This document shows, piece by piece, positions 1-64,000 of a DNA stretch of 64,000 nt. Source of the DNA: Mobula hypostoma (Eukaryota). The position numbers and the translations under genes were made by a program. The first letter of the stretch is position 1, and each line of letters begins with the position of its first letter. Location: positions 3,286,001 through 3,350,000 of the forward strand of contig NC_086097.1 of the NCBI RefSeq assembly GCF_963921235.1. The letters are read 5' to 3'. The notes beneath the pieces are model-generated. The model did no database searches. It saw only the letters and a program-made list of their open reading frames with translations, and was not told the DNA's origin.

Positions 1-256
1 GAGAAATTACTTTAGTCAGAAGGTGGTAAATCTGTGGAATTTGTTGCCACGAGCAGCTGTGGAGGCCAAGTCATTGGGTGCATTTAATGTAGAGATAGAT
101 AGGTTCTTGATTAGCCAGGGCATCAAAGGGTATGGGGAGAAGGCAGGGGATTGGGGATGACTGGAAGGATTGGATCAGCCCATGATTGAATGGCGGAGCA
201 GACTTGATGGGCTGAATGGCCTACTTCTGCTCTTGTATCTTATGGTCCTATGGTCT
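1..256 (+). mobile_element. CR1 LINE 3' end
   Basis: Encodes RNYFSQKVVNLWNLLP-like ORF2 C-terminus, then CR1 3'UTR ending tcttatggtcctatggtc. Confidence 0.9.
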
Positions 257-1271
257 AACATCTCCTCTTTGCTGATGATCAACACTGGTGCACCTCAGGG
301 GGGTGTGCTTAGCCCACTGCTCTACTCTCTATATACCCATGACTGTGTGGCTAGGCATAACTCAAATACCATCTATAAATTTGCTGATGATACAACCATT
401 GTTGATAGAATCTCAGGTGGTGATGAGAGGGCGTACAGGAGTGAGATATGCCAACTAGTGGACGGTACCACAGCAACAACCTGGCACTCAACGTCAATAA
501 GACAAAAGAGCTGATTGTGGACTTCAGGAAGGGTAAGATGAAGGAACACATACCAATCCACATAGAGGGATCAGAAGTGGAGAGAGTGAGCAGTTTCAAG
601 TTCCTGGGTGTCAAGATCTCTGAGGATCTAACCTGGTCCCAACATACTGATGTGGTTATAAAGAAAGCAAGACAGTGACTATTATTTCATTAGGAGTTTG
701 AAGAGATTTGGCATGTCAACAAATACACTCAAAAACTTGTACAGATGTACTGTGGAGAGCATTCTGACAGGCTGCATCACTGTCTGGTATGGAGGGGCTA
801 CTGCACAGGACTGAAAGAAGCTGCAGAGAGTTGCAAATCTAGTCAGCTCCATCTTGGGTACTAGCCTACATCTTCAGGGAGTGGTATCTCAGAAAGGCAG
901 TGTCCATTATTAAGGACCTCCAGCACCCAGGGCATGCCCTTTTCTCACTGTTACCATCAGGCAGGAGGTACAGAAGCCTGAAGACACATACTCAGTGATT
1001 CAGGAACAGCTTCTTCCCCTCTGCCATCCGATTCCTAAATGGACATTGAACTCTTGGACACTACCTCACTTTTTAAATATTATTTCTGTTTTTTTGCGTG
1101 ATTTTTAAATCTATTCAATATACATACACTGTAATTTATTTATTTATTTATTATTATTTTTATTTTATTTATTACTATTATTTTGTCTCTTCTATATTAT
1201 GTATGCCACACATTGAACTTAACAAATTTCACATCACATGCCGGTGATAATAAACCTAATTCTGATTCTGA
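257..1271 (+). mobile_element. Rex1/Babar-clade LINE, 5'-truncated, frameshifted
   Basis: [31 protein letters not shown] motifs, KTKELIVDFRK, FKFLGV, tail aataaacctaattctgattctga. Confidence 0.9.
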
Positions 1272-1284
1272 TGCCCTCTGAAAG

Positions 1285-1470
1285 CAGTTTATATATTCCT
1301 CCCATGAGTGAGTGAGTTTCCTCCCACAGTCCAAAGACGTACTGGTCAGTAGGGTAATTGGTCACTGTGAATTGTCCCATGATTAGGCGAGGGTGGAATA
1401 GATGGGTTGCTGGATAGCACAGCTCATTGGGCCTGAAGGGCCTGTTCCACACTCCCTCTAAGTAAATAAA
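1285..1470 (+). mobile_element. V-SINE (HE1-like) fragment
   Basis: V-domain-like tttcctcccacagtccaaagacgt...aattgtccc plus CR1-like tail gggcctgaagggcctgttcc. Confidence 0.7.
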
Positions 1471-1954
1471 ACGTGTGAATAAATGCATGGAACATGAAAC
1501 AGAGCTGATGAGTTGTAAGAGTTCAGGTGAAAGGAATGCTCAAACTGGAATGTTAATTTGCTCGCTGACCTGCTGACCATTCCGAGCGGGTTTCAGTTTT
1601 TAGTTCAGGCTTTCTACGCATGTGAAATGTTTCTGCTGTCTGATGGCCGGTTCTGTCTGAGTATGCCTCTACGTGGGATCAGATGAAACAGTGTATTAGA
1701 GTGGTCAAGCCTTCATGGTCTACATCTCAGCAGCCTGGTTTTACTCCTGCAGAATGTTGGAGCTTTGTTCAGCATTAGAGATATTGTTTCTGATCCGTGG
1801 TTTGTCCGTACATTAATTTTTGTTCTGAAATATGTTTGATTCCTAACTGGTATCTGACTTCGTAGCCTGTGTGAAATGGTGGTACCTGTTAGTAATGAGT
1901 AATGGAGAGAGGGCAAATAACACTGGATGTGTATTTACAAGCCCACTCTACACT

Positions 1955-2845
1955 GAGTGAAGGCAGTATTGAAGAGCGGAGGCAGTATTGAAGAGTGAAG
2001 GCAGTATTGAAGAGCGGAGGCAGTATTGAAGAGCGAAGGCAGTATTGAAGAGTGAAGGCAGTATTGAAGAGTGGAGGCAGTATTGAAGAGCGGAGGCAGT
2101 ATTGTAGAGTGAAGGAAGATTCGAAGAGCGGAGGCAGTATTGAAGAGTGGAGGCAGTATTGAAGAGCGGAGGCAGTATTGAAGAGCGGAGGCAGTATTGT
2201 AGAGTGAAGGAAGTATCGAAGAGCGGAGGCAAGTGGAGGCAGTATTGAAGAGCGGAGGCAATATTGAAGAGTGAAGGCAGTATTGAAGAATGGAGGCAGT
2301 ATTGAAGAACGGAGGCAGTATTGAAGAGTGGAGGCAGTATTGAGCGGAGGCAGTATCGAAGAGCGGAGGCAGTATTGAAGAGCGGAGGCAGTATTGAAGA
2401 ATGGAGGCAGTATTGAAGAGCGAAGGCAGTATTGAAGAGCGGAGGCAGTATTGAAGAGCGGAGGCAGTATTGAAGAATGGAGGCAGTATTGGAGAGTGAA
2501 GGCAGTATTGAAGAGCGGAGGCAGTATTGAAGAGCGGAGGCAGTATTGAAGAATGGAGGCAGTATTGAAGAGTGAAGGCAGTATTGAAGAGCGGAGGCAG
2601 TATTGAAGAGCGGAAGCAGTATTGTAGAATGAAGGAAGTATCGAAGAGCGGAGGCAGTATTGAAGAGTGGAGGCCATGTTGAAGAGCGGAGGCAGTATTG
2701 AAGAGTGGAAGCAGTATTGAAGAGCGGAGGCAGTATTGAAGAGTGAAGGCAGTATTGAAGAGCGAAGGAAGTATCGAAGAGCGGAGGCAGTATTGAAGAG
2801 TGAAGGTGATATTGAGGAGCGGAGGTAGTGTTGAAGAGCGGAGGA
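1955..2845. repeat. 19-bp minisatellite (gaggcagtattgaagagcg)n, about 47 copies
   Basis: Direct head-to-tail repeat with point variants. Confidence 0.97.
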
Positions 2846-2849
2846 GATC

Positions 2850-3139
2850 TTATTTTTATTTATTCGCAGATACAGCATGGAATAGGCCCTTCCGGCCCTT
2901 TGAGCTCTGCCACCCTGCAACACCCACTATAACACTAGCTGAATCACCGGACAATTCACAATGACTAATTAATCTACAAACCTTTGACTGTGGGAGGAAG
3001 TCAGAGCACCTGGAAAAGCCCACACATTCCATGGGGAGAATATACGAACTCTTCATCAGTGACATCGGAGTTGAACTACGAACTCCAAAGGCCTGAGCTG
3101 TAATAGCACCCCACTAACCACTAAGTTACCATGGTGACC
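2850..3139 (-). mobile_element. V-SINE (HE1-like)
   Basis: Reverse complement has tRNA-like head, V domain and CR1-like tail. Confidence 0.75.
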
Positions 3140-3199
3140 AGACCACGGTGTCTCAATGTCAGATCAACGACTCTGACAGCACTGAGCACATTGCAGAGA

Positions 3200-3997
3200 G
3201 TCAGATTTATTATCACCAGAATTACTGTATGTTAAAAAAAGTGAAGTCGTGTCCAAGGGTTCAATCTCCACTTAGGAATCGGATGACAGAGGGGAAGAAG
3301 CTGTTCCTGAATCACTGAGTGTGTGCCTTCAGGCTTCTGTATCTCCTACCTGATGGTAACAGTGAGAAAAGGGCATGCCCTGGGTGCTGGAGGTCCTTAA
3401 TAATGGACGCTGCCTTTCTGAGACACCGCTTCCTAAAGATGTCCTGGGTAATTTGTAGGCTAGTACCCAAGATGGAACTGACTAGATTTACAACCCTCTG
3501 TAGCTTCTTTCGGTCCTGTGCAGGATCCCCTCCATACCAGACAGTGATGCAGCCTGTCAGAATGCTCTCCACAGTACATCTATAGAAGTTTTTGAGCGTA
3601 TTTAGTGACATGCCAAATCTCTTCAAACTCCTAATAAATTATAGACGCTGTCTTGCCTTCTGTATAACTGCATCAATATGTTGGGACTAGGTTAGATCCT
3701 CAGAGAGTTTGATGCCCAGGAACTTGAAGCTGCTTACTCTCTCCACTTCTGATCCCTCTATGAGGATTGGTATGTGTTTCTTCATCTTACCCTTCCTGAA
3801 GTCCACAATCAGCTCTTTTGTCTTACTGCCATTGAGTGCCAGGTTGTTGCTGTGACACCACTCCACTAGTTGGCATATCTCACTCCTGTACGCCCTCATT
3901 GCCACCTGAGATTCTACCAACAATCGTATCATTGGCAAATTTGTCGATGGTATTTGCACCATGCTTAGCCACACAGTCATGGGTATAGAGAGAGTAG
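3200..3997 (-). mobile_element. Rex1/Babar LINE 3' fragment
   Basis: ORFs 3312-3626 and 3687-4016 match the Rex1 copy at 257-1271. Confidence 0.9.
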
Positions 3998-4059
3998 AGA
4001 AGTGCACACTTCCCATAAGTTTTTTTTTTCTTTCTGTTCTTTATACCTGCTCACTGAGG

Positions 4060-7000
4060 ACAGTAGAGATGCCAGGCAGGATCATTGAATGCTTTTCTTG
4101 TGGGATGGCAGGGAGACCTTCATTGTCCCTGACGACTACAACTGCGAGAAGTACATCCAGCTGCAGCTTCTAACAAGCCACATGAAGGAGTTGGAGCTGG
4201 AACTGGATGAACTTCGGATCATTCAGGAGGCTGAGGGGGTGATGGACAGGATATTCTGAGAGGTTGCTATATCCCATGTGCAGGGCACAGGAAACTGGGG
4301 GACAGTCAGGAAGGGAACGGGGTTAAGGAGCCAGTGCAGAGTGCCCTTTGGCCATCCCCTCAAGCACAGGTATAACATTTAGGGGCATGGGAGAATGACC
4401 ATATAGAGGAAAGTCACAGTGGGTGAGTCTTTGGCACTGAGTCTGCCTCAGAGACTCAGAAGGGAAGGGGGAAAGGAGGCATGCTGTGGTGAGAGAGGAT
4501 TCATTAGTTAGGGGAATGGACAGGAGGTTCTGTGGGTGAGAAATAGATTCCCATATGGTATGTAGTCTCCTGGGTGCCAGAGTCTGGGACATCTCAGATC
4601 GAGTCCTCAGCTTTCTTAAGTGGGAGGGTGAACAGCCAGAAGTCGTAGTCCATGCGGGTACCAACGATGTGAGTGATGGGGTTCTGCAGAGGGAGTTCAG
4701 GGATCTGAATGCTAAGGACCTCCAGGGGTTGTGATCTCAGGATTGCTATCCATGAAATGGGCAAGTGAGGCCAGAACAAGAAAGATTATACAGTTTAACA
4801 TGTGGAGGTGATGCAGGAGCGAGGTTCCAGGTGAGCTGGGACCTGTTCAGAAGGGACTGCTTGCACCTGAACTAGAGGGGGACTAACATCCCACTGGGAA
4901 GGTTTGTTAATGCTGCATGGTGGGGTTTATACTAGAGTTGCAGGGGATGGGGAACAGAGTAACAGAACAGTTACTGGAGAGGTTGTGGAGGCAGATGTTG
5001 GTAAGACCTCAGACAAAGTTAGGATTCAAAAGGTTGTGCATGGTGCGACTAGTGTCCTGAGCTGCGTATGTTTCAATACAAGAAGTATCGTAGGAAAGGC
5101 GGATGATAGTGCTGAAGATGAGGTAGCTGGTTTACAAACAGAGGCGATGTGTAGTGAGGAGAGGCTGCTGATAGGAAAAAATTGCAGTCAACGGGATGAG
5201 TTGCAATGTAAGAGGCGGACAAAATTGAAAAGGGTGAATGCAGGACTGAAGGTGTTATATTTGAAAGCACGTGGTATACAGAATAAGATAGATCAACTTG
5301 TAACAAAGTTGCAGATTGACAGATATGATGTTGTAGGCATCACTGAATTGTGGATGAAAGAAGATTATAACTGGGAGCTTAATGTCCAAGGATACACATT
5401 ATATCGAAAGGGCAGGCAGGAAGGTGGGGTGTGAGGTGGGATTACTCTGATGGTAAAAAATGAAATCAAGTTATTCGAAAGTGACGGAGGATGAGAGGTG
5501 ACCTGATAGAGCTGTATAAGATGAAGGCATTGATCGTGTGGATAGTCAGAGGCTTTTTCCCAGGGCTGAAATGGCTAGCATGAGAGGGCACAGGTTTAAG
5601 GTGCTTGGGAGTAGATACAGAGGAGATGTCAGGGGTAAGTTTTTTACTCAGAGAGTCGTGGGTGCGTGGAATGGGCTGCCGGCAACGGTGGTGGTGGCGG
5701 ATACGATAGGGTCTTTTAAGAGACTTTTGGATAGGTACATGGAGCTTAGAAAAATAGAGGGCTATGGGTAACCCTAGTAATTTCTAAGGTAGAGACATGT
5801 TTGGCACAACTTTGTGGGCCGAAGGGCCTGTATTGTGCTGTAGATTCTCTATGTTTCTATGAAAGAAGTGACATCAGTTCAGAAGGTGTTGAATCATTGT
5901 GGATAGAGCTAAGGAACTGCTAGTGTAAAAAAAACCCTGACGGGGTTTGTATACAGACCCCCGTTGAGGATGTGGCCAACAAATTGCAACGGGAGGTAAA
6001 AATACATGCCAAAAGGGCAATGTTACAATAGTAACGGGGGACTTTAATATGCAGGTAAATTGTGAAATCAGGTCAGTGCTGGATTCCAGGAGTGGGAGAT
6101 TCTGGAGTGCCTCCGAGGTGGCTTTAGAGCAGATCATGGTTGAGCCCACTAGACTATCAACTACTCTGCACTGGGTGTTGTGCAATGAACAGGAATTGAT
6201 TGGAGAGTTTAAGGTAAAAGAACTCTCAGGGCAAGTGATCATAATATGATCGAATTCACCCTGAAATTTGAAAAGGAGAAGCTGAAGTCAAATGTAACAG
6301 TATTAAAGTGGAATAAAGGGAATTACAGAGGCTTGAGCGAGGAGTTGGCCAGAATTAATTGGAAAAGAACGCTGGCAGGGATGATGGCAGAGCAGCAATG
6401 GCTAGAAAGTCTGGAAGCAAATTGGAAAGCACAGGATATATACATCACGAAGAGGAAGGACTATTCTAAAGGAAAGATGACACAACCATGGCTAACGAGA
6501 GAAGTCAAAGCCAACATAAAACCAAAGAGAGGGCATATAATGGAGCAAAACTTAGTGGGAAGTTAGAGCATTGGGAAGCTTTTAAAAACCAACAGAAGGC
6601 AACAAAATAGCATTTTAGAAGGTAAAGTAAGCTAAGAATAATATTAAAGAGGATACCAAACGTTTCTTAAGATACATAAAGTGTAAAAGAGAGAGGAGAG
6701 TAGATATCGTACTGTTAGAAAACAGTGCTGGAGAGGTGGTAATGGGGGACAAGGAAGTGGCAGATGAACTGAATATGTATTTTGCATCAGTCTTCATGGT
6801 GGAAGACACTAGCAGTATAGTGGCAATTCCAGGTGTCAGGGGTCAGGAAGTATGTGAAGTTACCATTACTAAAGAGAAGGTTCTTGGGAAAATGAAAGAT
6901 CTAATGGTAGATAAGCCACGTGGACCAGATGGTGTTCATCCCAGGGTTCTGAAAGAGGTGGCTGAAATGATCATGAAGGCTTTAGTATTGATCTTTAAAG

Positions 7001-8428
7001 AATCACTAGGTTCTGAAATGGTTTTGGAAGACTGGAACATTGTAAATGTCACTCCACTCTTCAAGAAGGGAGAGAGACAGAAGAAAGGAAACTATAGGGT
7101 AGTTAGTCCAACCTCAGTGGTTGGGAAGATGTTGGGGTCGATTGTTAAGGTACTCGGAGGCACATAATAAAATAGACCATAGTCAGCATGATTTCCTCAA
7201 GGGAAAATCTAGCCTAACAAGCAGGGTAGACAAAGGAGAGTCAGTTGATGTTGTGAACTTGGATTTTCAGAAGGCCTTTGACAAGGTACCACACTTGAGA
7301 CTAGACTGCTTAACAAGCTACAAGCCCATGGTATTATAGGAAAGATTCTAGCATGGATGAAGCAATGGCTGATCGGCAGGAGGCAAAGAGTGGGAATAAA
7401 GGGAGCCTCTTCTGGTTGGCTGCTGGCCGGTGACTAGTGGTGTTCCACAGGGGTCTGTGTTGGGACCGATTCTTTTTATGTTATATGTCAGTGACTTGGA
7501 TGGTGGAATTGATGGCTTTGTGGCAAAGTTTGCAGACAATATGAAGTTAGGTGGAAGGGTTAGGTAGGCAGATAGTTTTGAGGGAGTAGAGAGGCTACAG
7601 AGGACTTTGATTCGGAGAATGGGCAACAAAATGGCAGGTGGAATGTAGTGTCTGGAAGTGTATGATGATGCACTTTGGTAGAAGAAATGAAAGTGTTGAC
7701 TATTTTCTAACCGAAGAGTTAGAGAAACTGAATTGTAAAGGGACTTGGGAGTCCTTTTCCAGGATTCCCTAAAGGTTAATTTGCAGGAAAGGAAGGTGAA
7801 TGCAATGTTTGCATTCATTTTAAGAGGACTAGAATATAAAAGCAAGGATGAGACTTTATAACACACTGGAGAGGCCTCACTTGGAGTATTGTGAGCAGTT
7901 TTAGGCCCCTTAGCTTAGAAAGGATGTGCTAAAACTGGAAAGGGTTCAAAGGAGGTTCACAAAAATGATTCCAAGATTGAATGGCTTGTCATATGAAGTG
8001 TGTTTGATGGCTCTGGGCCTGTATTCACTAGAATTCATAAGACTGAGGGATATCCTCATTGAAACCTATCGAATGGTGAAAGGCTGTGATAGAGTGGATG
8101 TGGAGAGGATGTTTCCTATGGCAGGAGAGTTTAAGACTAGAGGACACAGAATAGAGAGGTGTCCTTTTAGAAAGGAGATGAGGAGGAATTCCTTTAGCCT
8201 GAGAGTGGTGAATCTGTGGAATTCATTGTAGCTGTGGAGGCCAAATCTTTCTGTATATTTAAGAGGGAGGTTGATATATTCTTGATTGTCAGTGCATAAA
8301 GGTTACGGGGGGAAGGCAGGAGTTTGAGGTGGAGAGGAAAACTGAATCAACCCTGATGGAATGGCAGAGCAGACTCGATGGGCCAAATGGCCTAATTCTG
8401 CTCCTATATCTTATGGTCTTATTGTCTT
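4060..8428 (+). mobile_element. Near full-length decayed CR1 LINE (ORF1 Cys motif + esterase; ORF2 APE endonuclease + RT)
   Basis: ORF1 IECFSCGM, EDSLVRGMDRRFCG, VVVHAGTNDV; ORF2 YDVVGITE, GDFN, DFQKAFDKVPH, KFADN; CR1 tail; many stops and frameshifts. Confidence 0.9.
5486..5860 (+). mobile_element. Nested CR1 3' fragment inside the CR1 endonuclease region
   Basis: ORF 5538-5771, tail tctatgtttctat, aagtgac repeated at both junctions. Confidence 0.88.
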
Positions 8429-8574
8429 TTCTGAAGTGACTTTTGGAATAGACTTTAAATTAGTCTGTTGTGAAGTACTTATCACTGTTCTGGAGATCGT
8501 GTCTGTACATAGTAAACGGCATTTGAAGTCAAACCCAAGTATGTCAATAATTTGCAAAGCTGGATTTCTTGAGT

Positions 8575-9025
8575 AAATTTCTAAAGCTGTACTGTGTAGA
8601 GCATTCTAACTGGTTGCATCACCATCAAGTATGGTGGGGCCACTATACAGGATCAGAAAAAGCTGAAGAGAGTCGTAAACTCAGCCAACTCCATCGTGGG
8701 CACTGGTCTCCCCATCACAGAGGTCATCTTCAAAGGGCAATGCCTCAGAAAGGTGGTGTCCATTTTTAAAGGAGCCCCATCACCCAGGACATGCGCTCTT
8801 CTCATTGGAGGAGGTACAGGACGCTGAAGCCACACACTCAATGTTTCACAAATGGCTTCTTCCCCACTGCCATCAGATTTCTGAACGGGCAATGTGCACT
8901 ACCTCACTATTTTTGCTTTCATCTTGCACTCCTTCTTATTATTTATCGTTCTGCATTATACTGCCGCTACAGAACAAAAAATTTCATGACATATGCCAGT
9001 GATATAAAACCTGATTGTAATTCGG
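8575..9025 (+). mobile_element. Rex1-like LINE 3' end, old
   Basis: RRYRTLKPHTQCFTNGFFPTAIRFLN; tail aaacctgattgtaattcgga. Confidence 0.8.
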
Positions 9026-9374
9026 ATTTCTCTTTAATAAGTGTCTTTAGTTATATCTGTCCCAAGGCTTGGTGCATTTGTTCCTCATGGGTAACATCAG
9101 TAATTATTTATCTTTTAGCTTCAGGCCAGTAAGTGTGCTGATGAGGTTAGGGAGTTCAAACGTTTAAAACACACAATCATCCTCCAGCCATTTAACAACT
9201 AACTACCATCTGGCCTCAGCCAGTTCCAAATTCATGGAGATTGAGACTCTCCTCATTTGCTGACCCTGTTCATCCACTGCAACACTTTCAACTCATCCTG
9301 TCAGCAACTTGCCCCATTGAAATTTATAAATTTAACCTCATTCTATTAGCAAATTAATTCAAAAGATTCAAAAT

Positions 9375-9890
9375 TGTTTAATGCCATTTCCCATACATGA
9401 ATGTAATGAAGTTCAAAGTAATTGTTATTGCAGATTCGATGCAGCACAAAAAACACAAGTTAAAGACATAACAATGAAAAAAAACAAATATAAATAAATA
9501 AGATAGCCTATATACACTGATTAACTTAATGTCCATAAAGTGACACTTGGCACAGGAGTGTTTGTACATAAGGTGACTCTGACGGGAAATGATAAAATTA
9601 TAAAGTATGGTGGGGTGGGTTAGTGGGTGGAGGTGTTGATCAGCCTCACTGCTTGGGGAAAGTAACCGTTTTTGAGTCGGGGGGTCCTGGCTTGGATGCT
9701 AAGTTGCCTCCTTTCTGGTGGGAGTGGGACAAACAGTCCATGAGCGGGGTGGGTGGAATCCTTCATGGTGTTACTGGCCCCTTTCTGTACGTATGTCCTT
9801 GATGGCAGGTGGGCAGGTGCTGGTGATGTGCTGTGCCGAGCTTCCTGGCTGCCGCAGTGCGGTTTCCATACCAGCGATGGTTTACCACGT
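9375..9890 (-). mobile_element. Rex1-like LINE 3' end and UTR, old
   Basis: Reverse strand resembles the C-terminus and UTR of other Rex copies in the window. Confidence 0.6.
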
Positions 9891-10309
9891 GCTGCATTAC
9901 TTGACCAGGATCCTTGCAGAATGAGACATCAATGATTTGCATAATATACCTAATTCTATAATTGGTAGCTGGTACAAATGAAAAGTAGAGATTTTAAATG
10001 TAACAGTGGGTGGTAGAAAATTAACTGCGTTTACTTGATAAAAGCTAGTTTAGCTACTTGTGAAGAGATTCATTACCCTCCCGCGATTCTCATGGTAATG
10101 GAACCTTTCAAAATATTAAAAGACTCAGGAGGACAGCAGAACTGAACAGCTGGAAATCTATTTCGAGACAGCCCAGAAAGTGGTAATATTTGGAATGAGA
10201 GTTGTTAATGAAAATCAACATCTAATCAGGGATTCAGATCTATATGCTCTCGTTATTGCTTGTCTTAGAAAATAGAATCCAGCCATTAAAAACAAGAAAA
10301 AAAACAAAA

Positions 10310-11100
10310 AGGGCCCTTCTGGCCTTTCGAGCCTATTCACGGGACAGTTTACATTGATCAATTAACCTGCCAACCAGAGGAAACCAGAGCACCCAGAGAA
10401 AACCCGTACGGTCACAGGGAGAATGCACAAACTCCTTACAGGCAATGTTGGGATTTGAACCAGAGTTAGCTGTACTGTAAAGCATATGCTAACCACAATG
10501 CTACCGTCATTCTAGGCAGATTCTAGAGTAGGGTATATGGTTGGCACAACATTGTGGGCTGAAGGGCCTGTAATGTGCTGTAGATTTCTATGTTCTATGT
10601 AATGTCCTCTTATCACTTCTACCAGCAGGGAGGAGGTACAGAAGCCTGAAGACACATTCTCAACATTTTCGGAACAGCTCCTTCCCCTCTGCCATCACAT
10701 TTCTGAATGGACAATCGAACCATGTATACTACCTCTATATTTTTTATCTTTGCTAATATATTTATAAACAGGATTTTTCCTCTGAGGTTGGATGGGACTA
10801 TAACTAGAGGTCATGGATGAAGGGTGAAAGGTGAAACGTTTAAAAGAAACATGAGGGGAAACTTCTTCACTCAGAGGGTCACGTGAATGTGGAATAAGCT
10901 GCCAGCACTGTCAAAGGGAACATCTTTCCTGAAAATGGTCTCTCAAATTCTTTCTGATAGTGTGAATGAGTCCTCTTCTCATTCTTCTAAACTCTGAATA
11001 TAATTAGAGTAAAACTTCATCCTGATTTTGAGAAGTTTGTGAAGATTTGGTATGACATCTAAAACTTTGACAAGGTTTTATAGATGTTTAATGGAGAGTA
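10310..11100. mobile_element. Cluster of short V-SINE (-), CR1 (+) and Rex1 (+) fragments
   Basis: V-SINE 10310-10508; CR1 tail 10520-10600; Rex 10605-10750; CR1 10770-10905; Rex 11010-11100. Confidence 0.65.
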
Positions 11101-11114
11101 TCACAGTCACAGTT

Positions 11115-11366
11115 TGTGTGGGCACGTGGCCAAGTGGTTAAGGCGTTCGTCTAGTAATCTCAAGGTCAAGGTCGCTGGTTCGAGCCTCAGCTGTGGCACC
11201 GTGTTTGTGTTCTTGAGCAAGGCACTTAATCACACATTGCTCTAGTGTCTGTGCGAGGAGTGGTGCCCCACACAGACTTCCAATCTGCGCCTTGTAAGGC
11301 ATGAAAATGCCCGACGCAGGCCTCTCATCGTCTGAGTTGACATTCCACCGCCCGCCCCCCCCCCCC
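11115..11366 (+). mobile_element. tRNA-derived CORE-SINE
   Basis: A box tggccaagtgg, B box ggttcgagcc, CORE-like gtgttcttgagcaaggcacttaa; atcacagtca at 11100-11109 and 11367-11376 (probable TSD). Confidence 0.8.
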
Positions 11367-11729
11367 ATCACAGTCAGAAAGACTGGTGGCAAAGGACTGG
11401 TCTTTTGTACCCTGGTTAAATGCCCCAGTTGGTGCAGTTCATTGATTCTATTGTGGTATTATTCTATTATGCATTTATTGCGTATGCCTGCAACAAAATG
11501 AATCTCAGGGTTGTATATGGTGACAAATATGTACTTTGATAATAAATTCACTTAACTTTGATTATGAAATGCTGGAAATGTGTAACAAGATCAATGGTTT
11601 GGAACTGTTCAGACAGCCTGCCATTCTGTTCAACAAGGGAATTTTGATCGAGAATGAGAATCCATTTCTCCTCTATAGATCTATCACCTTAGTTTTCCAT
11701 CTGAAACAGAGTTCAAAATTAATTTAGTA

Positions 11730-12079
11730 TTAAAGTACATATATGTCACTATATACAACCCTGAGATTAATTTTCTGGTGGGCATTCACAGTGAATAGAA
11801 GAAACACAAGAGAATCATTGAAAGACTGCACCCAACAGGATGGCCAGTAACCAATGTCCAAAGAAACCCACAAACTGTGCAAATACAAAAAGAAAGAGAA
11901 AATAAATAAATAAATAAATAAATAAGCAATAAATATTGAAAACCTGAGATGAAGAGTGCTTGAAGGTGAATCCATTGGTTGTGGGAACAGTTCAGTGTTT
12001 GGGTAAGTTAATTTGAGTGAAGTTATCCCCTCTGGTTCAAGACCCTGATGGTTGAGGGGTAATAGCTGTTCCTGAACCT
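11730..12079 (-). mobile_element. Rex1-like LINE 3' UTR
   Basis: Reverse complement of the UTR type seen at 23700-24105. Confidence 0.7.
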
Positions 12080-12689
12080 TGTGATGTATGTGGAGTGTTT
12101 AATATTTGACTGATACTTTGAGTGGTGTCTGAAAAGAGGATGCTGTCCAAGTTGCATGCCATCTTGGACAATGTCTCCCATCCACTACATAATGTACTGG
12201 TTGGGCACAGGAGTACATTCAGCCAGAGACTCATTCCTCCGAGATGCAACACAGAGCATCATAGGAAGTCATTCCTGCCTGTGGCCATCAAACTTTACAA
12301 CTCCTCCCTTGGAGGGTCAGACACCCTGAGCCAATAGGCTGGTCCTGGACTTATTTCCTGGCATAATTTACATATTACTATTTAACTATTTATGGTTTTA
12401 TTACTATTTATTATTTATGGTGCAACTGTAACGAAAACCAATTTCCCCCGGGATCAATAAAGTATGACTATGACTATGACTATGACTATGATAATGTAGA
12501 TACATTGTTTGATTAAGCATCTTTATTAGTTTACATGTCATTATGGGTTATATGTAAGAAGCATATGAATGACATATGACATTACACCATCGTGTCATAT
12601 GTGAGCGTCTGACTAAAAGAAAAAGGGCACACGCATCCCTGCTCCTGTATTTTTCTTTCGATTTGTTTATGGAAGTATAAAACATAACA
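12080..12689 (+). mobile_element. Gypsy-type LTR remnant interrupted by a Rex insertion
   Basis: TG...CA ends; 12510-12600 resembles the LTR at 63000-63090; followed by PBS-like gtagtgacc. Confidence 0.55.
12110..12491 (+). mobile_element. Rex1/Babar LINE 3' end with (atgact)n tail
   Basis: ORF 12122-12337 matches the C-terminus of the element at 59755-61785. Confidence 0.88.
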
Positions 12690-12879
12690 GTAGTGACCAG
12701 GTAATTTTAAAACAAACCCAAGTAGAACGTATTTTACTTTGGACCCACAAAGCAAAGTCCCCCTGGATCCCATGCCTCCTTACTTTCTCAATAAGCCTTG
12801 CATGGGGTACCTTGTCAAATGCCTTGCTGAAATCCATATACATTACATCTACTGCTCTACTTTTATCAATGTGTCCAGA

Positions 12880-13105
12880 AAAAAAAGGAAAGGAAATTGC
12901 CCTTTAAACTCACAGAGGGCACAGGCCATCAACTTTTTGCTGTTGATGTTTCTGTAGCAGGCAATTTCTTTTTTACGAGGTCGAGTTGCTAGCTCGACGA
13001 TCAACCCAGCACAGATGGAAAGCGTGCCTGGGGAGCTGACTGGGTTCGAACTCGGGAGCCTTCGCTCTGAAGTCTGGCACTGATGCCACTACACCACCAA
13101 CCAGC
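12880..13105 (-). mobile_element. tRNA-Pro-derived SINE
   Basis: Head and gtcgagctagcaactcgacctcgtaaaa body shared with 27098-27355. Confidence 0.75.
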
Positions 13106-13944
13106 AATCTGTTCTGTCACATCCTCAAAAAATTCAATCAGGCTCGTAAGGCACGACTAATCCTAATCATATTATGCCTCTCCAAATGTTCATAAATCCT
13201 GCCTCTCAGGATCTTCTCCATCAATTTACCAACCACTGAGGTAAGACTCACTGGTCTATAATTTCCTGGGCTATCTCTACTCCCTTTCTTGAATAAAGGA
13301 ACAACATCCACAACCCTCCAATCCTCTGTAACCTTTCCCGTCCCCATTAAAGATCATTCCCAGAGGCTCAGCAATCTCCTCCCTCGCTTCCCACAGTAGC
13401 CTGAGGTACATCTCGTTCGGTCCCAGTGACTTATCCAACTTGATGCTTTCCAAAAGCTCTGGCATATCCTCTTTCTTAATATCCATATGCTCAAGCTTTT
13501 CAATCCACTGTAAGTCAGCCCCACAATCGCCAAGATCCTTTTCTATGGTGAATACTGAAGCAAAGTATTCATTGAGTACCTTTGCTATCTCCTCCGGTTC
13601 CATAGACACTTTTCCACTGTCACACTTAATTGGTCCTATTCTCTCATGTCTTATCCTCTTGCTCTTCACATATTTGTCGAATGCCTTGGGGTTTTCTTTA
13701 ATCCTACTCACCCAGGCCCCTTCTGGCTCACTTAATTTCATTCTTAAGCTACTTCCTGCTAGCCTTATAATCTTCTAGATCTCTATCATTACCTAGTTTT
13801 TTGAACCTTTCGTAAGCTTTTTTGTACACCACAGTTCCTGTACCCTACCATCCTTTCCCTGTCTCATTGGAATGTACCTATGCAGAATGCCACGCAAATA
13901 TCCCCTGAACATTTGCTACATTTCTGCTGTACATTTCCCTGAGA

Positions 13945-14482
13945 ACAACAGGAATTCTGCAGATGCTGGAAACTCAAGCAACATACATCAAAGTTGCTGG
14001 TGAACGCAGCAGGCCAAGCAGCATCTATAGGAAGAGGCGCAGTCGACGTTTCAGGCCGAGACCCTTCGTCAGGACTAACTGAAGGAAGAGTGAGTAAGGG
14101 ATTTGAAAGCTGGAGGGGGAGGGGGAGATGCAAAATGATAGGAGAAGACAGGAGGGGGAGGGATAGAGCCGAGAGCTGGACAGGTGATAGGCAAAAGGGG
14201 ATACGAGAGGATCATGGGACAGGAGGCCTAGGGAGAAAGACGGGGGGGGGGGTGACCCAGAGGATGGGCAAGAGGTATATTCAGAGGGACAGAGGGAGAA
14301 AAAGGAGAGTGAGAGAAAGAATGTGTGCATAAAAAGGAGTAACAGCTGGGGTACGAGGGGGAGGTGGGGCCTAGCGGAAGTTAGAGAAGTCAATGTTCAT
14401 GCCATCAGGTTGGAGGCTACCCAGACGGAATATAAGGTGTTGTTCCTCCAACCTGAGTGTGGCTTCATCTTTACAGTAGAGT
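13945..14482 (-). mobile_element. Penelope-like element 3' fragment
   Basis: Minus strand encodes LYCKDEATLRLEEQHLIFRLGSLQPDGMNIDFSNFR* (GIY-YIG C-terminus), then pyrimidine tract and hammerhead motif. Confidence 0.88.
14041..14076 (-). ncRNA. Minimal type I hammerhead ribozyme motif
   Basis: AGUC-CUGACGA-A-GGGUCUCGGCCU-GAAAC-GUC-GACU: intact core, stem I AGUC/GACU, short stem II, loopless palindromic stem III. Confidence 0.75.
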
Positions 14483-14966
14483 AATCTGTTTCCAGTTTAT
14501 GCTTCCAAGTTCCTACCTGATAGCCTCATATTTCCCCTTACTCCAATTAAACACTTTCCTAACTTGTCTGTTCCTGTCCCTTTCCAATGCTATGGTAAAG
14601 GAGATAGAATTGTGATCACTATCTCCAAAATGCTCTCCCACTGAGAGACCCGACAACTGACCAGGTTCAGTTCCCAATACCAGATCAAGTACAACCTCTC
14701 CTCTTGTAGGCTTATCTACATATTGTGTCAAGAAACCTTCCTGAACACACCTAACAAACTCCACCCCATCTAAACCCCTTGCTCTAGGGAGATACCAATC
14801 AATATGTGGGAAATTAAAATCTCCCACCACGACAACTCTGTTATTATTACACCTTTCCAGAATCTGTCTCCCTATCTGCTCCTCGATGTCCTTGTTACTA
14901 TTGGGTAGTATACAAAAAACACCAAGTAGAGTTATTGACTCCTTCCTGTTTCTAACTTTCACCCAC

Positions 14967-15455
14967 TGTCATGGTCCGGTCCGTGAAGTCCGCATTCTGG
15001 TTCACGGTCCGGTCCATCGATCCTTGTTCCGGGTTTTCCTGTTTTCTGCCTTGTTCTGTTGGGTGCCTTAATTGAGGCACCTGATTCTCATTTTGGTCTG
15101 GCACATAAATACCTCTGCAAACCAATGATTGTTTGCTGGCCTGTTCCCTTCCCCTCCCCATCTGAATCCCTGGCAGTTACTTTGGCAGTTTATCTCAACA
15201 GTTATTTCGGCACTATCCTTCATCTGTTACCTTCACCTGCTACCTCACCTGCAACCTCGCCTGTGTCCTTGCCTGTATCCCCGTCAAGTTGAACCGCTGG
15301 AGTGAGATTGGAGCCTCGCCATGTCAAGATAAGAAACTATCTATTGTTGAGTTTGGAACTGTCTCTTTGTGTCCCCGTGTTTTGTGTCCGTGTCAAGAAG
15401 ATTCCCGGCCCTGGGTCCTGTTCCCAAGGAGGGGTCCTGGCTTTGTGTTTTTCTC
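14967..15455 (+). mobile_element. LTR fragment
   Basis: Starts tgtcatggtcc like the solo LTR at 20670-21144; TATA-like cataaata. Confidence 0.6.
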
Positions 15456-15780
15456 TGTCACCTGCCTATCCTCCCTCTCACACTGTCTCCAAGCTTTCTT
15501 TATTTGTCAGCCAACGGCCCCTTATTCCGTCACTTCAGTTCAGTTCCCACCCCCCAGCAATCCTAGTTTAAACTCTCCCCAATAGCCTTAGCAAACCTCC
15601 CTGACAGGATATTGGTCCCCCTCGGATTCAAGTGCAATCTGTCCTTCTTGTACAGGTCACACCTGCCCCAAAAGAGGCTCCAATGATCCAGAAATCTGAA
15701 TCCTGTTATAGAACAAAAATGTTGATTGTCTTTTAAGACATTACATTCAAACCAAACTGATTTTTAGCGTCCCATATTCA

Positions 15781-18589
15781 GTGGTTGTCTCTCAGGGTCC
15801 GAGGAAGACTGATCATTGTGCAGTCATCTGTGAATACGCATGTGGTTTTGGAGGCCGAAGGTCGAAGCACACATGTGGTTGCAGGTTGGACATGGAATGG
15901 CGGTTGTTAGAACAGGTGCATACACAGCTTTGTGGCATCGGTCTCATGCTGCTGCAAGGCGCTGATTTCAGTCATCCTCAAAGTCAGATGCAGCTTTTCT
16001 GGTCAGGGCGCACCACGCAGCCCTGTCGGCTATGGACTCCTCAAGTTGTTGAGGCTGGAGGTCTGCCCATTTGATGTACAATTTCAGATTGTCTTTGAAT
16101 CTTTTTTTGGGGCGGCCCTGATTGCGACTGCCGTACTCAAGCTCACCGTAGAGCAGCTGCCTGCGGATTGTTGTTTCACTCATGCCGATTACATGGTCAG
16201 TCCAGCGTAGCTGGGCCTGGAGGATCCTTACCTCAGTGCTTGTGCTGTTGGCTCTGTCAAGGACTTCCTGGTTGGTGATTCGGTCCTGCCATCGAATCCT
16301 CATGATCGACCGCAGAGAGCGCATGTGAAACTGCTCCAGCTGTTTGATGTGCCTGCGGTACAGGGTCCAGGTTTCACAGCCATACAGGAGAGAGGTGAGG
16401 ACCACAGCCTTGTACACCTTGAGCTTGGTTCAAAGCTGAATGTCCTTGTGCTCCAGAACTTTGACACGGAGTTTCCCGAGTGCCTGGCTAGCTTTCTGGA
16501 TCCTTGCTATGATCGCTTTGTCAAGGGATCCATCACTAGAGATGGTGCTTTCTAGATACTTGAAGCTCTCCACGTTCTTCAGGACAGTGCCATCGATGGT
16601 GATGTATGGTTGAGGAGGGTGACTGTTTGGTGCAGGTTGTAGGAGAACTTCTGTCTTACCGAGGCTGATTGTCAGGCCGAACAGCTTTGAGGCTGCAGAG
16701 AACTTCTCGACAATGGTCTGCAGGTGGTTCTCCTGGCGGGCTATGAGGGCACAGTCATCAGCAAACAGGGCTTCAGTGATGAGCCTCCTCAACGTTTTGG
16801 TCTTTGCTGCAAGGCGTCTCAGGTCAAACATCGATCCTTCTGGGCGATATCTTATGTAAATACCCAGGTCTAGGTCCTTAACAGCATGCTTCAGCATTTG
16901 GGTGAAGAAGAGGTTGAAGAGCACTGATGCTAGAACGCATCCTTGCTTCACGCCATTTAAGATGTTGTAAGTTTCTGAGAACACTTCTCCCGTCATGCCA
17001 TCGTGGAGCAGGCGGATGAGTGTAGTGAGTATCTGCGGGCAGCCAAGCTTTCTAAGGATGATCCACAGTGCGTTTCTGTTGACTGTGTCAAACACCTTCA
17101 TCAGATCAATGAAGACAGAGTATAATGTCATGTTCTGTTCCAGGCACTTCTCCTGTATCTGTCTCACTGCGAAGATCATGTCGACAGTGCTGCGTTCGGG
17201 ACGAAAGCCACATTGTGACTCGGGAAGGTTCGCTTCTGACACTGTTGGAATCAGTCTGTTGAGGATGATGTGGGCGAGGATTTTTCCGGCGATGGAAAGT
17301 AGTGAGATGCCTCTGTAGCTCCCGCAGTTGGTCCTTGAACCTTTATTTTTGTAGAGGGCAATTATCGTTGCGTCTCTAAGGTCAGGGGCATCTCACCTTC
17401 TTCCCAAATGCTAGTCAGGGTGCTGTGGAAAGCCTCAAGTGATCCCTTGCTGGGTGCCTTGTACAATTCAGCAGGTATTCCATCCTTGCCGGGCTCCTTG
17501 CCACTGCTCATCTGCGTGATAGCCTTCTTGACTTCATCTATTGAGGGAGGATCATCTAGTTCCTCGTGAATAGGCTGTTGGAGGATTTGGTCCAGAGCAG
17601 ACTGGTCGACCGATGAAGGGTGGTTCAGGAGCTGGCTGAAATGCCCTTTCCATCTGTGTTGGATGCTCTCTTTGTCCTTTAGCAATGTGGTTCCATCAGC
17701 GGACAACAGTAGAGATGAGCCAGTTCTTGAGGGGCCGAAGATCATCTTGATGGAGTTGAAGAGCAGCTTTGAGTTGTTGATGTTGGTGAAGCGTTGCACC
17801 TCTTCAGCTTTCCTATCCCACCACAGGTCGTGCATCTTGCGAATTTCCTGTTGGGCATGGGCCTGAAGGGACTTGAACTGCTCTTTTTTGGGAATGGAGC
17901 TTGGGTCGTTTTGCCACTCCGTGAATGCTTTGTTCTTCCTGCCCAGGAGATCTTTGATGGCACTTTCATTCTCGTTGAACCAATCTTGGTGGTTCCGGTC
18001 CTTGGGGCTGAGGACTGATTTTGCTGTCTCTGTCACCATCTCTCTAAACTGATTCCACTTCTGGGTTGGCCCACCAGTTAGTGGTCCATTGGAAGACAGC
18101 TTCTCATCAAGGGTGGTCTGGAACTTGCGAAGATACGGCGGCTTTTGGAGTCTGGCGGTGTTAAAAGCTGTTGTGATGAACTTAGGGTGCTTGAGATGGT
18201 GGGGAGCAATACGTAGCCTCAGTGTGGTGTGGACAAGCCTGTGGTCAGTCCAGCACTCCGCTCCTCACATGGTTGTGGTGATGAGGACATCCCAGATGTC
18301 TCGGCGACGTACTATAACATAGTTGATCATGTGCCAATGTTTGGATCTTGGGTGCATCCATGTTGTCTTGTACTTGTTTGCCAGCCTGAACACTGTGTTT
18401 GTGATGAGGAGGTCATATTCTGCACGTTTGCTATGGAGCAAGAGGCCATTGCTGTTCATATTGCCAATACCATGTTTGCCTAGAAGCCCTTCCCAGCGAC
18501 TGTGATCGCAGCTTACTCGGGCCTTGAAGTCACCGAGCAGGATTAGTCTGTCATTGGCAGGGACTGAGCACAGAACAGACCTAAGGTTG
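15781..18589 (-). mobile_element. RTE-clade LINE, 5'-truncated, decayed
   Basis: TWMHPRSKHWHMINY, ESQCGFRPERSTVDMIF, GVKQGCVLA, LFADDCAL, C-terminal CPTC..HMRIH; 49-bp flanking duplication. Confidence 0.93.
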
Positions 18590-18809
18590 TTTAAGACATT
18601 ACATTCGAACTAAACTAATTTTTAGTGTGCCATATTCAAATAAAGGTCAAACAGATATATTTCATAATGTAGCATATGATAGTTTGGTTAAAAATGCTAG
18701 TACACAGATTTTGTAGGCTTGGATTTTTAAACTGAATTTATGAACTTAGCAGAAACCTGTCTCTGGATATATGAGTGCATGCTTATTCTGGCCAAAGTGA
18801 CACTGGAAC

Positions 18810-19935
18810 AAAATGTGTTCATTGTGGACTTCAGGAAAGGGAGGGAACACACATTAGTCCTTGCTGAAAGATCAGCAGTGGAAGGGGTGAGCAGTTTCAA
18901 GTTCCTGGGTATCAACATCTCTGAAGATGTTTCCTGGGCCCAACATATCGATGCAGTTACAAAGAAGGCACGACAGTGGCTGTATTTCATTGGCAGTTTG
19001 AGGCGGGAGGAGAGAGAGCAGCGCACCGCGCGTGCGCAGCCCTCCGGTGAAAAATGATGTCGCATCCGTTAAATAGGGGCCGTGGACAATTCTGATTTGA
19101 TGGAGACGGACGTGAAAGCACAGAGGAACATCTGGAAAAATTTCTGAAATGCTCTTTCGCTGCTGTCGTTACTGTGTGGTCGGGAATCTTTCGGAGGGAA
19201 GGCCTCAAAATCCTTGGCTTTGCTGTTGGTGACGGAGATGGAGGTCAAATCGTTCGGATAGAGATGGCGCTCAGTACTCGGTGTCGGAGAGCTGATCAGA
19301 GCTTGAAGTTTACGGATGACTCAGAGTCGGACCGTGGTCGGGCATGGCAGGGAGGGTTTTCCTTCCTTCTCCCGTCTGCGCGAGATGTGGGACATTTGAG
19401 AGACTTTGAACTTTTACTGGGCTCATGGACTTCTTCATCAAGTTATGGTATTGTTGCACTGTTGTAACTATATGTTATAAGTATGTGGTTTTTTTCAGTT
19501 TTTTCAGTCTTGGTCTGCCCTGTGTTTTGTGATATCACACCAGAGGAAATATTGTATCATTTCTTAATGCATGCATTACTAAATGACAATAAAAGAGGAC
19601 TGTGTGTCCTCATAATCTAAATTTCTGAAGACTCTCGCAAATTCCTACAGATGTACCATGGGGATCATTCTAACTGGGCGCATCACTGTATGGTATCGGT
19701 GCTGTTGCCCAGGATCAGAAAAAGCTGCAGAAAGTTGTAAACTCAACCAGCTCCATCATAGGCAGCAGCCTGGCCAGCCTCAAGGACACCTTCAGAAGGT
19801 GATGCCTCAAAAAGGCAGCATTCATCATTAATGACCCTATCAGCAAAGGCACGCCCTCTTCTCATGGCTACCATCAAGGAGGAGGTACAGGAGTCTGAAG
19901 ACACACACTCAGTAATTCAGGAACATCTTCAGAAT
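18810..19935 (+). mobile_element. Rex1 LINE fragment split by an insertion
   Basis: IVDFRKG..FKFLGINISEDVSWAQH; resumes at about 19625. Confidence 0.85.
19004..19622 (+). mobile_element. Non-coding CpG-rich retroposon with hairpin/(aatct)n tail
   Basis: Interrupts Rex1; 3' end shared with 45548-46012 (-). Confidence 0.6.
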
Positions 19936-20669
19936 CAGGTTTTATCTTGTATTGCATTGTACTGTTGCCACAGAACAACAAATTTCACGCCATGCCAGTG
20001 AAATTAAGCCTGATTGTGACTCTGAACCTTCAGCAAACCTTTACCCAGCTATTCCACAACTACTGGCTACATCGCCATGTTTATCCTGTGAAGTTACGAT
20101 TTTAATAGTCACCTCTCTACACAGTGCAGTTGTTTGTTGTGAAAGACACAGGATTAATAGTCTGTCAGCAGAACCTGGATAGGTCAACTGTGTAGGCAGC
20201 TTTACAGGATAATGCGCTCAGAATCTGCATAACAAATTCTCATCAAATTGACAGTGTAGGCAAGAGAGAGGAGGAAAAAAAAGTGGCGAAAGAGTGTAGG
20301 AGCCGTGCATCTGTTCTCAGTTTGCTTGCTAGTCTGTGTTGTGCATTTATTATAGTAACTACTCACATGAGTGGGGGTGTTGTTAAACAAAGGGACTAAA
20401 TTCGTATTCTTGCTTTTTATCAGGACAGTTTGTAGCTTGGGGCCGGCGGAGGTCATATATTAGCCAACCGCCGAGATAACGCTAAATATTGCTTCAAGAT
20501 TGTATGTTTACTAATAAAGGGTTCGACTCTTCGGAGCAATTATTTCATTGGAGCTGAGGGTGTGTTGTGCAAGTGTAGCAACCCTGTGGCGGTCGCAGGT
20601 TAGCGGCATTTGTTTTGAATTTTGGATTAGCTATTGCTGCTACAGACAGTTTGAGAGAACTGATCACGT

Positions 20670-21144
20670 TGTTACAACGAACGAGGTGGACACAAATGCA
20701 AGACACAGGCACGGAGATTGAGATAGGATGCAGACATGGGCGTGAGTGATGAATGGCAAACAGGAGGGAGTGCAGGAAAGCAGGAGGCAGGCAGAACTTA
20801 TCTTGACACAGAGCGTAGAAAGGAAAGCGGCAAACAAAACTTTTCTTAGCACAGAGAGACGGACTTACACAGGTAAACCTCAGCACTGAAGTAAAACTTA
20901 GAAAACTTATCTTGACACGGAGAGACTGAGTTTTACAAATAAATCTCGGTACTGAAGCAAAACTTAGGACACACAATCCTAAGTGGCCGGGAAACATTAA
21001 TTACCACACTGGCAAGACCAACAATCTGGCAACTAGTGGGTGCAAAGCCGGGGTTCTTATGCTGCAGGTCTTGATGAAAACCAGGTGTGTCATTGAAAAA
21101 GGGAATTAGGAGAAAATGGGGAATTAACAGTCGGGACCATGACA
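20670..21144 (-). mobile_element. Solo LTR
   Basis: TG...CA termini with 5-bp TSD cacgt (20665-20669, 21145-21149). Confidence 0.85.
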
Positions 21145-21261
21145 CACGTCTCATGACTGGAAACTCTAAAATAAATGAAAACTGGTCTTACCATTCAGGT
21201 GGTTTAAGACATTTCAAAAAAGACAGCAAGAAGGAGGATATTACTTTAAGGTAATGAGATA

Positions 21262-21856
21262 ACGAGGCCCCTCCGTTGCTCGTGGTGCATCATAGGTGTT
21301 GTGTCCCAGCTGTTTAGGTGAAGCGCAGGCTCCAGGGTCCAGGGCAGTTCGATATGGAGAGCAAGCTGTTGCTGCTACAAGCAGTCTCCCTTTCTCCACA
21401 CAGTTGATGAATCCAAAGGAACGGCAGAGGCTGATGCTGTTGGGCCCCTGCGGCATCGCAGCAATTCAGCGCTGACCTCAATGTAGTCCTTGGGGATTCC
21501 AGCTCCAGAATTTTCCTTCATGGTTTACTCCCAAAGCCTTCCCCATGAGTGGGTATAACCGCAAGGGAGTGAAGGTTTAAGATCGGAGTTTTCCTTCTCC
21601 TTGATGAGCTGCCAACCAAGGCTGATGAGCCCAGTCTGCCCAAAACGATTGGTTTTAAGGTGCCAGTAATCCACCTTTGCCCCTTCTCCTGTCAGTAGAA
21701 ATGGTTCTGCTGGGCTTAGTAGCTAAGTCACATGTGAAGGCCAGGAGCTGGACTTGGTTATTTGAGACGCGCGCCATTGGGAGTATTTAATAGGTAGTGG
21801 GAGGTTGTCCCATTGCCATCCCACCTCTCCCCCCACTATAACAATCTTAAAGGACC
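21262..21856 (-). mobile_element. Probable non-autonomous RTE-related element
   Basis: ttttccttctccttgatgagctgccaaccaaggctgatgagccc resembles RTE 5'UTR motifs; no ORF. Confidence 0.45.
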
Positions 21857-21882
21857 GATTTTAAGGTGATCACTTAATTACG

Positions 21883-22410
21883 TAGAAACATAGAGAACCT
21901 ACAGCACAATACAGGCCCTTCAGCCCACAAAGTTGTGCCGAACATGTCCCTACCTTAGAACTACCTAGGCTTTACCCATAGCCCTCTATTTTTCTAAGCT
22001 CCATGTACCTATCCTGGAGTCTCTTAAAATACCTTATCGTATCTGCCTCCACCACCGTCGCCGGTAGCCCATTCCACGCAGTCATCACTCTCTGCGTAAA
22101 AAAAACTTACCCCTGATATCTCCTCTGTACCTGCTTCCAAGCACCTTAAAACTATGCCCTCTCGTGTTAGTCATTTCAGTCCTGGGAAATAGCCTCTGAC
22201 TATCCACACAATCAATGCCTCTCACCATCTTGTACTCCTCTATCAGGTCACCTCTCACCCTCTATCACTCCGAGGAGAAAAGGCCAAGTTCACTCAACCT
22301 GTTTTCATAAGGCATGCTCCCAATCCAGGCGACATCCTTGTAAATCTCCTCTGCACCCTTTCTATGGTTTCCACATCCTTCCTGTAGTGAGGCGACCAGA
22401 ATTGAGCAGA
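21883..22410 (-). mobile_element. CR1 3' fragment
   Basis: Same family as 5486-5860, reverse orientation. Confidence 0.88.
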
Positions 22411-22414
22411 GTTG

Positions 22415-23130
22415 GAAAAACACTGCGTCTGTACAGATCTAAACTATTGGCTACAGAGCTTGATAGGGTTGTTAAGAAGGCAGACGGTATGCTTGACTTT
22501 ATTAGTTAAGACATTGAGTTCAAAAGTCAGGAAGTTATGTTGCAGCTTTATAAAACTCTACTTGGGCCACATCTGGAGTACTGCATATAGTTCTGGTTGC
22601 CCCTTTTATAAGAATGGTGTTAAGACTTTGGAGAGGGTGAAGAAGGGGTTGACCAGGATGCTGCCTGGGTTAGAGGACATGTGCTACAATAAGTGATTGA
22701 ACAAAGTTGGGTTCTTTTCTCTGGAATGGCAGAGGTTGAAGGGATATCTGATAGAGGTTTATAAGATAATGAGAGACATAAATAGAGGAGACAGACAGTA
22801 TCTTTTCCTAGGGTTCAAATGTCATACAGAGTTAAACAGGCATGCATTTATGGTGAGATGGGTTAATTTCAAAGGAGACGTGAGGAGCAAGTATTTTTAC
22901 ACCGAGTGGTGGATGCCTGGGACGTGCTGCCTGGGATGGTGGTAGAGGCAGGGACTTTTAAGAGACATTTAGATGGATACATGAATGTGAGGAAAATGGA
23001 GGGATGTGAACATTGTGTAGACAGGAGGGATTAGTTTAATTGTCCATTTGATTCCTAACTTAATTGGTTTGGTACAACATTATGGGCTGAATGGCCTGTT
23101 CCTGTTCTACATTCTTTGTCCTATGTTCTG
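22415..23130 (+). mobile_element. CR1 3' fragment, old
   Basis: LERVKKGLTRMLPGL, FSLEWQRLKGYLIEVYKIM, CR1 tail. Confidence 0.85.
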
Positions 23131-23699
23131 TTGAAGAAGAACGCGCTTTGGACTTCATTACACAAAGTAAGTAGTGTACTTACTACAAATGTGATCCTTC
23201 AGTACTAAGATTGAACTCCATAATACCATTTCTTCTCTGTGCCTTTACTCTTTGTTACGTGATCATACCCACGTTTGTTAAACAGCACCACTTTGCCTCA
23301 TCGAACCACGTGGTAGAGGCCATGGATTTGGATGCCGTTGGTGTTCTGATTCACAAATCAATGCCGATTTCTATGTTAATTAGTTTTACAATCAACAAAG
23401 TGCTCACATTGTTCCTGCTTTCTGTTGCTATTTCCTTCCCTGATAGTAAAGCTGATGAACTCCTCCACCCACTAACCCACCTCTCCACACCCACAACCAC
23501 CTCTACGTTATCATTTTGTTAGTCACCTTATGTACGGACACTCCAGTGCCTAGCATCATTTTATCGACTTACAATCAATGTGTATAAGCTATCTTACGTA
23601 TTTATATTTATTGTATTTAAAATTATGTTCTTTGTCTTATTGTATTTTTTTGTGCTGCATCGGATGTGAGGTAACTATTATTTTGTTGCCCTTTACACT

Positions 23700-24105
23700 T
23701 GTGTATGCTGCCATCGGGAGGAAGGTACAGGAGCTTTGGAAGCACACCGCCAGATTCAGGAACAGTTATTACCCCTCTTGAACCAAAGGGGACAACTTCA
23801 CTCAACTTCACTCACCCCATCACTGAATTGTGCCCACAGCCTATGGACTCACTTTCAAGGTCTCTTCATCATAAGTTCTTGTCATTTATTTATTTATTAT
23901 TATTATTTTGGTTTTTTTGTACTAAATTTGCACAGTTTGTTGTCCTTTGCACATTGTTTGTTTGTCTGCCCTGTTGGCGTGGTCTTTCATCGATTCTATT
24001 ATGGTTATTAGATTTATTGAGTATGCCTGCAAGAAAATAAATCTCAGGGTTGTATATGGTGACAATACCATTTAAATTTGATAATAAATTTACTTTGAAC
24101 TTTGA
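23700..24105 (+). mobile_element. Rex1-like 3' end nested in another Rex UTR
   Basis: LPSGGRYRS, RFRNSYYP, tail aataaatttactttgaactttgaa. Confidence 0.75.
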
Positions 24106-24349
24106 ACAGTAATTTAGTTCTCATTTACACATGTGTACTGGAAACAACATTAAACAATCTTGATCTGATGAAATATTCTAAAGTCAATAAATCAGTGCCA
24201 CCGAAGATTCACACCTAGGTTCTGGCTGTTACCTTTGCTCTGAGCTCTACAGATCTTCCCCAGGTTGTGATGCCTGACCAACATAAAACTGTCCACACAT
24301 ACAGTCGAGCATTTGGGAGACTGGCGGCATTGATTTCCAAGCTGCTGTA

Positions 24350-25305
24350 GGACCATAAGACCATAAGATATAGGAGCAGAATTAAGCTATTTGGTCCATG
24401 AAGTCTGCTCCGCTATTCCTTCGCAGCAAATTTATTATCCCTCTCCATCCCAGTCTCCTGCCTTCTCCCCGTAACCTTTGAAGCCCTGACTAATCAAGAA
24501 CCTATCAACCTCTGCTTTAAGGATACCCAATGACCAATGACTTGGCCTCCACAGCTATCTGTGGCAACAAATTCCACAGATTTACTTCACTCTGCTTAAA
24601 TGACTTCCTCCTCATCTCTGTTCTACAGGGATATCTTTGTATTCTGAGGCTGAACCTTCTGGTCCTAGACTCCCTCACGATAGGAAACATCCTATCCACA
24701 TCCACAGGCTTTTCAATATTCAATAGGTTTCAATGAGATCCCCTTCATCCCCAATGCTCTAAACATCTTTTATATATGCTTCGAGGCAAGCAACAGAATA
24801 CCAGGCCTCAACGCTACCTCTCTTCCAAGTGAGCAGACGCTTTCTGTAACAGCAGCAGACGTAGAATCGTAGAAGCATACAGCACAGAAACAGGCTTTTT
24901 GGCCTACCTAGTTCATGCCGAGCCATTTAAATTGACTATTCCCACCGACATGCTCCAGGGCCATAGCCCTCCATATCTGTCCCATCCATGTACCTATCCA
25001 AACTTCTCTTAAACGTTGAAATTGAGCTTGCATGCACCATTTGTGCTGGCAGCTCGTTTCACACTCTCAGAACCCTCTGAATGAAGAAATTTTCCCTCAC
25101 GTTTCCCTCAAACTTTTCATCTTTCACCCTTAACCCATGATTTTTGGTTGTAGCCCCACCCAACCTCAGTGGAAAAAGCCTGCTTGCATTTACCTATCTA
25201 TACCCCTCATAAATTTTGTATACCTTTAACTAATCTCCTCTCAGTCTACTATGTTCCAAGTAATAAAGTCCTAACCTATTCAATCTTTTCTTACAACTCA
25301 GGTCC
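24350..25305 (-). mobile_element. Two CR1 3' fragments (24350-24750, 24865-25305)
   Basis: Reverse-complement CR1 tails and ORF 24517-24723. Confidence 0.82.
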
Positions 25306-25595
25306 TCCAGAGCTGGCAACCTCTGAAGAGAGTTAACTCCTGTAAGGTATCCAGGCCAGATGAGATCCCAGGCCGTGTACTCAGGGAATGTGCACACCAC
25401 TTCACTGATGTTTTCACGGACAGCTTCAGTATCTCACTGATCCAGGCTGCCGTCCCTACATGTTTCAAATCAGCCACCATCATCCCTGTCCCAAACTCTG
25501 CACCTTCACAACCGCCCAGTGGCACTAATGCCAATCACCATGAAGTGCTTTGATCAGCTGATTATGGCACATACAAACCTCCATTCCTTCCACAT
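25306..25595 (+). mobile_element. Rex1 RT N-terminal fragment
   Basis: PDEIPGRVLRECA, CFKSATIIPVPK, PVALMPITMKCFDQL. Confidence 0.8.
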
Positions 25596-26499
25596 TGGCC
25601 ATTGTTCTACTGCGCAGCGACACCTGCACAAATATGACCTTCATGGAAGAGTCATCAGAAGACAACCTTTCCTGCGTCCTCACCGCAAAATTCAGCGTCA
25701 GAAGTTTGCAAACAAACTTGATGCATTTTGGAAACAAGTCCTGTGGACTAATGAAGTTAAAAGAGATCTTCTTGGCTGCAATAAGCAGAGGTATGTTTGG
25801 AGAAAAAAGGGTGCAGAGTTTCATGAAAAGAACCTCTCTCCAACTGTTAAGCATGGGAGTGGATCGATCATGCTTTGGGCTTGTGTTGCAGCCAGTGGCA
25901 CGGGGAACATTTCACTGGTAGAGGGAAGAATGAATTCAATTAAATACCAGCAAATTCTGGAAGCAAATATCACACTGTCTGTAAAAAAGCTGAAGATGAG
26001 AAGAGGATGGCTTCTACAACAGGATAATGATCTTAAACACACCTCAAAATCCACATGGACTACCTCAAGAGGCACAAGCTGAAGATCATCGAAAATCTGT
26101 GGATAGACCTCAAAAGAGCAGTGCATGCAAGACGACCCAAGAATCTCTCAGAACTAGAAGCCTTTTGCAAGGAAGAATGGGCGAAAAATCCCCCAAACAA
26201 GAATTGAAAGACTCTTAGCCGGCTACTAAAAGTACTTACAGGCTGTGACACTTGCCAAGGGGGGTGTTACTGAGTACTGACCATGCAGGGTGCCCAAACT
26301 TTTGCTTCAGGCCCTTTTCCTTTTTTGTTATTTTGAAACTGTAAAAGATGGAAATAAAAAAGTAAACTTGCTTAAAGTATTAAGGAAATGTGTCATCTTT
26401 AACTTCATGTCTTTTGGAAATCAGGTCATCATTTACTCGCTTAGGTATTCACAGTAACAGAAATGTTGACCAAGGTGCCCAGACTTTTGCATGCCACTG
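25596..26499 (+). mobile_element. Tc1/mariner DNA transposon, 5'-truncated, IR/DR type
   Basis: Transposase WKQVLWTNE, PTVKHGSGSIMLW, QQDND-KHTSK; direct repeats ggtgccca[a/g]acttttgc at 26289 and 26474; ends cactg followed by TA. Confidence 0.92.
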
Positions 26500-27097
26500 T
26501 ATTTTATGTATTTATATTTATTGTTTTTTATATTATAATTGAGTTCTTTATCTTACTGTGTTAATTGGATCTGGAGTAACAATTATTTCATTCTCCTCTG
26601 CACGTGTACTGGAAATGGCATTAAACAATATTAAATATGATGTTCTTGCCTGAAGGGTTGTATTTATTCCTTGTCTAGCATAGCCGCAGGGGTGGGTGTG
26701 TGTTTGTCTGGAGAGGTATCTCTACTGTGATGCCCTGAGGGGGTTTTAAATCTGCAGTGTTGGTGCATATGGAAATATATATTTATCACATTGAACAACT
26801 GTGAAAGAAGTAATGTATTGCTCCTCTCCGATCATTGGACTAAAGTTCAAATTCCTGAAATAATTCTGCAATGAAATTGGATATCATTCAGCTTCCAAGC
26901 CTCCAGCCAACTAAACCGAACTCTAGTTTAATTCTGTACACCTCTGCAGTCACAATGTTACGACATTAGCTAAAAAAGCCAGGAATTTAGATCTCAGAGA
27001 TTACCTGAGAGTCCAGGTTCGAGATAAAAGGTTGTTTAATGTAATTTCCAGTACTTAAGTGTACAGGAGAATTAAATGATTATTACTCTGGATCCAG

Positions 27098-27353
27098 GTG
27101 CCGGCTGGTGGCCTAGTGGCATCAGCGCTGGACTTCGGGGCGAGAGGTCCCGAGTTGGAATCCGGCCGGCTCCCTTGCACGCTTTCCATCCGTGCCTGGG
27201 TTGAGTGTCGAGCTAACAACTCGACCTCGTAAAAAAAAAACCTGGAGAGGGATGGGCTCCGCCAGGTTTCAGATACCCAAGACACGCTGTACGATGAGCA
27301 TACCAAAAAAAGCTTGTCATGACGGCACCCTGACAACTCCATCAGGAGGTAAG

Positions 27354-27355
<2 letters not shown>
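27098..27355 (+). mobile_element. tRNA-Pro-derived SINE ending in (CA)n
   Basis: cttcggggcgagaggtcccgagtt closely matches tRNA-Pro(CGG) anticodon and T arms; second copy at 12880-13105. Confidence 0.8.
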
Positions 27356-27396
<41 letters not shown>

Positions 27397-27416
27397 TCTC
27401 TCTCTCTCTCTCTCTC
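27356..27416. repeat. (CA)n(CT)n microsatellite
   Basis: Direct reading. Confidence 0.95.
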
Positions 27417-27894
27417 TTCCCCCCACCCCACTTAAATATAAATACATAAGACAGCTTATATACATAGTTTGTTTTTATGTCTATAAAGTAATGCTGATCA
27501 GCCTTACAGCTTGGGGAAGGTAACTATTTTTTGAGTCTGGTGTACCAGGAGTGGTTGCTATGTAGCCTTGTCCCTGATGGGAGTGTGACAAACAGTATTT
27601 AATATCGTTGTTATCAGTATTCAGTGATGACAAGGACCCTGTCTCTGAGAGTTGAGTGCTCACTAAGCACAATGTTGCCAAGGACGATGGAGAGGCCTGA
27701 GTGAAGATCGGTAGCTATTCTATGGTCATATCTTTCATAGTTATTAGCTCATATCATATGCAGGTATTCTGGATCAGTGAACAGATGGAAATTAAATCTG
27801 TATTGTACTTTGTGTGGCTAAGTAATTAGATATTACTGGTTCAAAGAAACTCTTCCACATTCATCACAGTTTCATAAACAAATCACAGGTTTCT

Positions 27895-28598
27895 CAGAAA
27901 ACATGGCAGCACCTCTACTTTCTTAGGAGCTTGCAAAGATTCAGCGTGATATCTAAAACTTTGACAAACTTCTATAGATGTGTGGTGGAGAGCATATTGA
28001 CTGGCTGCATCACAGCCTGGAATAGAAACACCAATACCCCAGAATGGAAAAGCCTACAAGAAGTAGTAGAAATAGCCTAGTATATCATGGGTAAGGCCCT
28101 CCCCATCACTGAGCACATCTACAAGAAACGCTGTCACAGGAAAGCAGCATCCATCATCAAGGGCCCCCACCACACAGGTCATGGCCTCTTCTTGCTGCTG
28201 CCATCAGGAAGGAGGTCCAGGAACTTCAGGACCTGCATCACCAGGTATCCCTCAACTATCAGACTCTTGAACCAGAGGGGATGACCACTCAACTTCACAC
28301 ACCTCACCTCTGAACTGATTCCACATACTATAGACTCACTTGCAAGGACTTTACAATTCAAGTTCTCGATATCTATTATTTATTTATTATTATAATTTTC
28401 TTTTTAAAAATCTTTTTGTAATTTCACAGTTTGTTGCCTTGCACGTTGGCTGTTTGCCTGTCTTGTTCTGTGAGGTCTTTCATTGATTCTGTTGTGTTTC
28501 TTTGTACTTACTTTGAATGCCTGTGAAAAATTATCTCAGGGTAGTATATGGTGATGCATACATACTTTATAATGAACTTACTTATAACTTTGAACTTC
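27895..28598 (+). mobile_element. Rex1-like LINE 3' fragment
   Basis: NFYRCVVESILTGCIT, KAASIIKGPHH, LLPSGRR. Confidence 0.85.
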
Positions 28599-29062
28599 AC
28601 TCCACCAACTTCTGACCGTGATTTTCTTTCTCATCTGCCTAACAATCACCCCAGTGATCTGCCGACCACCCCCACATGCCTCCCTGCTCATTTGACCAAC
28701 CATTTCATCGAATTCCTTCTTAGAATACTCTTCCCTCAACAATCCTGCTGATGCTCGCCTTCCCAACACTTCTCTCTGGCCCTTCATTCTTGGACAAAAG
28801 GAAGTTGACAATGATTCATGCCATGTGGAAAGTTCTCAATCAGATTCTTTTTTTTTGGCAAATATGCCAGGGTGCAATTAAATTCCTTGCTTTCAGTGCT
28901 CCTAGTAAAAATGTTTATCTGCAGCTGAGGAACTGCTGCCTACTTGTTCTTGCAGAAGCATAGCTCCAGGACACCATCCACATACCAGCAATTCACAGGC
29001 CATGACACTCATGGACTTGGGCTACATTAATTTTTTTGTAACTGTAGGTTTTTTTGCTGACA

Positions 29063-29280
29063 TAACTATATGTGCTGTGCGCTGTTGGTAATGTGTTTTC
29101 CACCTTGTCCCCAGAGCAACACTGTGTCATTTGGCCGTAACTATATGTGCTGTGTGCTGTTGGTAATGTGTTTTTCACCTTGGCCCCAGAGCAACACTGT
29201 TTCGTTTGGCTGTAACTATTTGTGCTGTGTGCTGTTGATAATGTGTTTTTCACCTTGGCCCCAGAGCAACACTGTTTTGG
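29063..29280. repeat. 75-bp tandem triplication inside a LINE-like 3' UTR
   Basis: Units start at 29063, 29138 and 29213. Confidence 0.92.
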
Positions 29281-29525
29281 TTACCTGTATTCATGGGTAT
29301 GACTGAATGACAACTAAACTTGAACGTGCAGTACAGCAGAATGCTGCAAATCTGAAACAGTGCAAGAGGACTTGCTAAAATAGCAATAACAGACTAAACA
29401 TGAGAGTTGAAGTTCTGAGAAAATGGCATTACCACCGGGAAGGGGATGTGAATGGCAGTCAGATAGCAGTGGGAAAGAGGCTAAGAAACTGCTCCTAAGC
29501 TTGGGCAATACAAGTCTTGCAACTC

Positions 29526-29639
29526 AAACACGAGGTTTAGTCCTGACGAAGGGTCTCGGCCCGAAACATCAACTGTACCTCTTCCTAGAGATGCTGCCTG
29601 GCCTGCTGCGTTCACCAGCAACTTTGATGTGTGTTGATT
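29526..29639 (+). mobile_element. 114-bp Penelope-end insertion with hammerhead motif and 14-bp TSD
   Basis: aagtcttgcaactc at 29512-29525 and 29640-29653; ctgacgaagggtctcggcccgaaac inside. Confidence 0.85.
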
Positions 29640-29964
29640 AAGTCTTGCAACTCTTACTTTTGGATCTCCTGGACAAGCATCTAACTTTTATTTGCTCTTA
29701 AAAGAGACCAAGTTTGGGATCAGACTGAGATGGGGTTGCCTGTGTTGGAATTTTCCTAACTTGGTGAAATTTGACTTTTTGTTTGTCTACTGTATGGTGG
29801 GGGAGTAGAGATACGTCTCTACCAAAGGAGATGTAAGGTGCTCCTTTCCTCTGCTAGCCTGCAGGTCACCCTTGATAAGGTGAGGCACCTGCTTAGCCCC
29901 ACGATTAAGGTGATATGAAGCCTTGGAAGAAGGTGGATGGTTGTATGAGCAGGAGGGGGAGGAA

Positions 29965-30165
29965 CAGAATGATTCACCTATCACCTTCTACCTTGTCCAC
30001 CTTCCACTCCCCCACCTACTTATTCTGGCTTTTTAACCCTTCCTTTCCAGTCCTGATGAAGGGTCTGGGCACAAACATCGACTGTTTATTCATTTCCATG
30101 GATGCTGCGTGACCTGCTGAGTTCCTCCAGCATTTTGTGTGTGTTGCTTTGAATTTCCATTTCTG
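29965..30165 (+). mobile_element. Penelope-derived 3' fragment with decayed hammerhead
   Basis: cagtcctgatgaagggtctgggcacaaacatcgactg...gacctgctgagttcctccagc. Confidence 0.8.
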
Positions 30166-30552
30166 TTTTATCCTGTTAACACTGACGGGGGCAAAATTTC
30201 TATATTTGCTTTGTTTAGTCATGTGCTAATTATTTTGACAAATTAGTTTTGCAAATTTAATCTATGCAAGTAGTTTAAATTCTGCTTTGCACTAATTATG
30301 GCTCAATGTTTAAAGGTTTTGCATATAACTCCTTTGTACTATTTATAAATTCTCATTATCTACAGAAATATCCAGATTGTCAGCTCCAGTTACAATCAAT
30401 TGCAATGCCTTCCAGATAGACAGATCGTTATCCTAATGAGCAATGATTACATGCACAAATGCATGCTTCTTCGACCTAGGTTCAAAGTAAATTTATTATT
30501 AAGGTATCTATATGCCACCATATAGAATGCTGAGATTCATTATTTTTTGTTT

Positions 30553-30808
30553 TTTTTATTGAGATATAGTGTAGAGTAGACTCCACTGGCCCATGGCATG
30601 GCACCAGTTTAACTCTAGCCTAGCCTGACCACGAGACAATTTACAATGACTAATTAACCTGCCAACTGATATACATTTGGACTGTGAGAAGAAAGCAGAG
30701 TGATCGTGGGGAGAGCATACCGACTCCTTACAGAAAGCAGTGGGAATTGAACCTGGGTGGCTGGTACCACAAAGTGTTGTGATAACCACTGTGCTACCTT
30801 GTTACCCC
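30553..30808 (-). mobile_element. V-SINE nested in a Rex 3' UTR
   Basis: Similar to 2850-3139. Confidence 0.7.
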
Positions 30809-31169
30809 CACTACAAAATCTATAAACAAACAGACTGACAAATCACCAATGTGCAAACGAAGACAAACTGCAAATATATAAAAAAATAATTAATTATTAA
30901 TTCTGAAAACATGAGTTGCAGAATCCTGCACACTCACACTCATTCCTGGTGTGTGCCCTGTTTAATACCAGAATTACCTGCCCATAATACTATGTGTACA
31001 AGGCACAATTTTCCAAACAGTGTTTGAGGTAAAGGCCAACATTTCCAGCAGATAGCTCAATAACGATTATTTGTTTAAGATAACTAGTTTGGTAATATCA
31101 ATGGTATGCAATTAAAGAAAGTAATACTGAAGGAATTTCATCATTTGAAATACAACCTTGAACCTAAGA

Positions 31170-31786
31170 CACTACAGATTGCACTTTCTGAGGAAGCTTA
31201 AACAAGCATCACTCCCCACTAACATCTTAACTACTTTCTACAGAGGCGTGGTTGAGAGTATGCTGACCTTTTGCATCACAACCTGGTACTCCAGCTGCAG
31301 GGCTGTCGACAAAAAAGCCTTGCAGAAGGTGGTTAGGGGAGCAGAGAAGGTTATTCGGGTCTCCGTACCTTCTGTCCAAGACCTCTTTCAGAGTCGATGC
31401 CTCGGGAAGACACGAGACATCATTAAAGACCCCTCACACCCTCTCCATGAACTGTTTGTTCTTCTGCCATCAGGCAAACGTTACAGGATCATCAAAACTA
31501 AAACCACAAGGCTACTAAACAGCTTCCTCCCACAGGCAGTCAGACTGCTAAATAGCTGCTCCACCTGACTCTGCTTTGGACACTTTTAACTTGCACTGGA
31601 CACTTATAACTGATTTAACTGACATGTGGCTATTGTGTTTTACTATTTATTGTTATGTTTATTATTTAGTGCTGTGTTTGTTATGTTATGATTGCACTGC
31701 CCCTGAGGAACGCTGTCTCATTCTGCCCTGCAGAGCTGATGTATGGTTAGAATGACAACAAAGTTTTTTGAATCTTTGAATCTTTG
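31170..31786 (+). mobile_element. Rex1/Babar LINE 3' end
   Basis: ORF 31158-31568 RLHFLRKLK..DPSHPLHELFVLLPSGKRYR; tail gaatctttgaatctttg. Confidence 0.88.
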
Positions 31787-32375
31787 CATCTTACAAATCG
31801 GAAAAAAAGCCTATACCTATGAAGCAGAGGGAAACAGGCACCAAAGTTTTTCAAAGAACAAGGGTGTAGTGGTGAGGTTTTATAAGGTGTTGGTCAGACC
31901 ACACTATTGTGAGCAGTTCTGTGTCCCTAATCAAAACAAAAAGAATGCTTTGGTATCGGAGAGGGTACAGAGGACATTCTCGAGAATGATTCTGGGAATG
32001 AATGGGTTAATGTATAGAGTCAAAGATTCCATGCCAAAAACCACTTAAACTGCCAACTCCCAACAACCTGCACCGGGACCACATCCCTCCATATCCCTAC
32101 TATCCATGTACCTGTACAAACATGAGAGCGTTTGGTGGCTCTGGGCCTGTACTCACTGGATTTTAAGAATGAGAGGGGAATCGCATTGGCACCTACCAAA
32201 TACAGAAATGCCTTGACAGACTGGATGTTTTCTATAGTGGGGGAGTCTAGGACTGGTGAGGAACAGTCTCAGAATAGAAGGACATCTATTTGGAACAGAG
32301 AAGAGGAGGAATTTCTTTAGCTAGAAGGTGGTAGGTCTGTGAAATTCATTGCTACAAATGATGTGGAGGCCAAAT

Positions 32376-34802
32376 GGAACCATGGGTGACAGGTGAGGTG
32401 GAAAATCTAGTCAGGAGGAAGAAGGCAGCATACATGAGGTTTAGGAAGCAAGGATCAGATGGGTCTATTGAGGAATATAGGGAAGCAAGAAAGGAGCTTA
32501 AGAAGGGGCAGAGAAGAGCAAGAAGAGGGCATGAGAAGGCCTTGGCGAGTAGGGTAAAGGAAAACCCCAAGGCATTCTTCAATTATGTGAAGAAAAAAAG
32601 GATGACAGGAGTGAAGGTAGGACCGATTAGAGATAAAGGTGGGAAGATGTGCCTGGAGGCTGTGGAAGTGAGCGAGGTCCTCAATGAATACTTCTCTTCG
32701 GTATTCACCAATGAGAGGGAACTTGATGATGGTGAGGACAATATGAGTGAGGTTGATGTTCTGGAGCATGCTGATATTAAGGGAGAGGAGGTCCCTGGGG
32801 CCTGACGGAATATTCCCCAGGCTGCTCCACGAGGCGAGAGAAGAGATTGCTGAGCCTCTGGCTAGGATCTTTATGTCCTCGTTGTCCACGGGAATGGTAC
32901 CGGAGGATTGGAGGGAGGCGAATGTTGTTCCCTTGTTCAAAAAAGGTAGTAGGGATAGTCCAGGTAATTATAGACCAGTGAGCCTTATGTCTGTGGTGGG
33001 AAAGCTGTTGGAAAAGATTCTTAGAGATAGGATCTATAGGCATGTAGAGAATCATGGTCTGATCAGGGACAGTCAGCATGGCTTTGTGAAGGGCAGATCG
33101 TGTCTAACAAGCCTGATAGAGTTCTTTGAGGAGGTGACCAGGCATATAGATGAGGGTAGTGCAGTGGATGTGACCTATATGGATTTTAGTAAGGCATTTG
33201 ACAAGGTTCCACATGGTAGGCTTATTCAGAAAGTTAGAAGGCATGGGATCCAGGGAAGTTTGTCCAGGTGGATTCAGAATTGGCTTGCCTGCAGAAGGCA
33301 GAGGGTGGTGGTGGAGGGAGTACATTCAGATTGGAGGATTGTGACTAGTGGTGTCCCACAAGGATCTGTTCTGGGACCTCTACTTTTCGTGATTTTTATT
33401 AACGACCTGGATGTGGGGGTAGAAGGGTGGGTTGGCAAGTTTGCAGACGACACAAAGGTTGGTGGTGTTGTAGATAGTGTAGAGGATTTTCAAAGATTGC
33501 AGAGAGACATTGATAGGATACAGAAGTGGGCTGAGAAGTGGCAGATGGAGTTCAACCCGGAGAAGTGTGAGGTGGTACACTTTGGAAGGACAAACTCCAA
33601 GGCAGAGTACAAAGTAAATGGCCGGATACTTGGTCGTGTGGAGGAGCAGAGGGATCTCGGGGTACATGTCCACAGATCCCTGAAAGTTGCTTCACAGGTG
33701 GATAGGGTAGTTAAGAAAGCTTATGGGGTGTTAGCTTTAATAAGTCGAGGGATAGAGTTTAAGAGTTGCGATGTAATGATGCAGCTCTATAAAACTCTGG
33801 TTAGGCCACACTTGGAGTACTGTGTCCAGTTCTGGTCACCTCACTATAGGAAGGATGTGGAAGCATTGGAAAGGGTACAGAGGAGATTTAACAGGAAATT
33901 TATTGTTCACCATTTGTGGCCATGTCCTGAACTCTCATGGTTGGATTATCAGTAACTCCTTTCTGAAACTTTGCTATCTCTCTCCTCACTGAAGACATAA
34001 AACCCACATACTTGATTAAACGCTGTATTCCTGTGCCCTGTCAAATTGTGTTGGATTCCCTACAAGAATCACTAAAGGTTAACTTGCAAGTTGAGTGAGG
34101 AGGGCAAATGAAATGTTAGCATTCATTTTGAAAGGACGAGAATATAAAGCAAGCAGGTAATGCTGAGGCTTTATAAGACGGTGACAGGCTGTATCACTCT
34201 CTGGTGTGGGGAGCTACTGCACAGGACTGAAAGAAGCTGCAGAGGGTTGTAAATTTAGTCGACTCCATCTTGAGTACTAGCCTGCATCTTCAAGGAGTGG
34301 GTTCCTTTCCACATCAACTCTGTCTAGGCCTTTCTACATTCAAAAGATTTACCAGGATGCTGCCTGGTTTAGAGAGTATGCGTTATGATCAGAGATTAAG
34401 GGAGCTAGGGCTTTACTCTTTGGAGAGATGGAGGATGAGAGGAGACATGATAGAGGTGTACAAGATAATAAGAGGAATAGATAGAGTGGATTGCCAGTGC
34501 CTCTTCCCCAGGGCACCACTGCTCAATACAAGAGGACATGGCTTTAAGGTAAGGGGTGGGAAGTTCAAGGGGGATATTAGAGGAAGGTTTTTTACTCAGA
34601 GAGTGGTTGGTGCGTGGAATGCACTGCCTGCGTCAGTGGTGGAGGCAGATACACTAGTGAAGTTTAAGAGACTGCTAGACAGGTATATGGAGGAATCTAA
34701 GGTGGGGGCTTATATGGGAGGCAGGGTTTGAGGGTTGGCACAACATTGTGGGCCGAAGGGCCTGTACTGTGCTGTACTATTCTATGTTCTATGTTCTATG
34801 TT
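32376..34802 (+). mobile_element. Young 5'-truncated CR1 LINE containing a 450-bp foreign insert
   Basis: RT ORF 32747-33955 (QHGF, DFSKAFDKVPH, GVPQGSVLGP, KFADDTK); (ttctatg)n tail; TSD caaat 32371-32375 / 34803-34807 within an older CR1. Confidence 0.95.
33895..34344 (+). repeat. Local duplication of 48774-49223
   Basis: Near-identical direct copy about 14.88 kb upstream of its partner. Confidence 0.95.
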
Positions 34803-34929
34803 CAAATCATTGAGTGTATTTAAAGTGAAGGTTAGTAGGTTCTTGATTTGTCAGGGTGTCAAAGGTTACAAGGAGAAAACAGGAGAACGGGGTTGAGTGG
34901 TATAATATAATGAGCAGACTTGGTGACCC

Positions 34930-35679
34930 TGTTATGTACCAGCAGCAATACATCACAAACTGAGTCAGGTTTTAATGTTAAAATACTATATTTATTAGTA
35001 TCTACTCAAAATATAGAAAATTAAATGAAATAAACAGAAGTTAACAGTGATATGTGCATGTGTGGCTCCCAAACTGTCAAGATTAGGAATAATTCTTAAA
35101 ATCTTAAGTTGGCAAACTAGAAAAGTCCAGTAATCCACAGAGTAAGTGAGGGGAGAAACTTGTAAACCCACATTAAAATGTAGAGAGGAGGCGATCACAA
35201 AGAATTCCACAAGTTCCACGCTGGGAAAACGAAGTAACAGTCGCCGAAGATCTTATCCATGGAGTCGTCCCGAAATCCACGTAGAAGTATCACAAGGTGA
35301 CAGTCACTGAATATTCCTTAGCACCAGTGGTTACCACATAACCTACCCGAAACCATGTAAGGGTTAACAAAGGTGGTCGCCACAGGATACTCCAACAAAA
35401 TCCACGTATGGATCATATGAAGTGACAGTCACGCATCCAATGTGCACTGTGTGCCATTGATCAACCCAATCCTTTGGGCATGGGAAAGTATCAGATTTTA
35501 TCCATTGTTGCAGCAAGCTCCTGCCAGCAGCTTGCAGTCCAAAACTTCCTCTCTCTCTCTCCTTCTCCTCTGAAAGTCCCAGTGGTCTGTCGCAGCTTGT
35601 TATACTGACGTCATTGCCTTGCCTCATCCAGGCGTTTTAAAGTGACACCTACAGTAAATGAAACCGTGGTCACGCAACA
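34930..35679 (-). repeat. 3' LTR of the Gmr1-like element
   Basis: TG..CA ends; PPT ttttggggggagg abuts it on the minus strand; homologous to 38924-39773. Confidence 0.92.
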
Positions 35680-35856
35680 CCTCCCCCCAAAAAGGGAAAA
35701 TTTTGATCTGTAAGAGCAAAATTTTAACTGCAAACTACAATATGTGAATCAATACATTTATGGTTACCATATAACATACTACAGACTAATATAACATATT
35801 GCAGAAGAGTATACAAATAGTAAATTCCACTCCACTATTAAAAGTACATAGCAACC

Positions 35857-36905
35857 TTAACATCTGGAAAGACAATTGACAATTATATTATCCTTGCCTT
35901 TAATGCGAGTTATCATGAGATTATACTCCTGCAAAATCAAACTCCAATTCAACAACCTTCTATTTTTGTTCTTCACCTTACTCAAGAACACCAATGGATT
36001 ATGATCTGTATAAACCACAAGTGGTTTCTGAGCTGGGCAAACATGCACATCAAAATGCTGCAAAGCCAAAATAAGTGATAATAATTCCTTCTCGATGGTG
36101 GAATAATTTCTTTGATGCTCATTGAATTTCTTTGAAAAGTAAGCCACAGGATGGTCAACATCATCATAATCATCCCTTTGTAGTAACACTGCTCCTGCAG
36201 CTTCATCACTGGCATCTACGGCTATGGAAAATAGCTTTGCAAAGTCAGGTGACTTGAGCACAGGTTGGTGACATAAGATGGCTTTCGATTTATCAAATGC
36301 CTCCTGACAAGGCTCTGTCCAAACAAACTTCTCACCCTTTTTCAGGAGGTTAGTCAATGGGAGATGAACATCAGCAAAGTTCTTACAGAACTTGCGATAA
36401 TATCTGACCATTCCCAGGAATCTTCAAAGAGCTTTTTTACCAGTTGAAATGGGAACTTCAGAAATTGCCTGAACAGGAGCCAACCTGCCTTGACCAACAA
36501 CATAACCAATATAGGTCACAGTGGCATGGCCAAGTTCACTCTTAGCTAAGTTAACTGTAAGGATGACCTTTGAGAGCCTGTCAGACAGCTTTTCCACTGC
36601 AGAGATATGGGTTTCCCAGGTGTCATTCCCTATGACTAAATCATCAATCTAGGTATCAGTGTGTTCTAACCCTTGAATTACAGAATTAATCATTCTCTGG
36701 AATGTTCCCAGAGCATCTCTCATTCCAAATGGCAGAACATTGTACTAATACAACCCAGAAGGCATTACAAATGCAGAAATTTCTCTACCTCTATCTGTTA
36801 ATGGACCACACCAACACCCTTTCAACAGATCGATCTTTGTAAGAAACTTAGCCTTTCCAACCTTGTCTACACAATCATCCACTCTAGGGATGGGATAAGC
36901 ATCTC
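35857..36905 (-). pseudogene. RT-RNase H remnant
   Basis: AYPIPRVDDC, KIDLLKG, PFGM, *IDD; RNase H VDASD..YFSKK..YSTIEKELL..TDHNPL..NCLSRC*. Confidence 0.9.
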
Positions 36906-36911
36906 AGCTGG

Positions 36912-38838
36912 TCACCACTTCCTCATTAACACTCCATCCCTGAAATAATACCCAGCTGGTACTTTCTCAATCTCATCACCTGGAAGAGCTCTTTCTTTCA
37001 AGGCAGTAAGCTCAGGGTCTCTGGTCTGTTCCGCTATAAACTCCTTCCTGGACAGAGACAAATCTTTATAGTCAGCCCTAATACAAGGATCCTGTTCCAA
37101 TAATGATGGAAGGAAGGTCGCTGACAAGTCATCAAGATCTGAGTCCCGATTTGGGCTATCATGGGTAGCAGAACCATGCTGCACAGGACCATCCGCACTG
37201 GCAAGCTTCTTTGCCATAGCTCGAGTTACTGTACAGGATGGATAAACATTAGAATCCATCTTTGGGTCATCAGTGTTTGGCTTAGTCGTCAGCTGCACTG
37301 CAGGGACAACTTTACCACCTGCCAGGTCATTCCCTAACAACAAAGAAACACCCGTCACCAGTAAACTGGGCCGTAGTCCTATCTTAACCAGTCCTGAAAC
37401 TAACTCTGACTTCAAAATTACCTTGTGCAAAGGTACAGAAACAATGTCATCCCCAATGCCTTGAATAAAATTTACCTCACCAATGGCAGTCTCATCACTA
37501 AACTCTAGAACATTGTCTAACAAGAGTGACTGAGAAGCCCCAGTATCTCGAAGAATTTTCACTGGTACCGGGGATGACCCTTCGTTCACTGAAACAAACC
37601 CCTCTGACATAAAAGGAATGAATTCTTTTCTGACCAGATCAGACGTCTCAGCCTTTGACAGAGCTTCATCAGAAGGTCTGGAACCCTGTGGGTTTATAGG
37701 TGTTTCAAAGTGTTGAACACAGGCATCTGGAACTGCCTCCTTTTCCTTCTTCTTCCTTAGGAGGAAACAGTTAGCCATAACATGACCAGGTTTCCTGCAA
37801 TAGTGACAAGTAGGACCAGAATGTTTCTCCTTCAATTGTTTCCCTTCATCCTTACCTTTGTCACTAGACCCAGATTTAATTTCTGGTTTACCCTGACTAT
37901 CCGTGCTACCCTTGTGGAAGTTCTTACTTGGGGCAAACTTAAACTTGTGGGTTAAAGCAAACTCATCTGCTAATTTAGCAGATTCTTGCAAAGTAGCAGC
38001 ATCCTTCTCATCTAAATATGTCTTTATATCATTATGGATGCACCTTTTAAACTCTTCAATTAAAACCAACTCTTCCAATTTGTCAAAATCATCATCCATA
38101 TTTTTAGATGTGCACCATCGTTTAAAATACACAGACTTCTCATAAGCAAATTCCACATGAGTCTGGCTCACAGATTTCTTCAAATCCCTAAACCTTTGCC
38201 TATAAGCTTCTGGAACCAGTTCATAAGCTTTAAGCACAGCCTGTTTTACTGTCCCATAGTCAGCTGCATCGTCAACTGATAGGGCAGAATATGCTTGCTG
38301 AGCCTTACCCTTAATTACACTCTGTAACAGGAGAGGCCAACCGTCTCTTGCCACTGTAGGTTCTGAGCAACTTTCTCAAAATTTCAACCTTGGCCTCATC
38401 AAACAGAGGAACCAATTTAACTTCCCGACTGGCAACAAACTTATCCCTAGAGCCAGAAATATGACTCTCGAGCCTTAACTTTTCCATCTTTATCTTAAAC
38501 TGCCTTTGTCTTTCTCTTTTCCTTTCCTCAGCTTTTAATCTAAGTTTCTCTCGCTTGAACTTTAATTGTTCCAGCCATAACTGAAGCTCAGGGTTACCTG
38601 GTTTACTTTCAGAAAACCTTTCTAATATCTCCTCTTCAAACACCTCCGTAGATATGTAGTGCTCAGCTCTTCTCCTCTGAATCTCTGACTTTCTCATAGC
38701 TGGCCTTACCGTAACAAGGTCCAGCTTATTAGCAATGACCAACAACTCTTTCTTTCTGACTTCCTCTAATGCCTCAGAGGTTGGTGATGCCAGAAATTTA
38801 TCAATATCCATTGCTGCTTGTTTCCACACACAAATCAA
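36912..38838 (-). pseudogene. Gag (SCAN-like capsid CTD, CCHC knuckle) - aspartic protease
   Basis: AYELVPEAYRQRFR..LIEEFK, CHYCRKPGHVMANC, LRDTGASQSL; frameshift near 38350. Confidence 0.9.
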
Positions 38839-38900
38839 TCAAAAGGGAAGTAACCATCAGATTGATAATCAATCAATCAATAAGCTTCAATTTGTTCAAA

Positions 38901-38918
38901 ATCCCAGAGGAGCCCCCA
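38901..38918 (-). promoter_or_regulatory. Primer binding site, tRNA-Pro
   Basis: tgggggctcctctgggat versus canonical tgggggctcgtccgggat (16/18), 5 nt from the 5' LTR end. Confidence 0.88.
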
Positions 38919-38923
38919 ATTTA

Positions 38924-39773
<850 letters not shown>

Positions 39774-39974
39774 GCCCGAATGGTCTAATTCTGCTCCTAC
39801 GTCTTATGGTCTTACGGTGAGATTTACTGTGGAGTTCAAAGCTTGAACCTGTTCATTTGCAAAGTGACTGAAGCTGGATGGACTTTGAGGGACAGATGCT
39901 GAGGAAGATTGGGAGGGACTGCTGTAAACCCAGCAACTCTGGCCCATTAACTCTTGCTTCTCTTCCAAAATATT

Positions 39975-40405
39975 TAGAAACATAGAAACATTGAGTGCTA
40001 CAGCACAGAACAGGCCCTTTGGCCCATTCAATCCATGCCAAAGTATTAATCTGTTTAATCCTATCGATGTGCACCCGGACCATGGCCTTCCATACCCTCC
40101 CTATCCATGTACCTATCCAAACTTCTCTTAAATGTTGCAATTGAATCTCAATCCATCACTTCTGCCAGCAGCTCGTTCCACACTCTCACCACCCTCTAAG
40201 TGAAGAAGTTTCCCCTCATGTTCGCCTTAAACTTTTCATCTTCACCCTTAACCCCTGACCTCTAGTTCTAGTCTCACCCAACTTCAGTGGAAAAGTCCTG
40301 CTTGTATTTCCCCTATCCATATCCCTCATAATTTTGTATATCTCTATCAAATCTCCTCTCAGTCTTCTATGTTCTAGGGAATAAGGTCCTAAACTATTCA
40401 ACTGT
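39975..40405 (-). mobile_element. CR1 3' fragment
   Basis: ORF 40216-40401 YSLEHRRLRGDLIEIYKIM. Confidence 0.85.
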
Positions 40406-40649
40406 TTGGTATTTTCCTGATTCTAGATACAGAATTGGTGAGGAACTGGCAAATGGAGCTCTGTACAATAGACTATGAGGTAGAGTTTTTGTGAGGAAAA
40501 TAGAGAATTCATGCTTATTGGAAGGCAAATATGGAAATGGGGTATGCAAATAAAGGAGTGGAAGACACAATAAACATGCACCAATGGAAATGACTCAGGT
40601 TCAAGCAAGCATCTTCTACCTGCTGTTGGAATCTTACCCAGTAGACAAA

Positions 40650-41048
40650 TAGCACAGTGTAGCAGTCTGCCTGACACTATTACAACTCAGAGTGTTGGAT
40701 TTCAGAGCTCATTTCCCACTGATGTCTGTAAGTAGTTTGTACATTGACTGTGTGGGTTTCCTCCAGGTGCTCCAGATTCCTCCCACAGACCAAAAAAGTA
40801 CTGGTTGGTAGGTTAATTGTTCATTGTAAATTGTCCTGTGATTGGGCTAGTGGTAACTAGGCTCATTGCTACTGGGTGGTGGTAACTAGGCCCGATGCTA
40901 CTGGGTGGCGGTAACTAGGCCCGTTGCTACTGGGTGGCGGTAACTAGGCCCGTTGCTACTGGGTGGCGGTAACTAGGCCCGTTGCTACTGGGGTGTGGCT
41001 TGATGGGAGGGAACAGCCTGTTCCATGCTGTATCTCTTAATAAATAAA
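40650..41048 (+). mobile_element. V-SINE with internal 29-bp tandem array (40852-40991, about 4.8 copies)
   Basis: V domain gtgggtttcctccaggtgctcc; unit ggtaactaggcccgttgctactgggtggc. Confidence 0.8.
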
Positions 41049-41214
41049 TTCATGAAGAAGGCTATTATAAATTCCCTGATAATTGTAAATCTAAAATGAA
41101 AAACCAGGTGAATGACGTCCTCTATAGTACTTCCCTCTTCCAAAATTTGATGCCATTCACAAACTCCAAAGCTGTATTTCTGTGTCCATTTTAAATGAGG
41201 GATGAGCCACTTGA

Positions 41215-41685
41215 CAATGCTGGAGGAGCTCAGCAAGCCAGGGTGGAAATAAACAGTCGAAGCTTCAGGCTGAGATGTCTCGTAAGGATCAGAAAGGATG
41301 GAATAGAAGCCAGAAGGAAAAGGTGGGAGGGGGTGGGCAGAGGGGTACAAGCTGGTAGGTGATAGGTGAGATCAGGTGAGGGAGATGGTGGGTGGGCAGG
41401 GGAGGGGGGATGAATTAAGAAGTTGGAGGGATGGATGGAAGAAGAATGTCTGAGGAAGACAATCTGATCGAAGAGGACAGTCGATGATGAGAGAGAGAGA
41501 TAGAGGAGGACCACCAGAGGGAGGTGATGGGAAGATCAGCAGAACTGAAGGGGAGTGAGGGGCTCACCAGATTGGGAATGGAAAAAGAAGTGGTCAAGGG
41601 GAATAATTAGTGAAGTTGGAGAAATCGATGCTCATGCTCTCAGGTTAGAGTCTACGCAGACAGAACATGAGGTGTTGCTCCTCTG
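41215..41685 (-). mobile_element. Penelope-like 3' fragment, old
   Basis: Minus strand EEQHLMFCLRRL*PESMSIDFSNF; layout as 13945-14482; decayed hammerhead at 41254-41290. Confidence 0.8.
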
Positions 41686-42124
41686 ACTACTATTTTGTGT
41701 TTCCCAGTACATTGTGAATGGACTTAAGTCAAGGATCTAAGGCATAGTATAACATATTGGGCCTTCTAGAAATCTAAATGTATTATGTCAACAGGTTTAG
41801 GAATAGCTATTACCCTACGACCGTCAGACTCCTGAGACAGTGTGGGTAGCTTCACTCACCCCAACTCAACACATCTCAACCTACAGACTCACTTTCAAAG
41901 ACGTTGTACAATTCATGTTCCCAGTATTTTGTTTGTATTGGTGCTGTTTGTCTTTTATGCACATTGATGGTTTGTCAGTCTTTGTTAATGTATTGCTTTC
42001 ATAAATTCTATTGTAACATATACATATATACTTTGATAATAAATTTTAATTTGACTTTTTCTATTGCATTACCATTATTCAACTTTATCTTAAAACTTGA
42101 TAAAATTGGTTGAACATGATATAT

Positions 42125-42410
42125 TTATTTATGTATTTGCTTATTTAGACAAATAGTGTGAAACAGGCCCTTCTGGTCCAACGAGCCACCACCCAGCTAC
42201 CCAGCTATTTCACCCTAGCCTAATCACAGGACAATTTACAATGACCGGTATGTCCTTGGGAAAAAACTGGAGCACCCGGTGGAAATCCATGTAGTTATGG
42301 GAAGAACATGCAAACTCCATTAACGGCACTGGAACTGGAATTGCACTCTGAAGTGAAATGCCCTGAGCTGTAATTGTGTCAGGCCAATTGCTACACTACC
42401 CTGGCACCCG
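42125..42410 (-). mobile_element. V-SINE
   Basis: Similar to 2850-3139. Confidence 0.7.
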
Positions 42411-42689
42411 TCCTTTCTGGAATATGAGAATTATTCTATGGAATTTTCCCTTTATCTGTCCTATATCATACATAAAATATAATTCCATGGTTACTTATTC
42501 TTTATTTTTAAGTCACTTTAGATTTCTTCATAAACTTTGGCACATTACCAAATAATTTTTTCGTATAGACATGCAAGTAACTCGTTGAATAAATTGAAGT
42601 TTCTGATTGTAATATCAACTTGTAATGTCAACAAGATTTGTTTGGATCATTTGTTCAGCTGGGTGCATTAAATCATTTTCTTTTTATTA

Positions 42690-43003
42690 TCCTGCTTGAG
42701 CTGTCAGGTCCCTTTCCACCGGTCTCTTAAATTTGAACAATCTCCCTGAAAAGATAATTGGCATGTCAGGTTTTCTGAGCTGTGCTCCTAAACAGTAGAA
42801 CTCGATACCTAAAACTATAAGGGATGCAGACTCAGTCAACACTTTTAAACATCAACTCAACACCTATTTACTTAACCTTGCTTTTAACCGACATTCTTTT
42901 GTCTTTTATTTTCACGTTTGTACTTTATCCCATTGTAAAGCACTTTGAACTGCAACGTCTGTATGAAAAGTCCTTTGTAAATAAGTTGTTATTATTATAA
43001 TAA
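42690..43003 (+). mobile_element. L2 LINE 3' end
   Basis: NSIPKTIRDADSVNTFKHQLNTYLLNLAF; L2-type tail tgtaaagcactttga...aaataa(tta)n. Confidence 0.8.
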
Positions 43004-43657
43004 TCAGGAATTCAGTATCACAATGGGAACTGTGTTTCCTCCACTTGGTGATGCACTGTTTACAGTACCAGAGAGACAACTGATTTGGCATCTCCAAGTA
43101 AATGAGAGATGTTTAAGGGCCGATTCCATTGCCATCTGGGCATACAGAGAGGCATTGATAGATGACACAAAACAGTGCCACTATTATTCACATTACATCT
43201 CAGTATAAGTGACTGCTTTGTGTGTTAATTCCTTCTCTACTTAGACTCCTTGACAAGGATAAACAAGTGCACAATAGAATATGTGTGATGCCACTGTTAA
43301 ATACATAATTCCTCTAGTTGAAAAAGTTAATATGTTTATATATTTTAATTACATCTTTTGTTACAGCTTTGAAAAAAATTGCTGCTTAATAAAAAATCAT
43401 TTACATTGTCTTGCTCCATTGGTGAAATGAGTAAAGTTTATAGAATATGGAATTGTCGTGCCATGGTCTGACCACCTGGGGTGGCCAGAGTGCTCCAGGA
43501 TCCAACACTCCTCGCCTCCCCCCCCCCCCAATTACTAGCTGATTATTTTCATGGGGTCTTACTTTAGTTATCAATGCACTTGTTCCTTGTTTTGTTGGCC
43601 TATTTAAGTTCCTTCATGTTTGTTTGTCTTCGCTCAACCTTGAGCTTAACTACCCTG

Positions 43658-44694
43658 AAAGATACATAATTCCCTGAAAGTGGTGTCACAGGTAGACAGG
43701 GTTGTAAAAAAGGCTTTTGGCATCCTGGCATTCATAAATCAAAGTATTGAGTATAGGAATTGGGACATTATGGTGAGGTTGTATAAGACATTGGTGAGGC
43801 CAAATTTGGAGTATTGTGTGCAGTTCTGGTCACCTAACTATAGGAAGGATATCAGTAAGATTGAAAGAGTGCAGAGAAGATTTACTAGGATGTTGCCGGG
43901 ACTTCAGGAGTTGCGTTACATAGGGCATAGAACATAGAACATAGAATAGTACAGCACAGTACAGGCCCTTCGGCCCACAATGTTGTGCCGACCCTCAAAC
44001 CCTGCCTCCCATATAACCCCCCACTTTAAATTCCTCCATATAACTGTCTAGTAGTCTCTTAAATTTCACTAGTGTATTTGCCTCCACCACTGACTCAGGC
44101 AGTGCATTCCACGCACCAACCACTCCGAGTAAAAAACCTTCCTCTAATATCCCTCTTGGACATCCCACCCCTTACCTTAAAGCCATGTCCTCTTGTATTG
44201 AGCAGTGGTGCCCTGGGGAAGAGGCGCTGGCTATCCACTCTATCTATTCCTCTTAATCCACTCTATCTCCTACATGGAAAGATTGAACAGGTTAGAACTT
44301 TATTCCTTGGAGTGTAGAGCAACGAAGGGGGATTTGATAGAGGTTTACAAAATTATGAGGGGTATAGACAGAGTAAATGCGAGTAGGCTCTTTCCACTTA
44401 GATTATGAGAGATAAATACGAGAGGACATGGTTTTGGGTGAAAGGAGGAAAGGCTTAGGGGGAACTTCTTCACTCAGAGAGTGGTGGGAGTGTGGAACAA
44501 GCTGCCATTTGACGTGGTAAATGCAGTCTCACTCTTAAGTTTTAAGAATAAATTGGATAGGTACATGGACGGGAGAGGTCTGGAGGGTTATGGACTGGGT
44601 GCAGGTCAATGGGACTAGCGGAATAAAGTTTGGGCACAGACTAGAAGGGCCGAGTGGCCTGTTTTCTGTGCTGTAGTGTTCTATGGTTCTATGG
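43658..44694 (+). mobile_element. CR1 3' fragment with nested inverted young CR1 (43927-44255)
   Basis: TSD taccctg 43651-43657 / 44695-44701; ORF 43680-43937; inner copy matches the 34345-34802 family. Confidence 0.9.
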
Positions 44695-45547
44695 TACCCT
44701 GTGTGTAGTGTTTCTCGAGTCCCAGCCTGTGTTCTCTACTAACCAATCCACAAGTAATGATCCTTTGTTCAATCCCATCCTGACCTGAGTTGAGCAGTCT
44801 TTCATTGATTATGTTATGGTTATTATTCTATAGATTTATTGAGTATGCCTGCAAGACATGAATCTTATAGTTGTATATGGTGACATATATGTAATGTGAT
44901 AATAAATTTATTTTGAACTTTGTTCCTGGTCTCCTTTGCACTTTGCTCTGGTTTAAGTCTTTCCTGGAAGTCCACAGGTTGAAGATGCAGGACTCAACCA
45001 TAACAACCCCTGGTTCAAAGCCAACGTTTGCACCCCCGCCCCCCCGTTATAGAAGTGGATTAGGCATATTGTCATGAAGTGAAGTGTGTTGCAATACTAA
45101 CTCTAGTCAAAGTGAAATTCTTGGCTGTATGAATGGCGCGTCCCAGTTAAACATTAAAAAAAACTCGTATCTTTTGAGCTTACCTTTGAATAATTCTGAA
45201 TCTTCATGCTCAACAATGCTTAAGTTCGAAGAAGAACAAATGAAAAGAGGAGCATTTGGCCCCTCAAGCTTCCTCACCCCTCCATCTGGTCATGGTTGTT
45301 TTGTCCCCGGCATCAGCTTCTCCTCTCTGCCAGATGCTCATAGCCCTCAATTGCCTTTACGCCTACACTTACAGGAGTTCAGTGAGAACCTCACTCACTG
45401 TGGTCTCTGCTTCTCTCCAACCACGATCTCCCCTTTTGTCTTCTCCTCACCCACCTGTCATCTTCCCCTCTGGGCCTCGAAAGGCCTGGTGTCCCTTTAA
45501 GTAGTTGCAACTTTTCACATCGTTGAGAAACAGCATCATTAACAGCA

Positions 45548-46012
45548 GATTAGATTAGATTATGAGGACACTCAGTCCTCATTTATTGTCATTTAGAAAT
45601 GCATGCATTAAAAAATGATACAATGTTCCTCCAGAATGATATCACAAGAAACACAAGACAAACCAAGACTAAATCTGACAAAACCTCATAATTATAACAT
45701 ATAGTTACAACAGTGCAAAGTAATACCGTAATTTGATAAAGAGCAGACCATGGGCACGGTAAAAAAAGTCTCAAAGTTCCGATAGCCTCATCATCTCACG
45801 CAGACGGTAGAAGGGAGAAACTCTCCCGCCATGAACCTCCAAGCGCCGCAAACTTGCCAATGCAGCACCATTGGAAGCACCCGACTGCAGCGGGCTCAGA
45901 GTCCGTCCAAAAACTTCGAGCCTCCGACCAGCCCTCTGACACCAAGCACCATCCCGCCCCAGCCGCCAGGCAACAGGGAAAGTCGAGGACTCAGGGCCTC
46001 CTCCTCTGGAGA
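45548..46012 (-). mobile_element. Non-coding retroposon related to 19004-19622
   Basis: Shared 3' end atgcatgcatt.ctaaatgacaataaa.gaggactg.gtgtcctcataatctaa. Confidence 0.6.
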
Positions 46013-46279
46013 TGACTGATAATCTTCATCATGTCTTGCTCGGGCTTTGACCAGTTCATTCTAATTACAGGATGTGGGCTGCAGCCGGGCGGGTTGCTCA
46101 TTGCATGAACTGAGAGTGATTAAGAGGCATATTGCTGTAAGTGTGTGGTCAAGCTTTGATGAGATAGAGTAGGTGCAGAAGTACAGCAGCTCACCCTACT
46201 TGTACATCATTAGTCACTCAGTAGGTTTTGTTTACACCAATCCAGTTGTTTCTCAGCAACTATAATGTTTCTTCAATTT

Positions 46280-46700
46280 ACAGTACTGTGCTTCCACTTT
46301 AAATATACCCAATGACTTGGCCTGTACAGCTGCCTGTGGCAATGAATTCCACAGATTCACCACTCTCGGACTAAAGAAATTCCTCCCCATCTCTGTTCTA
46401 AGTGGACATCCCTCAATTCTGAGGCTGTGTCCTCTCGTCCTAGACTCCCCCACTATAGGAAACATCCTCTCCACAGCCACTCTGTCCAATATTCGATAGG
46501 TTTCAATGAGATTCCCCCAGTCATTTTTCTAAACTTCAGTGAATACGGGTCCAGAGCCATCAAACACTCCTCATGTGTTAACGCTTTCATTCCTGGAATT
46601 ATTCTAGTGAACCTCCTCTGGATTTTCTCTAATGCCAGCACATGTTTTCTAAGATAAGGGGCACAAACTGCTCAAAGTGTAGTCTCCCCAATGCCTTATC
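46280..46700 (-). mobile_element. CR1 fragment
   Basis: ORFs 46253-46489 and 46453-46641. Confidence 0.85.
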
Positions 46701-46707
46701 AGAATCA

Positions 46708-47035
46708 GGGCATCTTCAAGGAGCGGTGTCTCAGAAAGGCAGTGTCCATAATTGAAGACCTCCAGCACCCAGGGCATGCAGTTTTCTCACTGTTACCATC
46801 AGGAAGGAGGTACAGAAGCCTGAAGGCACACACTCAGCGATTCAGGAACAGCTTCTTCCCCTCTGCCATCCAATTCCTAAATTCCCAACCTCATTTTTTA
46901 AAATATATAGTATTTCTGTTTTTGCATGTCTTTTTATCTATTCAATATACGTATATTGTAATTTATTTATTTGTTTATTTATTTATTTATTATTATTATT
47001 ATTATTTTATTTTGTTTTTTCTTCTATATTATGCA
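46708..47035 (+). mobile_element. Rex1 3' end
   Basis: ERCLRKAVSIIEDLQHPGHAVFSLLPSGRRYRS. Confidence 0.88.
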
Positions 47036-47037
47036 TT

Positions 47038-47925
47038 TGTCACAGTGCGGAGAAAGGGTGGACCCAAATGCAGGACACAAACACGTTTTGTAGGGTTAAC
47101 TAAATAGAGTCTATTAATGATCACAAGGAAAGCTAATTTGTCACAGTGTGGAGAAAGGGTGGACCCAAATGCAGGACACAAGCACATTTTGTAGGGTTAA
47201 CTAAATAGAGTCTATTAATGATCACAAGGAAAGCCATGATGCAAGGATAGAACAGAGAGAAATCAGCGGAAGCGGGAATAAGCATAATGGACTCAGGACT
47301 CAGGCCCTGGACTTAGGCTGGGACTCAGGATCTGGACTAGGGCTAAGACTAAGAAAGCAGGACCAGGACAAGGAACTTGGAACTAGGAGCCTGGGCTAGG
47401 ACTCCGAGCCAGAGACTGGACAGGGACCCAGAAGCTGGGTCTCGACTCAGGCTCGGACCCCGGATCTAGGCGAGAACAAGATGTGGCTAGGCTACAGGAC
47501 AAGGCACATGGACAGGACACAGACTCGGAGCTGGGACAGGAACACAGACTTGGGCTTAGGGATGAGACATGGAACTTGGGACCCAGACTTGGACTTGATA
47601 CTTGGAACTTGGAGCCAGAACTTGATACTTGGAACTCAGAGCTTGGACTTAGAACTCAAACACAGGACATAGAACACTGAGCAGGGACTCCTCCTTCGAC
47701 ACAGGACATGGAGCTGAGGACTCTTCTTTTTCACGGGACAGACTCAAACACAGGACATAGAACACTGAGCTGGGAATCCTCCTTAGACACAGGACAGAGT
47801 TGGGACTCTTCTTATTCATTGGACAGACTTAGACACAGTACATAAAACACTGAGCCGGGAAGCCTCCTTAGACACAGGACGGAGTCAGGACTCTTCTTGA
47901 CACAGGGTCAGGACCCTTCCAGGGT
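47038..47925 (-). mobile_element. LTR fragment with 101-bp terminal tandem duplication and internal repeats
   Basis: ggtggacccaaatgcaggacaca resembles the LTR end at 20670; units at 47038 and 47139. Confidence 0.65.
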
Positions 47926-48220
47926 ACAAGGCCTCAGGATAGAGGGGCGCCCTTTCAAAACAGAGATGCAGAGAAATTTCTTGAGCCAGAGGGTGGTGAA
48001 TGTGTTGCCACATGCAGCTGTGGAGGCCAGATCGCTGGGTGTACTTAAGCAGAGTTTGATAGGTTCTTGTTTGGACATGGCATCAAAGGTTACGGGGAGA
48101 AGGCCAGGAAATGGGGTTGAGGAGGAGAAAAAAAAGGCATCAGCCATGATTGAATGGCAAAGCAGACTTGATGGGCCAAATGGCCTGATTCTGATTCCTA
48201 GTCTTATGGTCTTATGGTCT
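47926..48220 (+). mobile_element. CR1 3' end
   Basis: GRPFKTEMQRNFLSQRVVN, tail tcttatggtcttatggtc. Confidence 0.88.
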
Positions 48221-48307
48221 AAGTTTTCCTGAATTGTTGACTGTGTGCCTTCAGTCTCCTGTACCTCCTCCTTGATGGTAACCAAGAGAAAAGGGTGTGA
48301 ACATGAG

Positions 48308-48500
48308 AACAGGAGAAAGTCTGCAGATGCTGGAAATCCAAAGTAACACACACAAGATGCTGGAGGAACTCAGCAGGTCAGGTAGCATCTATGGAAAAAA
48401 GTAAACAGTCAACATCTTGGCCCAAAATATCGACTGTTTATCCTTTCCCATAGATGCTGCCTGATCTGCTGAGTTCCTCCAGCGTTTTGTTTGTGTTGCT
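48308..48500. mobile_element. Fold-back element made of two inverted Penelope ends, inserted in a Rex fragment
   Basis: About 75-bp imperfect inverted arms centred near 48420. Confidence 0.8.
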
Positions 48501-49179
48501 GTAGAAGACGGCATGTCCGAGATGACAGGGGTCCTCAATAATAGCATCAGTTTCTTGAGGCATTGCTTTCTGAAGATGTCTAAAATGCTGTGGAGGCTCA
48601 TGCCACATGGAGCTGGGTGAGCTTGCTAGTTTCTGTGGCTTTTCCCGATTCTATTTATGCAAAGCCCATAAGTATCTGCATAGCCTGTGTTTAGTTCATC
48701 CCCTTCCTAACTCTGTAATCTCCTTCACACTAGTAAACCTCCTCCTAGTTCAGCAATGACTTTAATCATTCTTGAAATTGATTGTTCACCATTTGTGGCC
48801 ATGTCCTGAACTCTCATGGTTGGATTATCAGTAACTCCTTTCTGAAACTTTGCTATCTCTCTCCTCACTGAAGACATAAAACCCACATACTTGATTAAAC
48901 GCTGTATTCCTGTGCCCTGTCAAATTGTGTTGGATTCCCTACAAGAATCACTAAAGGTTAACTTGCAAGTTGAGTGAGGAGGGCAAATGAAATGTTAGCA
49001 TTCATTTTGAAAGGACGAGAATATAAAGCAAGGAGGTAATGCTGAGGCTTTATAAGACGGTGACAGGCTGTATCACTCTCTGGTGTGGGCGGGCTGCTGT
49101 ACAGGACTGAAAGAAGCTGCAGAGGGTTGTAAATTTAGTCGACTCCATCTTGAGTACTAGCCTGCATCTTCAAGGAGTG

Positions 49180-50925
49180 GGTTCCTTTCCACATCAACTC
49201 TGTCTAGGCCTTTCTACATTCAAAAGATTTACCAGGATGCTGCCTGGTTTAGAGAGTATGCATTATGATCAGACATTAAGGGAGCTAGGGCTTTACTCTT
49301 TGGAGAGAAGGAGGATGAGAGGAGACATGATAGAGGTGTACAAGATAATAAGAGGAATAGATAGAGTGGATAGCCAGCGCCTCTTCCCCAGGGCACCACT
49401 GTTCAATACAAGAGGACATGGCTTTAAGGTAAGGGGTGGGAAGTTCAAGGGGGATATTAGAGGAAGGTTTTTTACTCAGAGAGTGGTTGGTGCGTGGAAT
49501 ACTCTGCCTGAGTCAGTGGTGGAGGCAGATACACTAGTGAAGTTTAAGAGACTACTAGACAGGTATATGGAGGAATTTAAGGTGGGGGCTTATATGGGAG
49601 GCAGGGTTTGAGGGTCGGCACAACATTGTGGGCCGAAGGGCCTGTACTGTGCTGTACTATTCTATGTTCTATGTTCAATGAGGTCTATCCTCAGCCTTCT
49701 AAATTCCAGTGAGTACAGACCTAGAGCCATCAAACATTCCTTGTATGATAAACCTTTCATTCCTGGAACGATCCTTGTGAACCTCCTCTGGAGCCTCTCC
49801 AATGCCAGCACATCTTTTCTAAGATGAGAAGCCCAAAACTGTTCACAATACTCAAGGTGAGACCTCACCAGTGCCTTATAAAGCCTCAGCATCACATCCC
49901 TGCTCTTGTATTCTAGACCTCTTGAAATGAATGCTAACATTGTATTTGCCTTCCTCACCACTGACTCAACCTGCAAGTTAACTCCCAAGTCCCTTTGCAG
50001 CTCAGATCTTTGGATTTTCTCCCCATTTAGAAAAATAGTCTGCACATTTATTTTTACTACTAAAGTGTATGACCATGTTCCAACATTGTATTTCATTTGC
50101 CACTTTCTTGCCCATTACCCTAATCCGTCTAAGTCCTTCTGCATCCTACCTGTTTCCTCAACACTACCTGCCCCTCCGCCAATCTTCATATCATCTACAA
50201 ACTTGGCAACAAAGCTATCTATTTCATCATCTAAATCATTTACATACAATATAAAAAGAAGTGGTCCCAACACCGAACCCCTGCAGACCATCACTAGTCA
50301 CTAGCAGCCAACCAGACAAGGATCCTTTCATTCCCACTTGCTGCCTCCTTCTAATCAGCCAATGCTCTAACCATGTTAGTAACTGTCCTGTAATACCATG
50401 AGCTCTTAACTTGGTAAGCAGCCTCATGTGTGGCAGCTTGTGAAAGGCCTTCTGAAAGTCCAAATATACAATATATCCCCTTTATCTATCGTACTTGTAA
50501 TCTCCTCAAAGAATTCCAACAGGTTCGTCAGGCAGGATTTTCCCTGAATGAAACCATGTTGACTTTGTCCTATCTTGTCCTGTGTCACCAATTATTCCAT
50601 CACCTTGTCCTTAATAATTGACTCTAACATTTTCCCAACCACTGAGGTCAGGCTAACTGGTCTATAATTTCCTTTCTGCTGCCTTCCTCCTTTCTTAAAG
50701 AGTGGAGTGACATTTGCAATTTTCCAGTCCTCTGGCACCATGTCAGAGTCCAATCATTTTTGAAAGATCATTTCTACTGCCTCCACAATCTCTACCGCTA
50801 TCTCTTTCAGAACCCTAGGGTACAGTTCATCTGGTCGGGGTGATTTATGTACCTTTAGGTCTTTCAGATTTTTGAGCACCTTCTCCCTTGTAATAGTAAC
50901 TCCACTCACTTCTCTTCCTTCACAC
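49180..50925 (-). mobile_element. Older CR1 RT fragment hosting a young CR1 3' end (49224-49673, +)
   Basis: ORFs 49662-50096, 50236-50463, 50754-50978; inner copy has TSD ttcaa 49219-49223 / 49674-49678. Confidence 0.9.
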
Positions 50926-51388
50926 ACTTTTCCCCCTCCACCATCAGATTTCTGAAAGAACAACGAACCCATGAACACTACCTCACTATTTTTGCACGAC
51001 TTATTTTATATTGTTATTATTGTAGTTGATATTTTATTAAAATATTGCAATGTATGGCTTATGCAAAACAGCAAACGTCATTATGTATGCATGCCAGTAA
51101 CGTTAAACCTGATTCTGTTAATAGACATTGAGTGAGTTAACGGAAACCGAAACATAAGTAATATATAACATTTCTAACAGGTCATATTGTGGCGCTTTTC
51201 CACCCAGCAAAGCTGAGAGTTGTTCCCTCAGAGGAGTTTCTCAGGCTGAAGTCTCCTTGAACTCAGCACTCCAGCTGAACCGGGAACATCCCGCAGAGCG
51301 TGGACCCCGGCCAGTGGAGCTGCTCCACTGACGCAAAGTGCAGGAGCTTCCTCAGTCCCGGTGGCTTCGGGCAGTCAGTCATACATGA

Positions 51389-51576
51389 CCAGCTCACATC
51401 TCAGCCCAATCCAGCTCACGTCTCAGCCCAATCCAGCTCACATCTCAGCTCAAATCCAGCTCACATCTCAGCCCAATCCAGCTCACGTCTCAGCCCAATC
51501 CAGCTCACATCTCAGCCCAGTCTCAGCCCAATCCAGCTCACGTCTCAGCCCAATCCAGCTCATGTCTCAGCCCAAT
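51389..51576. repeat. 22-bp minisatellite (ccagctcacatctcagcccaat)n, about 8.5 copies
   Basis: Direct reading. Confidence 0.95.
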
Positions 51577-53082
51577 CACCAGAAGACTTGCGTTGTTTTC
51601 CCTTGAGCGACGGAGGCCGATAGGAGATCTGATAGAGGTTTACAAGATGATGAGAGGCATAGGTAGAGTAGACAGACAGTATCTTTTCCCCAGGGTCGAA
51701 ATCCCTAATACCAGAAGCCATGCACATAGAACATAGAACATAGAACGTAGAACATAGAATAGTACAGAACAGTACAGGCCCTTTGGCCCACAATGTTGTG
51801 CCGACCCTTAAACCCTGCCTCCCATATAACCCCCCACCTTAAATTCCTCCATATACCTGTCTAGTAGTCTCTTAAACTTCACTAGTATATCTGCCTCCAC
51901 CACTGACTCAGGCAGTGCATTCCACTCACCAACCACTCTCTGAGTAAAAAACCTTCCTCTAATATCCCCCTTGAACTTCCCACCCCTTACCTTAAAGCCA
52001 TGTCCTCTTGTATTGAGCAGTGGTGCCCTGGCGAAGAGGCACTGGCTGTCCACTCTATCTATTCCTCTTAATATCTTGTACACCTCTATCATGTCTCCTC
52101 TCATCCTCCTTCTCTCCAAAGAGTAAAGCCCTAGCTCCCTTAATCTCTGATCATAATGCATACCCTCTAAACCAGCAGCATCCTGGTAAATCTCCTCTGT
52201 ACACTTTCCAATGCTTCCACGTCCTTCCTATAGTGAGGCAACCAGAACTGGACACAGTACTCCAAGTGTGGCCTAACCAGAGTTTTATAGAGCTGCATCA
52301 TTACTTCGCGACTCTTAAACTCTATCCCTCGACTTATGAAAGCTAACATCCGATAAGCTTTCTTAACTACCCTATCTACCGGTGATGCAACTTTCAGGAA
52401 TCTGTGGGCATATATCCCCAGATCCCTGTGCTCCTCCACACTACTAAGTATCCTGCCATTTACTTTGTACTCTGCCTTGGAGTTTGTCCTTCCAAAGTGT
52501 ACCACATCACACTTCTCTGGGTTGAACTCCATCTGCCACTTCTCAGCCCACTTCTGCATCCTATCAATGTCTCTCTGCAATCTTCGACAATCCTCTACAC
52601 TATCTACAACACCACCAACCTTTGTGTCATCTGCAAACTTGCCAAACCACCCTTCTACCCCCACATCCAGGTCGTTAATAAAAATCATGAAAAGTAGAGG
52701 TCCTAGAACCGATCCTTGTGGGACACCACTAGTCACAACCCTCCAATCCGAATATACTCCCTCCACTACGACCCTCTGCCTTCTGCAGGCAAGCCAATTC
52801 TGAATCCACCTGGCCAAACTTCCCTGGATCCCATGCCTTCTGACTTTCTGAATAAGCCTACCATGTGGAACCATGTCAAATCCATGTAGATCACATCCAC
52901 TGCACTACCCTCATCTATATGAAAGAACTCTATCAGGCTTGTTAGACAGGATCTGCCCTTCACAAAGCCTTGCTGACTGTCCCTGATCAGGACATGATTC
53001 TCTAAATGCCCATATATCCTATCTCTAAGAATCTTTTCCAACAGCTTTCCCACCACAGACGTAAGGCTCAGTGGTCTATAAT

Positions 53083-53371
53083 GTATTGGCATGTGGCCAA
53101 GTGGTTAAGGTGTTCATCTAGTGATCTGAAGGTCGTTAGTTCAAGCCTTGGCTGAGGCAGCGTGTGTGTCCTTGAGCAAGGCACTTAACCACACATTTCT
53201 TTGCGACGATACTGGTGCCAAGCTGTATGGGTCCTAATGCCCTTCCCTTGGACAACATCGGTGTCGTGGAGAGGGGAGACTTGCAACATGGGCAACTGAT
53301 GGTCTTCCATACAACCTTGCCCAGGCCTGCGCCCTGGAAACCTTCCAAGGTGCAAATCCATGGCCTCATGA
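53083..53371 (+). mobile_element. tRNA-derived CORE-SINE
   Basis: Same head and CORE as 11115-11366; TSD tataat 53077-53082 / 53372-53377. Confidence 0.85.
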
Positions 53372-53800
53372 TATAATTGCCCGGACTATCCCTACTACCT
53401 TTTTTTTGAACAAGGGGACAACATTCGCCTCCCTCCAATCCTCCAGTACCATTCCCGTGGAAAACAAGGACATAAAGCTCCTAGCCAGAGGCTCAGCAAT
53501 CTCTTCCCTCGCCTCGTGGAGCAGCCTGGGGAATATTCCATCAGGCCCCGGGGACTTATCTGTCCTAATGTATTTTAACAACTCCAACACCTCCTCTCCC
53601 TTAATATCAACATGCTCCAGAACATCAACCTCACTCATATTGTCCTCACCATCATCAAGTTCCCTTTCATTGGTGAATACCGAAGAGAAGTATTCATTGA
53701 GGACCTCGCTCACTTCCACAGCCTCCGGGCACATCTTCCCACCTTTATCTCTAATCGGTCCTACCTTCACTCCTGTCATTTTGTTCTTTACATAATTGAA

Positions 53801-55759
53801 GAATGGCCTTATTTATTTAGGGTGCTTGAAATGTTTAATTTTAGCTTGAAATTTATATCCTGGATTAAACTGTTATATCATTCCCCTGTAGCCTCGGTTC
53901 GTACTAACTCTTTAAACTCACCTTTTTTTCCTCTCTTTCGAGGTACTCGACAAGGCTGTCCTTTTAGTCCCCTATTATTTGACATTGCATTAGAACCTCT
54001 TGCAATTGCTATTCGAGAATCTTCAAATATTACTGGGATAACTCGGGGATTAAAGTCCCATAAATTATCACTCTATGCTGATGATTTACTTCTATATATT
54101 TCTAATCCTGAGAAATCCATTCCTGCTGTTTTAGAGTTATTAGCACAATTTGGTTTTTTCTCAGGTTATAAATTAAATCTTAGTAAGAGTGAACTTTTTC
54201 CGATTAATAAACATCTTCCCTTATATTATAAATTTCCATTTAAATTGATTAATAATTATTTTTCATATCTTGGGATTAAAATTACTTGTAAATACAAAGA
54301 TTTATTTAAGACTAACTTTTTACCATTAATAGACCATATTACTCAACTTTCATCTAAATGGTTTCCCTTATATTTAACTTTGATTGGTCGTATTAATGCA
54401 GTTAAGATGTTTTTTTTGCCAAAATTTTTATATGTGTTTCAGGCATTACCAATTTTCGTTCCAAAATCTTTCTTTGATAAAGTTGACTCTAAAATTTCTT
54501 CATTTATTTGGCAGAATAAGAATCCGAGACTGGGTAAAATACATTTACAGAAAGCTAAGAGAGATGGAGGTTTAGCATTACCTAACTTTAGATTCTATTA
54601 TTGGGCTATTAATATTCGACATATGAAATTTTGGTTACTTGACCAGGACATACTATCTATTCCTAAATGGGTAGCATTGGAATTACAATCTGTTCAGGGT
54701 TATACACTTGGTTCTATTTTAGGTTCCTCTCTTCCTTTTGATTCGAAACGTCTTAAGCAGGTCTCTAACCCGATAGTTAAATATGCTTTGCGCATTTGGT
54801 TTCAATTCAGAAAATTTTTTGATCTTAATCAATTCGGGTTAGCGATTCCTATTTTAGGTAACATATTTTTTCCTCCCTCTTTTACGGATCGCGCTTTTCA
54901 AACTTGGAAGACTAAGGGTATTTTACGGTTTTTGGATTTATTTTTAGATGGTTCCCTTATGTCTTTTGAACAATTATCTAATAAATATAACTTATCAAGA
55001 ATACATTTTTTTAGATATTTACAAGTTAGAAATTTCCTAAGTACTATACTTTCTTCCTTTCCAATGCTTCCTCCTACATATATTTTAGATTCGATAATTA
55101 ACCTCAATCCATGTCAGAAAGGTGCATCGGCTATGATTTATAATATTATTATGAAACTTAGGAAAGCTCCATTTGATAAGATTAGGGTAGATTGGGAACA
55201 GGAATTGGGGCTTACCATTTCTGTGGATGATTGGGGGCAGATTTTACAATTAGTTAATACTTCCTCTATTTGTGCTAAACATTCCCTAATTCAATTTAAA
55301 GTGGTTCATAGAGCACATATGTCCAAAGATAAGTTAGCGCGTTTTTACTCGCATATTAATCCTTTCTGTGATAGATGTTCGGGGCAGATAGCCTCTTTAA
55401 CTCATATGTTTTGGTCTTGCCCTACTTTGGAAACCTTTTGGAGAGATATTTTTAATATTATTTCTAAGGTATTAAATATAGATATCTCTCCTCACCCTAT
55501 TACTGCTATCTTTGGACTACCTAAAATTTCTAGTAATCTTTCCCCTTCAGCCCGTAGAATGATTGCATTTCTTACTTTAATGGCGAAAAGATGTATTTTA
55601 CAACATTGGAAAGAGCTTAATGCTCCAACTACCTTTTTTTGGTTTTCTCAGACGATTTTATGTTTGAATTTGGAGAAAATTAGAAGTAACCTTTATGATT
55701 CTTCATTTAAATTTGAACAGATTTGGGGACCTTTTATTCGATATTTTCATTTAATGTAA
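53801..55759 (+). pseudogene. L1 ORF2 C-terminal part (RT to CCHC zinc finger), about 650 codons without stop
   Basis: RGTRQGCPFSPLLF, LYADDLL, YLGI, GGLALPN, CDRC..HMFWSC; the first ~63 aa of track ORF 53612 are antisense CR1. Confidence 0.92.
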
Positions 55760-56115
55760 TATTTACCCTTCTTGTTTTTTTTTCACTGTTTTTAATGGAG
55801 GTCGGGATTGAGGACGTGATTTTAAGTTTAACTCTGTTTGGTTTCAAGTTAGCCCATTGCTTTGCTTTGCTTTTAGTTAGTTGCACGGTGGGTTTTTTTT
55901 TGGGGGGTTTTTTTTTCTTTTTTTCCATTGATATATATAAAATTTAGTATACTATTATGTTATCTTGGTTTCTTATGTTTAAATTACATTGTTTGTAGTA
56001 TTTTTTTTGGTATTGATACCTTTTGGAATTTTATTATACTTTAACATTGTATTAATGTTTATATGGCTTACCTTTTTTGTATACTTACTCAATAAAAAGA
56101 TTTAAAAAGAAAGAA
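53806..56115 (+). mobile_element. L1-clade LINE, 5'-truncated, young
   Basis: Perfect 16-bp TSD acataattgaagaatg (53790-53805, 56116-56131); aataaa plus A-rich tail. Confidence 0.95.
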
Positions 56116-56299
56116 ACATAATTGAAGAATGCCTTGGGGTTTTCCTTTACCCTACTCGCCAAGGCCTTCTCATGCCCCCTTCTTGCTCTCCTCAACCCCT
56201 TATTAAGCAGTGAGAGGTACCAGGAGACCAGGTATGACTTGCGGAAGGTTATTTCAAGGGCAAAGAGACATTTTGAACCTCTCACTGCTATAGGCAGAA

Positions 56300-58835
56300 G
56301 TTCCCACTTGCTTCAAAAAAGCAACAGTTATACCAGTGCATAAGAAGAATAATGTGAGCTGCCTTAAAGACTATCACCCAGTAGCACTCACATCGACAGT
56401 GATGAAATGCTTTGAGAGGCTGGTCATGACTAGACTGGACTCCTGCCTCAGCAGGGATCTGGACCCACTGCAATTTGCCTATCGCCACAATAGGTCAACA
56501 GCAGACGCAATCTCAATGGCTCTTCACACGGTTTTAGACCACCTGGACAACACAAACACCTATGTGAGGATGCTGTTCATCGACTATAGCTCAGCATTTA
56601 ATACCATCATCCCCACAATCCTGATTGAGAAGTTGCAGAACCTGGGCCTCGGTACCTCCCTCTGCAATTGGGTCCTCGCCTTCCTAACTGGAAGACCACA
56701 ATCTGTGCGGATTGGTGATAACATATCCTCCTCGCTGTCGATCAACACTGGCGCACCTCAGGGATGTGTGCTTAGCCCACTGCTCTACTCTCTTTATACC
56801 CATGACCGTGTGGCTAGGCATAGCTCAAATACCATCTATAAATTTGCTGACAATACAACCATTGTTGGTAGAATCTCAGGTGGTGATGAGAAGGGCGTAC
56901 AAGAGTGAAATATGCCAATTAGTGAAGTGGTGTCACAGTAACAACCTGACACTCATCGACGTCAGTAAGATGAAAGAGCTGACTGTGGACTTCAGGAAGG
57001 GTAAGATGAAAGAACACATACCATACAGGAAAGATATTGGAATGGGTAGAGCATTGGCTGATAGGCAGAAAGCAAAGGGTGGGAATAAAGGGATCCTATT
57101 CTGATTGGTTGCCAGTTACTAGTGGTGTGCCGCAGGGGTCGGTGTTGGGGCCGCTTCTTTTTACAATGTATATCGATGATTTAGATTATGGATTAAATGG
57201 TTTTGTGTCTAAGTTTGCGGATGACACCAAGATAGGTGGAGGAGCAGGAAGTGTTGAAGAAACGGAAAGGTTGCAAAGAGACTTGGTCAGTTTAGGAGAA
57301 TGGGCAAAGAAATGGCAGATGAGATACAATGTTGAGAAATGTACAGTTGTACATTTTGGAAGAAGAAATAATCGGGCAGGTTATTATTTAGATGGGGAGA
57401 AAATTCAAAAATCGGAAGTGCAAAGGGACTTGGGGGTCCTCGTGCAGGATACCCTAAAGGTTAACCACCAGGTTGGATCGGCAGTCAGGAAAGCGAATGC
57501 TATGTTGGCATTCATTTCAAGAGGAGTAGTGTATAAGAGTAAGGAGGTGTTGATGAGGCTCTATGGGGCACTGGTGAGACCTCATTTGGAATACTGTGTG
57601 CAGTTTTGGGCCCCCTATCTTAGAAGGGATGTTCTGATGTTGGAGAGAGTTCAGAGAAGATTTACGAGGACGATTCCTGAAATGCAGGGGCTAACATATG
57701 AGGAGTGTTTGTCGGCTCTTGGACTGTATTCATTAGAGTATAGAAGAATGAGAGGGGGATTGCATAGAAACATTTCGAATGTTGAAAGGGTTGGACAGAG
57801 GAGATGTGGAAAGGCTGTTTCCCTTGGTGGGTGAGTCCAGGACAAGAGGCCACAGTCTTAGAGTTAAAGAGTACCCAGTTAAAACAGAGATGAGGAGAAT
57901 TTCTTTTAGCCAGAGGGTCGTGGATTTATGGAATTCGTTGCCACATACAGCTGTGGAGGCCCGATCATTGAGGGTGTTTAAGGAGGAGATTGATAGGTAT
58001 CGAATTAGTCAGGGTATCAAGGGATATGGGGAAAAAGCTGGAAACTGGAACTAGATAGGAGAATAGTTTAGCTCATGATGGAGTGGCAGAGCAGACTCGA
58101 TGGGCCAAATGGCCTACTTCTGCTCCTTTGTCTTGTGATCTTGTGATACCAATTCTCATAGAGGGATCAGAAGTGGAGAGAGTGAGCAGGTTCAAGTTCC
58201 TGGGTGTCAAGATCTCTGAGGATTTAACCTGGTCCCAACATATCGATGCAGTTATAAAGAAAGCAAGACAGTGACTATACTTCATTAGGAGTTTGATGAG
58301 ATTTGGCATGTCAACAAATACACTCAAAAATTTCTATAGTTGTACCATGGAGAGCATTCTGACAGGCTGCATCACTGTAGTATGGGGAGCTACTGCACAG
58401 GACCGAAAGAAGCTGCAGAGGGTTGTAAATTTAGTCGGCTCCATCTTGGGTACTAGCCTACAAAGTACCCAGAACTTTCAAAGAGCCTTGTCTCAGAAAG
58501 GCAGTGTCCATTATTAAAGACCTCCAGCGCCCAGGGCATGCCCTTTTCTCACTGTTACCATCAGGTAGGAGATACAGAAGCCTGAAGGCACACACTCAGT
58601 GAGTCAGGAACAGCTTCTTCCCCTCTGCCATCCAGTTCCTAAATGGACATTGAACCCTTGGACACTACCTCACTTATTCATATATATTATTTCTGTTGTT
58701 TGCATGGTTTTTAATCTATTCAATATACACATACGTAGTTATTTATTTATTTTTTCTAGATTATGTATTGCATTGAACTGCTGCTGCTAAGTTAACAAAT
58801 TTCATGACACATACCGGTGACAATAAACCTGATTC
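56300..58835 (+). mobile_element. Rex1 LINE RT and 3' end split by CR1
   Basis: ORF 56336-56908 [27 protein letters not shown]; resumes at 58146. Confidence 0.92.
57024..58145 (+). mobile_element. CR1 3' fragment
   Basis: ORF 57037-57834 KFADDTK; TSD atacca 57018-57023 / 58146-58151. Confidence 0.92.
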
Positions 58836-59229
58836 TAGTTCAGCACATCACTGTGGGTCGAAGGGCTGTTCTGTTCTGTTCTATGTACTACATCACTGTG
58901 CTCTCCCTCCTTTAAATAGTCAAGTTTACAAATTCCTCATAGTTTGGCTCTATATCCTGTATTGAAAATACTCTTCTGGCACAGTGACTATGATTTGAAT
59001 TTGGTTCCTGTTAAGATAATAATCTGAGAATGTTCCATCCAAGCGTTTTTATATGGTGTGATTTGAAGGATGTATTCTAAACAGCTCACACTGACCTTTT
59101 CGAACAAAGCTCTAGCCAGCCAATTATCCAAATAAGGTTACGAATGGAAATCCTCAAGCTGCAGGTGGGTTGCCTGCACATGGTGTTTTCGTCACGTCAT
59201 CTATGATTAACTCTCTGAAACATACACTT

Positions 59230-59710
59230 CCAGTGCAAAGGCAGTTCCTAGATGATGTTTTTTGAATTGTTGAACATTTTAGAGGGATGATGTCTTTCTT
59301 TTACGGGAGCACCATTTGAGTGTCCCTTCTGGTACGGGAATTGCAAGGCCTCTAGCCCTAAGAGCTGACAAAGTTTTGTGAAGACTGTTGAGAGGATCAT
59401 CAGGGTCTCTCTTCCATGCAGTACATCTGAGATCTTTATCAGGAGTGCTGCATACATAAGGGCCTTAGCAATGTCAATGATCCCTCCCATACATCCACCA
59501 ATCTCTTTGACCCCCTATCATCGGGCAGGAGGTACCGTAGCAATTGGAGAAGGGTTGCTAGTATTGGAGACAGCTTCTTCCCCCAGGCTGTGAGACCACT
59601 GAACTCGCTGCCACCACCCAGGTCTCATCATGTATGAAGCACCAGCAGTGTTATACTGTTTACTTTTTAACTTGTGTCATGAATGCAATTATTTGTTAAT
59701 TTATTTGTGG
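59230..59710 (+). mobile_element. Rex-like 3' fragment, old
   Basis: VKTVERIIRVSLP, LSSGRRYRS, SFFPQAVR. Confidence 0.7.
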
Positions 59711-59754
59711 TGACAGATGCTTGTGTAGGAGAATGATTTGCATCTAGTGATCGT

Positions 59755-61785
59755 AATAGTCATAGTCATAGTCATACTTTATTGATCCCGGGGGAAATTG
59801 GTTTTCGTTACAATTGCACCATAAATAATAAATAGTAATAGTAATACTACTATTAGTAAATAGTAATAGTCATGGAAATAATAAATAGTAATAGAATAGT
59901 AGTAGAAAAATAGTAATAAATAGTTAAATAGTAATATGTAAATTATGCTAGTAAATTATGAAATAAGTCCAGGACCAGCCTATTGGCTCAGGGTGTCTGA
60001 CGCTCCAAGGCAGGAGTTGTAAAGTTTGATGGCCACAGGCAGGAATGACTTCCTATGACACTCTGTGTTGCATCTCGGTGGAATGAGTCTCTGGCTGAAT
60101 GTACTCTCCTGTGCCCACCCAGTACATTATGTAGCGGATGGGAGACATTGTCCAAGATGGCATGCAACTTGGACAGCATCCTCTTTTCAGACACGACCGT
60201 CAGAGAGTCCAGTTCCATCCCCACAACATCACTGGCCTTACGAATGAGTTTGTTGATTCTGTTGGTGTCTGCTACCCTCAGCCTGCTGCCCCAGCACACA
60301 ACAGCAAACATGATAACACTGGCCACCACAGACTCGTAGAACATCCTCAGCATCATCCGGCAGATGTTAAAGGACCTTAGTCTCCTCAGGAAATACAGGC
60401 GGCTCTGACCCTTCTTGTAGACAGCCTCAGTGTTCTTAGACCAGTCCAGTTTATTGTCAATTCATATCCCCAGGTATTTGTAATCCTCCACCATGTCCAC
60501 ATTGGCCCCCTGGATGGAAACAGGGGTCACCGGTACCTTAGCTCTCCTCAGGTTCACCAGCTCCTTAGTCTTTTTCACATTAAGCTGCAGATAATTCTGC
60601 TCACACCATGTGACAAAGTTTCCTACCGTAGCCCTGTACTCAACCTCATCTCCCTTGCTGACGCATCCAACTATGGCAGAGTCATCTGAAAACTTCTGAA
60701 GATGACAAGACTCTGTGCAGTAGTTGAAGTCTGAGGTGTAAATGGTGAAGAGATGGGGAAACAAGACAGTCCCCTGTGGAGCCCCAGTGCTGTTGATCAC
60801 TCTGTTAGTCACACAGTGTTGCAGGCACACGTACTGTGGTCTGCCAGTCAGGTAATCAAGAATCCATGACACCAGGAAAGCATCCACCTGCATCGCTGTC
60901 AGCTTCTCCCCCAGCACAGCAGGGCGGATGATGTTGAACACACTGGAGAAGTCAAAAAACATGACCCTCACAGTGCTCGCTGGCTTGTCCAGGTGGGCGT
61001 AGACACGGTTCAGCAGGTAGACGATGGCATCCTCAACTCCTAGTCGGGGCTGGTAGGCGAACTGGAAGGGATCTAAGTGTGGCCTGACCATAGGCCAGAG
61101 CAGCTCCAGAACAAGTCTCTCCAGGGTCTTCATGATGTGGGAGGTCAATGCCACCAGTCTGTAGTCATTGAGGCCGCTGGGGCGCGGCGTCTTCGGCACA
61201 GGGACGAGGCAGGACGTCTTCCACAGTACAGGAACCCTCCGGAGCCTCAGGCTCAGGTTGAATACATGGCGAAGTACTCCACATAGCTGAGGGGCACAGG
61301 CTTTAAGCACCCTGGTACTGACACCATCCGGTCCTGCAGCCTTGCTTGGGTTGAGATGTTTCAGCTGTCTTCTCACCTGTTCAGCCGTGAAGGCCACCGT
61401 GGTGGTTTCGAGTGGGGGAGGGGTATAGTCATGAGAGCAGGGTGGGGGACTGTGAGGAGGGGTAGGAGGGGAGAGTGGAATATGTGTTGGTTGGGGGCAG
61501 GGGTCACAATGTCAAATCTGTTAAAGAACAGGTTAGGTTCATTGGCCCTGTTCCCACTGCCTTCAGCTCCTCTTTTGCTAGTTTGCCAAAACACAGTGAT
61601 GGTCCTCATCCCCCTCCAGACCTCTCTCATGTTGTTCTGCTGGAGTTTCCACTCAAGCTTCCTCCTGTACCTGTCTTTAGCCTCCCTGATCCTGGCTTTC
61701 AGGTCTCTCTGTATTGCCCTCAGCTCCTTCCTATTTCCATCTCTAAACGCCCTCTTTTTAGCATTCAGGATGTCCTTAATGCCAT
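59755..61785 (-). mobile_element. Rex1/Babar LINE (RT) with (atgact)n tail
   Basis: ORF 60462-61397 KAAGPDGV..DFSSVFNII..GAPQGTV..KFSDDSA; ORF 59988-60356. Confidence 0.93.
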
Positions 61786-62034
61786 TACTTTCAAGATAAT
61801 TATGGGAAAGGATAAGTCTGGTCCTCAGGTTGAGATTCTAAATTGGAGATAGTATCAGAAAGGATCTGGCAGTAGATTGGGACAGGCTGTTTTCTGGCAA
61901 AGGTGGACTTGGTCAGTGGGAGGCTTTCAAAGGTGAAATTTTGAGAGTACAAAGTTTGTATGTGCCTGTCAGAGTAAAAAACAATGACTGATGATGACCC
62001 CAACAGACTCACTGGTGAAGTATCGTCCTTCCAG

Positions 62035-62435
62035 GTTAGGCAACACTTCACCTGGGGTCAGCTACTGTATCTGGTGCTCCTGGTGTGGCCTCCCGTATAT
62101 CAGTGAGACCCGCTGTAGATTGGGAGACCACTTTGCTTTGTCTGCTAAAAAAATTGGGATTCCCGGTAGTCACCCATTTCAATTCTACTTCCCATTCCCA
62201 TTCCAAAATGTCAGTCCATGGCCTCCTCTATTGCTAGGATGAGGCTACACTCGAGCTGGAGGAGCAATACTTTATATTCCATCTGTGTAGCCTCCAACCT
62301 GATGACATGAGTTACCCCCTCCTCTCTCCTTCACCATTCCCCATTCCTGTTTATCTCTGCTTTCTTCTCTTCTTCCCTGCCCATCAGCCCCCTTTGGTGC
62401 TCTCCTCCTTTCCATTCTTCTATCCTATCCTGAAG
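62035..62435 (+). mobile_element. Penelope-like GIY-YIG endonuclease fragment
   Basis: GVSYCIWCSWCGLPYISETRCRLGDHF and DEATLELEEQYFIFHLCSLQPDDM. Confidence 0.85.
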
Positions 62436-62524
62436 GATTGATTAAGGATAGGTTGTGTCTAACCAATCTTATAAACTTTTTCAATGATGTTACCTGGAAA
62501 GTTGATGAAGGCAAGGCGGTTTGA

Positions 62525-63180
62525 CGTTTCATTTCTGGACAAGCAGTCCTGGCAAGGGACTACAGAGGAGATCAAAAGTGGGTACTGGAAAAGATTAAGG
62601 ACGAAACTTGACCTACATGTTGGGAGATTGCTCTGATGACACCTGGGGACAGCACATCGATTGCTTGAGGAGAGCAGAGTCAATTGTTAGAGCAGAAAGT
62701 GGGCTTCCACCATCAAAGCCATTTCCTGCAGTCTCACGTCTCACCTACCAAGCAGAGCGACCCCTCCCCTTGTCAGGAAAGTCATTATCTCACAAGAGTA
62801 AGAAATCCTCCACAATGATTAAGTCTAGGCCAGAATGTGACAATTGAAAATTTACGATGCTGTGCAGGTCTGTATACGGTAGTTGTGTTATATATGTATA
62901 CGGTTGAGATGCATTCTTTATTGTGGTGGAGGTTATTGCTAAGCAGGGAGGAGTGTTGTGTATTTGATATTTTAGTAATATTTGAGAAATAGAAGCATGT
63001 ATTAAGCATTCTTGTTCATTTAAATAATTAATTATGGGTTATATGTATAAACATGTGAATTGCATATGTTATCACACTACCATGTGATACATGCATACCT
63101 TGCTTAAAGTATACACCGAATTAGAGAACATTTCTGATTCCCGAGGCTTCCTTTTTATTCCACTTATGAAACCTAAAGCA
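62525..63180 (+). mobile_element. Gypsy 3' end: integrase C-terminal remnant, PPT and LTR (62954-~63180)
   Basis: GQAVLARDYRGDQKWV..WGQHIDCLR; PPT aagcagggaggag then tgttgtg. Confidence 0.75.
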
Positions 63181-63732
63181 CTGTGCAGGCATTGATTCTA
63201 AAAGTTCTCACATCACGTTCACAACATCAGCAAAGCTCATTTTGGATGGTTTGGTTGGGGCAGTTATACACTGAAGCAAAGTTTAAACCCAATATACTGA
63301 GCAAAATTGGTATCGTTTCTCATTGTTATTTCATTAGTTCCAATCATTCAGTACACGAGTCGATTTCCTGTTGTACAATAAAATACGTAATCTTTCTGAT
63401 ATACTGTAGCCAGCCATTTCTGTTTTTTTTTTGTAAGTATTATCACCCGGTACTCACTCTATAAACCCGTAAATTCTTCGGTTTTCTGACTTATTATGAC
63501 CTTTTTTAAGGTCTTCCCTTCCAAAGAATATGCGGTGTGCTGCATTAAAAAAAACACAACTGTCTATGCATGTGCAGAGTTGTTTTTTAAATTCAGCTGC
63601 TCCTTGCTCTTTTTTTGGTTCGAACATCTCTTTGCACTTCAAAACATCAGTAGACATCTCAGGATCGTTTTAATAATAACTTATCACCAATGTTATGTTT
63701 TGTAACTTTAAAACATTAAACTAATTCAAGGG

Positions 63733-64000
63733 AAGTTGATCAGCACAAGTCTTTAGTACTTGGCCAGGAACCCCATCAAGGCCGAATGCTTTTTGTGGGT
63801 TCACCCACCTAAAGGCTGTTCACACATTGGCCTCAGAGACTGAAATCATAGGATCATCTGGCAGTTCCTGATGTTTCCCCACGTTTTGACAGTCAAAGCG
63901 AGCATAGAGGGCAATGAGCTCATCTAGAAGTGAAACCTTGCTCGTCTACTGTATGTCACTTGATTTAACTTTATAAGAGGTGATAGTATTCAAGTCCTGC
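63733..64000 (-). mobile_element. Rex1 LINE fragment running off the window
   Basis: Minus strand SLLDELIALYARFD..VNPQKAFGLDGVPGQVLKTCADQL. Confidence 0.82.

Follow-up and report, generated by a model that had tools for sequence, protein, structure and literature searches.

A minimal type I hammerhead motif in a 5'-truncated Penelope-like element nested in a LINE of the ray Mobula hypostoma

Minimal hammerheads of Penelope-like elements

A minimal class of hammerhead ribozymes (min-HHR) in the pseudo-LTRs (pLTRs) of metazoan Penelope-like elements (PLEs) was described in 2014 by Cervera and De la Pena (PMC4209133). As reported there, single min-HHRs do not cleave, dimers and trimers cleave weakly, and functions other than self-cleavage are left open. 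According to a review (PMC6765202), the PLE hammerheads studied by Lunse, Weinberg and Breaker possess a short palindromic stem III and cleave as dimers. The anole PLE hammerhead (PAc; Frangieh et al. 2024; PMC11167929) is described as cleaving only with the PLE protein, and its cleavage depends on C3/G8 and can be rescued in the manner of a hammerhead. The protein-binding region is placed in the ORF start, core mutants leave insertion in vitro unaffected, and no RNA-seq read is reported to end at the hammerhead site (PMC11167929). Naiad elements are said to thrive without canonical hammerheads (PMC8557442). The same source places a zinc-finger-like linker in Neptune and Nematis elements, records that Penelope/Poseidon elements lack the CX2-5CxxC linker, and describes an inverted truncated arrangement of PLEs. 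Animal non-LTR retrozymes are derived from PLE pLTRs and have been reported in one chondrichthyan genome (bioRxiv 10.64898/2026.07.22.740005).

The motif described here lies on the minus strand of a 64,000-nucleotide stretch of the M. hypostoma genome (contig NC_086097.1, positions 3,286,001 to 3,350,000), hereafter the window. It is highly likely to represent the minimal type I hammerhead carried by a ray PLE family of very high abundance and probable Neptune affinity; the copy, shortened at its 5' end to 537 bp, lies inserted in a LINE and is probably silent at this locus.

All published sequence features of PLE minimal type I hammerheads are present, as is the location behind an endonuclease tail, and the assignment to this class by the sequence-only reading is upheld. 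Shared with the metazoan min-HHRs are the type I topology, the CUGANGA and GAAA boxes, the extra base between positions 9 and 10.1, the palindromic 15.2-16.2 pair without loop 3, a short stem I, a pyrimidine-rich 5' side, and a 3' copy behind the endonuclease in a 5'-truncated element; most published motifs are likewise single dispersed copies (PMC4209133). The ray motif differs in that its stem II has 4 bp, at the short end, and a G.U instead of the commonest G10.1-C11.1, and cartilaginous fish appear neither in the 56 rows of Fig. S3 nor in Table S1 of that paper. Like PAc, it has stems I and II and lies in the pLTR of a vertebrate PLE that encodes an endonuclease; however, PAc is described as a Poseidon-clade element whose ORF starts inside stem II, whereas the closest protein here has a Neptune-type linker. 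For PAc, protein-assisted cleavage has been shown. The short palindromic stem III is shared with the dimer-cleaving PLE hammerheads as the review describes them. Non-LTR retrozymes are reported as tandem arrays of at least two consecutive ribozyme-bearing units, in contrast to the single copy with an endonuclease tail found here; neither a tandem array over the element in 12000-16000 nor an adjacent hammerhead copy was seen, and a retrozyme identity was rejected.

The motif is one more dispersed copy of a class known since 2014, and the only gap that it touches is taxonomic (rays). In the library searched, no paper specifically on PLE minimal hammerheads of rays was found (in PMC6155905, "shark" is part of a name), and Lunse et al. 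or the 2026 retrozyme preprint may already cover the family.

The motif and the element that carries it

Direct reading of 14076-14041 on the minus strand agrees exactly with the letters given by the sequence-only reading, and both core boxes, the GUC triplet, stem I (AGUC/GACU), the extra A, and the palindromic stem III were all located by coordinate (Table 1). The motif is confirmed as a genuine copy of a PLE hammerhead. The palindromic 15.2-16.2 pair reads ACGU, and stem III can form only between two copies.

Table 1. Features of the hammerhead motif, its element, and related fragments, in window coordinates.
Feature	Position	Strand	Remark
Minimal type I hammerhead motif	14041..14076	minus	Matches published min-HHR consensus line
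Predicted cleavage site	between C14045 and G14044	minus	After GUC triplet
Stem I	5' arm 14076-14073 with 3' arm 14044-14041	minus	4 Watson-Crick pairs; closes motif (type I)
Core box CUGANGA (positions 3-9)	14066..14072	minus	Here CUGACGA
Extra A between positions 9 and 10.1	14065	minus	Published consensus (Fig. S3) has H there
Stem II	14053..14064	minus	G.U (10.1-11.1), G-C, G-C, U.G, plus 4-nt loop
GAAA box, loopless palindrome, and C17	14045..14052	minus	GAAA 14052-14049; palindromic ACGU 14049-14046; GUC triplet 14047-14045
Upstream stretch, predicted off-state hairpin	14079..14091	minus	Would pair with CUGACGA box and 5' side of stem II (14072-14061)
5'-truncated PLE, 537 bp	13947..14483	minus	One junction base ambiguous
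Last 36-37 codons and stop of PLE GIY-YIG endonuclease domain	14371..14484	minus	P0001
Pyrimidine-rich spacer of 3' pseudo-LTR, 294 nt	14077..14370	minus	Stop codon to ribozyme
3' tail of pseudo-LTR	13947..14040	minus	Common to four other window fragments
Upstream part of interrupted host LINE	14484..14968	minus	AP-endonuclease domain; Pfam Exo_endo_phos_2, E 1.5e-10
Downstream part of interrupted host LINE	12667..13946	minus	Broken ORF2 pieces; translations, likeness to other window LINE copies, joints
Further PLE fragment	29537-29643	plus	
Further PLE fragment	30049-30159	plus	
Further PLE fragment	about 41190-41683	minus	
Further PLE fragments	48320-48476	both	
Further PLE fragment	62008-62312	plus	

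Calling the motif intact, as had been done, is slightly generous: all core bases are kept, but pair 10.1-11.1 is G.U rather than G-C. Two of the four stem II pairs are wobble pairs, the core-proximal one being G14064.U14053, and the stem has an energy of -2.5 kcal/mol as against -5.1 in the sibling at 29539, which has G-C there. By a hand count, the 56 published representatives carry 43 G-C, 8 G.U and 5 other pairs at this place; a G.U is therefore natural and need not impair cleavage. No paper on how a G.U at this pair affects kinetics was found. As the altered base would otherwise belong to a CpG, we infer that the G.U arose by CpG decay after insertion.

A descriptor demanding the boxes, stems I and II and the 15.2-16.2 pair, modelled on a published one but composed after the motif had been seen, finds a single match in the window, the motif itself, and none in 200 dinucleotide shuffles. 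When only the two boxes and NUH are demanded, the window has two matches against 1.05 expected, and 29 of 100 shuffles reach two; the box-only pattern is not significantly above chance. Covariance models did not detect the motif: an Rfam search of the window at the gathering threshold returned no match, and the three weak matches in 13800-14300 at E up to 10 belong to no hammerhead family, as is expected of a motif without stem III. A canonical Rfam-type type I hammerhead is ruled out by the lack of any Rfam model match and of an intramolecular stem III. Folding stability provides no evidence for the motif, since the z-score of the 36-mer is -0.37 and 64 of 200 shuffles fold equally well.

The motif belongs to a 537-bp PLE insert for which no target-site duplication was seen when the junction was read directly. 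In the public runs X1, X5 and X8, respectively, 9, 9 and 10 contigs join 13946 directly to 14484 and lack the 537 bases between; these are most simply other, uninterrupted copies of the flanking LINE, and the junction as read in the sequence agrees with these contig joints. The interrupted LINE is presumably CR1-type. Behind 14481, 369, 272 and 66 contigs have loose ends that show the PLE family continuing upstream. By eye, these ends translate to the residues of P0002 that precede the endonuclease tail, and the copy is thus 5'-truncated at that point.

The tail of the endonuclease is identical at 34 of 36 residues to positions 334-369 of P0002, an M. hypostoma protein; the other two named matches among the 15 found are from Hypanus sabinus and Rhinoraja longicauda. 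P0002 itself matches Pfam GIY-YIG with E 4.6e-4 and 20.9 bits, below the 22.6 cut-off. Within 14484-14371 there is no start, no RT or GIY-YIG motif, and no Pfam match of its own. Of the Penelope GIY-YIG ORF previously placed upstream of the ribozyme, the endonuclease identity stands, but "ORF" overstates what is present, namely the last 36-37 codons. The first part of the spacer also matches a P0002 read-through, at 38 of 46 residues. A database model from R. longicauda (P0005) bears the name neuromedin-U receptor 1, and its end is a PLE endonuclease tail with 78% identity to the query; an exonised repeat or an artefact of annotation is the probable explanation.

Inspection of P0002 by eye shows the end of an RT, a C-X4-C-X2-C linker, a GIY-YIG-like stretch and a CCHH pattern. 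On inspection by eye, the two closest proteins (P0002 and P0003) have a CX2-5CxxC-type linker followed by a C-terminal GIY-YIG with CCHH; the window copy begins downstream of the linker. Set against the clade features given in PMC8557442, the P0002 linker makes Neptune the likely clade, and the family is probably a Neptune-clade PLE, as judged from its closest protein. The window holds no PLE RT for a clade tree.

Related copies and genomic surroundings

Contigs matching the 1-kb stretch 13700-14700 number 206,280 in X1, 164,682 in X5 and 13,889 in X8 (RNA by guess); these totals count contigs rather than copy numbers and derive partly from the LINE flanks. Run X21 (raw DNA reads) gave no matching read, which is no test of abundance. 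Of 30 bins, the one that contains the hammerhead (14040-14073) has the greatest depth in both X1 and X5, though not in X8. Contigs with loose ends accumulate at the two edges of the motif, 14040 (477, 373 and 103 contigs in X1, X5 and X8) and 14076 (484 contigs in X1). Past these edges, the tail and the upstream sequence of the loose-ended contigs differ from those seen here; the hammerhead block, but not its flanks, is therefore common to this and one or more other subfamilies. The presence of the family in X8 makes it plausible that some copies are transcribed. In X8, the depth of the PLE ends exceeds that of the LINE flanks by more than in the DNA runs, depth being a poor measure of expression.

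Three window siblings cover the whole motif, and each has damaging changes, whereas the copy at 14041-14076 keeps all core nucleotides. The best-kept sibling, at 29539, lies 15 kb away on the opposite strand, and its stem I and its palindrome both contain mismatches; no intact same-strand hammerhead partner exists within the window. This sibling belongs to a 107-bp piece of the same subfamily (29537-29643) that is 91% identical, consists of ribozyme and tail only, starts two bases before stem I, and keeps C11.1. At 48320-48476, two PLE tail fragments of opposite orientation stand back to back; each is cut off within the ribozyme motif, and the pair resembles the inverted truncated arrangement described for PLEs (PMC8557442). 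The fragments at 30049-30159, 41190-41683 and 62008-62312 are older; in the last, a GIY-YIG domain survives with frameshift and stop, and the fragment breaks off short of its ribozyme.

The stem covariation score of six decayed window copies is reached by 372 of 500 shuffles. Among the 40 of 86 variant places listed for the run contigs, none falls inside the motif. A tail pattern that avoids the motif recovered no viral contig, one metagenome contig and one genome contig as family copies; of these two matches, L001 was rejected as an unrelated bacterial-type coding sequence, and L002 lies in what its title calls a bacterial MAG. Neither P0002 nor the motif pattern matched viral contigs.

Self-repeats cover 48% of the window. 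No host-gene domain was found by Pfam in 10 proteins, in 135 of 152 ORFs of at least 62 aa (mostly unique sequence), or in 107 of 144 ORFs of 45-61 aa, a scan that would miss exons under 45 codons. The 17 longer ORFs left out comprise 6 already in the 10-protein scan and 11 alternative frames inside a LINE, and the shorter ones left out lie inside recognised transposon ORFs. Pfam matches in the window are to transposon-type domains, ALKBH8_N being the one host-named match (31149-31568, plus strand, E 1.5e-10). It was rejected as a host gene, as it is the end of a transposon ORF in a repeat of which tblastn finds 16 more pieces across the window; a Myogenic Basic match (E 0.073) on a transposase ORF was treated as noise. 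The repeat content, together with the presence of transposon-type domains only, leaves the idea of a host intron without support, although short exons or a long intron could escape such scans. Among the listed contig pieces, none spans the stretch as a locus-specific transcript would.

Other elements populate the window. A long LINE ORF2 in several pieces, unique in the window and with an RT domain (E 1e-32), occupies 15968-18609 on the minus strand and is, we assume, RTE-type. At 35860-38375 (minus strand), an ORF with SCAN and zinc-knuckle domains is followed by RT and RNase H pieces, forming an LTR retrotransposon with a SCAN-bearing gag, which we take to be Gypsy/Gmr1-like. An internally repetitive array of roughly 900 bp with open frames on the minus strand spans 1955-2845, and a 907-bp duplication with 98% identity (33895-34800 and 48774-49680) is much younger than most window repeats.

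Prospects of cleavage at this copy

In an active element, the hammerhead motif would lie in the pLTRs. Two copies in a tandem transcript would then pair through the ACGU palindrome, or the RT-endonuclease protein would refold the RNA, with cleavage to follow after GUC. A pairing partner or protein would be needed because the motif has no stem III of its own; both this dependence and the low activity are taken from papers on other species.

In isolation, the 36-mer is predicted to form stems I and II with probabilities of 0.65-0.95, and its predicted minimum-energy fold pairs the CUGACGA box with the GUC strand. Once at least 30 nt of natural flank is included, the predicted probability of both stems falls to 0.00, because 14091-14079 would pair with 14072-14061 (predicted pair probabilities 0.81-0.93). 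This upstream hairpin is stronger than flank composition predicts; when the upstream 40 nt are shuffled, 4 of 300 versions reach the observed value, a figure that concerns one copy and a feature noticed post hoc; in the sibling at 30049 it is not significant (108 of 300 shuffles). UCAG precedes the box in 7 of the 56 published rows, judged by eye, against about 2.6 expected, and 4 of the 7 are related vertebrate rows. The hairpin was rejected as a general PLE feature, given the non-significant sibling and the lack of real support from the published rows. At the present locus, the modelled pairing could represent an off-state that the PLE protein refolds. The active homodimer, which can be drawn without pseudoknots, is predicted at -9.5 kcal/mol in a model that leaves out tertiary contacts; in the same model the best dimer fold has -28.3 and two monomers have -20.0 kcal/mol. 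As folding models omit the tertiary contacts of the core, they understate any hammerhead.

The sequence-only reading had proposed that this copy could still cleave itself if transcribed, for example inside a host intron. This is not supported: published monomers are inactive, the window offers no intact same-strand partner, stems I and II vanish from the predicted fold in natural flank, and no host-gene domain was found among the ORFs scanned. Cleavage at the locus is, as far as these predictions go, unlikely, and a short dead fragment in a genome full of PLEs is ordinary and probably silent. One alternative keeps the same origin and supposes that a minus-strand read-through or intronic transcript is still cut in cells with the help of PLE protein supplied by an active element, or by pairing in trans with another of the many transcribed copies. 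The core is indeed complete, with a G.U that published representatives tolerate, and the protein assistance reported for the anole ribozyme (PMC11167929) would fit, as would the abundance of the family, its presence in X8, the stems predicted for the isolated 36-mer, and an active dimer that can be drawn. That dimer is, however, predicted to be far less stable than its competitors, no listed contig piece spans the locus, the scanned ORFs contain no host-gene domain, and in the anole system as described no RNA-seq read ends at the site and the protein binds at the ORF start; continued cleavage here seems unlikely. Bolder still is the supposition that selection has kept 14091-14079 as an off-switch, to be released when PLE protein binds, and that copies are cut in trans inside host transcripts when the protein is expressed, which we regard as very unlikely.

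A different role for the block has also to be weighed. If the host had exapted this copy, perhaps for intronic regulation in the manner of the RECK-type hammerheads of amniotes, a single observation would speak for it, that the core is complete here while the window siblings have decayed; yet the 94% identity to the family protein sequence means that simple youth explains the intactness. Moreover, the surroundings are a fragment of one transposon inside another, self-repeats cover nearly half of the window, and no stable stem III, Rfam match or host gene was found, which makes exaptation extremely improbable. Conservation of the block for a protein-binding or promoter role in the pLTR, with the likeness to a hammerhead merely vestigial, is compatible with the functions left open in PMC4209133, with the insertion in vitro of anole core mutants (PMC11167929), and with the success of Naiad elements (PMC8557442). 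Against it, the anole motif is reported to cleave with the dependence and rescue expected of a hammerhead, and sharing between subfamilies stops at the ends of stem I; such a role is highly improbable. The preferred reading remains that of a hammerhead relic in a truncated element, and we infer that the copy is silent for want of a partner, a protein of its own, and a favourable fold.

As it stands, the significance of the motif is small. The question for the field is the role of PLE hammerheads in vivo, of which a young, full-length tandem element of this family would be a better test than the 537-bp fragment. If the off-switch and cutting in trans were true, PLE hammerheads would, under certain conditions, break RNA from all over the genome in rays. 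Were dispersed copies to be cut in host RNA with the help of the protein, ray genomes would offer a strong system for their study because of the abundance of the family.
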